Source: Bdellovibrionales bacterium
GTDB taxonomy: Bacteria > Bdellovibrionota > Bdellovibrionia > Bdellovibrionales > UBA1609
Assembly: GCA_965219095.1 (NCBI GenBank)
Contig: CBDCMT010000001.1
Span: 1,920,001 to 1,984,000, forward strand
DNA: 64,000 nucleotides
Direction of reading: 5' to 3'
Made by a program: the position numbers and the translations under genes. Below, piece after piece: positions 1 to 64,000 of this stretch (within the stretch, counting starts at the first letter, position 1; every line of letters begins with the position of its first letter). The notes below the pieces were generated by a model. The model was not told where the DNA came from. It saw only the letters and a program-made list of their open reading frames with translations, and searched no databases.

Positions 1-814
1 TTTCATAAGAAGGTATTTTTCTCCAAAGAAACGTACCATCTGCTATGTCAAGATAATTTCTTACAGCTACTTCAGATGAATCAATAGATCTTCCTAGTTG
101 AGCTTTATTTATAACGATTCCTGATAGACTCGATAACATCTCAATAAAACGCCTATATTTTATAGCATCAATTTTAGGAAACAATTTCCTCATATCTCTA
201 TAAACATAGGTCTGATAATAATTCTCCATCCAAGCTTGATAGAAAACCTTATCAGAAGAAAGCACAATCTCGGGGTAACCTCCTTTTAAAAATCTTTCCC
301 AAATATCTATTTCAGGAATATAAAGCTCTTTTAAAAAAGAAACATCCTCCAAAAGCAACAGAGGTTTTTTAAAAATACTATAGAATCCAGGTAGGCTAAC
401 ACTAAGAGCTTCATTGACCTTTAAGGTGCCTAATTCTAAAATTCCTATCCTCCCTGCTAAAGAATCAGATGCTCCTTTAAGAAGTTCCGGAGAACTGGAC
501 CCTGTCAGCAGAAAACGTCCTTTTTGACTTCTATCCTGATCTACGATTCCTCTCATCTCCTTAAAAAGCTGAGGAAATTCTTGAGCCTCATCTAAAATGA
601 TTTGAGCCTTATGTTCTTGAAAGAAAAAATCAGGATCTTTTGAAATAAAATCAAAATCCCTTCCCTTTTCTAGGTCAAAATAAGCCCAAGAGGGAGCACA
701 TTTTTGAACTAAGGTCGTTTTCCCTGATTGACGAGTACCTATAATAAGAACAACAGGAAAAAAAGATAAAAGCTTATGGACACAAGATTCCAAGTTCCTT
801 TTTATATACGCCAT
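1..814 (-). CDS. AAA-family ATP-binding protein (AAA_14/DUF4143 type), runs off the window edge
   Basis: Manual translation MAYIKRNLE...; Walker A GTRQSGKT, Walker B IILDEAQ, LTGSS, LAGR, GGYPE motifs; not in the ORF track because it has no stop in the window. Confidence 0.85.
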   Translation of the reverse strand, partial: MAYIKRNLESCVHKLLSFFPVVLIIGTRQSGKTTLVQKCAPSWAYFDLEKGRDFDFISKDPDFFFQEHKAQIILDEAQEFPQLFKEMRGIVDQDRSQKGRFLLTGSSSPELLKGASDSLAGRIGILELGTLKVNEALSVSLPGFYSIFKKPLLLLEDVSFLKELYIPEIDIWERFLKGGYPEIVLSSDKVFYQAWMENYYQTYVYRDMRKLFPKIDAIKYRRFIEMLSSLSGIVINKAQLGRSIDSSEVAVRNYLDIADGTFLWRKIPSYE

Positions 815-1078
815 ATCCTAATGATACATTAGGATTTTACATATATAAAGGGCCTTTTTCCCGACTTCAGCCTTTTCCACTACTGAAACTTCATAAAAAG
901 TATGCAATCTATGTTTAAAACAGAGTTGGGGGGTATTTTTCCAGAAAGTTACATTTGTGGTGTCAAAAATCTTTTTTGGGGTATTTTCAAGAAAAAATGG
1001 TTCTATTTCAGTTTAGATTGTAGAATAGGAGGCGTGGAGTGACAAACAACCATAAGGAAGAGGAGTTAGGGGTATGAT

Positions 1079-2287
1079 ATGTATCTAGTAGAATCTAAAA
1101 AAAAATATGACTTTAAAAGTGAGAACCATTCGTCATTATTTCCTAATTTTCATAGATATCCCGCAAGCATGCTCCCTCAAATAGGTATTGAGTTATTTAA
1201 AGAACTCAATATAAAAAAAGGTATCTTACTTGATCCTTATTGTGGAACGGGTTCCTCTTTTTTAGCAGGGTTAGTGTCTGGCATAAATTCATTTCATGGT
1301 TTTGATATAAATCCACTTGCCATACTCATTGCTAAAGCTCGATATACAAAAATAAATAAGAAGAAATTTTCTGAGTACAAGAAAAATGTTATAGAATCTA
1401 TCCACCAAGGATTTGACTTCTTGGAAAATCCTTGTGTAACCAACATAAATTTTTGGTTCTCTAATCGTTCTATAAAAGATTTAAACACGATTAAATATGC
1501 TATTCTTACAGAAATAATAGATTTAAAATATCAACATATTTTTTGGACAGCATTTTCCAAGACTGTTCGCACTGCTTCTTATACTAGAAAAAGTGAATTT
1601 AAACTTTACAGAATAAAGAAAGAAAAAATAAGTGAATTTAAGCCCAATGTTTTTGAAATATTCCTCAGTAGTTTGGAAAAAATTGAAGGTAATTATTTTA
1701 ATAATTACCTTCCCCTCCTAAAGGATAGAAAATTCTCACTTAAAACCAAAAGTTTTTGCAAAAAAGAAAGACGATACAATGTTGTCTTAACAAGCCCCCC
1801 CTATGGGGATAGCAGAACAACTGTTGCCTATGGCCAATACTCAACCTTTACCAATGAATGGATGGGCATTAAAAATGCTCGTAAAATTGATAATAATTTA
1901 ATGGGAGGGTATATATCAGATTCCTTATACCAAGAAGGTATTTTAAAAAAACCAATATCAAAAATATCTAAAATTGATATGAAAAGAGGGCTGCAAGTTT
2001 CTGCTTTTTATATAGACTTAAAAGAGTCTATCGCTAATGTTGCAAGCTCTATTCAATCTAAGGGTTATGCTATTTATATTGTTGGAAATCGTACTGTAAA
2101 AAATATTGTTTTGCCAACCGATCAATTTATTGCAGAACAATTTGAGGCTTGTAATTTAAAACACTTATTCACTTACAAAAGAAAAATATCCTCAAAAGTT
2201 ATGCCTGCTAAAAACTCTCCAACAAACGTTCCTGGTGCTAAAGTGAAAACTATGCATGAAGAGTATATTGTTGTTTGTAAAAAGTGA
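1079..2287 (+). CDS. Orphan N4-cytosine DNA methyltransferase, alpha-class, M.MvaI-like
   Basis: Motif I DPYCGTGS precedes motif IV TSPPY; YPASMLPQI, TSPPYGDSRTTVAYGQ, NRTVK and MPAKNSPTN resemble M.MvaI; no endonuclease adjacent. Confidence 0.85.
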   Translation: MYLVESKKKYDFKSENHSSLFPNFHRYPASMLPQIGIELFKELNIKKGILLDPYCGTGSSFLAGLVSGINSFHGFDINPLAILIAKARYTKINKKKFSEYKKNVIESIHQGFDFLENPCVTNINFWFSNRSIKDLNTIKYAILTEIIDLKYQHIFWTAFSKTVRTASYTRKSEFKLYRIKKEKISEFKPNVFEIFLSSLEKIEGNYFNNYLPLLKDRKFSLKTKSFCKKERRYNVVLTSPPYGDSRTTVAYGQYSTFTNEWMGIKNARKIDNNLMGGYISDSLYQEGILKKPISKISKIDMKRGLQVSAFYIDLKESIANVASSIQSKGYAIYIVGNRTVKNIVLPTDQFIAEQFEACNLKHLFTYKRKISSKVMPAKNSPTNVPGAKVKTMHEEYIVVCKK

Positions 2288-2288
2288 G

Positions 2289-2329
2289 GTTTCTAACTAT
2301 TTTTCACCCACAGATTCTTTTGAGGAGGC
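2289..2329 (-). repeat. Hybrid ISL3 end (IRR tip with IRL-like interior) abutting the MTase stop
   Basis: Reverse complement GCCTCCTCAAAAGAATCTGTGGGTGAAAAATAGTTAGAAA. Confidence 0.85.
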
Positions 2330-2821
2330 TTTTTTTACAAAACCCTCTCTCAAAGCTAAATCAATGGTTTCCTCTAAGAGAACTTCTATCTTCTCAGCCC
2401 CCATCCTCTTTCTCCAGTTAGTCAATGAACTTCTATCACAGGGATCTTCATAAGAATAAAAAGGCTGACCACAAAAATACTGCCATTGAGGACTCTCTTT
2501 GAACATTTCTATTGTCTTCTCGTCACTTAAATTATAAATGTATTTCAAGCACTGAAGTCCCACCATTAAACGAGTTGAAAGACCTGGACGACCTTTTTTT
2601 TCATCATACTTCGAACCAAAATCTTTATCAAAACGATCCCAGTCTATTTTATTAGCTAAAATGACAAGCGGATGCTTCTTATGAACAATGTCGTTTACTC
2701 TAAAATTAAGAGGGCTTCTCTTTTGTGTGCTGAACATGTCTTTTGGCCTCATCTTTTTTCCTTTCTGTTTTGCAAGGTTTTTTATCTGTTTTTCCACTTC
2801 CTTGCAATTATTTTTATGCAA
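2330..2821 (-). pseudogene. IS5-family transposase N-terminal fragment (DUF772-like)
   Basis: HPLVILANKIDW, GRPGLSTRLMVGL, LSDE, WQYFCG motifs; cut off by the ISL3 end at 2329. Confidence 0.85.
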
Positions 2822-2889
2822 AAATTACAAAAAAACAAGTGTTTTTAGCTGTTTGTGCATTTTTCACATTCGACTAACTATGATAGTGG

Positions 2890-2943
2890 ACCCTTTTGGG
2901 GGATTTCTAGCTACTTTTTACCCACAGATTCCCGGGAGGAGCC
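2890..2943 (-). repeat. Orphan ISL3 left end
   Basis: Reverse complement matches GGCTCCTCCCGGGAATCTGTGGGTAAAAAGTAG. Confidence 0.9.
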
Positions 2944-3275
2944 AAAAATTATAATGAGGAAAGTGTTTTGACAGGATGTTTTTCTTGATCTTTAACCGCC
3001 CGTCATGGTATTTTCCTACTGGAGGTTTTATGAGAACTTCGCACTCTCAGAAGAACAGATGGGGTAGAGATCAAACAACAAAGTGCAGCTTATTTTATAG
3101 AGCTGCGGTAGGAGAATGACCTTAAATGGCTTTAAGTGATTAACTTAAAGCCAGTGAAAAACTAAAGCCGAAAGAGGGGGATAAGAGTTTTTTCCCAGTA
3201 AATAGAACTCAAAACGAATTGAATAACAGAAGGATCTTACTTTTTAAGTTTGACATCTTTCATTAGGAGTACGAT

Positions 3276-4646
3276 ATGGAAAGAGAAGACTGTATTAATG
3301 ATTTTTTTTCATCTAACAAAGGAAAAAAACTTTTAAATTTAGATAAAAAAGTTCTTGCTGAAGCCCTTTATAAAGCCTCTCTTAGAAACGGGAATGTTCA
3401 CCTTGTTTTGGAAAGACTAACATCAAGTGACAGTGAAAACCGTGTGCGTTTTAGAGAAAGGCTGAAAGAATACAAACGTTCAGGTAGATTTACTCCTAGA
3501 TATTATACAGGTGAATTCGTTTCTGAACTAGAAGACCTATTGATTGATCTAAAAGAATCAACTTTCACTCCTGAAGAGGGTTTGTCTTTAGTAAAAGAAT
3601 TCTTTGAGGTGGACGGTGACATTATGGAATCTTGTGATGACTCCGATGGAGAGGTTGGAGACATTTTTAACTATAATGCAACAGATCTTTTTAGAGAGTA
3701 TGCAAAGCAATGTAAGGATAAAAAATGGGTTACTGATATTCTACTTAACCTAATTGTAAAAGACGATTATGGGCTTCGTGAAAAACTAAGCGTCAAAGTA
3801 GACGAATTTCTACCTGAAAAAGAAATAAGAAGGGTTATAGATAGACTTTGGAATCTCCATGAATCCAATAAAAACAAGGGTTATCTCTATTTGTTAGAAT
3901 GTATGGCAAAGACTATAAAAGATCCTTTTCTCTATGAAAAAATAATTGACCTTAGTGGTGAAAAAGATAATGATAACAACTTCTTTAAATTAGGAAAGAT
4001 GTGGTTTTTTTGTGGTGATCCTAATAAAGCTCTCTTCTATTTACAGAAAATAAATAAAGATAATTACTATGGTTCATCTGGCAATCTTGACGATCTTTTA
4101 TTAAAAATCTATACGCAGTTAGGAGATAAGAAGAAACAAAAAGAAATTTCTTGGAAGATGTTCAGGAGCTATCGAAAAAAGGAAAAGTTCGATGAGGTTG
4201 TAGCTATTGAAGGGAACAGCAAAAGACCAAAGCTTTTAAAAAATGAAGTTGCGCTTATTTTTCGAAATAAGCAGCTAGAAGTAGAAGATGTTAATTTTAT
4301 GTTGGAGTTAAAACTTATTGATGAGTCTGGTGATTATATTTTTAAGAGAAGACAACATGTTAATGGAGACTATTACCACGGTCTTGTGAAATGGGCCGAT
4401 ATTTTCAATAAAAATAAAAAGCCTCTTATTGCAACAATCATCTATCGTGCTCTATTGGATTCTATTTTAGATAGAGGAAAATCACCTGCTTATCACCATG
4501 GTGTAGATTACCTTCGTTGCCTTGATAGAATTAATAAAGATGTAAAGGATTGGATGGGAGTTCAAACTCATGATGCTTACTTTTTAGAAGTCAAAAAAAA
4601 TCATGGAAGGAAGTATAGTTTTTGGGGGCAGTATAACAGCAATTAG
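3276..4646 (+). CDS. Conserved helical hypothetical protein (DUF6880-like)
   Basis: 456-aa ORF with AGGAG SD; CDDSDGEVGDIF, YHHGVDYL and HGRKYSFW motifs. Confidence 0.65.
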   Translation: MEREDCINDFFSSNKGKKLLNLDKKVLAEALYKASLRNGNVHLVLERLTSSDSENRVRFRERLKEYKRSGRFTPRYYTGEFVSELEDLLIDLKESTFTPEEGLSLVKEFFEVDGDIMESCDDSDGEVGDIFNYNATDLFREYAKQCKDKKWVTDILLNLIVKDDYGLREKLSVKVDEFLPEKEIRRVIDRLWNLHESNKNKGYLYLLECMAKTIKDPFLYEKIIDLSGEKDNDNNFFKLGKMWFFCGDPNKALFYLQKINKDNYYGSSGNLDDLLLKIYTQLGDKKKQKEISWKMFRSYRKKEKFDEVVAIEGNSKRPKLLKNEVALIFRNKQLEVEDVNFMLELKLIDESGDYIFKRRQHVNGDYYHGLVKWADIFNKNKKPLIATIIYRALLDSILDRGKSPAYHHGVDYLRCLDRINKDVKDWMGVQTHDAYFLEVKKNHGRKYSFWGQYNSN

Positions 4647-4654
4647 CCTCACTA

Positions 4655-4727
4655 ACCCGAGTTTTGACTTTTATCTTAAAACAGGTCTAAAGTTAAGGAT
4701 AACTGAACAATGTAGGTGAGCAGTTAC
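4655..4727. repeat. Fused orphan IS982 end and inverted IS66 left end
   Basis: ACCCGAGTTTTGACTTTT matches 59129; 4666-4727 is the reverse complement of about 10165-10227. Confidence 0.85.
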
Positions 4728-4856
4728 GATTTAACAATGATTTAGTAATATGATCTTTTTTACAAGTTTAACTATGCTTTATTTAAAAAAAAGCTTTTCT
4801 TTTTTAATTCTTTACATACATGTTTTGCTTTCTTTCACAGTGAAACCAAAAGTATT

Positions 4857-6257
4857 TTAAGTTTCTTTTTCGAAAGGTGGTTTAAGGCCCTTCTTTTTAA
4901 TTTTTTCAACTAAAGTCGTTCTATTCATTTTTAAAAGCTGGGAAGCTTGATTTCTGTTCCAACCTGTAGCTTCTAGAGCTTTTAAGATAAGGTTTGTTTC
5001 GTAATTTCCTAAAAGTTCATTAAAATTAATACCTTCTTCAGGGATATCTAAAGAAAGAGGGGTAATGCCTTTCAAAGTATTTTGGATCAAGTGCTTAGGT
5101 AAATCCTTTTTTTCTAAAACACCTTCTTTTTTTAAAGAAGTGAGTCTTTCAATAAGATTTTTAAGTTCTGTTAGGTTTCTAGGCCATGGATATTGGCAGA
5201 GAGTATCTATAAGGTCTTGATTTAAAGAAAGACGTTTTCCTTGCTGTTTATTACAATGGTTTAAAAAATGTTGGGCTAATAAGGGGATGTCCATAATTCT
5301 TTGTCTTAAAGGAGGTAGATAAAAAGGGACAATATTTAAAGCATAGTAGAAATCCTCTCTCATTTTATTCTGACGCACAAGCTTCTCTAAATCTTTACCA
5401 GTAGAGGCTATCACTCTTATGTCAACTTTTACAAATTTTTCCGATCCAGGTTTTTCATAGGATTGTTCTCTGATAGCTCTTAGAACTCTCACTTGTAAAA
5501 TAGGATCCATATGCTCAATTTCATGGAAATAAAGTGTTCCTCCAAAAGCTTTCTCAAAACCTCCCCTTTTCTGGGATAAAATAGAGGAAACTGCACTATC
5601 TTTCATGTAACCGAAAATTTCCTCCTCTAAAACCTCAGAAGAAAGAATCGAACAATCTACAGTAATAAAAGCTTTGTTTCTCCTTAAGGAGTTAGAGTGT
5701 ATGGTCTTAGCTAAAAACTTTTTCCCTGTACCTTTTACTCCATGGATTAAAGCTGTTGAATCTGTTTCTGATATTTTCTCAATCACTTCGGTAATTTTTA
5801 AAATGGCCTCAGTTTTTCCGATAAAATTTTCAAGGCAAAAAGTTGTTTTATGAAAGGCTTTAAGCCTTTCATTTTCTTCAGTTAAAAAGCTATGAGAAAG
5901 AGCTTTTTCAGCCAAATTTAAAATCTCTTTAAGGTCGAAAGGCTTTCTTATGAAATGAAAGGCTCCTTTTTTCATAGCTTCCACAGCTTTTTCAATCGTT
6001 CCTGTGCCGGTAAGAACAATACAGAGAGTCGGAAGACTACGTTCCTTTATGAAATCCAAAAATTCCATACCATTTCCATCAGGAAGGTTTAAATCAACAA
6101 AAGCTAAATCTATAGAATCTTTCCCTATGAGATTTTTTGCCTCTCTCAGGTTTCTAGCTGTTAAAACACTATAGTTTTTTTGATAAAAAACCTTAAATAG
6201 TGCTAAATTCAGTATTTCATCGTCTTCGACAATAAGAACCTGCTTCTTATTTAACAT
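4857..6257 (-). CDS. NtrC/Fis-family response regulator (REC-AAA+-HTH) lacking GAFTGA
   Basis: VEDD / DLNLPDGNG / KPF receiver; GVKGTGK Walker A; WPRN; C-terminal WNRNQASQLLKMNRTTL HTH. Confidence 0.9.
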   Translation of the reverse strand: MLNKKQVLIVEDDEILNLALFKVFYQKNYSVLTARNLREAKNLIGKDSIDLAFVDLNLPDGNGMEFLDFIKERSLPTLCIVLTGTGTIEKAVEAMKKGAFHFIRKPFDLKEILNLAEKALSHSFLTEENERLKAFHKTTFCLENFIGKTEAILKITEVIEKISETDSTALIHGVKGTGKKFLAKTIHSNSLRRNKAFITVDCSILSSEVLEEEIFGYMKDSAVSSILSQKRGGFEKAFGGTLYFHEIEHMDPILQVRVLRAIREQSYEKPGSEKFVKVDIRVIASTGKDLEKLVRQNKMREDFYYALNIVPFYLPPLRQRIMDIPLLAQHFLNHCNKQQGKRLSLNQDLIDTLCQYPWPRNLTELKNLIERLTSLKKEGVLEKKDLPKHLIQNTLKGITPLSLDIPEEGINFNELLGNYETNLILKALEATGWNRNQASQLLKMNRTTLVEKIKKKGLKPPFEKET

Positions 6258-6261
6258 ACCT

Positions 6262-7776
6262 TTATTTTAGTTTATTTTTTTTCAAAGAGTCAAACTGAGA
6301 TTTTTTTTCAAAATCTGAAAGAAAGGAAGAGGGCTTTTGAGATTCTTTTCTCATAAATTCTAACAGATCAATAACAATCTGACGACATTTGAGTGTTGCT
6401 CTTTCCATAGAATCTAAATTCCCTTTTGTTTGAGAATCAAGTGTGTTTTGCATTTTAATAAGCTGTATAAAAGAAAGAATCGATCCTAAAGGATTGTTGA
6501 GTTCATGAGCCATGCTACTACTGATGATTCCTAATTCAGTGTCTTTAGAAGTTTTAAGGATTCTCTCTTCTAACTGTTTTTGCTCTGTAATATCTCGAAA
6601 AATAAGAACGAAAATCACATAATCAAACCACCTTTCATCTAATAAAATCTTCTGTCCTCTCATTTCATAAATACGGCCCTTCTTATCTTTAACCACAAAT
6701 TCAAAGGAACTTTCTTTTTCACAAGAGGGAGGGTATGGTTTTCCTAAGAAAATCTCTCTTGCGTCTTGTAGAACGACTTCAGAGAGTTTTTTGTTAATTT
6801 TTTTCAAAAAAGCTTTGTTAGCTTCAAAAATACGAAATTTTTTATCCGTAAGACAAAAAGGATGAGATACAGCTTGAAAAGTTGCCTGCCACTCTTTCTG
6901 TAAATCTTCATTGATACGAAGCTTTTGAAAACGATTTAAAGCTAAAGACACTGTTTCTGCTAACTCGGTTAACAGGTTCTCTTCATAAGAGAAAAAAGAA
7001 GCTCCTTTGTTTTTAGCAAAATAAAGTGTGGCTGAAGGGTTATTCTCTATTGCTAAAGGAATTTCAAGGACTTCAAACTCTTCTTTCAACTTTTCTAAGG
7101 GAAGTTTCTTGTAAGAAAGATCAAGCTTCACCCAAGAAAGAGAAAAGAGCAACTTTAAAAAGTCATTCAAAGTACTTTCCAATTCTCCCTCAAAGGAGGC
7201 TTTGTGAATTTTCATGAAAGCCTCTTGTTGAAATTGTAAAAACTCAAACTCTCTTTTTCTTTTCTTTACTGCCCTCTTAAGAGCTTTCTTTTTTGACACG
7301 AGATCTAAGGAGAGCTTTTCGTAGCTTTTTTCTAAAGCTTCATTTTCTTCTTTTAGTAAAGAAAATAGGGCTTCATCTTGTTCTTTTTTCTTAAGTTCTC
7401 CTAAAACTTCTGTTAAAGCCTCTTCTAATTGAGAAGGAGAAGAAAGTATCTTGAACAAGGATCTCTTTTTTACAAAACTTATAAGATGTTCTTTCTTGAT
7501 TTTACTTCCTATGAAGATTATCTTTTTTGATAAAGGAAGTTTTTCTATAAAACGATCTGTTTCATGGAAACTTAAGGAATCGTACACAATAACCAATACA
7601 GGATAAGGGTTCAATTTCAAAAGCTCTTCTGCTTCTTGAACGCTGTAAACAAAGGTCATAGGCCAATCAGAAAGTGTTTGATTGATCGGCCCTATAATGA
7701 GAATATAAGGTGAAGAGGAGGCCTCTAAAGCTTTCATATAATTAGAGTATACGAAATTATGAAAAGTGAAAAACAC
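6262..7776 (-). CDS. Sensor histidine kinase-like protein (PAS + HisKA, no HATPase domain); start probably near 7737
   Basis: PAS ending FRDITEQK, H-box MAHELNNPL; ORF ends about 80 aa later without N/G1/F/G2 boxes. Confidence 0.75.
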   Translation of the reverse strand: MFFTFHNFVYSNYMKALEASSSPYILIIGPINQTLSDWPMTFVYSVQEAEELLKLNPYPVLVIVYDSLSFHETDRFIEKLPLSKKIIFIGSKIKKEHLISFVKKRSLFKILSSPSQLEEALTEVLGELKKKEQDEALFSLLKEENEALEKSYEKLSLDLVSKKKALKRAVKKRKREFEFLQFQQEAFMKIHKASFEGELESTLNDFLKLLFSLSWVKLDLSYKKLPLEKLKEEFEVLEIPLAIENNPSATLYFAKNKGASFFSYEENLLTELAETVSLALNRFQKLRINEDLQKEWQATFQAVSHPFCLTDKKFRIFEANKAFLKKINKKLSEVVLQDAREIFLGKPYPPSCEKESSFEFVVKDKKGRIYEMRGQKILLDERWFDYVIFVLIFRDITEQKQLEERILKTSKDTELGIISSSMAHELNNPLGSILSFIQLIKMQNTLDSQTKGNLDSMERATLKCRQIVIDLLEFMRKESQKPSSFLSDFEKKSQFDSLKKNKLK

Positions 7777-8763
7777 AAATCATTTTCAGCCATCATTATG
7801 GCGGCAGGACAAGGTTCTCGCATGGGAGGATCGTCTTTACCTAAAACCCTCCATCCTGTTGCAGGTAAACCCATTGTGGTACGTCTGTGTGAATCTCTTC
7901 ATAAAGCAGGAGTTAAAGAGATTCGTCTGGTCATTAGTCCAGAGGCTGAAAAGCTCATTGAAAAACTAAACAAAAGTTTAGATGCAAAAATCTTTATTCA
8001 ACAACAAGCTTTAGGAACAGCCATAGCTGTTCAAGAAAGTAACCCTTCTACTCTCAACGGAGATGTTATTATTTTAAATGGAGACCACCCTCTTATTGAA
8101 GAAGAGGATATTTCAGAATTCATAAAAGAATTTCGAAAAAAACAGTCCTTGTTTTCTGTAGTAATTGCCAAATTAGAAGATCCTAAACATTATGGTCGTA
8201 TGTTGTATTCTCAGAACAAACTTCGCTACATTGTGGAAGCTAAGGACGCTTCTTGTGAGGAGTTAAAAATTAAGGAAATTAACACAGGAATTTTTCTTAT
8301 AAGGGCCCAAACTCTCAATCAATACCTTCCTTGCATTAAAGCAAAAAAAGGAGGAGAGAAATTTATTTCAGATTTAGTAGAGATTTGCTCAGAACACTTT
8401 GAAGTCCAGAGTATCAAAGGAAAAAAGAAAGTGTCTTTTGGGGTCAATAGTCAAGAAGAGTTATCCCAAGCAACAAAGTTTGTTTTTCAAAGAAAAGCTT
8501 TGGAACTTATGAAAAAAGGAGTGATGATTATTGATCCTAATACAACTTATATAGAAGAAAGTGTAGTTATTAAACACTCATCTGTGATTTACCCTGGTTG
8601 TTATTTAAGAGGTGATACCCATATTGAGTCTTTTTGTGCTATTGAGCCTAACAGTGTTTTATCCTCTGTAAAACTAAAAAAAGGAGTGGTGGTTCGTTCA
8701 GGGTCTGTCGTAGAAGGTCAAAAAATCCCAGCTTTTTCCATTATAAAAAATGAAAAAAACTAA
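7759..8763 (+). CDS. glmU: GlmU, C-terminally shortened (uridyltransferase plus start of the beta-helix)
   Basis: MAAGQGSRM, PKTLHPVAGKP, GTA, GDHPLI, YGR, EINTG, GVNS motifs; 334 aa. Confidence 0.85.
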   Translation: MKSEKHKSFSAIIMAAGQGSRMGGSSLPKTLHPVAGKPIVVRLCESLHKAGVKEIRLVISPEAEKLIEKLNKSLDAKIFIQQQALGTAIAVQESNPSTLNGDVIILNGDHPLIEEEDISEFIKEFRKKQSLFSVVIAKLEDPKHYGRMLYSQNKLRYIVEAKDASCEELKIKEINTGIFLIRAQTLNQYLPCIKAKKGGEKFISDLVEICSEHFEVQSIKGKKKVSFGVNSQEELSQATKFVFQRKALELMKKGVMIIDPNTTYIEESVVIKHSSVIYPGCYLRGDTHIESFCAIEPNSVLSSVKLKKGVVVRSGSVVEGQKIPAFSIIKNEKN

Positions 8764-8803
8764 TGATGAGAAAAAAGTGATGAAACAAAAGAATACTTTT
8801 TTG

Positions 8804-9410
8804 GCCTCCTCCCGAAAATCTGTGGGTGAAAAGTAGTTAGAAATCTCACTTTTTACAAACAACAATATACTCTTCATGCATAGTTTTCACTTTAGAGCCG
8901 GGAACGTTTGTTGGAGAGTTTTTAGCAGGCATAACTTTTGAGGATATTTTTCTTTTGTAAGTGAATAGGTGTTTTAAATTACAAGCCTCAAATTGTTCTG
9001 CAATAAATTGATCGGTTGGCAAAACAATATTTTTTACAGTACGATTTCCAACAATATAAATAGCATAACCCTTAGATTGAATAGAGCTTGCAACATTAGC
9101 GATAGACTCTTTTAAGTCTATAGTGCTTCCCTTAAATTATTATCAATTTTACGAGCATTTTTAATGCCCATCCATTCATTGGTAAAGGTTGAGTATTGGC
9201 CATAGGCAACAGTTGTTCTGCTGTCCCCATAGGGGGGCTTGTTAAGACAACATTGTATCGTCTTTCTTTTTTGTAAAAACTTTTGGTTTTAAATGAGAAT
9301 TTTCTATCCTTTATGAGGGGAAGGTAATTATTAAAATAATTGTCTTCAATTTTTTCCAAACTACTGAGAAATATTTCAAAAACATTGGGCTTAAATTCAC
9401 TTAATTTTTC
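8804..9410 (-). pseudogene. Inverted partial copy of the m4C MTase 3' half with its flanking ISL3-like end
   Basis: Near-identical reverse complement of about 1622-2329, with an internal deletion of about 110 bp at 9121-9131 and a frameshift. Confidence 0.95.
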
Positions 9411-10164
9411 GGCTCCTCCCGGGAATCTGTGGGTAAAAAGTAGTAGAAATCCCCCAAAAGAGCTCATATTAATCAAAGTAAGAGTAAGACATCCTATCTT
9501 GTATTTTTGAGTTCTTTGAGGCCCTTACTGGCCTCTATCGCCTTTGGCGATTGAACTCAAAAACATTCTTTTATTTGCTGTATTACATTAAAATTTAAAA
9601 AAAGAAGCACCTACTTCCCAGATGCCTTAAAATGTTATTCAAAAAAAAAAAAAAAGGAGGGAAGAGATGCTTTTGAAGACTATACTAAATGATTGTTTAA
9701 GATGGAAGTCTTTTGTATACGGAGACATTTATTTTTCAAAAGATAGAAAGTCAATTAATGTTCCTATTAAGGCTCGTAAAAATGGCCAAGCTTTTTGTAG
9801 TGTTTGTAAGAAGCCCTGTTCAGTGTATGACAGCAGTAAATCATCACGGGACTTTGAATCCTTTCCTATTTTAAGTTACAGGGTGTTTTTTGTTTATTTT
9901 GTAAGAAGAGTTAATTGTCCTTGCTGTGGGGTAAAAGTTGAACATTTACCTTGGGCCGATGGTAAGAAGAGTTTAACGATCTTTTACATGAAGTATTTAG
10001 CAGACTGGTGTCGTCACCTGTCTTGGAAAGAGGTTTCTTGTAAGTTTCATGTCAGTTGGAATCAGGTCTATGCTTCGGTAGAATGGGTCGTAGAATATGG
10101 TTTAAAACAAAGGGTTTTAAAGGGAATACAAGCTATAGGTGTAGATGAAATACAATGGAAAAAG
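9411..10164 (+). mobile_element. ISL3 copy truncated by IS66 (transposase fragment starts at 9667)
   Basis: Matches 33502 onward up to IGVDEIQWKK, then switches to the GTAA IS66 end. Confidence 0.95.
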
Positions 10165-11662
10165 GTAACTGCTCACCTACATTGTTCAGTTATCCCTAAC
10201 TTTAGACCTGTTTTTAAGATAAAAGTCTTGCTCTTACAGATTTTCTTTTAAATACTTTTTTCAAATGACAATAAATAAGACCTCCATCAGAAATGAGATT
10301 GAAAATATAAGAAGTGACTTTGATAAGTTTGCAAAGAAAGGTTCTATGCCTACTGAGATTTCTGTGATTGTTGAATCTCTCTTTAAGGTTGTGAACATTC
10401 TGATTGTTGTGCTTTTAGAAAAACAGGTTCGAAAAAATTCCAGCAACAGCGGTCTTCCTCCTTCGCAAGATTTTAGTCGTCAAGGGAATCGTAATAAGAA
10501 AGCTAGTGGGAGTCAAAAAAAGGGCTCTAGACTTGATAACAGTAAAGATACAAACAGTGAGGAGACTGTCTCTCCCTCAGAGTGTTCTCAGTGTGGGATG
10601 TGTTTAAAGACAGCAGAGGTAAAAAGCCTTGAGAAGCGTAAAAAGATTGATATTTTTTATGAAATTCAGACCCATACTGTAACTTCTGAAGTTAAGGATT
10701 GTCCCTCATGTGGAGCTAGAAATAAAGGTCAATTCCCTAAAGGTATGAGTGGTCCTCTTCAGTATGGTGTAGGCATTAGAGCTTCCATCATCAATTTCAT
10801 TATAGTTCAGATGCTGTCTTTTAGAGCGTGTTGGGGAACATTACATGGGGCTTATAGGTCGAATGATTTCTCCTGCAGTTATGTTGAGATACATTGCTGA
10901 ATTAGGAGAGTTTCTTAAAAGTTGGGAAGAGCAGATGAAAGAAAAGATACTTGAATCAGAGGTCATTCATGTTGATGAGACCTCTATGAGGGTTAAGGGT
11001 AAAAACTACTGGATTCATACTTATAGTTCAGGAGAATTAGTCTTGCAGTTTCTCCACCTTTCAGGTGGAAGGGAAGCCATAAAAGATATTGGTCTCTTGG
11101 ATAGATATGGAGGAGTGCTTGTGCATGATTGTTGGAGTCCTTACTTTTGTTATGATAAGATAACTCATGCTTTGTGTGTGGCTCACCTTTTGAGAGAGCT
11201 TAAATTTATAGAAGAAAGCAATGGATTCAAATGGGCTACAAATCTCAAAAAACTTCTTAAAGAGACTGTGGAGTTAGTTCATAAAAAAGAGTCAAGAGTT
11301 CTGACTCAAAAAGAGTACGAAACTCTTCAGAGAAGGTATAGGAGTATTCTTACAAAAGGCTTAAAAGAGCTTCCAGAATTTCCTAAGAAAAATGGCAAGA
11401 AAGGACGAATAAAGCATACACAAGCTCAGAACCTTTGGCTGCGATTTAAAAAGTATGAAGCAGAAATACTGTGCTTTGCTAAAAGAAAGAACGTAGATCC
11501 TACTAATAACAGAACTGAAAGAGATCTAAGAATGACTAAAGTGAAAAAGAAAGTGTCAGGGTGTTTCAGAACAGAAGAAATGGCGAAATATTTTTGTCGT
11601 ATTACCAGCTATGTTAAAACAATGAGAAATAGAGGGTATTCTTCTTTAGAAGCCATCTCTAT
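10165..11662 (+). mobile_element. IS66-family element (single-ORF type); transposase frameshifted (10265-10900 / 10845-11687), right end lost
   Basis: GTAACTGCTCAC end; NSSNSGLPPSQD, HVDET, HDCW, LCVAHLLREL, TNNRTERDLR motifs. Confidence 0.9.
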
Positions 11663-12034
11663 CCTGAGTTTGCCCTTTCAAATTTAGCTATTACTTTAAG
11701 TACCTGAAATAACTAGGTTTATGCACTGTTCCAATGAAAAAGACATACTACATTTTTCTACATACCAAAAGCTCTCCAATAAATATTCACAATTATGTTA
11801 TTTCATAGGCTCTTTCAGGAAACTCCTTTCCAAAGAGCTTATAAATTTTCTTAGCCTTTGCAGATAACTTACGAGGAAGGCCATAAGCTTTAGAGGGAAC
11901 TTTTACTCTATTTCGAATAATATTAGTCTCTACATCCTTAAGAGTCTCAATAAGCTCTTGGGAGCTAATATTCACCCCTGCTTCTTTTAAAGTTATTTCT
12001 GTACTTCTCAGAACCACATAAGCTAAAAAACAAA
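11663..12034 (-). mobile_element. IS1634-family right end and transposase C-terminus
   Basis: CCTGAGTT tip as at 63054; CFLAYVVLR parallels CYLSCLIL in 61470-63041. Confidence 0.7.
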
Positions 12035-12082
12035 GCCTCCTCAAAAGAACCTCCGGGAACCCACAGATTCTTTTGAGGAGGC
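12035..12082 (+). mobile_element. 48-bp ISL3 mini-element with two IRR tips
   Basis: GCCTCCTCAAAAGAA-CCTCCGGGAACCCACAGA-TTCTTTTGAGGAGGC. Confidence 0.9.
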
Positions 12083-12456
12083 TTAATTTATAAGTCTTTA
12101 AATCAGGAATTTTTTTGCTTTTAAGAGCCTTCTTCATTCACTTATTAATCTAGTGCTTTAGCCAGTAAATTTTTTTCATAACTTCACCTTAGAAGAACTG
12201 TAAAAGAATTAACTGGTCAGAACACTAGCATTGAATAAGATACTTTTCCAAAAGAAAAATTGCCTATTTTCAATTGTTTCCTAAAATTGATTTTTCAGAC
12301 CTTTTTAGCACTTAGGTGTAAACCTGAATAAGGCTCCCTTCTATCTTTTGAAAAATAAATGTCTCCATACACAGAAGACTTCCATTTTAAACAATCATTT
12401 AGTATAGTCTTCAAAAACATCTCTTCCCTCCGATGTTGGTTTGGTTTCCTTGATTA

Positions 12457-12636
12457 AACATTTTAAGGCATCTGGGAAGTAGATGCCTCTTTTTCATAGA
12501 TGATTTACCGATAGAGGCCAAGAGGTCTCAAAAAACTCAAAAATACAGACAGGAATCTTACTCTTACTTTGCTTGATATGACTCCCTTTTGGTGGATTTC
12601 TAACTACTTTTCACCCACAGATTTCCGGGAGGAGTC
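12457..12636 (-). repeat. Diverged ISL3 left end and leader remnant
   Basis: Reverse complement aligns to 9411-9635 with substitutions and a deletion. Confidence 0.85.
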
Positions 12637-12698
12637 AATTTTTTTAAAATTCTGTAAAATGATTTGATTTCAATGAAGTTGTTTGATAAATTAGAACG

Positions 12699-13592
12699 AT
12701 GAAGTTAGATCAATTGAGCTATTTTTTGGAAACAGCACGACATGAGCATATTGGAAAGGCTTCAAAAATATTAGCTATCAGTCCCAGTGCTATAAGCCAT
12801 AGCCTTTCTTGTTTACAAGAGGAGTTAGGACAAGCTCTTTTTAAGAAAAGAGGGAAGAGAATCTTTCTAACCAGTCATGGTGAACTTTTAAAAAAAAGAG
12901 CTTTTGAGATTCTTACTCAGGTAGAGAAAGTAAAAGAGGAGGTTTCGTCAGATCATGTTCATTTATCGGGACATTATCGATTGGCAGCCAGTCATATGCT
13001 CTGCTCTCATATTTTAACTCCAGCTTGGAGTCAGATTCAAAATCAAAACTCTAAAATAACAGCAGAAATTTATACAAGAAGATCTTCCGAAGTTCTTAAA
13101 GGTATATTAGATGGCGAGTATAACTTGGGTTTATGTTTTAGTCCTCAAGAACACCCAGATGTTGAAATGATTCGTATTTTAGAGGGTGATCTTTTAATTT
13201 TTGCAAGGAAAAATCATCCAGTTTTCAAGGATTCTAAAGCACAACTGAAGAGAATTACAGAATATCCAGCTGTTTTACCAAAATCTTTTAGTGGTATTGA
13301 AATTTGTGAAACTCACCCTGTATTTAAAAGGTTTGATTTAATTCCTCATGTGGATTGTATGTTTGATAGTTACGAGATTGCTTTGAGAAAAATGCTTTCA
13401 TCAAATTCTTGGAGCCTTATGCCGGACCTTATGATTCAATATGCACACAAAAAAATTAAACCCATTAAAGTTCCTAGAGGTTGGGATGCTATGTACAATA
13501 TTTCAATTGTTTATCCTAAAAACAGACTTTTGACAAAAGCACTTATGCAAGTAGTAGAGTTAATTAAGGTACAACTTTTAGCAGTGAAGTAG
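12699..13592 (+). CDS. LysR-family transcriptional regulator
   Basis: N-terminal MKLDQLSYF...ISPSAISHSL...LGQALF HTH; 297 aa. Confidence 0.95.
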   Translation: MKLDQLSYFLETARHEHIGKASKILAISPSAISHSLSCLQEELGQALFKKRGKRIFLTSHGELLKKRAFEILTQVEKVKEEVSSDHVHLSGHYRLAASHMLCSHILTPAWSQIQNQNSKITAEIYTRRSSEVLKGILDGEYNLGLCFSPQEHPDVEMIRILEGDLLIFARKNHPVFKDSKAQLKRITEYPAVLPKSFSGIEICETHPVFKRFDLIPHVDCMFDSYEIALRKMLSSNSWSLMPDLMIQYAHKKIKPIKVPRGWDAMYNISIVYPKNRLLTKALMQVVELIKVQLLAVK

Positions 13593-13906
13593 AGGATGTT
13601 CATAGTTCCATTGAAGTTTGCAAAACACAAGCCCCCTTCAAAATAAGTCTTGAAGTAAAAAAAATTAAAAGAGGCCTTGCTTAATAGAATCGAGTTACCA
13701 ATAACCTATAAATTTTCTAAATGAGAAAAACATATTTAACATATTGATATGATGAAAAAACTCTACTCTTAGTTGTTTTTGAAGCAATATGTTAATTTTT
13801 TTAGAAAGTAAAAATTAGTTTGACAAAATTAGTAAAAAGGAATAACTTCAAAAAATAAAAGAAATATAGAGTAAAAAGTCTAACAAAATAAAAAAGGGAG
13901 GGGTTT

Positions 13907-14854
13907 ATGATAAAAACTGTTTTTATCATGGTTGTAGCGTTAGTTTTATCTTTTCAGAAAGGTGCTTTTACTTACGCTGCTCTCAGTCAAGATAGTGTTA
14001 ATCAAGATAGTGTAAGAAAAATTACAGAGTATTTAGGAAAATACAAAAAATATGAATATTGGGATTTTTTGCAGACCGAATTTCTTCTCCCTACTCATTC
14101 ACCACAGCTTGTTATAGGCTCTTCTATTGATTCAAACCATTATTTTGCTAAAAATTCTGTTTTGATCATTTTGGTTAGCGATGAAGGGACTGGTATTTGT
14201 TCTGGATCTGTTCTTACAAAACATTTCATACTCACAGCAGCTCATTGTCTTAAATCTGTTAACGAAGCTTATATTTTTACAAATAATCTTATTTCTACCA
14301 AAGATGTTGTCAAAGAGATCAGAAAAGGAATGGATGGAAAGTTTTTTAAGGTTACAAAAAACTCCTTTGAAGTGAGTCCATGCTACCATCCTAGTAATAA
14401 TTCTGCATGTGATATTGCAATGATTTTTGTTCCTGAAGCTTTAAATAAACATGATGTACAAGTCACTTCTGTAAGGCTTATTGGTTCTGGGTCTGGGCCT
14501 TATGTTTTGACTGGTTATGGGATGCCACCGAAAACAAGCAGGCCATCTAGCGATGAAGATGAGGTATGGGTATTAAGAGGAGTAGAAGTTGATTTGTTCT
14601 ATAATGACCAGGCCATTGTTTATACCCATAGAAGAAGATTTGGGCGGCACGTTGGTGTTGTACAAGGTGACTCAGGGGGCCCTATGTACGAAAAGGCAAG
14701 TGATGGAAGTTATGTGCAAGTAGGAGTCAATGTTGCTAAGTCTACTCATTATAATATTTCAGTAAAAGTCGATAGGCATCTATCTTGGATGCAAGGAATT
14801 ATGAAAAGTCGCACCGCTACTACTCTTAGTGCTGGATTAAATCTTGCAAATTAA
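13907..14854 (+). CDS. Secreted trypsin-like (S1) serine protease
   Basis: Signal peptide; catalytic triad LTAAHC, DIAMI, GDSGGP. Confidence 0.92.
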   Translation: MIKTVFIMVVALVLSFQKGAFTYAALSQDSVNQDSVRKITEYLGKYKKYEYWDFLQTEFLLPTHSPQLVIGSSIDSNHYFAKNSVLIILVSDEGTGICSGSVLTKHFILTAAHCLKSVNEAYIFTNNLISTKDVVKEIRKGMDGKFFKVTKNSFEVSPCYHPSNNSACDIAMIFVPEALNKHDVQVTSVRLIGSGSGPYVLTGYGMPPKTSRPSSDEDEVWVLRGVEVDLFYNDQAIVYTHRRRFGRHVGVVQGDSGGPMYEKASDGSYVQVGVNVAKSTHYNISVKVDRHLSWMQGIMKSRTATTLSAGLNLAN

Positions 14855-14882
14855 GGTACAAAACTTTAGCAATGAAATAAGA

Positions 14883-14906
14883 GAGTCTGTAAATTAAATT
14901 GTGTAA
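14883..14906 (+). repeat. Orphan IS256-like end (copy 1 of 5)
   Basis: GAGTCTGTAAATTAAATTGTGTAA; other copies at 16883-16918, 23356-23392, 25634-25665, 29590-29625. Confidence 0.7.
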
Positions 14907-14986
14907 TTTACTGCTCAAAGCACTAGTTTTTACCATATTCTGCAAAATAAAAAATGTTAAAGTCTGGCTAATGAGTGAAAAAAACA

Positions 14987-15299
14987 ATGAGTCCCACAGT
15001 ATTTAGAAAAAATGGTTATCGATTTCGCTCTTCTTCTCTAGAGAAGAAGAGCGAAAGCATATCCATGTAACCTCAGCAGGGAGAGGCTAAGTTCTGGTTG
15101 GATCCAGAACTGAGTTGTCAAAAAACTTTCAATATATAGTGTGAATACGCTTAGATTTTCCTGTCGATTCTCTAGAGAAAAAACTTGAAAATCTAAATGG
15201 AAGCACTATATAAGAAAATAGCTTAGAATTATAGAGACGGTAATAGAGGAGAATTATAATGAAATCATCAAAGCTTGGCAAAAACACTTTGGCAGTTGA
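14987..15299 (+). pseudogene. DUF4160-family toxin pseudogene
   Basis: MSPTVFRKNGYRF...SREEERKHIHV...EAKFWL...EIIKAWQKHFGS across frameshifts; interrupted by a MITE. Confidence 0.8.
15135..15212. mobile_element. IS630-derived MITE of about 76 bp at a TA site
   Basis: TATAGTG...TTAGATTTTC / GAAAATCTAAATGGAAGCACTATA; the right end matches the IS630 tip at 18175. Confidence 0.75.
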
Positions 15300-15522
15300 G
15301 GTAACCAATATATCTCAACATGGTATATGGCTTCTTACTCAAGGTTCAGAGTTTTTTATGTCTTTTCGTGATTTTCCATGGTTTAAAGCCCAAACAGTTG
15401 AAGCCATATTAAACGTAGAAGAAGTGTCTCCAAATCATTATTATTGGCCATTGATAGATGTTGATTTGAGTAAAGAAATTATAAAAAACTCTGACAGATT
15501 TCCTTTAAAAATAAAAACTTAA
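15259..15522 (+). CDS. DUF2442-family putative antitoxin
   Basis: VEVTNISQHGIWLL, FPWFK, YWPLIDVDLS, RFPL; overlaps the DUF4160 gene end. Confidence 0.85.
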   Translation: MKSSKLGKNTLAVEVTNISQHGIWLLTQGSEFFMSFRDFPWFKAQTVEAILNVEEVSPNHYYWPLIDVDLSKEIIKNSDRFPLKIKT

Positions 15523-15527
15523 GTTGT

Positions 15528-16660
15528 GCTAAAAAATCTGTTTGCATATGGGAGCGTTTTTTAAAGATGAAGTTGTAGGTGGCTCTTGGTTAGTTCGTTC
15601 TGTTTTGATAGCTTTGTATTCTGGAAGAAGTTCTTTTAAAAGAGATTCGTCTAAAGCTCTAACTAATTTTTCCCACTGAGGATGTTTCTTTGCAAAGTCT
15701 TTTAATAAAACTTTTTCTACTAGGGCGTGTCCTCATTTGACTGGACCTTTGCTTTGAAGTTTAAGCCAAATAAACATACACGCTATAGATAGTATAGCTT
15801 TGAAATTTCTAGCAAGCTTTTCAAATCGAGTAGCAATGCCTCTAAAATGTTTAAGACGAGCAAAAAGGTTTTCTATCTGATGTCGAGATTTATAAATATG
15901 ACGATCAAAATCTTTATTTTTCTTTTTGCTATTTTTTCGTCTCGGTATTACAGGCTTTATCTTCTTACTATGAGCTTTATCTCGTATCTCATCTGAATCA
16001 TAGGCCTTATCAGCAATCAAATACTCACTATGAAACTCATCAATTAAATCACCTGCAACTTGACTGTCGTGGACTTCACCCCCAGTGATTTTAAAACAGA
16101 GCGGATTTCCATGCGCATCGGAGGCCATGTGTATTTTTGTTGTGGTTCCGCCTCTAGATTTTCCCACAGCACGACTTTCTCCACGCCGAGCTCCACTAGC
16201 ATGCTGATGAACCGATACGTAACTTCCGTCGATGGACACCCACTCTGTATCAACGTCTTCTTGTAAAGTAAAAAAAAATTATTCCATAGCCCTTTTTGTG
16301 CCCATCTATTAAAGCGGTTATATGCTGTCTTCCAAGGACAGAACTGTTCAGGAATGTCACGCCACGGACTGCCTGTACGTAATTTTCATAAAATGGCTTC
16401 CATAATATTTCTATTGTTTGCTGAATGATAACAGCCCTTCCCTCTTATAATAGCTTCCAGATCCTTTCACATAGAATCTGTTAAAACTTTTCTTAACATA
16501 AATACCCCCTTTGTTATGAGCTTTTTACAATCTTTATAAATATTCAACAGGCCTAAGGTCTTGAAAAAGGTCTAGGCAAATGAGGACACGCCCTAGAGTA
16601 CGTTGAAAATCATAGCTCCTTATTCTTATCAAGTCTTCAATCCAACCTGCCCATGTTATG
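15528..16660 (-). pseudogene. C-terminal remnant of a secreted-protein paralog, split by IS5
   Basis: After removing the IS: WIEDLIRIRSYDFQRTLVEKVLLKDFAKKHPQWEKLV...ICKQIF*, similar to the C-terminus of 48362-50182. Confidence 0.55.
15723..16593 (-). mobile_element. IS5-family (IS427-like) element; orfA has two nonsense codons, orfB 15733-16239
   Basis: 17-bp IRs GGGCGTGTCCTCATTTG; TA duplication in CTAG; KSRGGTTTKIH, ADKAYD, IENLFARLKHFRGIATRFEK. Confidence 0.93.
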
Positions 16661-17038
16661 GGGTAATACCAATTACAGAAATTAATTCGACATTTTCATG
16701 TTCAAATTTAAAATTTTAAAATTGACTTAAGGAAAAGTTTCAATTAGGAGGCTTTAAAAAAGCTTTTTTTGAGGGGAGGTTAAGTTTTCATAAGATATGT
16801 TTATTTCAAGTATATCTATTTGTTGTGTGAATCGATTGATGGGTTAAAATAAGTGAGAGAAAGTGAGGTTAAAATTTAAAATGAAAAAAATCAGTTACAC
16901 AATTTAATTTATAGGTTCAAATTAATTTACAAGCTTGATTCATCTTGTTGTTTTGCCCAAGATCGAGTGCATAATTTTTTAATCCTGCCCTCCTGATCGC
17001 AAAAAGTATTCCAGGCCTCACAACAAGTATTCAGTATA

Positions 17039-18175
17039 TAGTGCTTCCGTTTAGGTTTTCAGGTTCCTAAGATGGAGAAGTTATCAGTTATCAAAGTTTC
17101 TAATTTAGGCCTGTGTTTTCGTATTCCTCTAAAAAATTGACTTAAACTTCCCTTGAAATCGTCATAGTTTTCATAATATCGATTCGCTGTGACCTCTTTT
17201 TTCATAAACTTCCAAAGCCTTTCTATAGGATTTAAATTCGGTGAATACGGAGGAAGATAAACAAGTTTTATATTCAACTCTTTCGCTAACTTCTTGACAG
17301 ACTTCGATCTATTGTATCCGGCCCCATCTAAGATAAGATGAATCTCTTTTTCATCGGGATGCTTCTTGCGAAGATGATGGAGCATATCACATAGAAAAAC
17401 TTCGTTAACTGTCTTATAACTCCTGACTACCGTCTTCAAACTATTGATCTCAATAGCTCCACAAACATTCACTCTTTTTCTCCAGCCTGAATTGGTCTTC
17501 ACTTCAAACTTCTTACCCTCTCTTATCCAACCATATGAAATCGTAGGGCCCCACTCAGGATGTGTGGAATCAGCAAAGTAAACAGGACTGTCTTTCTTCT
17601 TAATTCTCTTGTATTTACGCACAAACTTTTTCTGCTCTTCTCTCTTTGCCTTACCTGGTATCGCTGTGGCTTTTTTATAAGAAAAACCAAGGCGATGGAG
17701 AAGATCAATCACACCACTTGTTGAGTACGTAACACTAAAATTCTCCTCAATGAATTGGATGACAGACTGTGATGATGGAAAAATTCTTTTCTCTAATTCC
17801 TTTAAAAGCATTTTCTCCTCTTTCTTAGTTAAAAAGGACCTTTTAGGGTTGTAATTGTCGTTGATTAAGCACTCTATCCCACCTTTGTTATAACGATTTC
17901 TACAGGCTCTTATCGTGCCCTCATCAATGAAAAGAAAACGGGAAATATCTTTACACAACTCACCTTTATCTAAATGGAGAATTGTCATAATCCTTTTTAC
18001 GTATTTAAGATTTTTCTCTAGAGATAGTTCATAGAGTAAATCTTTTCGCTCTTTTTTTGATAGAAACCCTGACATATGAAACTATTTTTAAAAATAAATG
18101 ACTTTTTATCAAGGCCTTAGAACAAAAACTAGACCTCAACTCAAAAAAAAACGGAAAACCTAAGCGGAAGCACTA
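17039..18175 (-). mobile_element. IS630-family element A, intact
   Basis: IRs TAGTGCTTCCG(T/C)TTAGGTTTTC; TA duplication at 17037-17038 and 18176-18177. Confidence 0.93.
17059..18075 (-). CDS. IS630 transposase
   Basis: GFSYKK, YFADST, ILDGAGYN, LPPYSPNLNPIERLW. Confidence 0.95.
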   Translation of the reverse strand: MSGFLSKKERKDLLYELSLEKNLKYVKRIMTILHLDKGELCKDISRFLFIDEGTIRACRNRYNKGGIECLINDNYNPKRSFLTKKEEKMLLKELEKRIFPSSQSVIQFIEENFSVTYSTSGVIDLLHRLGFSYKKATAIPGKAKREEQKKFVRKYKRIKKKDSPVYFADSTHPEWGPTISYGWIREGKKFEVKTNSGWRKRVNVCGAIEINSLKTVVRSYKTVNEVFLCDMLHHLRKKHPDEKEIHLILDGAGYNRSKSVKKLAKELNIKLVYLPPYSPNLNPIERLWKFMKKEVTANRYYENYDDFKGSLSQFFRGIRKHRPKLETLITDNFSILGT

Positions 18176-19397
18176 TATGGTCATAGTTTTTAAAACATGC
18201 ATTCGATAATTTGATCCTTCGTAATTGTTGCCAGACTTGTTCCATGGGATTTAATTCTGGACTATAAGGAGGTAAAGGCATCAGGGATAAATTCTTAGGA
18301 ACTATTAAAGTCTCTGTGGTATGCCAACTGGCTCTGTCCATTAAAACAATTCCATGATAGTTTTCTTGAATATTTTTAGATATCTCATCTAAGTGAATTT
18401 GCATCATCCCTGAATTACATTCCGGTAAAATCCAAGCACAGCCTTTATCTCTATCCGGACAAACTGCTCCAAAAATATAAGTGGATAAAAATTGTCTTTG
18501 TCTCACCACTCTAGGCCGTGTGCCTTTTCTTGCCCAAATCCTGCTTAAAGAACCTTGCTGAGCTTATTCTGCATTCATCCTGCCACCAAATCTCTATTTT
18601 ATGAGTCTGAATCTTTTCTTTTATTTTCTCCACCTCTTCTGGAAAATGTTCCTTAAACTGTTCCATAGCTTCTTAATGAACTTTTAGGATGAAGAGAACG
18701 ACCACTGATCCATACAATATTAAGGCGGTCTAAAGAAACATAAACCCCAGAAAGAGAATAGCAACAGTTAAATTCATCTGCTAAAAGTTTCTGTATTCCC
18801 TTTGCTCCTATGCTTCCTCCCTCTCTTTTGTCTTGAATTTCATCTAACTTGATTTTGAAGTTCTCTTCTTCTGTCACTGGCAAACGAGGCTTGCGTCCTC
18901 TGCCTTCTCGATCTATCAATCCCTCGTAATCAAAGTCTACAAAAAAAGACTGTAACCAGGATTTGATACTGTGACGGTGATACAAAACCATACCTGCTGT
19001 TTCTTGAATCGATTTTCCTTCTTGCATATGGTGCAAAGCCAATAATTTTGTCTTGATGTTGGCACTTCTTTCTACTTTGTAAGTAGCTAGAAAATTATAC
19101 CCTTGAATCTGTGTAACTAAATCTTTTTTCGACATGACTCTAAAAATTTAACAGAGTTTTATCAAAAAGCCAGGACGCAATACATTAAAAGAATGTCGAA
19201 TTAATTTTTGGAAATGGTATAAATCTCGAATTATGAAATCTTTTGACAAGAGGTCTATCATGGGTTCTTCGAAAATAGTATAGAGCCCTCGAAATCTTAA
19301 TCTTTCCATCATGGTTTTCTCAACTCAATGATCAAGTTGCAACTATCACATTTTAAGAATGATCCGACTTCAGCGTTTTCCACTACTAAAACTTCAT

Positions 19398-19573
19398 AAA
19401 ACTGCCAGAAAACCTCCGGGAACCCACAGATTCTTTTGAAGAGGCAATTAGCCTCCTCAAAAGAATCTGTGGGTTCCCGGAGGTTCTGGCAGTTTTCCAA
19501 GGTTATGATATAAGGCGATTTTTATAGCTTTAGAGGTTCTAAAGCCGTAAGATTTTCTCATAGTGAGTTTTAC
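19398..19573. repeat. Head-to-head ISL3 IRR-IRR junction with 5-bp spacer
   Basis: ...TTTTGAAGAGGC AATTA GCCTCCTCAAAAG... Confidence 0.9.
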
Positions 19574-19914
19574 TCTTTCCTCTCGTAGCAGAACTTAAGA
19601 GGAGGGAAAATAACTGTTAGAACTCCTAGTAAAAAAATGGTTTTAAAAATAGCTTTTGTTTTCATATTCTTTATCTCCTTTCTTTTACTAACTTACTTTA
19701 TTAAGTAGTTTAATTTAAGGTTATAAAAAAATCAAGTAAAAAAGATTGATTATTACAATTTTAGAAAAATTATAATAATTTGCGAGCAGAGAAGTTTTGA
19801 AAGTGAGACAATTTTTGTCAGTGTATAAAGTTTATACACTTTTTTAAGCTACTCTTTGTAAAGTACTCCTTAAGAAATTGAGGTTTAAAAGCTTTTTAAA
19901 AGATCTCGACTGGC

Positions 19915-22900
19915 ATGAAAATTGCAAGTTATTCTTATAGAAGACTTACAGGTTTTACAATGAGAGCTTTTTTTTCATATTTCATCTTATTAAAATGTTT
20001 GCTTTTTACAGCTTTTTTCACACTAGATCCTTATCTGTCTTATGGAGAAGAGAAAAAAGAATTTACTTCTAATAAGGAAGAGAAAAAAGAACTTACTTAC
20101 GATGAAATCCAGAAACAATTAGAAGAGGAAATGGAGAAAAATCTACCGAAGGATCAAAAAAACCTCCCTCCTCAATGGAATAGAGAATTTGTAAAGAAAG
20201 TTCTCAAAAACACTGTGAAACGTTTTGGAAGAGACACTCTTCTTTTCTATTTGGCAGGAAATGTTTTAGAGGCTGTTAAGTACTCTACGCCACCTTTACG
20301 ACACTTATCGAATCCTGGTTATGTTTCTTCTCAGTGGGATCAACTTTTTACTGTTGAAGGAAATCTTCATTTTTTCACTTTTATTGGAATCAATGCTCTC
20401 TTATCAGAAATCTATAGCAAAAACCCCCTTGTGTTGCGAAATCAACTTATGTTAGCTCAAATGTTAGGGAACAAAAGACAAGCCTTCAAGTTGCAGTATG
20501 GAGCTATGGGACAGGGTTATGTTTTTATGGCCATAGCAGCTCTAGGAGGAGAGCTAGCAACTTTAGGTTATGAAGGAATTTCTAATTGCTCCCTATCTCA
20601 TTTATGGGTCAGTGCTTATGATTCTGTAAAGAGAAGAAGAAGTGGCGTTCAAGTTCTCATCCCTTCTCAGAGGGAAGAACGTTCCATGCACTGCAAAAAC
20701 TTTAAAAAACATTTTGGAAAAACGATTACTAATGTTGTGTACTCGAGTGTACCAACTTTGATCTCAGCAGCCATGCTCTCAAGCACTGCTCAAGGACTTT
20801 TTGTAACCTCCATGAGAGTAGCAAGCCATAAAATTGCTAAAAAACTACCTCTTAAACGTTCTTTCAAACCTCTTAAGTCTTTTATGAGATTCTTTCGTGT
20901 TTCTAATGATTCACCAAAACTTCAAAATATTGCAAAATACTTCAACAATTTCAAAACTATGATGAAGCTAGGACTTCACTTTACGATCTTTTTAGCAGCT
21001 ATGGAGATCATGCAAGATGTTATGGGAGATCCTTTAAGTAGTCAGTTAGAAAGCTGGTATTATGATCGAGCCAAACAAAAATTAAAAGAAAGCTCTTATG
21101 AAGAAAAACCTCAGGCTATAAAAGAGTTTTCAGAGGCCTCAGGAACTTGGGTCGATCATATAACTGCTATGTTGTATATAAGAAGAGCAGAATGGGAAAA
21201 AGATCTCGTTTGGTCTATGGATAGAGCTCAGTTTACTAAAAACGCCTATAAAGAAATTATCATTAAAATACGAGAGGATCGATTAAGAGAATCTGAAGTA
21301 AGGTATCAAGATATGGATATGGTGCCTAAAAAAATGGTTGATTTTCCACTAGAACTTCTGAGGGTAGACAGAGGAGAAATAGGTAATTCTTGCTCTGTAA
21401 GAGAAACAAGTGAGGGCTCTACAGACCTTTCTTTTGAAATGACAATACAAGAAGCAAAAAAACTTTTTCCCATAGCCACTAGAATGAAAGAGCAGTTTTT
21501 TGAAAAGAAGGTAGGGATTTCATGTGTAAATAAGGAGCCTTTTTCTAAAATACGAATAGACATCTCTTATCCTCATATTTACGAAACTGAGTGCCGTATT
21601 AAAATAGCAAGAAAGTATTTAAAGGCTAATGAATGTCGTTGGAGAAATAAACAAACCCCTTTTAAGACTCATCAAAAAAATCTTTTTATAAGAACCTTTC
21701 CTGAATCTCGAAAACTTCCTCAAAAACAACTTGTAAAAATAAAGGAAATTGAAAGTTTAGAAAAATACCTTTCTTCTGAAAGCAAAGAGGATTGGCTTTT
21801 AGCTTTTGAGACCTTAGAAAAAATTCAAAATCGAGAAGCTCTTTTCCAAGCTTGTCAAAAAGAGGATTTTTTCTCAGAGCATTGCCTATTTTATGAACTC
21901 TATGAAATCTTAGATTATCCTATTGTTCAGTCAAGGATGAAATTTTCATTTCAAAAAATTGATGAAAGTATCTTTCAAAAGTTTCTTGTAACATCAAATG
22001 GTTTTGGACAGTCTTTTTCCACCTACTTTACCTCTCATCCTGCAGAGCAAACTTTACAATACATGCATGATGATTATTATCGAAAAATGAAAGATTGGCA
22101 TCCTATAGACAAAAGTAAGGACTCTTTTGAACTTTTATCCGATTTATCAGAAAATTTAGATGGTTCTGGTTTGTTTAAGCTTACAGGAATTGAATCCATG
22201 AGGGATTCTATAAAAGGTTTTAATATGGATCAATTTGAAACAGACTTTTTCTCAGAAAAAGCTTTCTTTAGTATGCTCTGCGGAGTCAAACCTAAAGATT
22301 CTCTCATGGATACAACTTCTATAAGAAAAGAATTTCTGCCCCCTAAGATTGTTGAGGGAGGAAAGCTTTTCTGCGAAGGATTGAAAAGATCGATTATATC
22401 TATGAAATTAAACCACAAAAAATATGACTTCAACGAACTTTCTCAAAAACTTCTCTATGAAGGTCTTGATAGGCTAAAGCCTTTTGTTGCAAAACTAGAG
22501 TCAGGCTTTATAGAGAGCTGTGATTTTATTAACCCAGATCCAGGTCATTTTGGTAATACCAATGATTATGTTGAAAAGCGATTTAATTGTTGGTGGCAAA
22601 AGCATGTTTCAGAAGTAGCTTTTAGGCCTTTTTTTGAGACTCATTTTGATGACTACCAAAATTTCTTAAATGAAATGGTCATTCCTCATCTTTTTGGACA
22701 AAGCAAAGATAATCTAAGTCTTTTTGAGTACGAAAATAAAGACGAGAGACAAATTCCTTTTGAGGATCATACTCTTTCTCGTTATAAGAAAACAACGGCA
22801 GCTCTCTCTTACATGGTAGAAATAGATGCCTACATGGAATATGTACTAAAACCTCTTTACAAAAAAATCAATGAAAAAGAGGATGGAGATCAGTGCTTCA

Positions 22901-23358
22901 TGGAATTTGAAAGAAACATTAACTCTTCCATAAGAGATTTTGTGTTCTATGTAGAAAAGGGCTACTCTCAACAAGAAGATTACTCCCACTTTTCATCAGA
23001 TTCTTTTCAAGGAGGTGTTATTTTTAAAAATTATGTTTGTAGCTTTGTAGAAAAACGAGAACACCTACCAAGCCATTTTGAGAGCAAGGATTACATCTTA
23101 TGGATTACTTTGAGTAATATAAATAAGGGTTTTCAAAATTATTTTTCATCTTCTTCCCCTAAAGATGAGGGTGAGGCAAATTGCAGAATAAGTCAAAACC
23201 TAGAAGAGAAGGATGAAAAGCTTGTAAGACTAGTACTCGATAGAATCTCTCATACTATATTACAAACTTTTTCCGATTATAGTAGTTACCTGTCTTTTGA
23301 TTCTTTCAGGTCTTTTAATTCTTTTATAAGAACTCACTACTGTAAAGAAGTCAAATGA
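19915..23358 (+). CDS. Large hypothetical exported/membrane protein (start possibly 19960)
   Basis: 1147-aa ORF; signal-like N-terminus and several hydrophobic helices in the first 370 aa; no motif recognised. Confidence 0.75.
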   Translation: MKIASYSYRRLTGFTMRAFFSYFILLKCLLFTAFFTLDPYLSYGEEKKEFTSNKEEKKELTYDEIQKQLEEEMEKNLPKDQKNLPPQWNREFVKKVLKNTVKRFGRDTLLFYLAGNVLEAVKYSTPPLRHLSNPGYVSSQWDQLFTVEGNLHFFTFIGINALLSEIYSKNPLVLRNQLMLAQMLGNKRQAFKLQYGAMGQGYVFMAIAALGGELATLGYEGISNCSLSHLWVSAYDSVKRRRSGVQVLIPSQREERSMHCKNFKKHFGKTITNVVYSSVPTLISAAMLSSTAQGLFVTSMRVASHKIAKKLPLKRSFKPLKSFMRFFRVSNDSPKLQNIAKYFNNFKTMMKLGLHFTIFLAAMEIMQDVMGDPLSSQLESWYYDRAKQKLKESSYEEKPQAIKEFSEASGTWVDHITAMLYIRRAEWEKDLVWSMDRAQFTKNAYKEIIIKIREDRLRESEVRYQDMDMVPKKMVDFPLELLRVDRGEIGNSCSVRETSEGSTDLSFEMTIQEAKKLFPIATRMKEQFFEKKVGISCVNKEPFSKIRIDISYPHIYETECRIKIARKYLKANECRWRNKQTPFKTHQKNLFIRTFPESRKLPQKQLVKIKEIESLEKYLSSESKEDWLLAFETLEKIQNREALFQACQKEDFFSEHCLFYELYEILDYPIVQSRMKFSFQKIDESIFQKFLVTSNGFGQSFSTYFTSHPAEQTLQYMHDDYYRKMKDWHPIDKSKDSFELLSDLSENLDGSGLFKLTGIESMRDSIKGFNMDQFETDFFSEKAFFSMLCGVKPKDSLMDTTSIRKEFLPPKIVEGGKLFCEGLKRSIISMKLNHKKYDFNELSQKLLYEGLDRLKPFVAKLESGFIESCDFINPDPGHFGNTNDYVEKRFNCWWQKHVSEVAFRPFFETHFDDYQNFLNEMVIPHLFGQSKDNLSLFEYENKDERQIPFEDHTLSRYKKTTAALSYMVEIDAYMEYVLKPLYKKINEKEDGDQCFMEFERNINSSIRDFVFYVEKGYSQQEDYSHFSSDSFQGGVIFKNYVCSFVEKREHLPSHFESKDYILWITLSNINKGFQNYFSSSSPKDEGEANCRISQNLEEKDEKLVRLVLDRISHTILQTFSDYSSYLSFDSFRSFNSFIRTHYCKEVK

Positions 23359-23559
23359 AAAAAATCAGTTACACAATTTAATTTACAGGCTCTTGTCTAG
23401 CTTATATTTGAGAAGAACTTTTATACTTTAAAAATTTAAAATAACCAGAAACACTGACTTGAACAAGCTTACAAGCCTTTTTAAATGACAAGTTTTCAGG
23501 TTTGTGTTGAAAAATATGATGAAATTTTATTTTAGTGTTTTTTTTGAAAAATAAGAATC

Positions 23560-23790
23560 AAGGGTTTTTAACATGTCAATGATAAGATCACGCTCTTCTA
23601 GTTCTTTTTTAACCTCTTATTCTCTTTCTGAAGCTTGACAAGATCTGGGTTTGAGCAAGAACCTCCTTGAACTTTAGTTTTCCACCCATTCAAGCTAGAA
23701 GGAGGAATGTTTAACTTTTTTGATGTCTCAGAAAGTCCTATCTTCTGTGCTAAATCTAGAGCATTTTTTTTAAATTCCTGAGTATACTTA
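23560..23790 (-). pseudogene. IS3-family orfA remnant
   Basis: KYTQEFKKNALDLAQKIG...LNGW...ENKRLKKEL...LK, similar to 58758-59063. Confidence 0.7.
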
Positions 23791-23978
23791 TTCTTAATTA
23801 CTTCAAGGCTAAAAAAGTCTTCTCCTCAGGGATTGTAGAGGGTTTAAACAACAAAGTAAAACTCACTATGAGAAAATCTTACGGTTTTAGAACCTCTAAA
23901 GCTATAAAAATCGCCTTATATCATAACCTTGGAAAACTGCCAGAACCTCCGGGAACCCACAGATTCTTTTGAGGAGGT
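23785..23978 (+). repeat. ISL3 3' fragment with IRR
   Basis: Near-identical to about 34826-35019. Confidence 0.95.
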
Positions 23979-24260
23979 TTCTTTTCTTATTTGTTTTCAG
24001 TAGTTTGTTGCATGTTTTGATCCTCCTATCTTTGTTATAGTAATCTTTTTTATATTTGTTATTCCTTTAGGAAGTCTTTGTTTTATCACATTATATCTAA
24101 AACTAACACATTGCATATACGTTAATTTTGACTCCACTTTTTCAGTGCAGTCCAGACTGACTGGTCATCCATATGAGGAAAAACAGATTACAAGAGCTTT
24201 CGAAAATGTAATGGCACACAAGACATGCATTCTATTTACCGGAATGTGCTACTTAAAGCG

Positions 24261-24330
24261 TATGCGGTGAATAACACTTCTATTCACCGCATATTATGCA
24301 GTGATTTATCTTGACTTTGCGGTGAATAAC
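24261..24330. promoter_or_regulatory. Operator-like inverted repeat upstream of fic
   Basis: TATGCGGTGAATA-7-TATTCACCGCATA plus a third half-site at 24318 following TTGACT. Confidence 0.6.
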
Positions 24331-24477
24331 TCTTATATCTTAAAGTAAGGCGTAGGATAGTTTTTTGAATAAATCATCTTGAATAATTTTTATTTCGATT
24401 TGAGAATTTTTTGTTTTCTTCATTTCGAAATAAACGATAATTAAGAGGTTAGTTCAATAAAGCTGTTGGTGATTAAT

Positions 24478-25587
24478 ATGTGGATATACGAGCATCAAGA
24501 CTGGCCAAACTTTATATGGGATACGGAAGCTCTCACTTTTAAGCTGTCTGATATTCGTTATCGTCAAGGCGTTTTGCTTGGTAGAATGGAAAGTCTAGGC
24601 TTTCAATTAAAGCGTGAAGCTAGTCTTAGTATCCTGACAAGTGATGTGGTGAAATCCTCAGCTATTGAGGGAGAAAACCTTAATTCAGAGGAAGTACGTT
24701 CATCCATTGCTCGCCGATTAGGCATTGAAATAGCTGGACTTATACCAACTAGCCGTGATGTTGAGGGTGTTGTTGAGATGATGCTTGATGCTTCCCAGCA
24801 CTTCTCAAAGCCTTTGACAAAAGATCGTCTTTTTAACTGGCATGCAGCACTGTTTCCAACAGGAAGAAGTAATATGCACCAGATTACAGTTGGTGGTTGG
24901 CGTACCCTTGATGCAGGACCAATGCAGGTGGTATCAGGTCCTATAGGGAGTAAGAAGATTCACTTTGAAGCACCCAGTGCTGATAAGCTGGAAAATGAAA
25001 TGCAGACCTTTTTGGCATGGTTTGATAATGGTGGTGGTATTGATCCAGTTCTGAAAGCCGGTATTTCTCATCTCTGGTTTGTAACAATTCACCCGTTTGA
25101 AGATGGAAATGGTCGTATTGCCAGAGCGATTGGTGATATGGTGCTTGCACGTGCTGACGGCACACAAGATCGTTTCTATAGTTTATCTACCCAAATTGAA
25201 TCTGAACGCAAAGATTATTACGATCAACTAGAAAAACAGCAAAGTAGTTCACTGGAAATTACTTGCTGGTTAGAGTGGTTTTTGGATTGTTTGGGACGCA
25301 CTTTTTCGAGTACGGAGACAAGGCTTAGTAAAGTTTTCTTCAAGGCACAGCTTTGGGATAAGATCAACAAGAAGCCTGTTAATGATCGGCAAAGCTTTAT
25401 TATCAACCGGATGCTGGAAGATGATTTTAAAGGACATATGAATACATCTAAATATGCTAAGCTGGCAAAATGCTCGAACGATACAGCATTGCGCGATATA
25501 CAAGACTTAAAAAAGCGAGATATCTTGATTCAAAACCCCTCTGCTGGACGTAGCACAAGTTATAGGCTGACTGATAAGGTTAAATAG
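24478..25587 (+). CDS. Fic-family protein (DUF4172-Fic-HTH)
   Basis: Canonical HPFEDGNGRIAR; MWIYEHQDWPNF N-terminus; SSAIEGE; C-terminal DTALRDI...GRSTSY. Confidence 0.93.
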   Translation: MWIYEHQDWPNFIWDTEALTFKLSDIRYRQGVLLGRMESLGFQLKREASLSILTSDVVKSSAIEGENLNSEEVRSSIARRLGIEIAGLIPTSRDVEGVVEMMLDASQHFSKPLTKDRLFNWHAALFPTGRSNMHQITVGGWRTLDAGPMQVVSGPIGSKKIHFEAPSADKLENEMQTFLAWFDNGGGIDPVLKAGISHLWFVTIHPFEDGNGRIARAIGDMVLARADGTQDRFYSLSTQIESERKDYYDQLEKQQSSSLEITCWLEWFLDCLGRTFSSTETRLSKVFFKAQLWDKINKKPVNDRQSFIINRMLEDDFKGHMNTSKYAKLAKCSNDTALRDIQDLKKRDILIQNPSAGRSTSYRLTDKVK

Positions 25588-25849
25588 TCGTTGCTTTCCA
25601 TGAATGTAAAATGATTTGAGATCGGTATTTACGAAAATCAGTTACATAATTTAATTTACAGGCTCGTTTACAGGCTCGTTTACAGACTTCACAATTTAGC
25701 TTACAGACCACCCAGCTTTCTCTCAAAATTTATTTTAATGTAAACCTTTTTTTGGAATCTTTTTTTTGTTTTAAATCCATTTCATTATTAGTTGAAAAAA
25801 ATAAAAAAAATGATGAAACCATCTTTCAAAAAAGAAACTTAAAGTGTTT

Positions 25850-27184
25850 TTAAACAGTTTTACCTACAAGATCATAATCATGTGCATGGGTGATTTGAAC
25901 ATTCACAATCTCCCCTTTAAGAGCAAAGCCTTCATTGATGTAGGTGAGTCCATCAATGTCAGGAGCTTGTTGAGAATGTCGTGCTTGAAGAAGCCAAGGA
26001 GTTTGTTCACTAACACCTTCAACTAAGACAGAAAGGGTTTTTCCTATTCTTCCTAGACATTTTTTAGAAGATATCTTTCTTTGAAGGTCCATAAGAGTTT
26101 CGTAGCGGTATTTTTTCACTTCTTCATTTATGAGGCCTGTCATACGAGAAGAAGGAGTTCCTTCTTCATGAGAATAAGTAAAACAACCTACATGATCAAA
26201 TTGAAACTCTTCTATAAATTCAAGTAGTTCTTGAAACTGATCCTCTGTTTCTCCAGGAAATCCCACAATAAATTGTGTACGTAAAACAGCTTCGGGAATA
26301 ATTTTTCTTATTTTTTTTAAATTGTGCTTAATGTTTTCTTTTGTCATACGTCGGTTCATTTTTTTTAGAAGTTTGTTGTTAATATGCTGTAAAGGCATAT
26401 CAAAATATTTTACTAGATTTTCTTTTTCTTTATAGAGGTGTAGAATTTCATCTGTGATACCATCAGGGTAAAAATAAAGAACACGAATCCAAGAGGCATT
26501 GCTGTTTTCAGATAAAGCTTTTAAGAGTGTGTAAGGGCTTTCTTTTGCTTTAGGATCACTTCTTCTTAAGTCCCAGCCATAATCTGTAAAATCATGAGAT
26601 ATAACAATAAGCTCTTTAACGCCTTGTGAAGTTAGAGTTTGAGCTTCCTCTGTAACATCGCTCAAGCTTCGTGATTGAAGATTCCCTCTAATAAGAGGGA
26701 TAGCACAAAAGGAACATCTTTTTTTACAACCCTCAGATATCTTTAAATAAGCTCTATGAGAGAGTTGAGAGTTGACACGTTTATCTTTTTTTGTTTGAAG
26801 ATGGGTAGGCAAGTGATAGAAAGTTCTTTTCTTACTTTTCAAGATTTTAGAGATATCTTGAAAGAGACCGGATCCTATAAAAACATCAACTTCTGGAAGC
26901 TCTTTTGCAAGTTCATCTTTATATCTTTGGACAAGACAGCCTGTAACAACAAGTTTCTGAAGGTATCCGTTATTCTTAAAACGACTCATTTGCAGTATGT
27001 TGGAAAGGGATTCTTCTTTAGCACTTTGAATGAAACCACAAGTATTGATTACAATAACGTGAGCTTTTTGGGGCTTCTCTGTTATTGTATACCCTTCTTT
27101 TTTGAGAGAAGCTAACATGATTTCTGAATCAACAAGATTCTTAGGACATCCTAGACTAATAAAATGTACGTTGGTATTTGTCAT
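25850..27184 (-). CDS. rimO: Ribosomal protein S12 methylthiotransferase
   Basis: SLGCPKNLVDSE, radical-SAM CKKRCSFC, IVGFPGET, APDIDG. Confidence 0.93.
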   Translation of the reverse strand: MTNTNVHFISLGCPKNLVDSEIMLASLKKEGYTITEKPQKAHVIVINTCGFIQSAKEESLSNILQMSRFKNNGYLQKLVVTGCLVQRYKDELAKELPEVDVFIGSGLFQDISKILKSKKRTFYHLPTHLQTKKDKRVNSQLSHRAYLKISEGCKKRCSFCAIPLIRGNLQSRSLSDVTEEAQTLTSQGVKELIVISHDFTDYGWDLRRSDPKAKESPYTLLKALSENSNASWIRVLYFYPDGITDEILHLYKEKENLVKYFDMPLQHINNKLLKKMNRRMTKENIKHNLKKIRKIIPEAVLRTQFIVGFPGETEDQFQELLEFIEEFQFDHVGCFTYSHEEGTPSSRMTGLINEEVKKYRYETLMDLQRKISSKKCLGRIGKTLSVLVEGVSEQTPWLLQARHSQQAPDIDGLTYINEGFALKGEIVNVQITHAHDYDLVGKTV

Positions 27185-27894
27185 AATGAGTCGACCACAG
27201 AATTTTTAGGAAGAGAGAAGATTTTATCTGTTAAAGGAGTTTTTAAGATTTTTAATTTTGAAAAATTTATGGTGCTTTTGTTATCAATAGAGTCTTTCCA
27301 AGATATACGGGTTATAAAAAGAGGTTTTTTCTTCCCAATTTCGATTTCAATATTTTTAAAAGTATGGTCTATTGATTTTATTTGCAAAATCCATCCTTTT
27401 GTCGTTGATTTTAGGGATGTGACCTTGAGGTGTTGTTTAAGATCGTTTTTAGAAAAAAGTGTATTCAAAAAGTGATCCTTTTTTTTATTTCTCTTAAAAC
27501 GGTAAATCTTCCATTGAGAGTTAGATTTTGTTTTTTTTCCAATAAAGATGTGCTTGTTTCTTAAAATGAAAAGATCTTTTTGAGAGCTGTCTTGGTTATG
27601 AGTTTTCAGAGAAACAGAGCCCTTTGAAATATGAAACACTCCTTTAACCTTTTTTGTTTCTTCTAAAAGCTCTAATTGAATTGTTTTTACCACTTCAGCT
27701 TTAAGAGAGGGGTGTTTCCAGTAATTTTCCATGACCCTTTGAAAGAGTTTTTGAGGGTTTATCTTAAAAGACTCTTTAGCTTCTAGTAAAAAAGAAGAAA
27801 GGATGATAAGAAGGATAGCTAGAAAATGGTACCTCATAAGTCTAGATACTTTATCATCTTTTCTGCTTTTTTTCAAAAGATGAGCCTTTCTCAA
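27181..27894 (-). CDS. LolA-like lipoprotein carrier (start probably near 27837)
   Basis: Signal peptide, beta-rich, ends IFSLPKNSVV; coupled to rimO. Confidence 0.6.
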   Translation of the reverse strand: MRKAHLLKKSRKDDKVSRLMRYHFLAILLIILSSFLLEAKESFKINPQKLFQRVMENYWKHPSLKAEVVKTIQLELLEETKKVKGVFHISKGSVSLKTHNQDSSQKDLFILRNKHIFIGKKTKSNSQWKIYRFKRNKKKDHFLNTLFSKNDLKQHLKVTSLKSTTKGWILQIKSIDHTFKNIEIEIGKKKPLFITRISWKDSIDNKSTINFSKLKILKTPLTDKIFSLPKNSVVDSL

Positions 27895-27965
27895 AATGAG
27901 GGCGGTTTAAAAACTGAGTTACAAGTATTTTTCTCCAATTTTAATACTTTTTGAAAAGTCTGTGC

Positions 27966-28562
27966 TTATGCAAAAGGGGGATCAATGTAGATAAGTTTTA
28001 CTTCACCTTGAGTTTCAATTTCATCTCTAAGGGGACTATTTTTTAATGAGGATAAGATTAATTTGTTATCTCCCCAAATAAGTTTATTAGTCCAACCTTT
28101 AAGTTGGCGACCAGTTTCAGGATCAAAAAGGCTTCCTTGTATATTTTTATCTTTTTCCGAACGAGGCTCATCTACATGTTCAATGATTTGAAAGCAAAAG
28201 AGCTATATTACAAGGGTGGATTCTAGGATCAAGTGCGACACCTCCTAAAAAGTCCTTTAAAAGCAACTCTTTGGGAGTTTTAAATCCAAGAACCTTTCTA
28301 GGGGTATTGTTGAGTTTTTTGCTTATTTTGTCAATTTCTTCCTTTCTTTTGTTCATTTTCTTATGGAATAATCATAAAGTTAGAGAAGATTGTCGCACTT
28401 GATCCTAGAATGTCCACAAGTTTGATTGGTTTTGTCATTCCGAACAAGATCAACCTCTCCTTTTGTTTTCAAACAATAAAAAGCAGCAGTAGTCTGGGAG
28501 GGATTTTTTGCATCTAAAAGTTTAGTAATATCTCTAATTTTGTGGTCTGAAAGCATCATCAA
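27966..28562 (-). pseudogene. N6-adenine DNA methyltransferase (Mod-like) pseudogene
   Basis: Reconstructed ...KTNQTCNIAL.FQIIEHVDEPR...GWTNKLIWGDNKLILSSLKN...LIYIDPPF then stop; frameshifts and an IS30 insertion. Confidence 0.8.
28215..28415 (-). mobile_element. 201-bp internally deleted IS30-family element
   Basis: 21-bp IR ATTCTAGGATCAAGTGCGACA; LNNTPRKVLGFKTP remnant; ACAAG direct repeats on both flanks. Confidence 0.85.
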
Positions 28563-28750
28563 CGCATCATGTCCATAGGCTAATAAACGGACTTTTTTAT
28601 AACCTGATTCAAATTAAAAAGGGAAAGGGGAAGTTATATAAATGGACGATGTGATATGCTAAAAACTTCTCCTGACTTCCGGTTCGGAATAGCATGCAAC
28701 ACACTTAGTAAAAATTCTATAACTATTTAAAATTACTTAAAAAATATATA

Positions 28751-28776
28751 TTGCGATATTCTAAAAAATATCGTAA
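28751..28776. promoter_or_regulatory. Operator-like palindrome before the nucleotidyltransferase pair
   Basis: TTGCGATATT-6-AATATCGTAA. Confidence 0.45.
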
Positions 28777-28784
28777 AATAAACT

Positions 28785-29317
28785 ATGGGAGAAAAACTTA
28801 CAAAGTTAAATATGATGGAGGCTTTGTAGGTGTTTTGATGAGCACTTAACTCAAACTGTAGAACTTCTTGTGGGAGGAGGAGCAGCCATGGTATGTGTTT
28901 ACGATTTTCCTCTACATACAACTGATATTGATGTGATTTTTAAAAATACAAGTATCGATAAAATCCAACCTGTTATTCGTCAAGTGGCTCAAGAGTTAGG
29001 TTTGCCAAAGGATTGGCTTAATACTTGGTACAGTTCTTTTACCTACACTTTGCCTGAAGATTTTCATAAATGCACTCGACTTTTTTTTTAACGGCTCTCA
29101 TCTTCTAGCCCATGCCTTAGGAGCAGAAGATCTTTTAGTTTTAAAATGTTGTGCTCATCGCATAAAAGATCTAGGTCACGCACGCTTTTTAATAAGAAAA
29201 AACGCAGACCACAAGCTTGTTATGAATCATTTAGAAAACTTCATAGAAAAGAACATCCTTCTTGATGAAAAGCCTTTGGAATTTTTAGAAGATATTTTAG
29301 AAAAAGAGGGTCTATGA
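28785..29317 (+). pseudogene. DUF6036-like nucleotidyltransferase pseudogene
   Basis: LLVGGGAAM...TTDID, WLN, EDLLVLK..AHRIKD; early stops and a frameshift in a T run. Confidence 0.75.
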
Positions 29318-29555
29318 AAGGACTTGTTTCTATACCTACTCATAAGAAATTACCTCTGTTTATTGTAAATTGCAGTTAGCAAAAAAAGTACAGTCTGATC
29401 AAAAAATAGCCCTTTATAGTCAATGGGTACGTCTTGATGCACGTTTGGGAGAGATTTTAGTCGCTTATATTGCAAAGTTTTGGAAAGCACATCATCCTAT
29501 TGTACTTAATAACCTGAATTCGTGCTTAAATTTATACACTACAAATTTTTTCTGA
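29314..29555 (+). pseudogene. Truncated partner gene of the nucleotidyltransferase
   Basis: ATGA overlap with the upstream stop; frameshifted; SQWVRLDARLGEILV. Confidence 0.5.
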
Positions 29556-29678
29556 AGGCTTCATTAGTAGCTCAATTTTGATCCTGTAAGAACCTGTAAA
29601 TTAAATTGTGTAACTGATTTTTTCACTTTAAATTCAGGCCCTAAAAATTACTTCCCTATTTTACAACTCATACTAATT

Positions 29679-29718
29679 TTTCTAGCTATTTTTCACCCAC
29701 AGATTCCCGGGAGGAGCC
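29679..29718 (-). repeat. Orphan ISL3 left end
   Basis: CACCCACAGATTCCCGGGAGGAGCC. Confidence 0.9.
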
Positions 29719-30019
29719 TTAAAAAGATATACCTATCAAAAAGAAAAAATTGATGACCAGATCTTTTTAAAGGCTTTTTTTGTTGAAAGCCTTTTTTGAA
29801 AACCACAGGCCAAAGTTTTTGACCTTTATGAGGCTTTTATAATATTTTTTCGCTTTGCATTAAGAAGTTCTTTTAAACTTTAAGAGATTAGGTCTTTTAT
29901 CCTATTTTAAATATAAGGGGGGTAAAAAAAGGGCTTAACAAGACCTAACATAAAGAAAGCATACAAACGGATTGACAAAAGAGGTTCTTTTGTGACATTT
30001 TTGAAGCCTAGGAGTTTTT

Positions 30020-30388
30020 ATGTACGCTGTTATCGAATCAGGAGGGAGGCAATACAAGGTGAAACCAGGAGACACTGCCTCTATAGAAAAAATTGATCAT
30101 AAAGTAGGAGAAAAAGTAAATTTTGATGTTTTAGTTTATAGTAATCAAAAAACTGTTATAGGAACACCTTATGTAAAGGAAGCAAAAGTTGTGGGTGTTG
30201 TAACTGCTCATAAAAAAGCTCCTAAAATTCTTGTGTTTAAGAAAAAAAGACGACAAGGTTATCGTCGCACACAAGGTCATAGACAAATGTATACAAAGCT
30301 TTTTATTGAATCCATTTCATCAGATAAAGGATCTGAGATTGCTGAGAAACATCCTGTTCTCAGTTATAAAACGACAAAAAGAGGTTAA
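30020..30388 (+). CDS. rplU: 50S ribosomal protein L21
   Basis: [14 protein letters not shown]...[16 protein letters not shown]. Confidence 0.97.
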
Positions 30389-30389
30389 G

Positions 30390-30662
30390 ATGGCATCGAA
30401 AAAGGCAGCAGGAAGTACTAAGAATGGAAGGGATACTAAAGGGCGAAGGCTTGGGGTTAAAAAATTTGGCGGAGAAAAAGTGATTCCAGGTAACATTATC
30501 GTCAGACAAAGGGGTACAAAATTTCACTTAGGGCGTAATGTAAAGATGGGAAAAGATCATACCATTTTTTCTGTTGTAGAAGGTTTTGTAAAATTTGAAC
30601 GTGTGAATAAAGAAAAAATCAAAATCAGTGTTGAATTAGAAACAAAACAAAAAAGCGCATAA
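30390..30662 (+). CDS. rpmA: 50S ribosomal protein L27
   Basis: [15 protein letters not shown]...RLGVK...RQRGT; true start at 30390 after GAGG. Confidence 0.97.
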
Positions 30663-30669
30663 ATTTTTT

Positions 30670-31704
30670 ATGAAAGACCTCAAGTTTGTCGATGAGGTTG
30701 ATGTTCTAGTCTCTTCCGGTAAAGGAGGAGCAGGAGCTTGTAGCTTTCGAAGAGAAAAGGGAGTGAGTCGAGGAGGTCCTGATGGAGGAGACGGAGGAAA
30801 CGGAGGTTCTATCCTTTTTAGCACTCATACCTCTTTAAATACACTTCTAGATTACAGAAGAGTACGTCAGTACAAGGCTCAGAATGGATATCCTGGAGGA
30901 AGTCAAAATTGTACAGGTGCTAAAGGAAAAGATCTTGTACTCAAAGTTCCTGAAGGAACCCTCATTCGTCATTACAATAATCAAGAACTGATTAAAGATC
31001 TTAAAAGGGAGAGTTTATTTTTATTTTTAAAAGGAGGGCGTGGAGGAAAAGGGAACACTTTTTATAAAAGTAGCATTCATCAAGCACCACAGATTTCTCA
31101 GAAAGGCGAGCCTAGTGTGACAAGAAGGATTACTTTAGAATTGCAACTTATTTCTGATATAGGACTTTTAGGTTTTCCCAGTGTAGGAAAGTCTTCTTTG
31201 ATATCTAGAATTTCAGCAGCACGCCCTAAAATTGCAAGCTATCCCTTCACTACACTTCAGCCTCATTTAGGAGTTGTGGATTTAGGAAAACATAAATCTC
31301 TTGTGATAGCTGATCTTCCTGGCATTTTACCAGGAGCTTCAGAGGGCATAGGTCTTGGGTACCGTTTTTTAAAGCACCTTCAAAGGACAAAAGCTTTTTT
31401 GCATATTTTAGAACCTCACATTAGTTCGCAAAGAGAGCCAATTAAAGATTACTTCTTTTTACAAAGGGAACTTATCGAATACGACAAAAAAAATCCAAAG
31501 CCTCATTTACAGAAACCCCTTAAGCAACGTGAACAAATTCTTGTACTTAACAAATGTGATCTTCTCAGTCACTCAGAACAGGATCAAATTGTGTCTCAAT
31601 TCAAGATGAAAGGCTTGGAAATTTTGCCTTTATCTGTTAGTACAGGTTACAATATAGATAGACTCTTAGAGAGAGTCAAAAGGAGGGTTTTTTCTGACAC
31701 GTAA
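30670..31704 (+). CDS. obgE: GTPase ObgE
   Basis: FVDE, GGPDGGDGG, GFPSVGKS, YPFTT, DLPG, NKCD. Confidence 0.97.
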   Translation: MKDLKFVDEVDVLVSSGKGGAGACSFRREKGVSRGGPDGGDGGNGGSILFSTHTSLNTLLDYRRVRQYKAQNGYPGGSQNCTGAKGKDLVLKVPEGTLIRHYNNQELIKDLKRESLFLFLKGGRGGKGNTFYKSSIHQAPQISQKGEPSVTRRITLELQLISDIGLLGFPSVGKSSLISRISAARPKIASYPFTTLQPHLGVVDLGKHKSLVIADLPGILPGASEGIGLGYRFLKHLQRTKAFLHILEPHISSQREPIKDYFFLQRELIEYDKKNPKPHLQKPLKQREQILVLNKCDLLSHSEQDQIVSQFKMKGLEILPLSVSTGYNIDRLLERVKRRVFSDT

Positions 31705-32698
31705 GATTGGTTTGTTCGGTGGGTCTTTTAACCCCATACACAAAGGCCATTTAGCAAGCCTTGATTCTGTACTCAAAGGCTTTGATTTAGAAAGAATACA
31801 AGTTTTACCGGTCTTTAAACACCCCTTTCAAAAAAGCGTAAATCAAACCACAAAAACGCAAAGACTGTGTTTATTGGAAATTGCTCTTAAGAGTTGGGAT
31901 AGAATTCATTTAGATACAAGAGAGCTAGATAGGAGAGGCATAAGTTATACTATCGATACCATAAACTCTTTTTTAAACGAATCTCCTCAATATGAACTCT
32001 ATTGGATCATGGGGGTTGAACAGCTTAAAACCTTTCACAAATGGCACAACTTTAAAGAAATTTTAGAAAAGACAAATTTTATTATCACATCAAGGGGTGT
32101 GATCAAAACACCTGCATGTCAAAATGATCTTCCTTTATACATTAGACCCTATATAGCTTGCTTTAACAGAAAAAAAACTCTCCTTAATACAGGAAAGACC
32201 ATCTATTGGTTTAATGTTCATGAAGTAGAAGTTTCATCTCGAAATATTAGAGAGAAAATCAAACAAGGAAAGCCTTATAAAAAAGATGTAACAAGAGATG
32301 TTTATGAGGTCATAAAAAAAGAGAAGTTGTTTCAATTAGCAAAAAAACCTCTTTCTGCAAAGTCTTTGGCACAGCTGTGTTCTAGGCTTTTAAGAAAAAA
32401 ACTAAACTCTCAGATTGAAGTCTATAAATTCATGTCAGAAAATCGTTTGTTTGATTTTGTTCTTATTGCTTCTGCTAAAAACACAAAACATGCTTCGGCC
32501 ATAGCAGATTACTTAGTCAAAGCTATAAAGAAAAAAACAGACCTTTCCCCTCTTGTTGTAGAAGGAAGGGGTGAAGGGCATTGGATTGTTTTAGATTATA
32601 ATGACCTTATCATACACATTTTTTACGATTATGTAAGACAACGTTTTGAAATTCCTAAATTATGGGAAAGTATGCGAATGAAACCCTCTGGAGTTTAA
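31694..32698 (+). CDS. nadD: NadD-RsfS fusion; probable CTG start at 31694
   Basis: KIGLFGGSFNPIHKGH, SYTIDT, VSS; C-terminal WIVLDYNDLIIHIF...R..FEIPKLW (RsfS/Iojap). Confidence 0.88.
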   Translation: MTRKIGLFGGSFNPIHKGHLASLDSVLKGFDLERIQVLPVFKHPFQKSVNQTTKTQRLCLLEIALKSWDRIHLDTRELDRRGISYTIDTINSFLNESPQYELYWIMGVEQLKTFHKWHNFKEILEKTNFIITSRGVIKTPACQNDLPLYIRPYIACFNRKKTLLNTGKTIYWFNVHEVEVSSRNIREKIKQGKPYKKDVTRDVYEVIKKEKLFQLAKKPLSAKSLAQLCSRLLRKKLNSQIEVYKFMSENRLFDFVLIASAKNTKHASAIADYLVKAIKKKTDLSPLVVEGRGEGHWIVLDYNDLIIHIFYDYVRQRFEIPKLWESMRMKPSGV

Positions 32699-32718
32699 GA
32701 TTTGAAGTAAAAAAAAAG

Positions 32719-32746
32719 AAAACCCCTCTTAAGAAGAGGGGTTTTT
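32719..32746. terminator. Intrinsic, probably bidirectional terminator
   Basis: AAAACCCCTCTT-AAG-AAGAGGGGTTTTT after the nadD-rsfS stop. Confidence 0.85.
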
Positions 32747-32848
32747 CAAATGGAATAGGAGTCTACTTATGATTCTCCACAGCCTCTGTTTTCACAATAG
32801 TCAAGTTTTTTAGTACTATCCATTTTAAAATCCTTACTTGTATTACTA

Positions 32849-33440
32849 GGGCGTGTTATCAATTAATTTAACCAAACCATACAAGAAGCTAACATCACTT
32901 AAGCCTAAGAAGTTTTTTGCCCTTTTTTCATATCTTATTGCCACTTCTCTCAAAGTTCTTTAACCTGAAAAAACTCATTCTCTCAATTTTGTTTCTCAAA
33001 ATGTCTTAGGCTTCTTTTCTTGTTTAACTCAAACGTATAAGACGTCCTAAGCTATCTCACTTACAAGATGAATTTTTGTACTTAAACCTCCTCTGAAGTA
33101 CTCCAAAGCCAAAGTCTTCTTTTTTTGATCCTTCTTCTTTGCACCAGAAAAATGCTGATGAACTCGTACTATAGTGCTATCAATAGAAAGATATTCATTT
33201 TTAGAATCTTTTATAAGATGAGAAAAAATCCTCTTTAGAAATTCCAGATTTCTCCCAACGAGTGAAACGAGAGTGGACGTTCTTTGAGTGTCCATAAGGT
33301 TCCGGAAGAGACTTCTAAGAGGCTTAAGCCTTCAAAGTCCATAGGACTTAAGTTAACAAATTTTTGGAAAGTTTTTTGCTTCTAACTTCTACTCTCATTT
33401 TTCCGATCGCTAAGTAAAAACTCTATCTTCTTCCATGTTT
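32849..33440 (-). mobile_element. Degenerate IS5-family (IS427-like) element
   Basis: CTAGGGCGTGTTATCAATT end; IDSTIVRVHQH, RGGLSTKIH fragments. Confidence 0.75.
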
Positions 33441-33448
33441 TAAATTAT

Positions 33449-33496
33449 GCCTCCTCAAAAGAATCTGTGGGTTCCCGGAGGTTCTTTTGAGGAGGC
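33449..33496 (-). mobile_element. 48-bp ISL3 mini-element
   Basis: Exact reverse complement of 12035-12082. Confidence 0.9.
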
Positions 33497-33501
33497 AAGA
33501 A

Positions 33502-35019
33502 GGCTCCTCCCGGGAATCTGTGGGTAAAAAGTAGTAGAAATCCCCCAAAAAGGCTCATATTAATCAAAGCAAGAGTAAGACATTCTATCTTGTATTTTTG
33601 AGTTCTTTGAGGCCCTTACTGGCCTCTATCACCTCCGGTGATTGAACTCAAAAACATTCATTTTATTTGCTTTTATTTGCTGTATTACATTAAAATTTTA
33701 AAAAAGAAGCACCTACTTCCCAGATGCCTTAAAATGTTATTCAAAAAAAAAAAAGGAGGGAAGAGATGCTTTTGAAGACTATACTAAATGATTGTTTAAG
33801 ATGGAAGTCTTTTGTATACGGAGACATTTATTTTTCAAAAGATAGAAAGTCAATTAATGTTCCTATTAAGGCTCGTAAAAATGGCCAAGCTTTTTGTAGT
33901 GTTTGTAAGAAGCCCTGTTCAGTGTATGACAGCAGTAAATCATCACGGGACTTTGAATCCTTTCCTATTTTAAGTTACAGGGTGTTTTTTGTTTATTTTG
34001 TAAGAAGAGTTAATTGTCCTTGCTGTGGGGTAAAAGTTGAACATTTACCTTGGGCCGATGGTAAGAAGAGTTTAACGATCTTTTACATGAAGTATTTAGC
34101 AGACTGGTGTCGTCACCTGTCTTGGAAAGAGGTTTCTTGTAAGTTTCATGTCAGTTGGAATCAGGTCTATGCTTCGGTAGAATGGGTCGTAGAATATGGT
34201 TTAAAACAAAGGGTTTTAAAGGGAATACAAGCTATAGGTGTAGATGAAATACAATGGAAAAAGAACCATCAGTATCTCACCTTAGTCTATGAAATAAGCA
34301 AAGAAAGTGTTCGTTTGCTATGGATAGGAGAAAAAAGAACAGAAAAGAGTTTTAGAAAATTCTTTGATTTACTAGGAGAGAAGTCAAAAGATATACGGTT
34401 TGTGTGTTCTGATATGTGGAAGCCTTATTTAAAAGTCATAAAGGAGAGGGCAAGTGGAGCTTTACACATATTAGATCGGTTTCATATCGTAGCAAGACTC
34501 AATAAGGCTTTAGACGAAGTGAGAGCTTCAGAACACAAAAAAATGAAAGAAGACGGGTATGAACCCCTTTTAACAAAAGCTAGATGGCCCTTGTTAAAAA
34601 ATGCAGAAAATTTAAAATCTTATGAAAAAGTAAAATTAAGGCATTTAATACAGTACAATTTAAAAAGTATCCTCTGTTATCTTTTAAAAGAAGACTTCCG
34701 ACAGTTATGGACCTATGTTTCACCAACTTGGGCTGGTAAATTTATAGACAGTTGGACGAGACGAGTCATGCTTTCAAAAATTGAACCTATGAAAAGAGAA
34801 GCAAAAACCATACGAAGACATAAGCTACTTATTCTTAATTACTTCAAGGCTAAAAAAACCTTCTCCTCAGGGATTGTAGAGGGTTTAAACAACAAAGTAA
34901 AACTCACTATGAGAAAATCTTACGGCTTTAGAACCTCTAAAGCTATAAAAATCGCCTTATATCATAACCTTGGAAAACTGCCAGAACCTCCGGGAACCCA
35001 CAGATTCTTTTGAGGAGGC
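33502..35019 (+). mobile_element. Full-length ISL3-family element
   Basis: IRL GGCTCCTCCCGGGAATCTGTGGGT, IRR GCCTCCTCAAAAGAATCTGTGGGT; no target duplication seen. Confidence 0.95.
33766..35013 (+). CDS. ISL3 transposase
   Basis: Zn finger, IGVDE, CSDMW, LDRFH, VEGLNNKVK...SYGFR. Confidence 0.96.
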   Translation: MLLKTILNDCLRWKSFVYGDIYFSKDRKSINVPIKARKNGQAFCSVCKKPCSVYDSSKSSRDFESFPILSYRVFFVYFVRRVNCPCCGVKVEHLPWADGKKSLTIFYMKYLADWCRHLSWKEVSCKFHVSWNQVYASVEWVVEYGLKQRVLKGIQAIGVDEIQWKKNHQYLTLVYEISKESVRLLWIGEKRTEKSFRKFFDLLGEKSKDIRFVCSDMWKPYLKVIKERASGALHILDRFHIVARLNKALDEVRASEHKKMKEDGYEPLLTKARWPLLKNAENLKSYEKVKLRHLIQYNLKSILCYLLKEDFRQLWTYVSPTWAGKFIDSWTRRVMLSKIEPMKREAKTIRRHKLLILNYFKAKKTFSSGIVEGLNNKVKLTMRKSYGFRTSKAIKIALYHNLGKLPEPPGTHRFF

Positions 35020-35357
35020 AAAAAATTAAGAATCTATCAGGGTAAGTAATCGTAAGCAGAAAATAGGCCTAAAGAATCCCTTTAAAAGCTTGATAGCTAA
35101 ACTATCAAGTAAAAAAAGCTCATCATCCACACCTACATGGAAAAACAAAATCATTCAAGATGTAGCTCTCTTTTTTAGCGGTCTTTTTTGAACAAGTTGA
35201 TAAAAGGCTTAACGGACTTAAGACTTAAGAAAAGAAAAAAAAGCTCTCTTCTTTTCTCTTCATGAGACAAGTATGGTTCAAAAAAAAACACTTTTTTCAT
35301 AGGAGGCTTGCTTTAAAAAGAACCTTAGGTTATGGTAAAATTAGGGGGATGTGGTAG

Positions 35358-36173
35358 ATGAGTAGAGAGAGAGAGAGTGCGTCATGGATTCCTCTAATAA
35401 CGTGTGTAACAAACTTCTTTGTCTGCTTTTTTGGTTTTTCTTTTCGAAAAAACCAAGCTAAAGAAAAACAAAAAGGATTTACTGTACTAGAGCTTCTTGT
35501 AACAGTAGCCATAGTTGGGGTTTTAGCTAGCATAGGATACTCAGCCTATAACAACTACAAAAGAAAGGCTATTGCTTCTAACGGAAAAGTCTTAGTGTCT
35601 AATCTTTTCACAATGTACAAAACTGTGCTTTATGAACAAAATCCTAAGACAAAACTGGTAACCGGTCTGGGTGGGGGGACTTTCTCTGGCTTTAGCACTT
35701 ACACTGAAGGCTTGGGTTTTAGGGATGCTTTTTATGATTTAGCATGTGATGAGAATGACGGATCTGTATCTTACTTTACAAGTCAAGTTATTGTCTATTT
35801 TGATAGAACAAATTTAAATCCACACGCAATTCTCACTACTTTTTATTTAGGAGGCAATGGCAACGATAATCATTCAGAAGAATGTCCTAGCAAGTACGAA
35901 TTTAAAGATAGTACCGACCGGACTACATCTGCTAGCAGATTACCATTAGTCAATTATCCTCCCCCACAAAGCGTATATCCAAATAGCCTTCATTTTAATT
36001 ATTGTGAAAGTAATAACCCTACTCCTGGTGGTGTTCCTAACCCAATTTGTTATGATGGTGTCGGTGTTGAGATGTACCTAAACAAAACCATAAGAGTTTG
36101 CCTTAACCTTGATGGTTTGGCAACTGATAGCACGAAAGATTGGACTCCTAAAGAATGCGGTGGCTCTCTTTAA
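35358..36173 (+). CDS. Type IV pilin-like protein (start uncertain)
   Basis: Prepilin cleavage motif KG|FTVLELLVTVAIVGVLASIG; multiple Cys in the C-terminal domain. Confidence 0.88.
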   Translation: MSRERESASWIPLITCVTNFFVCFFGFSFRKNQAKEKQKGFTVLELLVTVAIVGVLASIGYSAYNNYKRKAIASNGKVLVSNLFTMYKTVLYEQNPKTKLVTGLGGGTFSGFSTYTEGLGFRDAFYDLACDENDGSVSYFTSQVIVYFDRTNLNPHAILTTFYLGGNGNDNHSEECPSKYEFKDSTDRTTSASRLPLVNYPPPQSVYPNSLHFNYCESNNPTPGGVPNPICYDGVGVEMYLNKTIRVCLNLDGLATDSTKDWTPKECGGSL

Positions 36174-36833
36174 TAGAGTAAAAAAATCTTTTTCCCTTTA
36201 CATTTTAAATAAACCTTACACAGACAAAAGAAACTTCATAAGAATAAAAACAAAAAAATAAGAACTTCGCAAACCCTACTACATAAAAAAAATGGCCTCT
36301 TCAAAAGAATCTGATTCTTTAAAACTTCCTATTCCAGTCACTTACAAGAAAAAAGTAAAAGAAAGGGTTAAAAAGCTTTTAAGCTCAAATGAGCATACTT
36401 AGTGTGTGTAACTATTTTTTTTCACTTTTCTGAGTTTTTGAGCTTTGAAAGCTCTTTGTCTTTTTTCTCAAACAAAGCTTCATTTTCCTCAAACAAAACT
36501 TGTATGAGTCGAAATAGTGGAGTAATTTTTAACGTAACATACTTCATTTACTTCTTTTTTTCAAATTTTAATAAAAATAGTATTGCAAAAAAGACGGTAT
36601 TATGAGATTGCAATTCTTTTTAAAACATGCCTTCTAAAGTTATCACTTCTAAACCCTCTTGTTCTTTTAAATAAGCAAATTTAAGAAAAAATCTGAGCCT
36701 TTAAAAATCAAAGAAAGCTAAAAGGTGGAGTTTACGACCTAAGTTTGACAACACAAGAGATACATAAACATTTTCTGAAGCTCAACTAAAGACTAGTATT
36801 TACTTAGCATGTAGCTTTTTGCTATAATGTAGT

Positions 36834-37583
36834 ATGCTTATTCAATTTTTAGCATTTTTATTCCTTACTTCTTGTAGCACTATAGGACTTAAAAGCACAA
36901 AAAACGAAAAACTCTCACGTTCTTATACACAGCTTGCTACTTCGCTTGTGTTTTCAGGACGTTACCCTGAAGCTATCAAAGAGTTTGAAAATGCCCTTTC
37001 TGTGGATCCTGATAATTTTTTAGCTCACCATAACTTAGGTATAGCTTATATGTCTATTCATCAGTTAGATTTAGCTGAAAAAAGTGTCAGAAAAGCATTA
37101 GAGATAAATCCTAAGTATACACAAGGGTTTAACACCTTGTCTAAAATTTTTATTGAAAAAAAACAATATAATAGAGCAATTCGACTGGCCATTTTCACTC
37201 TTCAAGATTTAACTTACACAGGAGTTGCCACATCTTATCAGAATTTAGGGTTAGCATATTTAAAAAAAGGTAAAAACAAAACCGCACAAGCTTATCTAAA
37301 AAAAGCAATTTCTAAAAACAACAAAGACTGTGGTTCATTTTTTTACTACGGCCTTTCTCTTTTTTATGAAAGAGATTATGAGCATAGCCTTGCAACCTTT
37401 CAGAAAACCCAACGTCTTTGTGAGAAAAGCAACTTTCAAGAACCTATTTATTATACAGGCCTTTCGCTTTTAAAACTGGGCAGAAAAAGTGAAGCCAGAA
37501 CACATTTTTTGAGAATTATTAAGAATCACCCTGAACATGATTATGCTATGAAAGCTAAAAAAGCTTTAAGTTTAACAAGGTAA
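36834..37583 (+). CDS. TPR lipoprotein, PilF/PilW/Tgl-like pilotin
   Basis: Lipobox LTSC; tandem TPRs; lies upstream of a rodZ-like gene. Confidence 0.8.
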   Translation: MLIQFLAFLFLTSCSTIGLKSTKNEKLSRSYTQLATSLVFSGRYPEAIKEFENALSVDPDNFLAHHNLGIAYMSIHQLDLAEKSVRKALEINPKYTQGFNTLSKIFIEKKQYNRAIRLAIFTLQDLTYTGVATSYQNLGLAYLKKGKNKTAQAYLKKAISKNNKDCGSFFYYGLSLFYERDYEHSLATFQKTQRLCEKSNFQEPIYYTGLSLLKLGRKSEARTHFLRIIKNHPEHDYAMKAKKALSLTR

Positions 37584-37588
37584 GATTT

Positions 37589-38461
37589 ATGAGGGTTACA
37601 GGAGGTTTACTCAAACAGACTCGATTACAAAAAGGTGTTTCTATTGAGCAAGTTTCTGATGCTATTAAGGTTAGTATTAGAAAGCTTGAAAGCATTGAAC
37701 AAGGGTGTTGGGAGGATTTACCACGGATTTCTTTTATCAAAGGTTATATAAGAGCTTATGGGGCTTTTTTGGAAATGGACGTCTATCAGTTGATAAGTCA
37801 GTTCGAACAAGAAATTTCTGAAAGTTTCCCTAAAAATATAAAATCTAGCAAGCTTGCTTCTCAAAAAGATGTGGGCGTAAAAACAAGTCATTTACCCACA
37901 CGTGCTGTTGAGGCTCTTTCTATTTTAGCTTTGTTTTTCATTATCTCTGTGGCTCATAAAACTATTGTGCAGTTACAAGAAAAAAACAAAGTTGCTATTG
38001 AAAAAGACACTTTTCAATCCCAAAAGCTAGAAGAGTTTTTTAAGTATGATACAGAAGAAACAATTGAGCAAAAAACCAAAGAAGCTTTTCTTTTTTCTAT
38101 GCTAAAGGTGATTCCAGAAAATGCGGTGTTTGTTTCTCAGCCAAGAGAGGATCTTTTTAAAGTGGTAAATAGACATACTGCTTCAGTAATGGGGAGAGAA
38201 AAACCTGTTAAATCTAGTCTTGAAGAGTTTAAGCAAGAAGTTTTGATACAGGCTGAAGAAGAGTTAAGGGTTTCTTACAAAATTGACAAAAAAGATCCCT
38301 TTTCAAAAACGATCTTGAGAGGAGGGCGGTTGATTATAAAGGGAAGAGAAAGTATATCGCTACGAGTTATGGGTCTTCACAAAACCAAAATCTTTTATAA
38401 CGGCAAGCAAGTTAAAATCCCTCAAGTTCATAATTCTATGGCTTCTTTAAAATTTCCTTGA
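37589..38461 (+). CDS. RodZ-like HTH membrane protein
   Basis: GGLLKQTR...LESIEQG...FIKGYIRAYGAFL, one TM helix, DUF4115-like C-terminus. Confidence 0.8.
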   Translation: MRVTGGLLKQTRLQKGVSIEQVSDAIKVSIRKLESIEQGCWEDLPRISFIKGYIRAYGAFLEMDVYQLISQFEQEISESFPKNIKSSKLASQKDVGVKTSHLPTRAVEALSILALFFIISVAHKTIVQLQEKNKVAIEKDTFQSQKLEEFFKYDTEETIEQKTKEAFLFSMLKVIPENAVFVSQPREDLFKVVNRHTASVMGREKPVKSSLEEFKQEVLIQAEEELRVSYKIDKKDPFSKTILRGGRLIIKGRESISLRVMGLHKTKIFYNGKQVKIPQVHNSMASLKFP

Positions 38462-39099
38462 AAAAAAAAGATCTCTTTGCTAAAGTCTCATTTATGGACT
38501 TTGTTGCTTTTGATCTAGAAACCACAGGTTTTGTCCCTGGTGTAGACAAGATTGTTGAAATTGGAGCCGTTCGCATTAAGAATAAAAAAGTTGATGCTGT
38601 GTTCTCTACTCTTATCAATCCGGAACAACCTATTCCTAAAGCAAGCATCAAAGTACATAAGATTACAAACGAAATGGTTCAGTCTTCACCGAAAATTAAT
38701 CAGATTCTTCTTAAGTTTACAGAATTTTGTAACAATTATGTTATGGTTGCACATAACTCCCAGTTTGACTTTCAGTTCTTAAAAGCCAGTTATGAAAAAG
38801 AGCAAATTCCAACCCCTAACTCTCCTATTGTAGACACTTTGCAAATGGCAAGAAAAGCGTTTCCAGGCCTTCCTAACTATAAATTGCCCACGCTGATTGA
38901 GTTTTTAAAAATACAATCCAAAACATTCCATAGAGCACAAGATGACGCTCTTTATTGTGCTAAGCTGTTTGTCAATTGTACAAAACGTATCTTTAAAGAC
39001 CAAGAGTTTGATGTAGAAAGTATTGCTAAGATTATGAAAAAGCCCGTACTAAAATTCCCGGTAATTGAAACAACAGGCCATCAATATTCATTTTTTTAG
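38458..39099 (+). CDS. DEDDh 3'-5' exonuclease (DnaQ-like)
   Basis: FDLETTG, VAHNSQFD, DTL, HRAQDDA. Confidence 0.92.
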   Translation: MKKKDLFAKVSFMDFVAFDLETTGFVPGVDKIVEIGAVRIKNKKVDAVFSTLINPEQPIPKASIKVHKITNEMVQSSPKINQILLKFTEFCNNYVMVAHNSQFDFQFLKASYEKEQIPTPNSPIVDTLQMARKAFPGLPNYKLPTLIEFLKIQSKTFHRAQDDALYCAKLFVNCTKRIFKDQEFDVESIAKIMKKPVLKFPVIETTGHQYSFF

Positions 39100-39380
39100 G
39101 TTAAAATTTTTTAAAAGTCTGCTTTTTAAGAAAAGTAGTAAGTGGGTATGGGAGCTTTTCGATAGGGGTTTTTCTTGCTTTAGAAAGAGCCTTTGTTTTT
39201 AAGATTTTTGTGATTTTCTTTAGGATGTCAGAGAATTTTTCTTTAAAAGGAACAGAATGTCTGATTGCGTTAAAATGTTTGGTGAAATTTAAATCTTCTT
39301 TTAGCTTATGGGGCTAAAGCTTTTGGGGAATTTTGTTTTTTAAAGAAGCTTTCTTTTGTAAGAAAGCTTCTCGTTAAGAG

Positions 39381-39409
39381 TTGACCCTTTAGGGATTTAA
39401 TTGAATAAT
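39381..39409 (+). promoter_or_regulatory. Candidate sigma70 promoter of the act operon
   Basis: TTGACC-17-AATAAT about 50 bp before actA. Confidence 0.4.
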
Positions 39410-39456
39410 TAAGGTCGCATTTAAAGAGAAAAAACAAGAAGGATGTTGTTTTATCA

Positions 39457-39990
39457 ATGATTAAGTTAGCCTTTTGTATCGTTGTAAGTTGTGTCTTATT
39501 TATAGGCTTACCTGTATTTGTTTACTCACTTACACATAATCAATTATCTTTAGGTTACAATAAAAACTATAAACCTACTCAACCTCTTTCCTTCAGCCAT
39601 GAAAAACATGCAGGTATTTATAAGATTGCTTGTCAGTATTGTCACACAACTACAGAAGTTTCACGTCATGCCTCTTTACCGAGTTTAAACATTTGTATGA
39701 ACTGCCATTTAAATGTAAAAAAATCAGATCCCTCTATTCAAAAATTAAAAAAAGCTTATGATAATAACAGACCTATTTTATGGAAAAAGGTTCACATGCT
39801 ACCTGATTTTGTGAAGTTTAATCACGCCGCTCATGTAAATGCGGGTAAAAAATGTCAAGAATGTCATGGCTCTGTAGAGACTATGCCAGTTGTTCTTCAG
39901 TGGTCGGATCTTTCTATGGGTTGGTGTGTGAACTGTCATCGTAAACCAGAAAATCAAGCACCTATTAACTGTTCAACTTGTCATTATTGA
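39457..39990 (+). CDS. actA: Alternative complex III pentaheme cytochrome c
   Basis: Five CxxCH motifs; QPLSFSH, FNHAAH, LSMGWC. Confidence 0.92.
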   Translation: MIKLAFCIVVSCVLFIGLPVFVYSLTHNQLSLGYNKNYKPTQPLSFSHEKHAGIYKIACQYCHTTTEVSRHASLPSLNICMNCHLNVKKSDPSIQKLKKAYDNNRPILWKKVHMLPDFVKFNHAAHVNAGKKCQECHGSVETMPVVLQWSDLSMGWCVNCHRKPENQAPINCSTCHY

Positions 39991-40009
39991 GAGAAAAGAA
40001 AGGGATAAA

Positions 40010-43000
40010 ATGTCAAAATATTGGTTAACTCTTGAAGAATGGAGACACGATGGTCAGTTAAAAAGTCTTGCTCAGGATGAATTTCTTTCAAATCCTTTAG
40101 ATGAGAGACAGCAAGGTTGGCAGAGACGTGAGTTTTTAAAACTTATGGGAGCAAGTATAGCTCTTTCGTCTTTAAGTTGTATTAGACGTCCTTCTGAAAC
40201 TATTATTCCTTACGTGAAACGTCCTGAAGAGGTGATCCCTGGTTTAAGTAACTATTACTGTTCCTCTTTTTCTGATGGCTTAGAGAGTTTTTCTCTTTTA
40301 GTGAAAACAAAAGAGGGAAGGCCTCTTAAAATAGAGGGGAATCCTGATAGTCCCCTCCATAAAGGATCTGTTTCAGCAAGAGCACAAGCTCATATACTCA
40401 GCCTTTACGATCCTGATCGTCTCAAAGGTCCTAGAAGAAACTTGTTCAATTCCTCTCGTAGTAATAAAGATACAATAAGAACTTCCTATGAGGAAGCTGA
40501 TGAAATGATAGTGAAAGCTTTGAAAGAAAAGAAAGTAGCCTTATTAACAGGAACAAACCTTTCGCCTTCTTTAAAATACTTAACAAAACAGTTTTGTAGA
40601 AAGAGGGATGTGAAGCACTTTCAGTGGGATACTTTTGATTATAGTGATGTCAAAAAATCTCAAGCTCTCTGTTATGGAGGAAGAAAAATACTTCCTCGTT
40701 ATCATATTGAAAAAGCTCGTATGATTGTTTCCGTGGGAGCTGACTTTTTAGGAACCTACTTAGCTCCTGTGGAGATGACAAGAAAATTCTCTTACACAAG
40801 AACACCTCATTCTTCTATGAGCCAACTTATTGTTTTTGAAAGCTTAATGTCTTTAACAGGAACAAACAGTGATGTTCGAAAGAGAGTTTCTCCTTCAGAT
40901 TATTTAACGGTTCTTATGAGATTGGCTTATGAACTTGTTGTGGTTGAGGGTTTAGGTGATGTTAAAGGTTATTTTAGAAAAGCTTTGGAGGCTTATAGCC
41001 AAAGGGATCTTGGCTTTTCTAAAGAGTTTTGGTCTCAAACAGCAAAAAATTTATGGAAACATCGTGGGCGAAGTCTTGTTTTGGCTTCTTTAGATGGGTC
41101 GTTCAAAGATGCTCTGTCCTTACAGATTATGGCGAATTTTTTAAATAGTCTTTTACAAAATGACGGATCCATTGTGGATTATGAAGACACCTACCGAGGA
41201 GCTTTAGGGGAGACTTCTCATTTGCTTGAATTAACGAAAGCCCTTGATGAGGGAAGTGTAGAAACCGTGATTATCTATGGGCTTAATCTTCTTTATAAAG
41301 CCCCTTATTTTAAGGAGGCTTTAAAAAAAGCAAAGCTTGTCATTTACCATGGAGATAGGATTGATGAAACAGGCCAGCTCTCTGATTATATTTTACCTCA
41401 CCCTCACTCTATGGAGTACTGGAGTGATGAAGAGTCTGTAAAAGAGTTGTTTCATATACAGCAACCCACTATAAGACCCCTTTATCAAACACGTCCATTC
41501 CAAGAATCTCTGCTTTCATGGGCTCAAAAAATTTCTTCTCAAAAGGGATTTCTTGCAAGTCGAGATCATTACAGTTTTTTGAGAAGTTATTGGCGTTGGG
41601 GGATTTATGAAAGGTATAAAAGTTTTATAAAAAAAGATTTTAATGATTTTTGGTATGATGTTTTACAGAAAGGTTTTTTTGATGCAAGAAAGCCTAAAAA
41701 GTTAGAGAAAAGAAAATTTAGAAATTATGTTTTAAAGCAAGTTTTAAAAGAACCCTCCTCTTATGAAGGTTATGAACTTGTTCTCTACCCTACGATAGGT
41801 TTGCGTGATGGAAGTTTAGCTAATGTTTCATGGCTTCAGGAATTTCCTGATCCTATTACAAAAATTTGCTGGGACAATTACCTTTGTCTTTCTCCCCAAG
41901 AAGCAAGGAAGAGACAACTTAGAGAGGGACAAGTCGTAGAACTTAAGTCTGGCTCTCATATTGTGAAAGTTCCCATACATATACAACCGGGGCAGGCTGA
42001 TGGTGTTTTAGGTCTGGCTTTAGGTTATGGCCGTGAATTTGCTGGTGAGTTAGCAAGTCATGTCGGAGTGAACGCTTTTGAGTTTATGAATTTAAACAAC
42101 TATAAAAAAGTTTTAAGTGCTTCTTTTAAAGTGACAGAAAAACATGTTCCTTTAGCTAATGTGCAAAGCCACCACTCTATGGAAGGTCGTCAGATTGTTG
42201 TAGAGAGTACACTAAAAGATTTTATGAAAAATCCTAAAAATGGTCGTCATGATCATAAAACCTTTAGCCTTTGGAAAGACCATGATTACAAAGGAAAAAA
42301 GTGGGCTATGGCTATTGATCTTAATACATGTACAGGTTGTTCAGCTTGTGTTGTGGCTTGTCAGTCAGAAAATAATGTGCCTGTTGTGGGTAAGAAATAT
42401 GTTTTAGAAGGTCGTGAAATGCACTGGCTTCGCATTGATCGTTATTATAAAGGATCTTCAGAGGACCCTGATACAGTATTTATGCCTATTCTGTGTCAAC
42501 ATTGTGATAAAGCTCCTTGTGAAACCGTATGTCCTGTGGCTGCAACCGTTCATAGTGACGAAGGAACAAATGATATGATCTATAACCGTTGTGTAGGAAC
42601 TCGTTATTGCTCTAACAATTGCCCTTATAAAGTCAGACGATTTAATTGGTTTAATTACTCAAAACAAAATCATAAAAGTCCTTTAAACAAACAATTGAAT
42701 CCTGAAGTGACTGTTCGTCACAGAGGGGTTATGGAAAAGTGTACTTTTTGTATTCATAGAATCAAAGAAAAAAAAGCTTTAGCTTCCCAAGAAGGTAGAG
42801 CTTTAAAAGATGGTGAAATACAAACAGCTTGTCAACAATCATGTCCCACTCAAGCGATTGTTTTTGGTGATATGAACGATCCTAAGAGCCGAGTTTCCCA
42901 GTTATTTAAAAAAGAAAGTAGCTATAGTCTTTTAGAGGAATTGAACACCCAGCCTTCTGTGAGGTTTCAAACAAAAGTTCGTCATGTCGATAAACTTAAA

Positions 43001-43027
43001 AGTAAAGATAGAAAGGAGCATCATTAA
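40010..43027 (+). CDS. actB: Alternative complex III molybdopterin-like/Fe-S subunit
   Basis: Tat RREFLK; CTGCSACVVAC, CQHCDKAPC, CVGTRYC, EKCTFC. Confidence 0.93.
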   Translation: MSKYWLTLEEWRHDGQLKSLAQDEFLSNPLDERQQGWQRREFLKLMGASIALSSLSCIRRPSETIIPYVKRPEEVIPGLSNYYCSSFSDGLESFSLLVKTKEGRPLKIEGNPDSPLHKGSVSARAQAHILSLYDPDRLKGPRRNLFNSSRSNKDTIRTSYEEADEMIVKALKEKKVALLTGTNLSPSLKYLTKQFCRKRDVKHFQWDTFDYSDVKKSQALCYGGRKILPRYHIEKARMIVSVGADFLGTYLAPVEMTRKFSYTRTPHSSMSQLIVFESLMSLTGTNSDVRKRVSPSDYLTVLMRLAYELVVVEGLGDVKGYFRKALEAYSQRDLGFSKEFWSQTAKNLWKHRGRSLVLASLDGSFKDALSLQIMANFLNSLLQNDGSIVDYEDTYRGALGETSHLLELTKALDEGSVETVIIYGLNLLYKAPYFKEALKKAKLVIYHGDRIDETGQLSDYILPHPHSMEYWSDEESVKELFHIQQPTIRPLYQTRPFQESLLSWAQKISSQKGFLASRDHYSFLRSYWRWGIYERYKSFIKKDFNDFWYDVLQKGFFDARKPKKLEKRKFRNYVLKQVLKEPSSYEGYELVLYPTIGLRDGSLANVSWLQEFPDPITKICWDNYLCLSPQEARKRQLREGQVVELKSGSHIVKVPIHIQPGQADGVLGLALGYGREFAGELASHVGVNAFEFMNLNNYKKVLSASFKVTEKHVPLANVQSHHSMEGRQIVVESTLKDFMKNPKNGRHDHKTFSLWKDHDYKGKKWAMAIDLNTCTGCSACVVACQSENNVPVVGKKYVLEGREMHWLRIDRYYKGSSEDPDTVFMPILCQHCDKAPCETVCPVAATVHSDEGTNDMIYNRCVGTRYCSNNCPYKVRRFNWFNYSKQNHKSPLNKQLNPEVTVRHRGVMEKCTFCIHRIKEKKALASQEGRALKDGEIQTACQQSCPTQAIVFGDMNDPKSRVSQLFKKESSYSLLEELNTQPSVRFQTKVRHVDKLKSKDRKEHH

Positions 43028-43030
43028 AGT

Positions 43031-44392
43031 ATGAAAAGAAAAGAGCTTATTTTAGGTCATAAATCTTTAAAAGATATTACAAATGATATTTGTGAATTAG
43101 CGGAAAGAACCCCTGGGCCTTCTTTTTTAGCAACTTTCTTATCAGCTAAGACTCTTCTTATCTTTTTTATTTGTGTTATGGGATTAATTGTAGCTAAGGG
43201 TATGGGACTTATGGGAGTTAATCATCCTGTAGGCTGGGGAACGGATATTGTTACTTTTGTTTTTTGGATTGGTATCGGTCATGCAGGAACTTTGATTTCA
43301 GCTATACTTTTTCTTTTTAGACAAAAATGGAGGACTTCTATTGCTAGAACAGCGGAAGCTATGACCGTTTTTGCTGTTATGACAGCAGGTTTGTTTCCTC
43401 TTTTACATACGGGAAGACCTTGGCTGGCTTACTGGTTGTTCCCTTATCCCAATCAGAGAGGTTCTTTATGGGTAAACTTTCGTTCTCCTCTTGTTTGGGA
43501 TGTGTTTGCTGTATCTACTTATGCTATTGTATCCATTGCGTTTTGGTACATTGGCATGGTCCCTGATCTAGCTTCCTTGAGAGATAGAGCTAAAAATAAA
43601 TTGAGAAAAACTTTCTATGGAGCTTTGTCTTTGGGCTGGCGTGGAACGGCTCGTGATTGGAATCATTATGAAATGGTGTATATGTTACTTGCAGCCTTAG
43701 CAACACCTCTGGTTTTATCTGTTCATAGTATTGTATCGTTTGATTTTGCTGTTTCTAATTTACCGGGCTGGCATACTACGATTTTTCCTCCTTATTTTGT
43801 GGCGGGAGCTATTTTCTCTGGTTTTGGTATGGTGGTGACCCTTATGGTAATTTTAAGAGAGGCTGTGCCTAAATTTAAAGACTACATTACCATAAATCAT
43901 ATGGAAAACATGAACAAAATCATTATGACAACAGGTCTTCTTGTGGGTTATGCTTATGCTTCTGAATTCTTTATGGCTTGGTATTCAGGATCTGCTTACG
44001 AAGGTTATACGTTTTTAAATAGGGCTTTCGGTCCTTACTGGTGGTCTTATTGGATTATGACAACTTGTAATGTATTCATTCCTCAAATCTTTTGGTTCAA
44101 GAAAATAAGACGTTCCATCCCTATTATGTTTATTGTTTCTATTTTTGTGAACATTGGTATGTGGTTTGAACGATTTGTAATCACAGTTACAAGTCTTCAT
44201 AGAGACTTTTTGCCTGCAAACTGGGGTCTGTTTAAGTTTACTTTTTTTGACATAGGAGCTGTTATAGGAAGTTTTGGTTTGTTTTTTACACTTTTTTTAA
44301 TTTTTACAAGGCTTTTACCTGCTATCTCAATTGCAGAAATTAAGCCAGTACGTCATGTAGGAAAAGAAAGGATCCTAAATGTCAAAAATTAA
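43031..44392 (+). CDS. actC: Alternative complex III NrfD-like quinol-binding subunit
   Basis: [37 protein letters not shown]. Confidence 0.95.
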
Positions 44393-44924
44393 AAATTACT
44401 TCTTTCCTCAAACAAGAAACATGATTTTTGGCCTATGGACTGATGAGTCTTTGTTTTTAAAAGCAAGTAAAAAGTTGGTTTCTTCTGGTTATAAAGATAT
44501 AGAAGCGATCACTCCTTATCCTGTTCATCATCTTGATCATACTTTAAAACTTAAACGTTCTTTTATTTCCTGGGTGAGTTTGTTTTTTGGTCTTTTAGGC
44601 TTTGGTTTTGGAACTTGGTTTACTTGGTGGACTTCTGCAATCAGTTGGCCTCTTAACATAGGAGGAAAACCTATGTGGTCTTTACCGGCCTTTATCCCTG
44701 TTATTTTTGAACTGACTATTTTGTTTGCAGCACTGAGTTCTGTGGGAGCTCTTATCTTGGCTTGTGGACTCCCTAGACTTAAACCTCATATTTTAGACCC
44801 TGATCTTAGCAGTCATAAATTTGCACTTATGATTTTTCAAGATGATCTTCAGTACGATAAAAAAACTTTAGAAACCCTTTTTAAAACAGAAGGTGCCATT
44901 GAGGTAAAAGAGGGTGTTTTTTAA
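44379..44924 (+). CDS. actD: Alternative complex III subunit D (DUF3341)
   Basis: [21 protein letters not shown]. Confidence 0.9.
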
Positions 44925-45455
44925 ATGCGATTTTTAAGAACTTTTATTTTTTCAATATCCTTGTTTTTATTGGCTTGTGGGGCAGGAAACAATAAAACAA
45001 ACGTGGAATTAATACAAGATATGATGAATCAGAAAAGTATAAAATCACAAGAGGAAATGCTTTATCCTCCTGAAAACACGATTCCGAGAGGTTACAAGTC
45101 TTATCCATATAAAATAGCTGAAGCGGATAAGGCGGAAAGAGAGTTGAAAAATCCTATTTATAACGTAAGGCTAGCAGATGTTCTATTACGAGGGAAAAAG
45201 AACTATGATTTCTATTGTTCTGTTTGTCACGGTTCTCGCGGAAAAGGAGAAAGTCTTGTAGGAGATCAGATGATTATAAAACCACCCTCTTTACTTTCAA
45301 AAAAAGTAAGAAAATTTAAAGATGGTCGCATCTTTCATATTATAACAAAGGGACAAGGCCTTATGGGTTCCTACATACAACAAATTCCAAAAAAAGCAGA
45401 TCGTTGGTCTGTAGTGAATTATGTTCGTAATTTACAAAGGTTTGAAAAGGAATAG
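44925..45455 (+). CDS. actE: Alternative complex III monoheme lipoprotein
   Basis: Lipobox LLAC; CSVCH; DGRIFH, RWSVVNY. Confidence 0.9.
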   Translation: MRFLRTFIFSISLFLLACGAGNNKTNVELIQDMMNQKSIKSQEEMLYPPENTIPRGYKSYPYKIAEADKAERELKNPIYNVRLADVLLRGKKNYDFYCSVCHGSRGKGESLVGDQMIIKPPSLLSKKVRKFKDGRIFHIITKGQGLMGSYIQQIPKKADRWSVVNYVRNLQRFEKE

Positions 45456-45458
45456 AGT

Positions 45459-46643
45459 ATGGCTGTAAAACCTCCCAAATTTTTTGAATTAGATATAAAT
45501 TTACAGAAAATATATGCTAGTTTTATGTTCTTAGGTCTTATAGCTTTTGTTGTGACAGTTATACATGATCCTATAAGAGCTTGGAGTAGTTATTTAGTGT
45601 CTTTGTTTTACTTTATTTCTTTGGCTCTGGGAGGTGTTTTCTTTACATCATTGCAACACTTGACAAAAGCAAGCTGGAGTGTGGGACTCCGAAGAGTACC
45701 TGAGAGTTGTATTAACTTTTTAAAACCCAGCTTTTTGTTGACAATTGTTTTTTTGATCTTAGGGTCTTATTATCTTTATGAATGGATGCATGTAGATATC
45801 GTAAAAAAAGACTATCTCTTACAGCATAAACAGAGTTATTTGAATGTTCCTTTCTTTTTTACAAGAGTCATCATCTCTTTTGTATTATGGCTTTTGTTAG
45901 GCTATAAAATGCTTTCAAACTCTTTAAAACAAGACGAAACAGGGGATGTTCAATTGACGAAAAAGAATGTTATCTTGTCTGTTCTTTTTATTTTAATTTT
46001 TACGATCACTTTTTCTATTTTTAGTATTGATATGCTTATGTCATTAGAGCCTCATTGGTTTAGCACAATTATAGGGGTTTACACTTTTGCAGGACTCTTT
46101 CAATCGTCTTTAGCAGCTTTTATTTTAATTTTACTGTACTTGATGAAGAAGGGTTATTTAGATCAAATTGTCACTGTAAACCATCTTCATGATTTAGGGA
46201 AATTTCTCTTTGGTTTTACTGTGTTCTGGGCTTATATAGCTTTTAGCCAGTTTATGTTGATTTGGTATGCTAACATTCCTGAGACATCGTTTTATTACTT
46301 AACAAGAACAACAGGATCTTGGGTTTGGGTTTCTTTGTTTCTTATACTTTTCAAATTTGTTATTCCTTTCTTTGCACTTCTACCTCGCTGGGCTAAAAGA
46401 ACACCTTCTTATTTAGGGGGAGTTTGTATTCTCATTCTTTTTACTCAGTATGTAGACATTTATTGGCTTGTGTACCCTAGCTTCTACGATCATCTTGTCT
46501 TTGGTTTATCTGAAGTGATTATCTTTTTAGGCTTCTTAGGAGTCTTTTTATGGTCTATACTTACTTTTTTTCAAAAACAAAGCCTTATTCCCTTAAAGGA
46601 TCCCAGGCTCAAAGAAAGCATATCTCACGAGGTCAATTACTAA
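45459..46643 (+). CDS. actF: Alternative complex III membrane subunit F
   Basis: MSLEPHWFST, HDLGK, WAYIAFSQFMLIWYAN. Confidence 0.92.
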   Translation: MAVKPPKFFELDINLQKIYASFMFLGLIAFVVTVIHDPIRAWSSYLVSLFYFISLALGGVFFTSLQHLTKASWSVGLRRVPESCINFLKPSFLLTIVFLILGSYYLYEWMHVDIVKKDYLLQHKQSYLNVPFFFTRVIISFVLWLLLGYKMLSNSLKQDETGDVQLTKKNVILSVLFILIFTITFSIFSIDMLMSLEPHWFSTIIGVYTFAGLFQSSLAAFILILLYLMKKGYLDQIVTVNHLHDLGKFLFGFTVFWAYIAFSQFMLIWYANIPETSFYYLTRTTGSWVWVSLFLILFKFVIPFFALLPRWAKRTPSYLGGVCILILFTQYVDIYWLVYPSFYDHLVFGLSEVIIFLGFLGVFLWSILTFFQKQSLIPLKDPRLKESISHEVNY

Positions 46644-46772
46644 GAAAATCCTAACGTCAAGGGAGATCCAGTGCGACTATTTTATTATCATACGCCTCTA
46701 TCAAGAAAGATTTTAAGACCTTCATAGCAAAACATTTCATTAGATCATTACACAACAATGATTTAAAAAAAA

Positions 46773-47000
46773 GCCTCCTCAAAAGAATCTGTGGGTTTCC
46801 GGAGGTTCTGGCAGTTTTCCAATGCTGTGATATAAGGCTCTTTTTTAGAGCTTTAGAGGTTTTAAAACCGTAAGATTTTCTCATAGTGAGGTTTACTTTG
46901 TTGTTTAAACCCTCTACTCTCCCTAAAGAGAAGGCTTTTTTAGCCTTGAAGTAATTAAGAATAAGTGGCTTATTTTTTCGTATTGTTTTTGCTTCTCTTT
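46773..47000 (-). repeat. Diverged ISL3 3' fragment with IRR
   Basis: Reverse complement of about 34793-35019. Confidence 0.9.
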
Positions 47001-47025
47001 CTGTTTTTAGAGGAGACAAATTTTC

Positions 47026-48129
47026 GGTTTTGTTGCATGCTGAGCCTTTGAGCTTAACTAAGGTCTAGCGATTCATTGATAAACACAAGAGCTTTCCTGT
47101 AACCTAAGACCCTTAGAAATACAAAACAAGGATGGTTTGGAGGTTTTATGAGAAACTGTTCTAAAAAGATCGATTGGAAAAAATATAATAAAGAACTCGT
47201 TAAGCGTGGTTTTATTACTTTTTTGTTTTCTGATCAGGTATTAAAAGGGTGGTGTGTACAAGCTAAAGGTGTCAAAGGTTTCCAACAGATTTACTCTGAT
47301 GTAGCTATTGAGACATTAGTTGTTATACGTGAGCGTTTTGCAGGTTTTCTTCGTGCTACTCAAGGATTAGCACAGAGCATTATTTTATGGGAATTGACCT
47401 TCCCATACTTGATTACAGTACTGTATGTCGTCGTTTAAAGGACTGCTCTATAGAACTAGGGAAGATTAAATCAAAAGAGAACATGTAGTTGTGATTGATT
47501 CTACAGGCGTAAAAATTTATGGAGATGGAGAGTGGAGAGCAAAGAAGCATGGTCCTTCAAAAAGAAGAACTTGGAAAAAGCTTTATCTATGTGTTGATGA
47601 AAAAAATGGCCAGATTGTAGCATCTACTCTAACGGACAATTCTCTTGGTGATTCGGAAATTTTTGGAGATTTATTGGGAGGTCTTGAAGATCATATTTTC
47701 AAAGTCAGAGTAGTCCAGAGCTTATGATACTAAGAGTTGTTGGGATCATTAGTGAAAGAAAATATTCAAGCTGTAATTCCTCCAAGGAAAGGAGCCAGGA
47801 TAAACCAACAGGGAAATAACAAATCTTCACTAAAACAAAGAGATAAAGCGATCCGATCTATACGTAAAAAAGGTAAAGAAGTTAGAAAAAAAGAAAATAA
47901 TTACGCCTCGTCGTTCTATTGCTGAAACGACTATGTATCGATTCAACAACTTCTTAGGATCAAAACTTAATTCAAGAAATTTTATGAATCAAGCTCATGA
48001 AGCCTTCATAAAATGCAAGATTCTCAATCAAATGAAAACTCCTTCAGCTATCAGACTCCAAGTTCAATAGAAATGATGTCGCCTCAAGTGGAAACAACTT
48101 GATCTAAAACGCTTATGTACAACAAAGCC
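47026..48129 (+). mobile_element. IS5-family (IS903-like) element, pseudogenised
   Basis: GGTTTTGTTG / CAACAAAGCC-like ends; WKKYNKELVKRG, YSDVAI, IDSTGVK.YGDGEW, IPPRKGA fragments; extra left end at 50300. Confidence 0.88.
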
Positions 48130-48301
48130 TCTTCCTAAAATAAAATCCCACTAATTTAAGCTCCCGTCTATAACTTTTTCTGTTTTTTGAGACCAACGAG
48201 AGTGAGGGACTTTTGGATTAACGTTGACATAAAAACCATACTTTTTAGGGGCCATTTGTTGCCATAAACCCAAGTCTTTTATGAGTAAATTCTTTTTTTT
48301 C

Positions 48302-48349
48302 GCCTCCTCAAAAGAACCTCCGAGAACCTACAAATTCTTTTGATGAGGC
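48302..48349 (+). mobile_element. 48-bp ISL3 mini-element, diverged
   Basis: Four substitutions relative to 12035-12082. Confidence 0.85.
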
Positions 48350-48361
48350 AAAAATTTTTTG

Positions 48362-50182
48362 TTAAAAAAGAAGATGACAAGAAAGGACTTTTGAATTTTG
48401 AACTTGCTTACTCATTTTGCTTTCAAAAAGAGAATCTCTGACAAGTTTAGACTTCTCTCTTCTTCTTATCGCATTGTGAAAAAATTTTTTCCAATTAGGA
48501 TATTCTTTATTTAACTTTTTTATAATAGCTTTATTGATAATATGCTTTTCCAACAAAGTTTGAAGTAATTTTCCATTTTGAACTCTGATCAAGAGATGAA
48601 TAAGAGCATATTCAAAATGCTTAAGAGAAACGTCCAGTTTGAACCATTCTTGAACAACAGTTTCCCATGCATAGCTTTTTTTCTTAATTGAATCTAAAAT
48701 AATCTCTTTATAAACATACTCTACATCTTTATTACTGACTTTACCGCTCAACCATTTACGGTTTATTGTTCTGCTTAACCTTTCTATTAAGGCTTTTTCT
48801 GGATTCCAACTCCAGTCTTTGTCATCTCTAATCAAAAACTCGAAAAAATCTATGAAACTTTTGTTAAAGATTTCAGGAATCACTTTCAATGCAGCTTTGT
48901 TGAAAAATATAACACTACTATTATAAAGATTGTTGTCCATTAATGTGAAGTCAATCCCCTCTCTTGCTTCAGGATGTACATGAAAACGGACCGTAAAATC
49001 AGTTCCCCGTATCCCTTCCTTTCCTCTCAATGTGTAAAAGCCTTTTTCATAATCTCCTGTAATATTGTTTCTAGAAACAAAAACATTAGGCCTTCCTGTA
49101 AAAGATCTTATGATCATTTCATAAATTGTAAAGTTACTGATGCCATAAGAAGCTGTAGTAAAATCGATACTGTGAGAGACTATCTTTAGCCCCAGTTCAT
49201 TAGCGTTTTTACTTGCTCCTTCTTCTATTTTCTTAGTTTTTAAAGGTTCTTTATTAAACCACCAAGCAAGACTTCCCCTTTTCTTTTTATTGCTTTCCAT
49301 ACTTATCAGCTTTTCTCTTAAACCTAATTCATCAAGTATTTTCCAAGATTTCTCCAAATCAATATTTTTCGTAAATAATTTTCTTACATTCATTTCCCAC
49401 CAAAACTTCTCATAGCTTGTTTTTAATTCTGAAGCTGAAAACTCTCTTATAATTTCTTTAATTCCCTCTAAGTCCTCTTTTTTAGGAGCTAGTTTATACT
49501 GAAACATTTTAATCAAATAACGAATAACTGAAAACATTTCAGGATTTACACTCTCCCCATGATTTTTTGAAAAATAATAGCTTATTTCTCCTTTGAGAAT
49601 ATCTTTTAAAAAAAAGAGATCTTCAGAACCCCATTCTCTTATACTTCTAATTATAGGCTCTTCAGACTTTGTCAGCTCTACCATTATCGCAGAATAAGAA
49701 TCAGTATACTGCTTTATACCTTTCTTTCTAATGTTTTTTAAAGCTCTTACTTTCCAAATACTTTCATTGCTGTTTTGTTGAAAGTAAGGAAACTTTTTAG
49801 AGAGTGCTTTTTTCATTATGCGAGCCTTTTTATCTGACCCATCTATGACTATAACTATATGTTGATCAAAGCGATAGATGTTCATGTAATCGTAATCAAA
49901 GCGTTCTTCTTGAAATTCAAACCATCTGTCTTCCCTCTTTGTTTTTCGCTCTAGATCTTTTTTCACATAGTACACTAAACCAGAAGCTGCGTCCTCAAAA
50001 AGCCAGGCCCTCACTTTCATTTTTTTAGCTAATTTCGTGATGTATTGAATTTCTGAATTTTGAATGAAAGCTTCTTTAATAGCTTGAGTAAACTTATCTA
50101 AGCTTATAGGAGCTTCTGAAAAAGTTTTCTGTGAGAAAAATACAGAGAAACTTAAAGTAAAAAAAAAAGTTTTAAAGTTCAT
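48362..50182 (-). CDS. Secreted hypothetical protein, 606 aa
   Basis: Signal peptide; ends SCHLLF; possible degenerate nucleotidyltransferase and ART-like regions (see findings). Confidence 0.75.
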   Translation of the reverse strand: MNFKTFFFTLSFSVFFSQKTFSEAPISLDKFTQAIKEAFIQNSEIQYITKLAKKMKVRAWLFEDAASGLVYYVKKDLERKTKREDRWFEFQEERFDYDYMNIYRFDQHIVIVIDGSDKKARIMKKALSKKFPYFQQNSNESIWKVRALKNIRKKGIKQYTDSYSAIMVELTKSEEPIIRSIREWGSEDLFFLKDILKGEISYYFSKNHGESVNPEMFSVIRYLIKMFQYKLAPKKEDLEGIKEIIREFSASELKTSYEKFWWEMNVRKLFTKNIDLEKSWKILDELGLREKLISMESNKKKRGSLAWWFNKEPLKTKKIEEGASKNANELGLKIVSHSIDFTTASYGISNFTIYEMIIRSFTGRPNVFVSRNNITGDYEKGFYTLRGKEGIRGTDFTVRFHVHPEAREGIDFTLMDNNLYNSSVIFFNKAALKVIPEIFNKSFIDFFEFLIRDDKDWSWNPEKALIERLSRTINRKWLSGKVSNKDVEYVYKEIILDSIKKKSYAWETVVQEWFKLDVSLKHFEYALIHLLIRVQNGKLLQTLLEKHIINKAIIKKLNKEYPNWKKFFHNAIRRREKSKLVRDSLFESKMSKQVQNSKVLSCHLLF

Positions 50183-50388
50183 AAAATCATATCCCTTAAA
50201 TCATGTTATCATGCACCCCTTTATAAATAAATAAAAAAAATTTAATTATATCTTTTACTATATTTTTACAGGCCTTTTGTAAACTTTATAGACTGCCTTG
50301 GCTTTGTTGTATGCTGAGCCTTTTTGAGTTGAACCTCCAAAAGAGGAAAGGGATGGGATGCTTACCCTTTATACACTTCTATGAAATA

Positions 50389-51000
50389 ATGGAATGGAAA
50401 AAAATTAAAGCAGTTCTCATTGATCATTTATTAAAAAAAAGTCGTAGTGTAATATGTGTAGAAGTTCCTTTCTTAGGAGGGAAAAGGTGGGCAGATATTG
50501 TAGAACTCAAAGAAAACTCATTGATAGCTTATGAGATAAAAAGCGAACTTGATTCTTTTACTAAGCTAAAAGAACAACTATATGATTACGTAAATACATT
50601 TAATGAAGTTTATGTAATTCTATCGAAAAAATTTATTGGTAAGCATAAAGATTTACCTAAAAGTGTTGGTTATTTTTGGGTTGATCCTAATGAAGGAATA
50701 ACTTATATTGAAGAGAAATCCTAAAAGAAAAATTCTTCTCTCCAAAGAAAAAAGTCTAAGCTATTTTCTTTGGAGAGAAGATATGCCACGAGAACTAAAA
50801 AATAGCAAACTTTCCATGGGACTGATAAGAAATAAAGTTATGCAAACAAGCACTAATAAAGATATTCATAGTTTGGCAATAAAGGCATTAAAAAAACGTT
50901 ATAAAGGTATAGATTTGAATTGTTTTTAAGAGAAAAAAGTCAGAAAACTCACTTCTCAGAAATAAGTGTTCTTATAAAGAAAGAGATAAGTATTGGTTAA
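50389..51000 (+). pseudogene. sce7726-like PD-(D/E)xK protein, frameshifted
   Basis: RWADIV...AYEIKSELDSFTKLKEQL..Y...F..VYV; split at about 50710. Confidence 0.7.
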
Positions 51001-51050
51001 GCTTTTTAAGCCTAAAATATTGACGTGTCATTGTAAATTTGCCCGAACAG

Positions 51051-51228
51051 CTATCCAGTGAGAGGGGCTTTTTCCTCTTCAAGAGAAAGCTTGGAATGTT
51101 TGATGCTGTTCTCATAATCATTTATTATTAAAAGGCTTATTCCACCTTCTTTATACTTCTGAAGCCATCGGTTAATAGAACTGGGATCAAGAAAAAATAG
51201 CTCCCATATCTTACGCTGACTATAACCA
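51051..51228 (-). pseudogene. IS630 HTH fragment
   Basis: SSINRWLQKYKEGGISLL, similar to the N-terminus of 17059-18075. Confidence 0.6.
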
Positions 51229-51272
51229 TGATCTTCCCCCAAAAAAGTGGACAGTTTTTTGGGGGAAGATCA
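51229..51272. mobile_element. 44-bp collapsed IS3-family element
   Basis: TGATCTTCCCCCAAAAAA-GTGGACAG-TTTTTTGGGGGAAGATCA; TG...CA tips resemble the IS3 end at 59116. Confidence 0.75.
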
Positions 51273-51536
51273 GATTACCCTAAACAATGCTTCCATAATC
51301 AGCATTTTGAAGGTCAATAAAAGCTTAGGTTGATATTTTCTTTTGCTGTATCTAAAATTTAAAAAGAATCTGGTAACTTTCTTAGTGAAGCAAGATGCAT
51401 TGAATTTAATTAACAACAAACCCAAAATATCTTGACTAAAGAACACCTTATGAGGTTATGATGAAAAAATAGTTTTTACTGGGTTGTTACAGTTAGGGTG
51501 GCTTAAGTCGGCTTTTTTGTAATTTCAGGACAAGGT

Positions 51537-52274
51537 GTGAGTATGAAATTTTTGAAATTTTCTTGCTTTTTAAGTGTTTTTTGCTTTTTATCCTCTCTCC
51601 AAGCCTTAGAACTCTCTTTGCCCCTTTCCTCTGTGTCTCAAAGTGAGATTTTAACTCAAATAGCCCCACATCTGTCTCAAAATTTTTTAACAACAAGCTT
51701 AGCTTTAGGTTCAAGAGAAAAAGGACGTTTAGGTTTTTTGTACAAAACTGTAGATGTTTCTAAACTGAGTTTCGTTAAGGACAACTCCTCTCTCTATATA
51801 CTTCAGTGGTTTGCGACTAAAGGACTTTACAGAAATTTTGATGTTTTCTTTCAAAGCTCATCCCTTTTAAGAGATCCTGATATCAATACTCATAGTCTAG
51901 GCTTGAAATGGTCCTTTTGGCATTCACAAAAATTTCCCTTTGCTTTAGCTTTTTTGACTCACATTCAGTGGGCTCATATTTTAGGTTATTTGCATACAAA
52001 AACCTTAGGCTATAGTCTAGTTTTAGGATTGGAGTTAACAGGAGCGAGTTCTTTTTATTTAGGTTTAGGTTTAACAGATACATCAGTGATGTTTCAAGGA
52101 ACTTATCAGGGTCTTCAAATTACAGAAAGCTCTGAAAAGGAAGAAAAAAATAAGAATCAATGGAAGACTTTTATAGGATTTTACCAAGAGATAGGGAAAA
52201 AGTTTTTTGTTGCAACAGAGGCAAGTTACTTTAAAAACTTATCCTACGCCTTTAAAGCAGGTTTAACTTTTTAA
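51537..52274 (+). CDS. Putative outer-membrane beta-barrel protein
   Basis: Signal peptide, amphipathic strands, terminal YAFKAGLTF. Confidence 0.65.
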   Translation: MSMKFLKFSCFLSVFCFLSSLQALELSLPLSSVSQSEILTQIAPHLSQNFLTTSLALGSREKGRLGFLYKTVDVSKLSFVKDNSSLYILQWFATKGLYRNFDVFFQSSSLLRDPDINTHSLGLKWSFWHSQKFPFALAFLTHIQWAHILGYLHTKTLGYSLVLGLELTGASSFYLGLGLTDTSVMFQGTYQGLQITESSEKEEKNKNQWKTFIGFYQEIGKKFFVATEASYFKNLSYAFKAGLTF

Positions 52275-52958
52275 TTCAGGATCTTGTTGATAAAGAAAAA
52301 GCCCTGAAAGACTTCCTAAAATATCTTTTTTCAAAAGAAGGCTTATAAAGGGAATTAAAAGAAGTCCTGTAGCTAAATTTAATAAGGTTCTCCAAATTAC
52401 TAAAAGTAGGAAAAGAGAGGATTTTTTCTGTTTGTGGGTTCCTAGAGACAAAGATTGTTGTGCCTCTCCTACAGTCATTCCAAAGTAACAACGAGAAAAG
52501 AAAGCATAAATCTGAAAAAAAATAGTGAATATGAATGCAAAATGAAGGATTGAGGAGGTAGTAAAAAGAGAATGAACTGCTTGACTTCCTAAGCCTAAGG
52601 CTGTGGATAAGATTAAAGCAGAAAATATCATGGCCACAAAGGCTGTATCAAGGAGAAAACTTACAAAAGCAAAGCCTTGAAAGATGTAATCTCCTTCTAC
52701 GGTTAGGTGAGTCTGAGCCTGCGTTTCAGTAAAATTTGCATGGTTTCTAAGCTTTTTTTCCTCATCTCGTATTTTTGTAGGAGAACTAGGAAACTTGAGA
52801 TTTTCTTTTGCTTGAGGTGCATTTTTAGGAAGATAGGCTTCCAATTCTTTTTCAAGAGGCCTGATCTTTTCCAGTTCTTTTTTAAAAGCTTCCTTATCCT
52901 CTGTTTCTCCAGAAAACCCCACTCCTTCAGATAAGACTTTAAAGGTTTCAATATCCAT
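52263..52958 (-). CDS. RDD-family-like membrane protein
   Basis: SFLLD, GMTVGE, three TM helices. Confidence 0.6.
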   Translation of the reverse strand: MDIETFKVLSEGVGFSGETEDKEAFKKELEKIRPLEKELEAYLPKNAPQAKENLKFPSSPTKIRDEEKKLRNHANFTETQAQTHLTVEGDYIFQGFAFVSFLLDTAFVAMIFSALILSTALGLGSQAVHSLFTTSSILHFAFIFTIFFQIYAFFSRCYFGMTVGEAQQSLSLGTHKQKKSSLFLLLVIWRTLLNLATGLLLIPFISLLLKKDILGSLSGLFLYQQDPELKS

Positions 52959-52959
52959 A

Positions 52960-53717
52960 TTACCCCCTCTCCAAGAAATATTTTATGATGCTAATAGCTG
53001 AAATGCAAGCTGTTTCCACTTTGAGTATTTGAGAGCCTAGGGTGACAGATTTTAGGCCTTCTTGGAGAAGAGCTTTAAATTCTTTTTTTGGAAAACCCCC
53101 TTCACTTCCTATAAAAATCCACAAGCTATCGTAATCAGAAAAGCTCCTTTGAGATAGAATGTAAAGAGTTTCTCCTCCCTCATGTTCATAAAAAAGCCCT
53201 AAGCTGTTTTCTTGAGCTTTGTACCTCATCATAAGTTCTCCTAGAGTTTCAAGTGAAGAAAGGTGGAGAATTTCTCCTCTCGCACTTTGTTGACAGGAAG
53301 GGAGGATTTGTTTTTGCCACCTTGTTTGTCTTTGGAACTCAGCTTATTTTTTGATTTAAAAAAACTTCTTTCTGATAGGAAGGGATGTAAGGAATGAACA
53401 TCTAATTCTACTGATCTTTCTAAAATGGCTTCAAAAGTAGAAAGCTTAGGAAGGGAGATGGCTAAATGAATCCATGGTTTTTGAAGTGGAGGTAGGGGTC
53501 TTTTTTCAATAACTTTTGTCCTAGCTTTGTTACTTTGAATGTCTGTGATTTCTACAAGAAGCACTGTAGGTTTTCCATAAAAAAGCTCAGTCTTCTGTTT
53601 TTTTTGAAGACGACATACATGAAAAATATGGTGAAAAGTGTCTCCTTCTAAAAGAACTTTTGAATTAAGAACTTTTGAATTTTTAATGTTATGGGGTGAA
53701 ACCCAGAATCGTCTCAT
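52960..53717 (-). pseudogene. rsmE: 16S rRNA m3U1498 methyltransferase, single frameshift
   Basis: MRRF, HHIFHVCR, SVEL, IGSEGGF, LGSQILKVETA split over two frames near 53330. Confidence 0.85.
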
Positions 53718-54224
53718 TTAACAGTTAAGTTCTCTATGAGACCGTAAGGAATCTTTTATTTGTTCTGTTTGATTCATAGTTAGACGTTTTTTCAAGTAAT
53801 TGAAAATAGGCTCAGACAAACTTAAGCGGGGGTTAGGAAGAACAACTTGACATCCTAGGCGATTTCTTGAGTTAAGGAGGATGGGGCATCTTAGGTTAGC
53901 TGTAAGCTGTTTGAGTTCACTAATGAGGGTAATCACACAAAGCACTTGTGGTTTTTCTTGTATTTTCTGCAATTGCATAAGTTGCCTTTCTTTTTCAGAG
54001 ATTTTAATTTCAAGTTGATGCCCAAAGAGTTCAGGCTCCAAAAGACAAAGAGAAAAGTTAGGATCCTCAGTTGACTGAAGCCACAAAAAAAGTTCATTTT
54101 TAGGATCATCAATGAAAACAAAATGCTTTAAATGTAGCGGAAAACCCGATATTCCTTTAGGAAACAAGTAGATGTCGTCTTTTATAACTTCCACACAGCC
54201 AAAATGACTCGTTTGGACTTTCAT
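53718..54224 (-). CDS. fliW: Flagellar assembly factor FliW
   Basis: TSHFG, FPKGISGF, WLQS, TANLRCPI. Confidence 0.9.
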   Translation of the reverse strand: MKVQTSHFGCVEVIKDDIYLFPKGISGFPLHLKHFVFIDDPKNELFLWLQSTEDPNFSLCLLEPELFGHQLEIKISEKERQLMQLQKIQEKPQVLCVITLISELKQLTANLRCPILLNSRNRLGCQVVLPNPRLSLSEPIFNYLKKRLTMNQTEQIKDSLRSHRELNC

Positions 54225-54398
54225 AAACTTCTCTCCCCCCTTTCTTTAATTGAAATCTTCCTAAAGCTTGCCTTGATTGGCAAGCTTTTCTTACGCAGTG
54301 CAGAACACAACAAAAAAAGATGAGAGCAAAACATAGGCTACTTTTATGAGTTTTTAGATTTCTCAAAGTTACATAAAAATGCCGAATTAATTTCTAGA

Positions 54399-54966
54399 AA
54401 ATCTATAGACTTCATCAGGATGAGAGTAGTAGGCAGGATGCTCAGGGAAATCATACTCTCGATAATGACTTGTTTCGCCGTTTAAAAAACATGTTATCCT
54501 GAACTCTTTAGTGTATTCTGTGATATGTAATCCCGGAGCAGAAGTATGCTCGCCTCTTCTATAGATCACTTCATTTTCATCAGGATCACACCACGATGCA
54601 TTTGAAAGAGATGGCCTGTCATCTGGCTTGGTCTCTTCTTGCCCTTCTGATCCAATACGACTTATGTTGTTTTCTAGTATATTTAAATCTATAGACTTCA
54701 TCAGGATGAGGGTAGTGGTAGGCACCAGGATGCTCAGGGAAATCATACTCTCGATAATGACTTGTTTCGCCGTTTAAAAAACATGTTATCCTGAACTCTT
54801 TAGTGTATTCTGTGATATGTAATCCCGGAGCAGAAGTATGCTCGCCTCTTCTATAGATCACTTCATTTTCATCAGGATCACACCACGATGCATTTAAAAG
54901 AGATGGCCTGTCATCTGGCTTGGTCTCTTCTTGTCCTTCTGATCCAATACGACTTATGTTGTTTTC
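54399..54966. repeat. Tandem duplication of about 280 bp (54399-54674 and 54685-54966)
   Basis: Near-identical units differing by two 3-bp indels and a few substitutions. Confidence 0.95.
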
Positions 54967-55023
54967 AGCACAAGAGATCATAGCTATAAAAAGCCCTATT
55001 GATAAAAAGTGTTTTGTGTTCAT
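54619..55023 (-). CDS. Hypothetical lipoprotein
   Basis: Lipobox MISC after a hydrophobic stretch; AAAGG SD. Confidence 0.7.
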   Translation of the reverse strand: MNTKHFLSIGLFIAMISCAENNISRIGSEGQEETKPDDRPSLLNASWCDPDENEVIYRRGEHTSAPGLHITEYTKEFRITCFLNGETSHYREYDFPEHPGAYHYPHPDEVYRFKYTRKQHKSYWIRRARRDQAR

Positions 55024-55410
55024 ATAACTTAACCTTTCTTATAAAGGTATCGACAAGTTTTCAATGAAACTTAAGAAAAACAAAAGGCTGTGATAAAAAC
55101 TAGACTTTTAAAGGACTTTGTTATACCAATTACAGAAATTAATTCGACGGTAAATCAAAAAGACAGGTCACTGGTTTAAGCCATGATAGTGACCCTAAAG
55201 TACTTGCAGAAGGAGGTGGTTTTCGAGACAAATTCTAAACCCTTTAGCTGTCCTGTTTTTTAAGTCCTCAAAGGGTGTTTCCCCTTTTTTTCGATTAAGC
55301 CTGTATTTTTGTGAAGGCTTACTCGAAAAAAAGGAAAAAGCAAAAACAAAGATGTAAAATAGGATTTCAAGACTTTATTTATAAATAAACCAACAAAGGA
55401 GGAAAATAAA

Positions 55411-56233
55411 ATGTATGATCACTATATAGCCGTAGATTGGGCACAAAGTAACATGGCCATTGCAAGGATGACAGGCAAATCAAAAGATATTAAGACTATG
55501 GACACGATTTCAGATCTTGGAAATCTTCGTGCCTATTTAAAAACTCTGAAAGGTAAGAAGATATTGACTATCGAAGAGACTACAACTTCGATAGTGGTTG
55601 TATTCAGAATTAAAGGATAGTGTTGATGAGCTCATAGTCTGTGATCCTCTTCGGAACAAACTTTTAAGTGAAGGGGCTAAAACTGATAAAATTGATGCTG
55701 AAAAACTTGTTTTATTGTTACGCTCTGGCCTTTTGAAACCAGTTTTTCACTCAGGTGATGAATTCATTTACCTTCGTAAGATTGTCAGTGGGTATGAAGA
55801 TGTGGTTAAAAGAGGAGTTCGTGTTAAAAACCAAAGATCAGCTCTGTTTCGAGCTTCCCACCTTGATGCTAAGAAGCAGACTCAATTAAAACGGGCGGAA
55901 GAGATATATTTGTTCTAGAAGGCTTAGATAAAGCTATCAGTTCTTATGGGGAGGAGAAAGCACGTTATGAAGCAGAGTTTAAGAGGCTAAGTAAAAAACA
56001 CAAAGATATTAGAAATCTTAATAGCATTCCAGGAATTGGTTCTATCAAGGCTATCAAGATTGTAGCCAGGGTTGTAGTGCCTCACCGATTTAAACGTAAT
56101 TCCTGGTGGAGTGGACTGCGGACTTGTAAAGATACATAAAATGAGTGGTGGAAGGTCTTATGGAACTAAGAAGTCTAGGTTTTGCCCACAAATGAAAAGT
56201 GTTTTTAAGACAGCTGCACTCTCAGTTATATGA
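55411..56233 (+). pseudogene. IS110-family recombinase pseudogene
   Basis: YIAVDW, TIEETT, KTDKIDA, IPGIG, SGG across frameshifts; AAGGAGG SD. Confidence 0.88.
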
Positions 56234-56402
56234 GGTGAGGATAGATAGCTTAATTAGAGTGATATTTATAAAAAATTCATTTCGACGAATAGCACATCCT
56301 CTATTCCTGAAATTTACTATAATCTAAGGTTTTAAATCTTTGGAATTCATGATTTAAAACTAAAAAAGGTTCAGATAGACGCATATAGGAATATGTTTTT
56401 TT

Positions 56403-57921
56403 GGCTCCTCCCGGGAATCTGTGGGTAAAAAGTAGTAGAAATCCCCCAAAAGAGCTCATATTAATCAAAGTAAGAGTAAGACATTCTATCTTGTATTTTT
56501 GAGTTCTTTGAGGCCCTTACTGGCCTCTATCACCTCCGGTGATTGAACTCAAAAACATTCATTTTATTTGCTTTTATTTGCTGTGTTACATTAAAATTTT
56601 AAAAAAGAAGCACCTACTTCCCAGATGCCTTAAAATGTTATTCAAAAAAAAAAAAAGGAGGGAAGAGATGCTTTTGAAGACTATACTAAATGATTGTTTA
56701 AGATGGAAGTCTTTTGTGTACGAAGACATTTATTTTTCAAAAGATAGAAAGTCAATTAATGTTCCTATTAAGGCTCGTAAAAATGGCCAAGCTTTTTGTA
56801 GTGTTTGTAAGAAGCCCTGTTCAGTGTATGACAGCAGTAAATCATCACGGGACTTTGAATCCCTTCCTATTTTAAGTTACAGGGTGTTCTTTGTTTATGC
56901 TGTAAGAAGAGTCAATTGTCCTTGCTGTGGGGTAAAAGTTGAACATTTACCTTGGGCCGATGGTAAGAAGAGTTTAACGATCTTTTACATGAAGTACTTA
57001 GCAGACTGGTGTCGTCACCTGTCTTGGAAAGAGGTTTCTTGTAAGTTTCATGTCAGTTGGAATCAGGTCTATGCTTCGGTAGAATGGGTCGTAGAATATG
57101 GTTTAAAACAAAGGGTTTTAAAGGGAATACAAGCTATAGGTGTAGATGAAATACAATGGAAAAAGAACCATCAGTATCTCACCTTAGTCTATGAAATAAG
57201 CAAAACCCGTGTACGCTTGTTGTGGATAGGAGAAAAAAGAACAGAAAAGAGTTTTAGAAAATTCTTTGATTTACTAGGAGAGAAGTCAAAAGATATACGG
57301 TTTGTGTGTTCTGATATGTGGAAGCCTTATTTAAAAGTCATAAAGGAGAGGGCAAGTGGAGCTTTACACATATTAGATCGGTTTCATATCGTAGCAAGAC
57401 TCAATAAGGCTTTAGACGAAGTGAGAGCTTCAGAACACAAAAAAATGAAAGAAGACGGGTATGAACCCCTTTTAACAAAAGCTAGATGGCCCTTGTTAAA
57501 AAATGCAGAAAATTTAAAATCTTATGAAAAAGTAAAATTAAGGCATTTAATACAGTACAATTTAAAAAGTATCCGCTGTTATTTTTTAAAAGAAGACTTC
57601 CGACAGTTATGGACCTATGTTTCACCAACTTGGGCTGGTAAATTTATAGACAGTTGGACGAGACGAGTCATGCTTTCAAAAATTGAACCTATGAAAAGAA
57701 AAGCAAAAACCATACAAAGACATAAGCTACTTATTCTTAATTACTTCAAGGCTAAAAAAGCCTTCTCCTCAGGGATTGTAGAGGGTTTAAACAACAAAGT
57801 AAAACTCACTATGAGAAAATCTTACGGCTTTAGAACCTCTAAAGCTATAAAAATCGCCTTATATCATAACCTTGGAAAACTGCCAGAACCTCCGGGAACC
57901 CACAGATTCTTTTGAGGAGGC
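56403..57921 (+). mobile_element. Full-length ISL3-family element, second copy
   Basis: Near-identical to 33502-35019. Confidence 0.95.
56668..57915 (+). CDS. ISL3 transposase
   Basis: Same start MLLKT after GGAGG as 33766. Confidence 0.95.
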   Translation: MLLKTILNDCLRWKSFVYEDIYFSKDRKSINVPIKARKNGQAFCSVCKKPCSVYDSSKSSRDFESLPILSYRVFFVYAVRRVNCPCCGVKVEHLPWADGKKSLTIFYMKYLADWCRHLSWKEVSCKFHVSWNQVYASVEWVVEYGLKQRVLKGIQAIGVDEIQWKKNHQYLTLVYEISKTRVRLLWIGEKRTEKSFRKFFDLLGEKSKDIRFVCSDMWKPYLKVIKERASGALHILDRFHIVARLNKALDEVRASEHKKMKEDGYEPLLTKARWPLLKNAENLKSYEKVKLRHLIQYNLKSIRCYFLKEDFRQLWTYVSPTWAGKFIDSWTRRVMLSKIEPMKRKAKTIQRHKLLILNYFKAKKAFSSGIVEGLNNKVKLTMRKSYGFRTSKAIKIALYHNLGKLPEPPGTHRFF

Positions 57922-59116
57922 AAATTCTTTTGGGCTCATGTATTTCAAGGAAGAATGCATTCTTACCTTGTTATACCAATCCATGTAAATTGCAATTTTT
58001 TTTTCCAACTCTTCCTTTGTTGTACAGTCTTTGTATTCCAGTTCATCTTTCAACGTATGGAAAAAGCTCTCCACAAACGCATTATCATAACAATTTCCTT
58101 TCCTAGACATAGATTGCTTGAGGCCAAAGAATTTCAATTCTTTTCTAAACCCTTCACAACAATATTGAACCCCTTGATCCGAGTGGATTATCAAGCCCTC
58201 TAAGTTCCCAGAAACAGATTGGACTGCGGCTCTCAGAGCCTGTTTTGAATGAACCCCGTCCAAGCTCTCACAGAGCTTCCAAGACTTAATCTCTCGATTA
58301 TAGACATCTAAAAATACAACCAAATACAGAAATTTATCTCTAAAAGGAATATAGGTTAAATCCGAACACCATACCTGGTTTTCTTTTCCTGCTTGGCTCT
58401 GTCCTGTCTTAAACAACCGAGGAGACTTAATCATGAGAGGGTTATTCTTTGTTGTTCTAGGAACATAGGGTTTTTTCTGACGGGCACTGAGATTCTTTAG
58501 TTTCATAATTCGAGCTACTTTGTTTTCTCCAGCACTCACTCCGCAACGCTTTAATTCCCTATACACCCTGGGGGAACCATAACAGCCTTTATTTTTTTTA
58601 AAAATAGATTCTATGTTTTTCTCCAGATTTTTATCCTTTTCAAGCTTTCCCCTGGTTTTTAAAAAACTATAAAAACCAGAACGAGATCCTCTTAATAATT
58701 CGCAAATGCGAAGCACTGGATGCCCTTTCTCTTTTACATAAAACATAGCCTTAAATCTCATTTCAGGATTTCCTTTGAAAAAAAAGCCGCTGCCTCTTTC
58801 AATATACCTACACTCCGCCTCTCATAGACCAGCTCCTTTTTTAACCTCTTTATTTCCTCCAATGCCGAAGCCAAGTCATGGGAAGCTTGTCTTTCTACTT
58901 CAGGCTTTAGAAAACGCTTCCAAGAGCTTATCACTTGGAAATTTCTCAGTCCTAGCTTCTCTGAGGCTTCCTTTGCACCTATTTCCTCTGCCAATTCAAT
59001 GGCTTGCTTTTTAAACTCTTCCGAGTACTGTTTTACTTTTTCCATTCTTTCTTTTACCTCCATTTTATGGAGACTTTAAGAGAAAATTGACTGTCCGCAA
59101 AAACAGGGGAAGTTCA
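57922..59116 (-). mobile_element. IS3-family element (orfA 58758-59063, orfB from 58761), right end replaced by ISL3
   Basis: TGAACTTCCCC IRL; YSEEFK; YGSPRV, WCSDLTY, HSDQGVQY, DNAFVESFF. Confidence 0.93.
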
Positions 59117-59809
59117 AAACACATTATAACCCGAGTTTCGACTTTTTTCAGCTCTAAAGGCTAGCTGATATAAACAAACATCTCAGTTCTTTGTAAGATG
59201 TCTTGAAGAAGCAACTTACAAGGAAAAAACAACTTGAGAGTTATAAAAAAACATACAAGGAGGTCTAAGATGTTTAATTCTAATTCTAATTCTAATTCTA
59301 ATTATATCATATCAATTTATGTTCTTGTCGATGATTTTTTAACCCCTCTCATACAGCAGCACCCAGAACTGGTTCCCAAAAATAAAGGAGGTTTTTCTTG
59401 TGCTATGTCTCCCAACGAAATTGTCACTCTTTATCTTACTTTTCCAAAGTTCTGGCTTTAGGAATTTTAAAGCCTTTTATCAGTTTGCAGAAGTCTATCT
59501 TAAACCTTATTTTCCTAAAATGTTGTCTTACTCCCGATTTGTGAACATCAAAAAAGACATGGCTAAAGACATGGCTTTTTTGATGTTTCTTTTCTCGACA
59601 AGCCTTATGAGTAAAACGTAAGTCGGTTTCTTAACAGCCCTTGACATCCTCCTCGTAGGAGTCAAGGGCTGTTAAGAAATCGACTTACGAAAAAAACAAT
59701 GAAGTTTTAAAAACTATCTGTCTGAAAGGCCAGCTTTTTGATTGTAAGTATGAGCATTAAAAAATCTTTATTTTTAGCTCTCTTTTACATGTTAAAATAG
59801 AACTTAAGT

Positions 59810-60887
59810 ATGAGGTTTTTGATTCTTTTTTTTCTTATCTTTCTTCCCATCCTCTTAGAGGCTTGTGATGAAGAAAATCCCTTTTCAAAACTTAATCCCA
59901 TAGCAATTCTTTTTTGCCCTCACCCACCTTGTCATTTTTTTTAAGGCCCCTGTTGATAAAAGCATCAGAAATGCAACTGTAAGAGTAGAAACAACAGTCA
60001 TTTGTTCAGGACTTGTTATAAGACTTAAAAGAGGAGCAAAAAAATGTAAAGACCCTCTTCTTCTTACAGCAGGTCATTGTGTAGCACCTAGTAAAGATTA
60101 TAAAGTTATTACGGTTTATAATCATAACGGTGATTTTGATATTCCAAGAAAGAATATCTTTTCTCTTTAAAAAAAATGTCTTAAACCTCACAACTGTCTT
60201 GTAAGTCCTGGTTATGTTCTGGATGATGAACTTCATTATTCAGGAGTGGATCAAGCCCTGATTCCTATGCCTAAACGATACCGCAAAAAAGGCAATATCC
60301 CTGCTTTTGAGATCGATATAGAAAGGGTAGCAAACAAAGAAGACTTAGATTCCTGCTTTAAAGACCCCTATCTTCAAGCAAGAATTACTTCAGTTTTAAC
60401 AAAATCTCATTTAAAAAAGATGAAAAAAAATGAACTAAAAGCTATAAAAGATTACATACAAAGCCATACTTGCCACAATCTTAGTTGGATGAAAATACGA
60501 AGAAATGAAGGAGTGATCAAAAGGAGCCTAGGCCATAGATGTCCTGGTTTATATGGCATGTCGGGGTCTTTTATGAATTTTGAGTGTCATAACAAGAAAG
60601 CTCTTTTTGTTCATAAGGGACATCTCTTCATAGCTGCTAGTGATGAAGTTTACAACAGAGCAAAGGCAGGTGAGATCATTTACTCTTCTGAATATGAAAG
60701 AAAGGAATCTTTTAAAAACACAGCCATTTATATTGAACCTGAGCTTCTTGAATTTTATTTTAACAACTACTGTGATTCTAATGTGGCTTATCAAAAAGAA
60801 AAGACTCCTCCCGGGAACCCACAGATTCTTTTGAGGAGGCAAAAAATATTGACCTATGAATTTTCAAAGTCTTATACAGACATTTAA
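59810..60887 (+). pseudogene. Trypsin-like serine protease lipoprotein, frameshifted
   Basis: Lipobox LEAC; ICSG, LLTAGHC, DQAL, GMSGS over several frames; 38-bp ISL3 scar near the 3' end. Confidence 0.75.
60803..60840 (+). mobile_element. 38-bp collapsed ISL3 (IRL tip fused to IRR)
   Basis: GACTCCTCCCGGGAACCCACAGATTCTTTTGAGGAGGC; junction in the shared CCGGGAA. Confidence 0.85.
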
Positions 60888-61355
60888 AAAATACCAGTCA
60901 TAAGATTTTAAACGCTTTGGGAAGATGTTAGGAAATAAAATGAGAAAAAGAAGAAAAGTTTCCTCAGTAGAAGTCAAGGGCTGTTAAGAAACCGACTTAC
61001 AGTAAAACCACCGGCATATCATTTATTGATTCCACATCGATTTTTCTTCAAAAATAAAAGAATAGGACGAAATAAGGTGTTCTAAAAGTTAGCTAAAAAG
61101 AGGCAAAAGTAGTATGGACTGGTTCTTCGGATTTAAACTCCATATTGTTATCAATCACCTAGGAGAACTTTTAAGTTTTACCTTAACTCCGGGAAATGTA
61201 GATGATCGAAAGCTAAGTTATGAATTTATAGTAAAGGGCTGATGGGAAAACTCTTTGGGGACAGAGGTTATATTTCATCAGACCTTTTCAAAAAGCTTTT
61301 AAAGAAGGGAGTTAAGCTTATTACAAACGTCAAATTAAATATGAAGAATAAATTG

Positions 61356-63054
61356 CCTAAACTCGTGACTAAAAATGTACACTACAAAGCTATAATTTCC
61401 TATTTTCCATAAAAATCTCAGTTTTCATAGGGGAATTTTCGATTTTTAGATAAAATCACAAAAAATAACTTGCCTTGCATTTTCCTTTGTAGTGTAATAT
61501 ATTACACTACAAGAGGGAGAAATATGAGCTTTATCAGAAGAATAAAAAGAGGAAAGGTAACATATCTTGCAGAAGTAGAGAACAAAAGGGTCGATGGAAA
61601 AGTTATCCAAAAGCATATTCGGTACATCGGGAAGGAAGAGAATGGTGAAACTGTAATTTCAATGAGTTCATCTGATCTTGAAATAGAAAAGGTCAAGGTT
61701 TATGGTCCTTTGCTTGTTTTAGATAAAATAGCTAGGGAAATAGATTTGCAAAAATCTCTTGGCCAATACTCCAATGAAATATTAAGCATGGTCTATGCTC
61801 ACTGTTTAGATTACAAAAGCCTTAGAAAAATGCCAAAATGGTATGAGAGAACAGATTTAAACACTTTGCTAAATTTAGAGGATCTAACCGAAAGTCGTTT
61901 GCTTTCTGCTCTAGATTCTTTAGAGAGTGATCCAGAAAATTTACAGAAGAAAATATTTCAAGGTGTTCAGAAAAGGTACAATCTTGAGCTAAAAGGGTTG
62001 GTGTACGATGTTACCAATACATACCTTTATGGTAGCAAATGTCAGCTTGGAAAATTAGGAAAGAGTAAGGATGGGAAACGTGGAAATCCTTTGATTCAAA
62101 TTGGTTTGGTGACAACTCAAAAAGAAGGAATACCAGTGTTTCATAAAACTTTTAGTGGAAACATACACGATAGCAGGACTCTACTAAGTTTATCCGATGG
62201 ATTTGCAAACTATGGACTAAGTGGAGGAATGTTTGTTTACGACAGAGGCATTTTTTCAGAGAGAAACCTCAATGAAATCAATGATTTGGGCTGGAATACG
62301 CTTTGTGGGATTGCTCTCAGAAAAAAAGAGAAGGATTTGATTAGAAAAATGATAAGGCTAGACTCTATTGTTGATGTATCCCATCGCATCAGGTTATCAA
62401 GTGGTGCCTTGTATGCTCAGAGCATTAATCACAATGTTGGAAAAATCAAAGGACGTTTAGTTGTTTGTTACAATCAAAGGAGAGCTTTAGATATAAGAGA
62501 ATCTCGTTTGGACGAAATTGCAAACGCACAAATTCTTTTGTCTAAAAATAAAAATATAAAACCAGGTTTGGAAAAATACCTTACTCCAACAGGAAGATTA
62601 AGGAGAGATCGGTTGAATTTAGAATCTGAGTTTGATGGTTACTCTTGTATATTTTCTACAAAAAAGATCTCTACAAAAGATATTGTTAATTTGTACTATA
62701 AGAAAGAGATAATTGAAAAATCTTTTAGGACCTTAAAGGGAATAACAAATTTGAGACCAATTCGTCATTGGCTTTACAACAGAGTTCAATCACATGTCTT
62801 TATATGCTATTTATCTTGTCTGATACTTTCAATTCTAAAAATGAAGCTTGAAAAGATGCAGATGTCTCCAGAGGAAGCTCTTGAAGAACTCGGTAGCATG
62901 TATAATGTCTATCTTTATGACCGAAAAAATAAAACTAGACTTATCAAAACAGTAGCTTTGAATAAAGTTCAAGAAAAAATACTAAGATCTATTGGAAAAA
63001 GTCTTGTCAAAAAAACGTCCGTCTGTAGTGTACATTTTTGAGCACGAACTCAGG
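61356..63054 (+). mobile_element. Intact IS1634-family element
   Basis: Imperfect IRs CCT..(C/T)TCGTG...AAAAATGTACACTACA; 7-bp duplication TAAATTG. Confidence 0.92.
61524..63041 (+). CDS. IS1634 transposase
   Basis: YDVTNTY, GKSKD, VYDRG, IEKSFRTLK, LRPIRH; start MSFIRR after GGGAG. Confidence 0.92.
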   Translation: MSFIRRIKRGKVTYLAEVENKRVDGKVIQKHIRYIGKEENGETVISMSSSDLEIEKVKVYGPLLVLDKIAREIDLQKSLGQYSNEILSMVYAHCLDYKSLRKMPKWYERTDLNTLLNLEDLTESRLLSALDSLESDPENLQKKIFQGVQKRYNLELKGLVYDVTNTYLYGSKCQLGKLGKSKDGKRGNPLIQIGLVTTQKEGIPVFHKTFSGNIHDSRTLLSLSDGFANYGLSGGMFVYDRGIFSERNLNEINDLGWNTLCGIALRKKEKDLIRKMIRLDSIVDVSHRIRLSSGALYAQSINHNVGKIKGRLVVCYNQRRALDIRESRLDEIANAQILLSKNKNIKPGLEKYLTPTGRLRRDRLNLESEFDGYSCIFSTKKISTKDIVNLYYKKEIIEKSFRTLKGITNLRPIRHWLYNRVQSHVFICYLSCLILSILKMKLEKMQMSPEEALEELGSMYNVYLYDRKNKTRLIKTVALNKVQEKILRSIGKSLVKKTSVCSVHF

Positions 63055-63296
63055 TAAATTGATTCCCTTATTTGACAAGTTGATGTTGAAAAAACGTTCT
63101 GTTGTGGAAACAGTGATTGGAGTGTTAAAAGGAGAGTTTCATCTTGAGCATTCTCGCCATCGTAGCCCACAAAACTTTGTCATCAATCTTTTAGGTACTC
63201 TCATCTCTTACTTGCTTAAAACCTAAAAAACCCTCCATTCAACTTAAAACTCAAAACAGGAGCTTCTGAACAATATATAAAAGTCGAAACTCGGGT

Positions 63297-63973
63297 TTAT
63301 AGGGTTACGAGAAGGAACTACAGAAAATTGCGAGCTGACAAAAGATCTTTTAGAGAACCTTGTTTCTAGAGGTATGGATTCAGATAAGGGCTATCTTTTT
63401 GTTATTGATGGTTCTAAAGCTCTAAGGAAGGCTATCAAGGCAGTTTGGGGAAAAAAGTCTGTTGTTCAACGTTGCATTCGTCACAAAGAAAGAAATATCC
63501 TCAATTATTTGCCAAAAGAAAGACATCAAGAGTTTCGCATTCGTTGGAAAAGACTTCATGGTTCAGTAGATTATGAATCGGCTTTGAAAGAGCATGAGGA
63601 GTTAGTTTGTTGGTTGAAACAGATCAACCATTCAGCTTTAGAATCTCTTGAAGAAGCTTTAAGGAGACTTTGACTGTGATTCGTCTTAAATCCTTAAAAA
63701 AGACTTTACTGTCTACAAATCCTATAGAGTCCATGTTTTCCTACACAAGGTATAGAACAGGGAGAGTTAAGAACTGGAAGAGAGGAGCAGACCAAGTGAG
63801 TCGTTGGGCTGCTGTTACTCTCTTTGATGCTGAGAAAAGATTTAAACGAATCAGAGGCTTTATGTATTTAAAAAACTTTAAAGAAAACTTAGAAAAAATG
63901 GTTGCAAAACAAAGAAAGGTCGCTTAAACATGAAATCGTCCTCTAGAATTCCACCGAGAAATGGGATATCCTC
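63297..63973 (+). mobile_element. IS256-family 3' part, frameshifted (stub also at 59117-59128)
   Basis: KHII|GLREGTTEN, VIDGSKAL, QRCIRHK, STNPIES; end GGGATATCCTC. Confidence 0.88.
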
Positions 63974-64000
63974 AGTTGTAGTTTAGGAAATTTTAAAAAA

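Follow-up and report, generated by a model that had tools for sequence, protein, structure and literature searches.

Positions 59618-61000 of the window (the whole stretch of 64,000 nucleotides of Bdellovibrionales DNA that was analysed, C2:1920001-1984000 of the genome) are occupied by a 1383-bp unit which is probably, at a probability of about 0.7, a transposase-less cassette with two right ends of an IS66-family element (designated here IS66A), put together in steps from leftover end stubs and mobilised in trans. The identity of its ends, its duplication, the cognate element, the donor family of its cargo, the two lesions of this cargo and the positions of its junctions can be read directly from the assembly. 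The best reading of the cassette is that of a neutral by-product of insertion sequence (IS) proliferation, not of selected effector delivery, and the unit provides a clean, well-resolved case of IS end debris building mobile cassettes during an IS burst.

Boundaries and contents of the cassette

The terminal 28-bp repeats of the unit are exact reverse complements of each other, and the 8-bp sequence AGTAAAAC is found on both of its sides (59610-59617 and, as an exact match, 61001-61008), confirming the size, the perfect inverted repeats and the exact duplication given in a preliminary description of this DNA. Target duplications of 8 bp are given for ISPpa5a and ISPpa7 in the passages of PMC3281130 that concern them, and the cassette carries an exact duplication of this IS66 type. 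No transposase gene was identified between the ends by six-frame translation and BLAST, which sets the unit apart from autonomous IS66 elements and from tIS66, where the transposase genes lie inside the ends.

The unit opens with a 71-bp palindrome (59618-59688), followed on the forward strand by the last 23 codons and stop of a 504-aa cysteine-rich gene (59689-59760) and by a trypsin-fold protease pseudogene (59810-60887), the fold being taken from an intact sister copy, P0001. A 38-bp ISL3-type mini-element (60803-60840; 21 copies in the genome) links the 3' end of the gene to the right arm, made up of an orphan spacer (60841-60960) and a 40-bp IS66A right-end stub on the forward strand with its tip outward (60961-61000). 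The protease gene is not the sole cargo that it had been taken for, as the partner codons, the mini-element and the 120-bp spacer accompany it. Using a 119-bp query, the spacer gave five matches, all at 100%, and it is confined to five loci with a common right arm. This arm ends exactly at the tip in all five, each time with a different flank, and only that of the window has a duplication partner; no matching partner was found for five related right ends (the full arm being present at four, a deleted variant at one), the nearest case being one partner with 1 mismatch located 1.5 Mb away. A promoter scan returned one site where chance would give 4.2, and the sense strand had none, which is weak evidence for this lineage.

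The host was placed in its lineage from one gene, the named top relatives of its FliA mostly bearing the label Bdellovibrionales. The genome is highly repetitive, with 44% of its 3.1 Mb in repeats of at least 100 nt and elements nested in each other, and no contig bridging the whole unit or either junction occurs among the matches listed from four other runs (one study, short contigs); the empty-site joint visible in contigs of these runs is derived from the many other copies of the target. A misassembly is nevertheless very unlikely, considering that the junctions coincide exactly with the element tips, that the duplicated site is single in 24 other target copies, that the unit bears private and shared variants setting it apart from every sister, and that both lesions of the cargo recur in other runs.

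IS66A and its ends in the genome

The 28-bp repeat has 104 matches in the genome at up to five mismatches and none in 40 related genomes. Pairing of ends on flank identity allowed the identification of the cognate element, IS66A, which is 2610 bp in length (C1:544939-547548), has an 8-bp duplication of its own and encodes the Pfam families TnpB_IS66 (PF05717) and DDE_Tnp_IS66 (PF03050). Over 28 bp, the cassette repeat differs from the right end of IS66A at one position and from its left end at nine; judged by this sequence comparison, both ends of the cassette are therefore IS66A right ends. This agrees with the earlier assignment of the ends to the IS66 family and with the proposal that the helper element lies elsewhere in the genome, and the family of the helper was identified by this search. 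The IS66 at position 10165 of the window, already described as having different ends, was ruled out as helper on its left end, which mismatches at 18 of 28 positions. No intact IS66A tnpC was found in the assembly, where the longest frame is 376 aa and none spans all three motifs. Defective IS66A copies have tnpC lesions in common (a stop in 5 of the 8 copies covering it, a frameshift in 11 of 19), a pattern consistent with their having spread in trans through a helper that has since been lost or is missing from the assembly.

Right, left and MITE-left types together amount to 160 IS66A-family ends in the genome, and 72 of the 98 right ends retain less than 110 bp. Matching 8-bp flanks occur in 22 of the 144 inward-facing end pairs tested (21 exact, one with 1 mismatch), compared with about 0.05 exact matches expected, so chance is excluded as a source of the duplications. 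By size, the 22 units are distributed as follows: 70 bp, one unit; 120-121 bp, six; 181 bp, three; 257-259 bp, four; and 1383-6923 bp, eight. The 14 units of 70-259 bp are without transposase. Seven of the eight larger units (>300 bp) are IS DNA, with at most 12% low-copy sequence, and that of the window is the only one that is low-copy throughout. The preliminary description had suggested that MITE pairs mobilise host genes in trans. Non-autonomous units with their own 8-bp duplications bear out part of this, but general effector capture is not shown, because the listing of repeat pairs with their duplications and cargo leaves the window's unit alone (one of eight larger units) with a non-IS gene.

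Among the small units, the 181-bp composite consists of a right-end stub and a 121-bp MITE, and the exact duplication is a different one at each of its three copies; outer right-right ends are thus able to mobilise composites of the IS66A family. This unit is a direct small analogue of the cassette. The exact 1383-bp unit is present once in the genome and for this reason offers no second insertion with a different duplication; from its own duplication and by analogy with the 181-bp composite, this single copy is likely to have moved as a unit in trans.

The left palindrome

The left end had been described as a 71-bp MITE, and the palindrome is real: it is a head-to-head fusion of two IS66A right ends, with the outer arm at 59618-59645 and an inner arm that ends at 59688, and folds as DNA into a long hairpin (z -12.3). 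Donor DNA begins precisely at the inner tip. The right end, thought to be half of a second copy of this MITE, is instead the 40-bp IS66A stub, which has other inner sequence and the outer 28 bp of which form the right inverted repeat. The internal junction of the palindrome recurs at C2:775775 and C2:2236008, where a duplication belonging to the palindrome was looked for and none was found; the palindrome at C2:2236008 also adjoins a protease gene copy, 56 bp further in.

The main alternative history that can be built from these parts is one in which the palindrome alone inserted and generated the duplication, and a circle of 1312 bp with gene and stub later recombined into the shared 28-bp core. 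The gene would then never have transposed as part of the 1383-bp unit. The inward-facing right arms do form a direct repeat, spaced 1312 bp apart with the gene between them, C1:273679 has a right-right palindrome of 70 bp flanked by a duplication of its own, and the 116 of 160 ends that have no duplication partner suggest frequent one-ended events, which could release circles. This history is considered unlikely, however, as it requires recombination within about 30 bp, two other palindromes with the same junction have no duplication of their own, and the 181-bp composite shows that the one-step route works in the IS66A family.

The target element

The target (5' half 59127-59617, its start being approximate; 3' half 61001-61355; both forward strand) is a degenerate multicopy element which, from the PF13612 domain in its 3' half, we take to belong to the IS982 family. 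A search by site motif identified 26 copies, 24 of which carry the 8-mer once and without insert. Excision of the cassette had been reported to restore the frame by joining MSKT to TGISFIDST; this holds locally, but the frame stops six codons on. No open frame in any of the 26 copies exceeds 128 aa (678 bp tested), and these two observations indicate that the target was probably dead already before the insertion. A 12-bp insertion in the target element (59544-59587), missing from most other target copies, gives rise to a short inverted repeat just to the left of the cassette.

In another target copy, a 121-bp MITE (C2:2023596-2023716) is located at exactly the same base, its far side lacking a duplication. 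With an IS66A right tip at the insertion base of the window, this locus shows that the site was hit twice, a double hit which by itself suggests a preferred target site. The junction was rejected as a duplicate of that in the window, since 7 of 340 nt differ between the two right halves and a different MITE makes up its inner sequence.

The second hit is also what lends some colour to the proposal that the locus is a chimera, in which one preferred site was hit independently in each of two target copies and an adjacent deletion joined the two insertions, with a coincidental duplication. The closest relatives of the left and right target halves also rank somewhat differently. These differences in ranking amount to a few nucleotides among copies that are 92-99% alike, and two rare hits plus a deletion are required, making such a chimera very unlikely.

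The cargo gene and its sister copies

The protease gene of the cassette had been described as an effector-type cargo. It is a pseudogene without a continuous open reading frame: a frameshift in the T-run at 59935-59942 makes the frame close after 44 aa, and an in-frame TAA occurs at 60168-60170. Its effector status is not established. Furthermore, the C-terminus is replaced from 60803 on, the last codons being swapped for the ISL3-type mini-element. The nearest sister copy, C2:900286, which over 923 nt of the 3' part differs at 2 positions, has the same stop, and for this reason the cargo was probably inactive before transposition. The 5' parts are mosaic, so gene conversion is possible.

In three other runs there are contigs identical to the window over 60053-60265, and two contigs of X1 align gaplessly through the T-run. 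The lesions are therefore not sequencing errors; long-read errors were rejected as their origin on the basis of these matches and of the presence of the stop at a second locus. The one X1 contig across 59689 among the matches listed runs on into native upstream sequence, a weak hint that the X1 strain may hold a frameshifted allele without the left palindrome.

Three intact copies of the gene, about 90% identical, are found in native context, each behind a cysteine-rich gene of about 500 aa (L003:6579-8093, reverse strand; C2:1786919-1788466; C1:600601-602187). The partner protein is probably exported; for the 504-aa form, no Pfam match and no usable Atlas match were obtained. Of the partner gene, the cassette took up no more than the last 23 codons, so the upstream region of the operon was left behind. 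Six other copies are bordered by IS sequence (one intact, namely C2:176850, which encodes P0001; one with the stop; four truncated), and every left border of the gene copies is an IS end. At C2:442100-449571, a distant paralog of the protease (32% identical) occurs as a tandem triplicate, with a period of 2.48 kb and 99.9% identity between repeats. Part of the other IS66 delimits each repeat, and the arrangement resembles a recent IS-mediated amplification.

The protease family

Neither a Pfam search with P0001 (no families) nor PDB sequence searches (best E 0.25) identified the cargo, and the fold was recognised by structure and language-model searches. P0001 has an Atlas score of 0.97 to Trypsin_2 clusters. 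The best structural match of its model (pLDDT 74) is YdgD of E. coli (7uxg; Z 14.8, rmsd 3.7, 215 aligned residues, 20% identity), and the best 50 matches are all proteases or protease-like domains. D147 and S251 do not vary among 20 sequences, and the histidine lies within a TAGHC motif in every full-length row. On this modelling, P0001 is a putative serine protease with a chymotrypsin-like fold and His-Asp-Ser motifs, and the earlier description of the cargo as trypsin-like was correct as to the family. Elsewhere in the window (13907-14854), an unrelated intact gene of the trypsin family is present (PF00089, E 5e-11).

The hydrophobic N-terminus suggests that the protease is exported. Its label as a lipoprotein could not be established: Cys19 is present, but with Glu at -2, against the lipobox consensus, and the cysteine is missing from this position in 8 of 9 full-length homologues from other genomes. 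The family is small, cysteine-rich and lineage-restricted, with 15 matches in one search and 31 in a profile search among 1.84 billion representatives; the protein was found in 0 of 40 related genomes, and a JGI metagenome scan confirmed no relative among 15 candidate stretches. Differences between paralogs cluster at residues 58-64, 93-117 and 246-282, near the catalytic motifs, and do so among paralogs of other genomes as well, making a diversification of protease specificity possible on sequence grounds.

Lineage restriction, multiple copies with such clustered differences and an intact IS-bordered sister (C2:176850) are what could be expected of an adaptive gene-capture system dispersing active secreted effector proteases. 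There is little probability of this, however, with two lesions in the window copy, a single intact gene among the six other IS-bordered copies, one non-IS cargo among eight larger duplication-flanked units and overall pairwise dN/dS of about 0.4-0.6, below 1. With a dead cargo that has no counterpart in the other paired units, no new route of effector spread is shown.

Proposed assembly and possible wider spread

A stepwise assembly from end stubs could have taken the following course. First, the ISL3-type mini-element would have joined the 3' end of a protease paralog to the spacer and an outward right-end stub, creating the arm now present at five loci. Upstream of the gene, IS ends would then have inserted at differing positions, in the present case as the right-right palindrome. 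Finally, an IS66A transposase acting in trans would have used the two outermost ends, and insertion in one piece into the dead IS982-type element would have produced the 8-bp duplication. We infer both the order of these steps and the action of the transposase on the outer tips.

A 5'-truncated copy of the protease gene was identified in OZ244717.1 (L028:6000-6639), a sequence titled Candidatus Oxydemutatoraceae (Gammaproteobacteria). This fragment is 84-85% identical in DNA to the copies of the present genome, has about 38% GC in a locus of 45% GC and is bordered by host genes and by weak remnants of an integrase core that score below the Pfam cutoff; no IS66A ends were found at the locus. 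It possibly reflects either a cross-phylum transfer or a chimeric assembly. A broader scenario, speculative and on balance doubtful, is that orphaned right-end stubs act as permanent handles making neighbouring genes into serially mobile cassettes, that they spread a fast-diversifying, lineage-specific family of secreted proteases in a host-associated Bdellovibrionales genome, and that similar IS activity carried the gene fragment into a co-occurring gammaproteobacterium. The protease family and the cross-phylum fragment are more interesting leads than the cassette itself.

Comparison with known systems

MIC231-A1 carries an endopeptidase gene; unlike MIC231, the present cassette has a broken passenger. 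Mobile insertion cassettes are described in the relevant passages of PMC6199540 as having a pair of inverted repeats from a cognate IS and at least one passenger CDS but no transposase, as measuring 0.7-3 kb and as being mobilised in trans by the cognate transposase; the original papers on MIC231 are cited in PMC2266710. The unit of the window resembles MIC231 of the Bacillus cereus group in its IS-derived inverted repeats, lack of transposase and passenger CDS (here a pseudogene), and its 1383 bp fall within this size range (PMC6199540). It differs in that the ends of MIC231 come from IS231 (IS4 family), whereas here two IS66 right ends are used, the left one doubled as a palindrome. In the literature searched, with ISfinder and most subscription papers outside it, neither an IS66-derived mobile insertion cassette nor a right-right IS66 element was found; the present case indicates that two IS66 right ends suffice for transposition.

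Likeness also exists to TIME-COMP and other MITE-flanked composites, in which non-autonomous miniature ends flank and move host DNA; as presented in the portions of PMC4133298 and PMC10969869 concerned, these have two whole miniature elements (Tn3-derived in TIME-COMP). The cassette does not consist of two complete MITE copies and has one whole palindrome and one 40-bp stub, its mobility being deduced and not trapped. The protein of the intact sister shares the trypsin/chymotrypsin fold and the His, Asp and Ser motifs with YdgD (7uxg) but, at 20% identity and with no Pfam match, belongs to a small cysteine-rich family of its own. Like tIS66 (e.g. ISPa75-fosZ), the cassette combines IS66 ends with a host-derived passenger gene, although tnpA, tnpB and tnpC are kept inside tIS66, as far as it is treated in PMC12888890, and none is present here. 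The sister at C2:176850 adjoins an IS66A left end and resembles a remnant of the tIS66 layout described there (PMC12888890).
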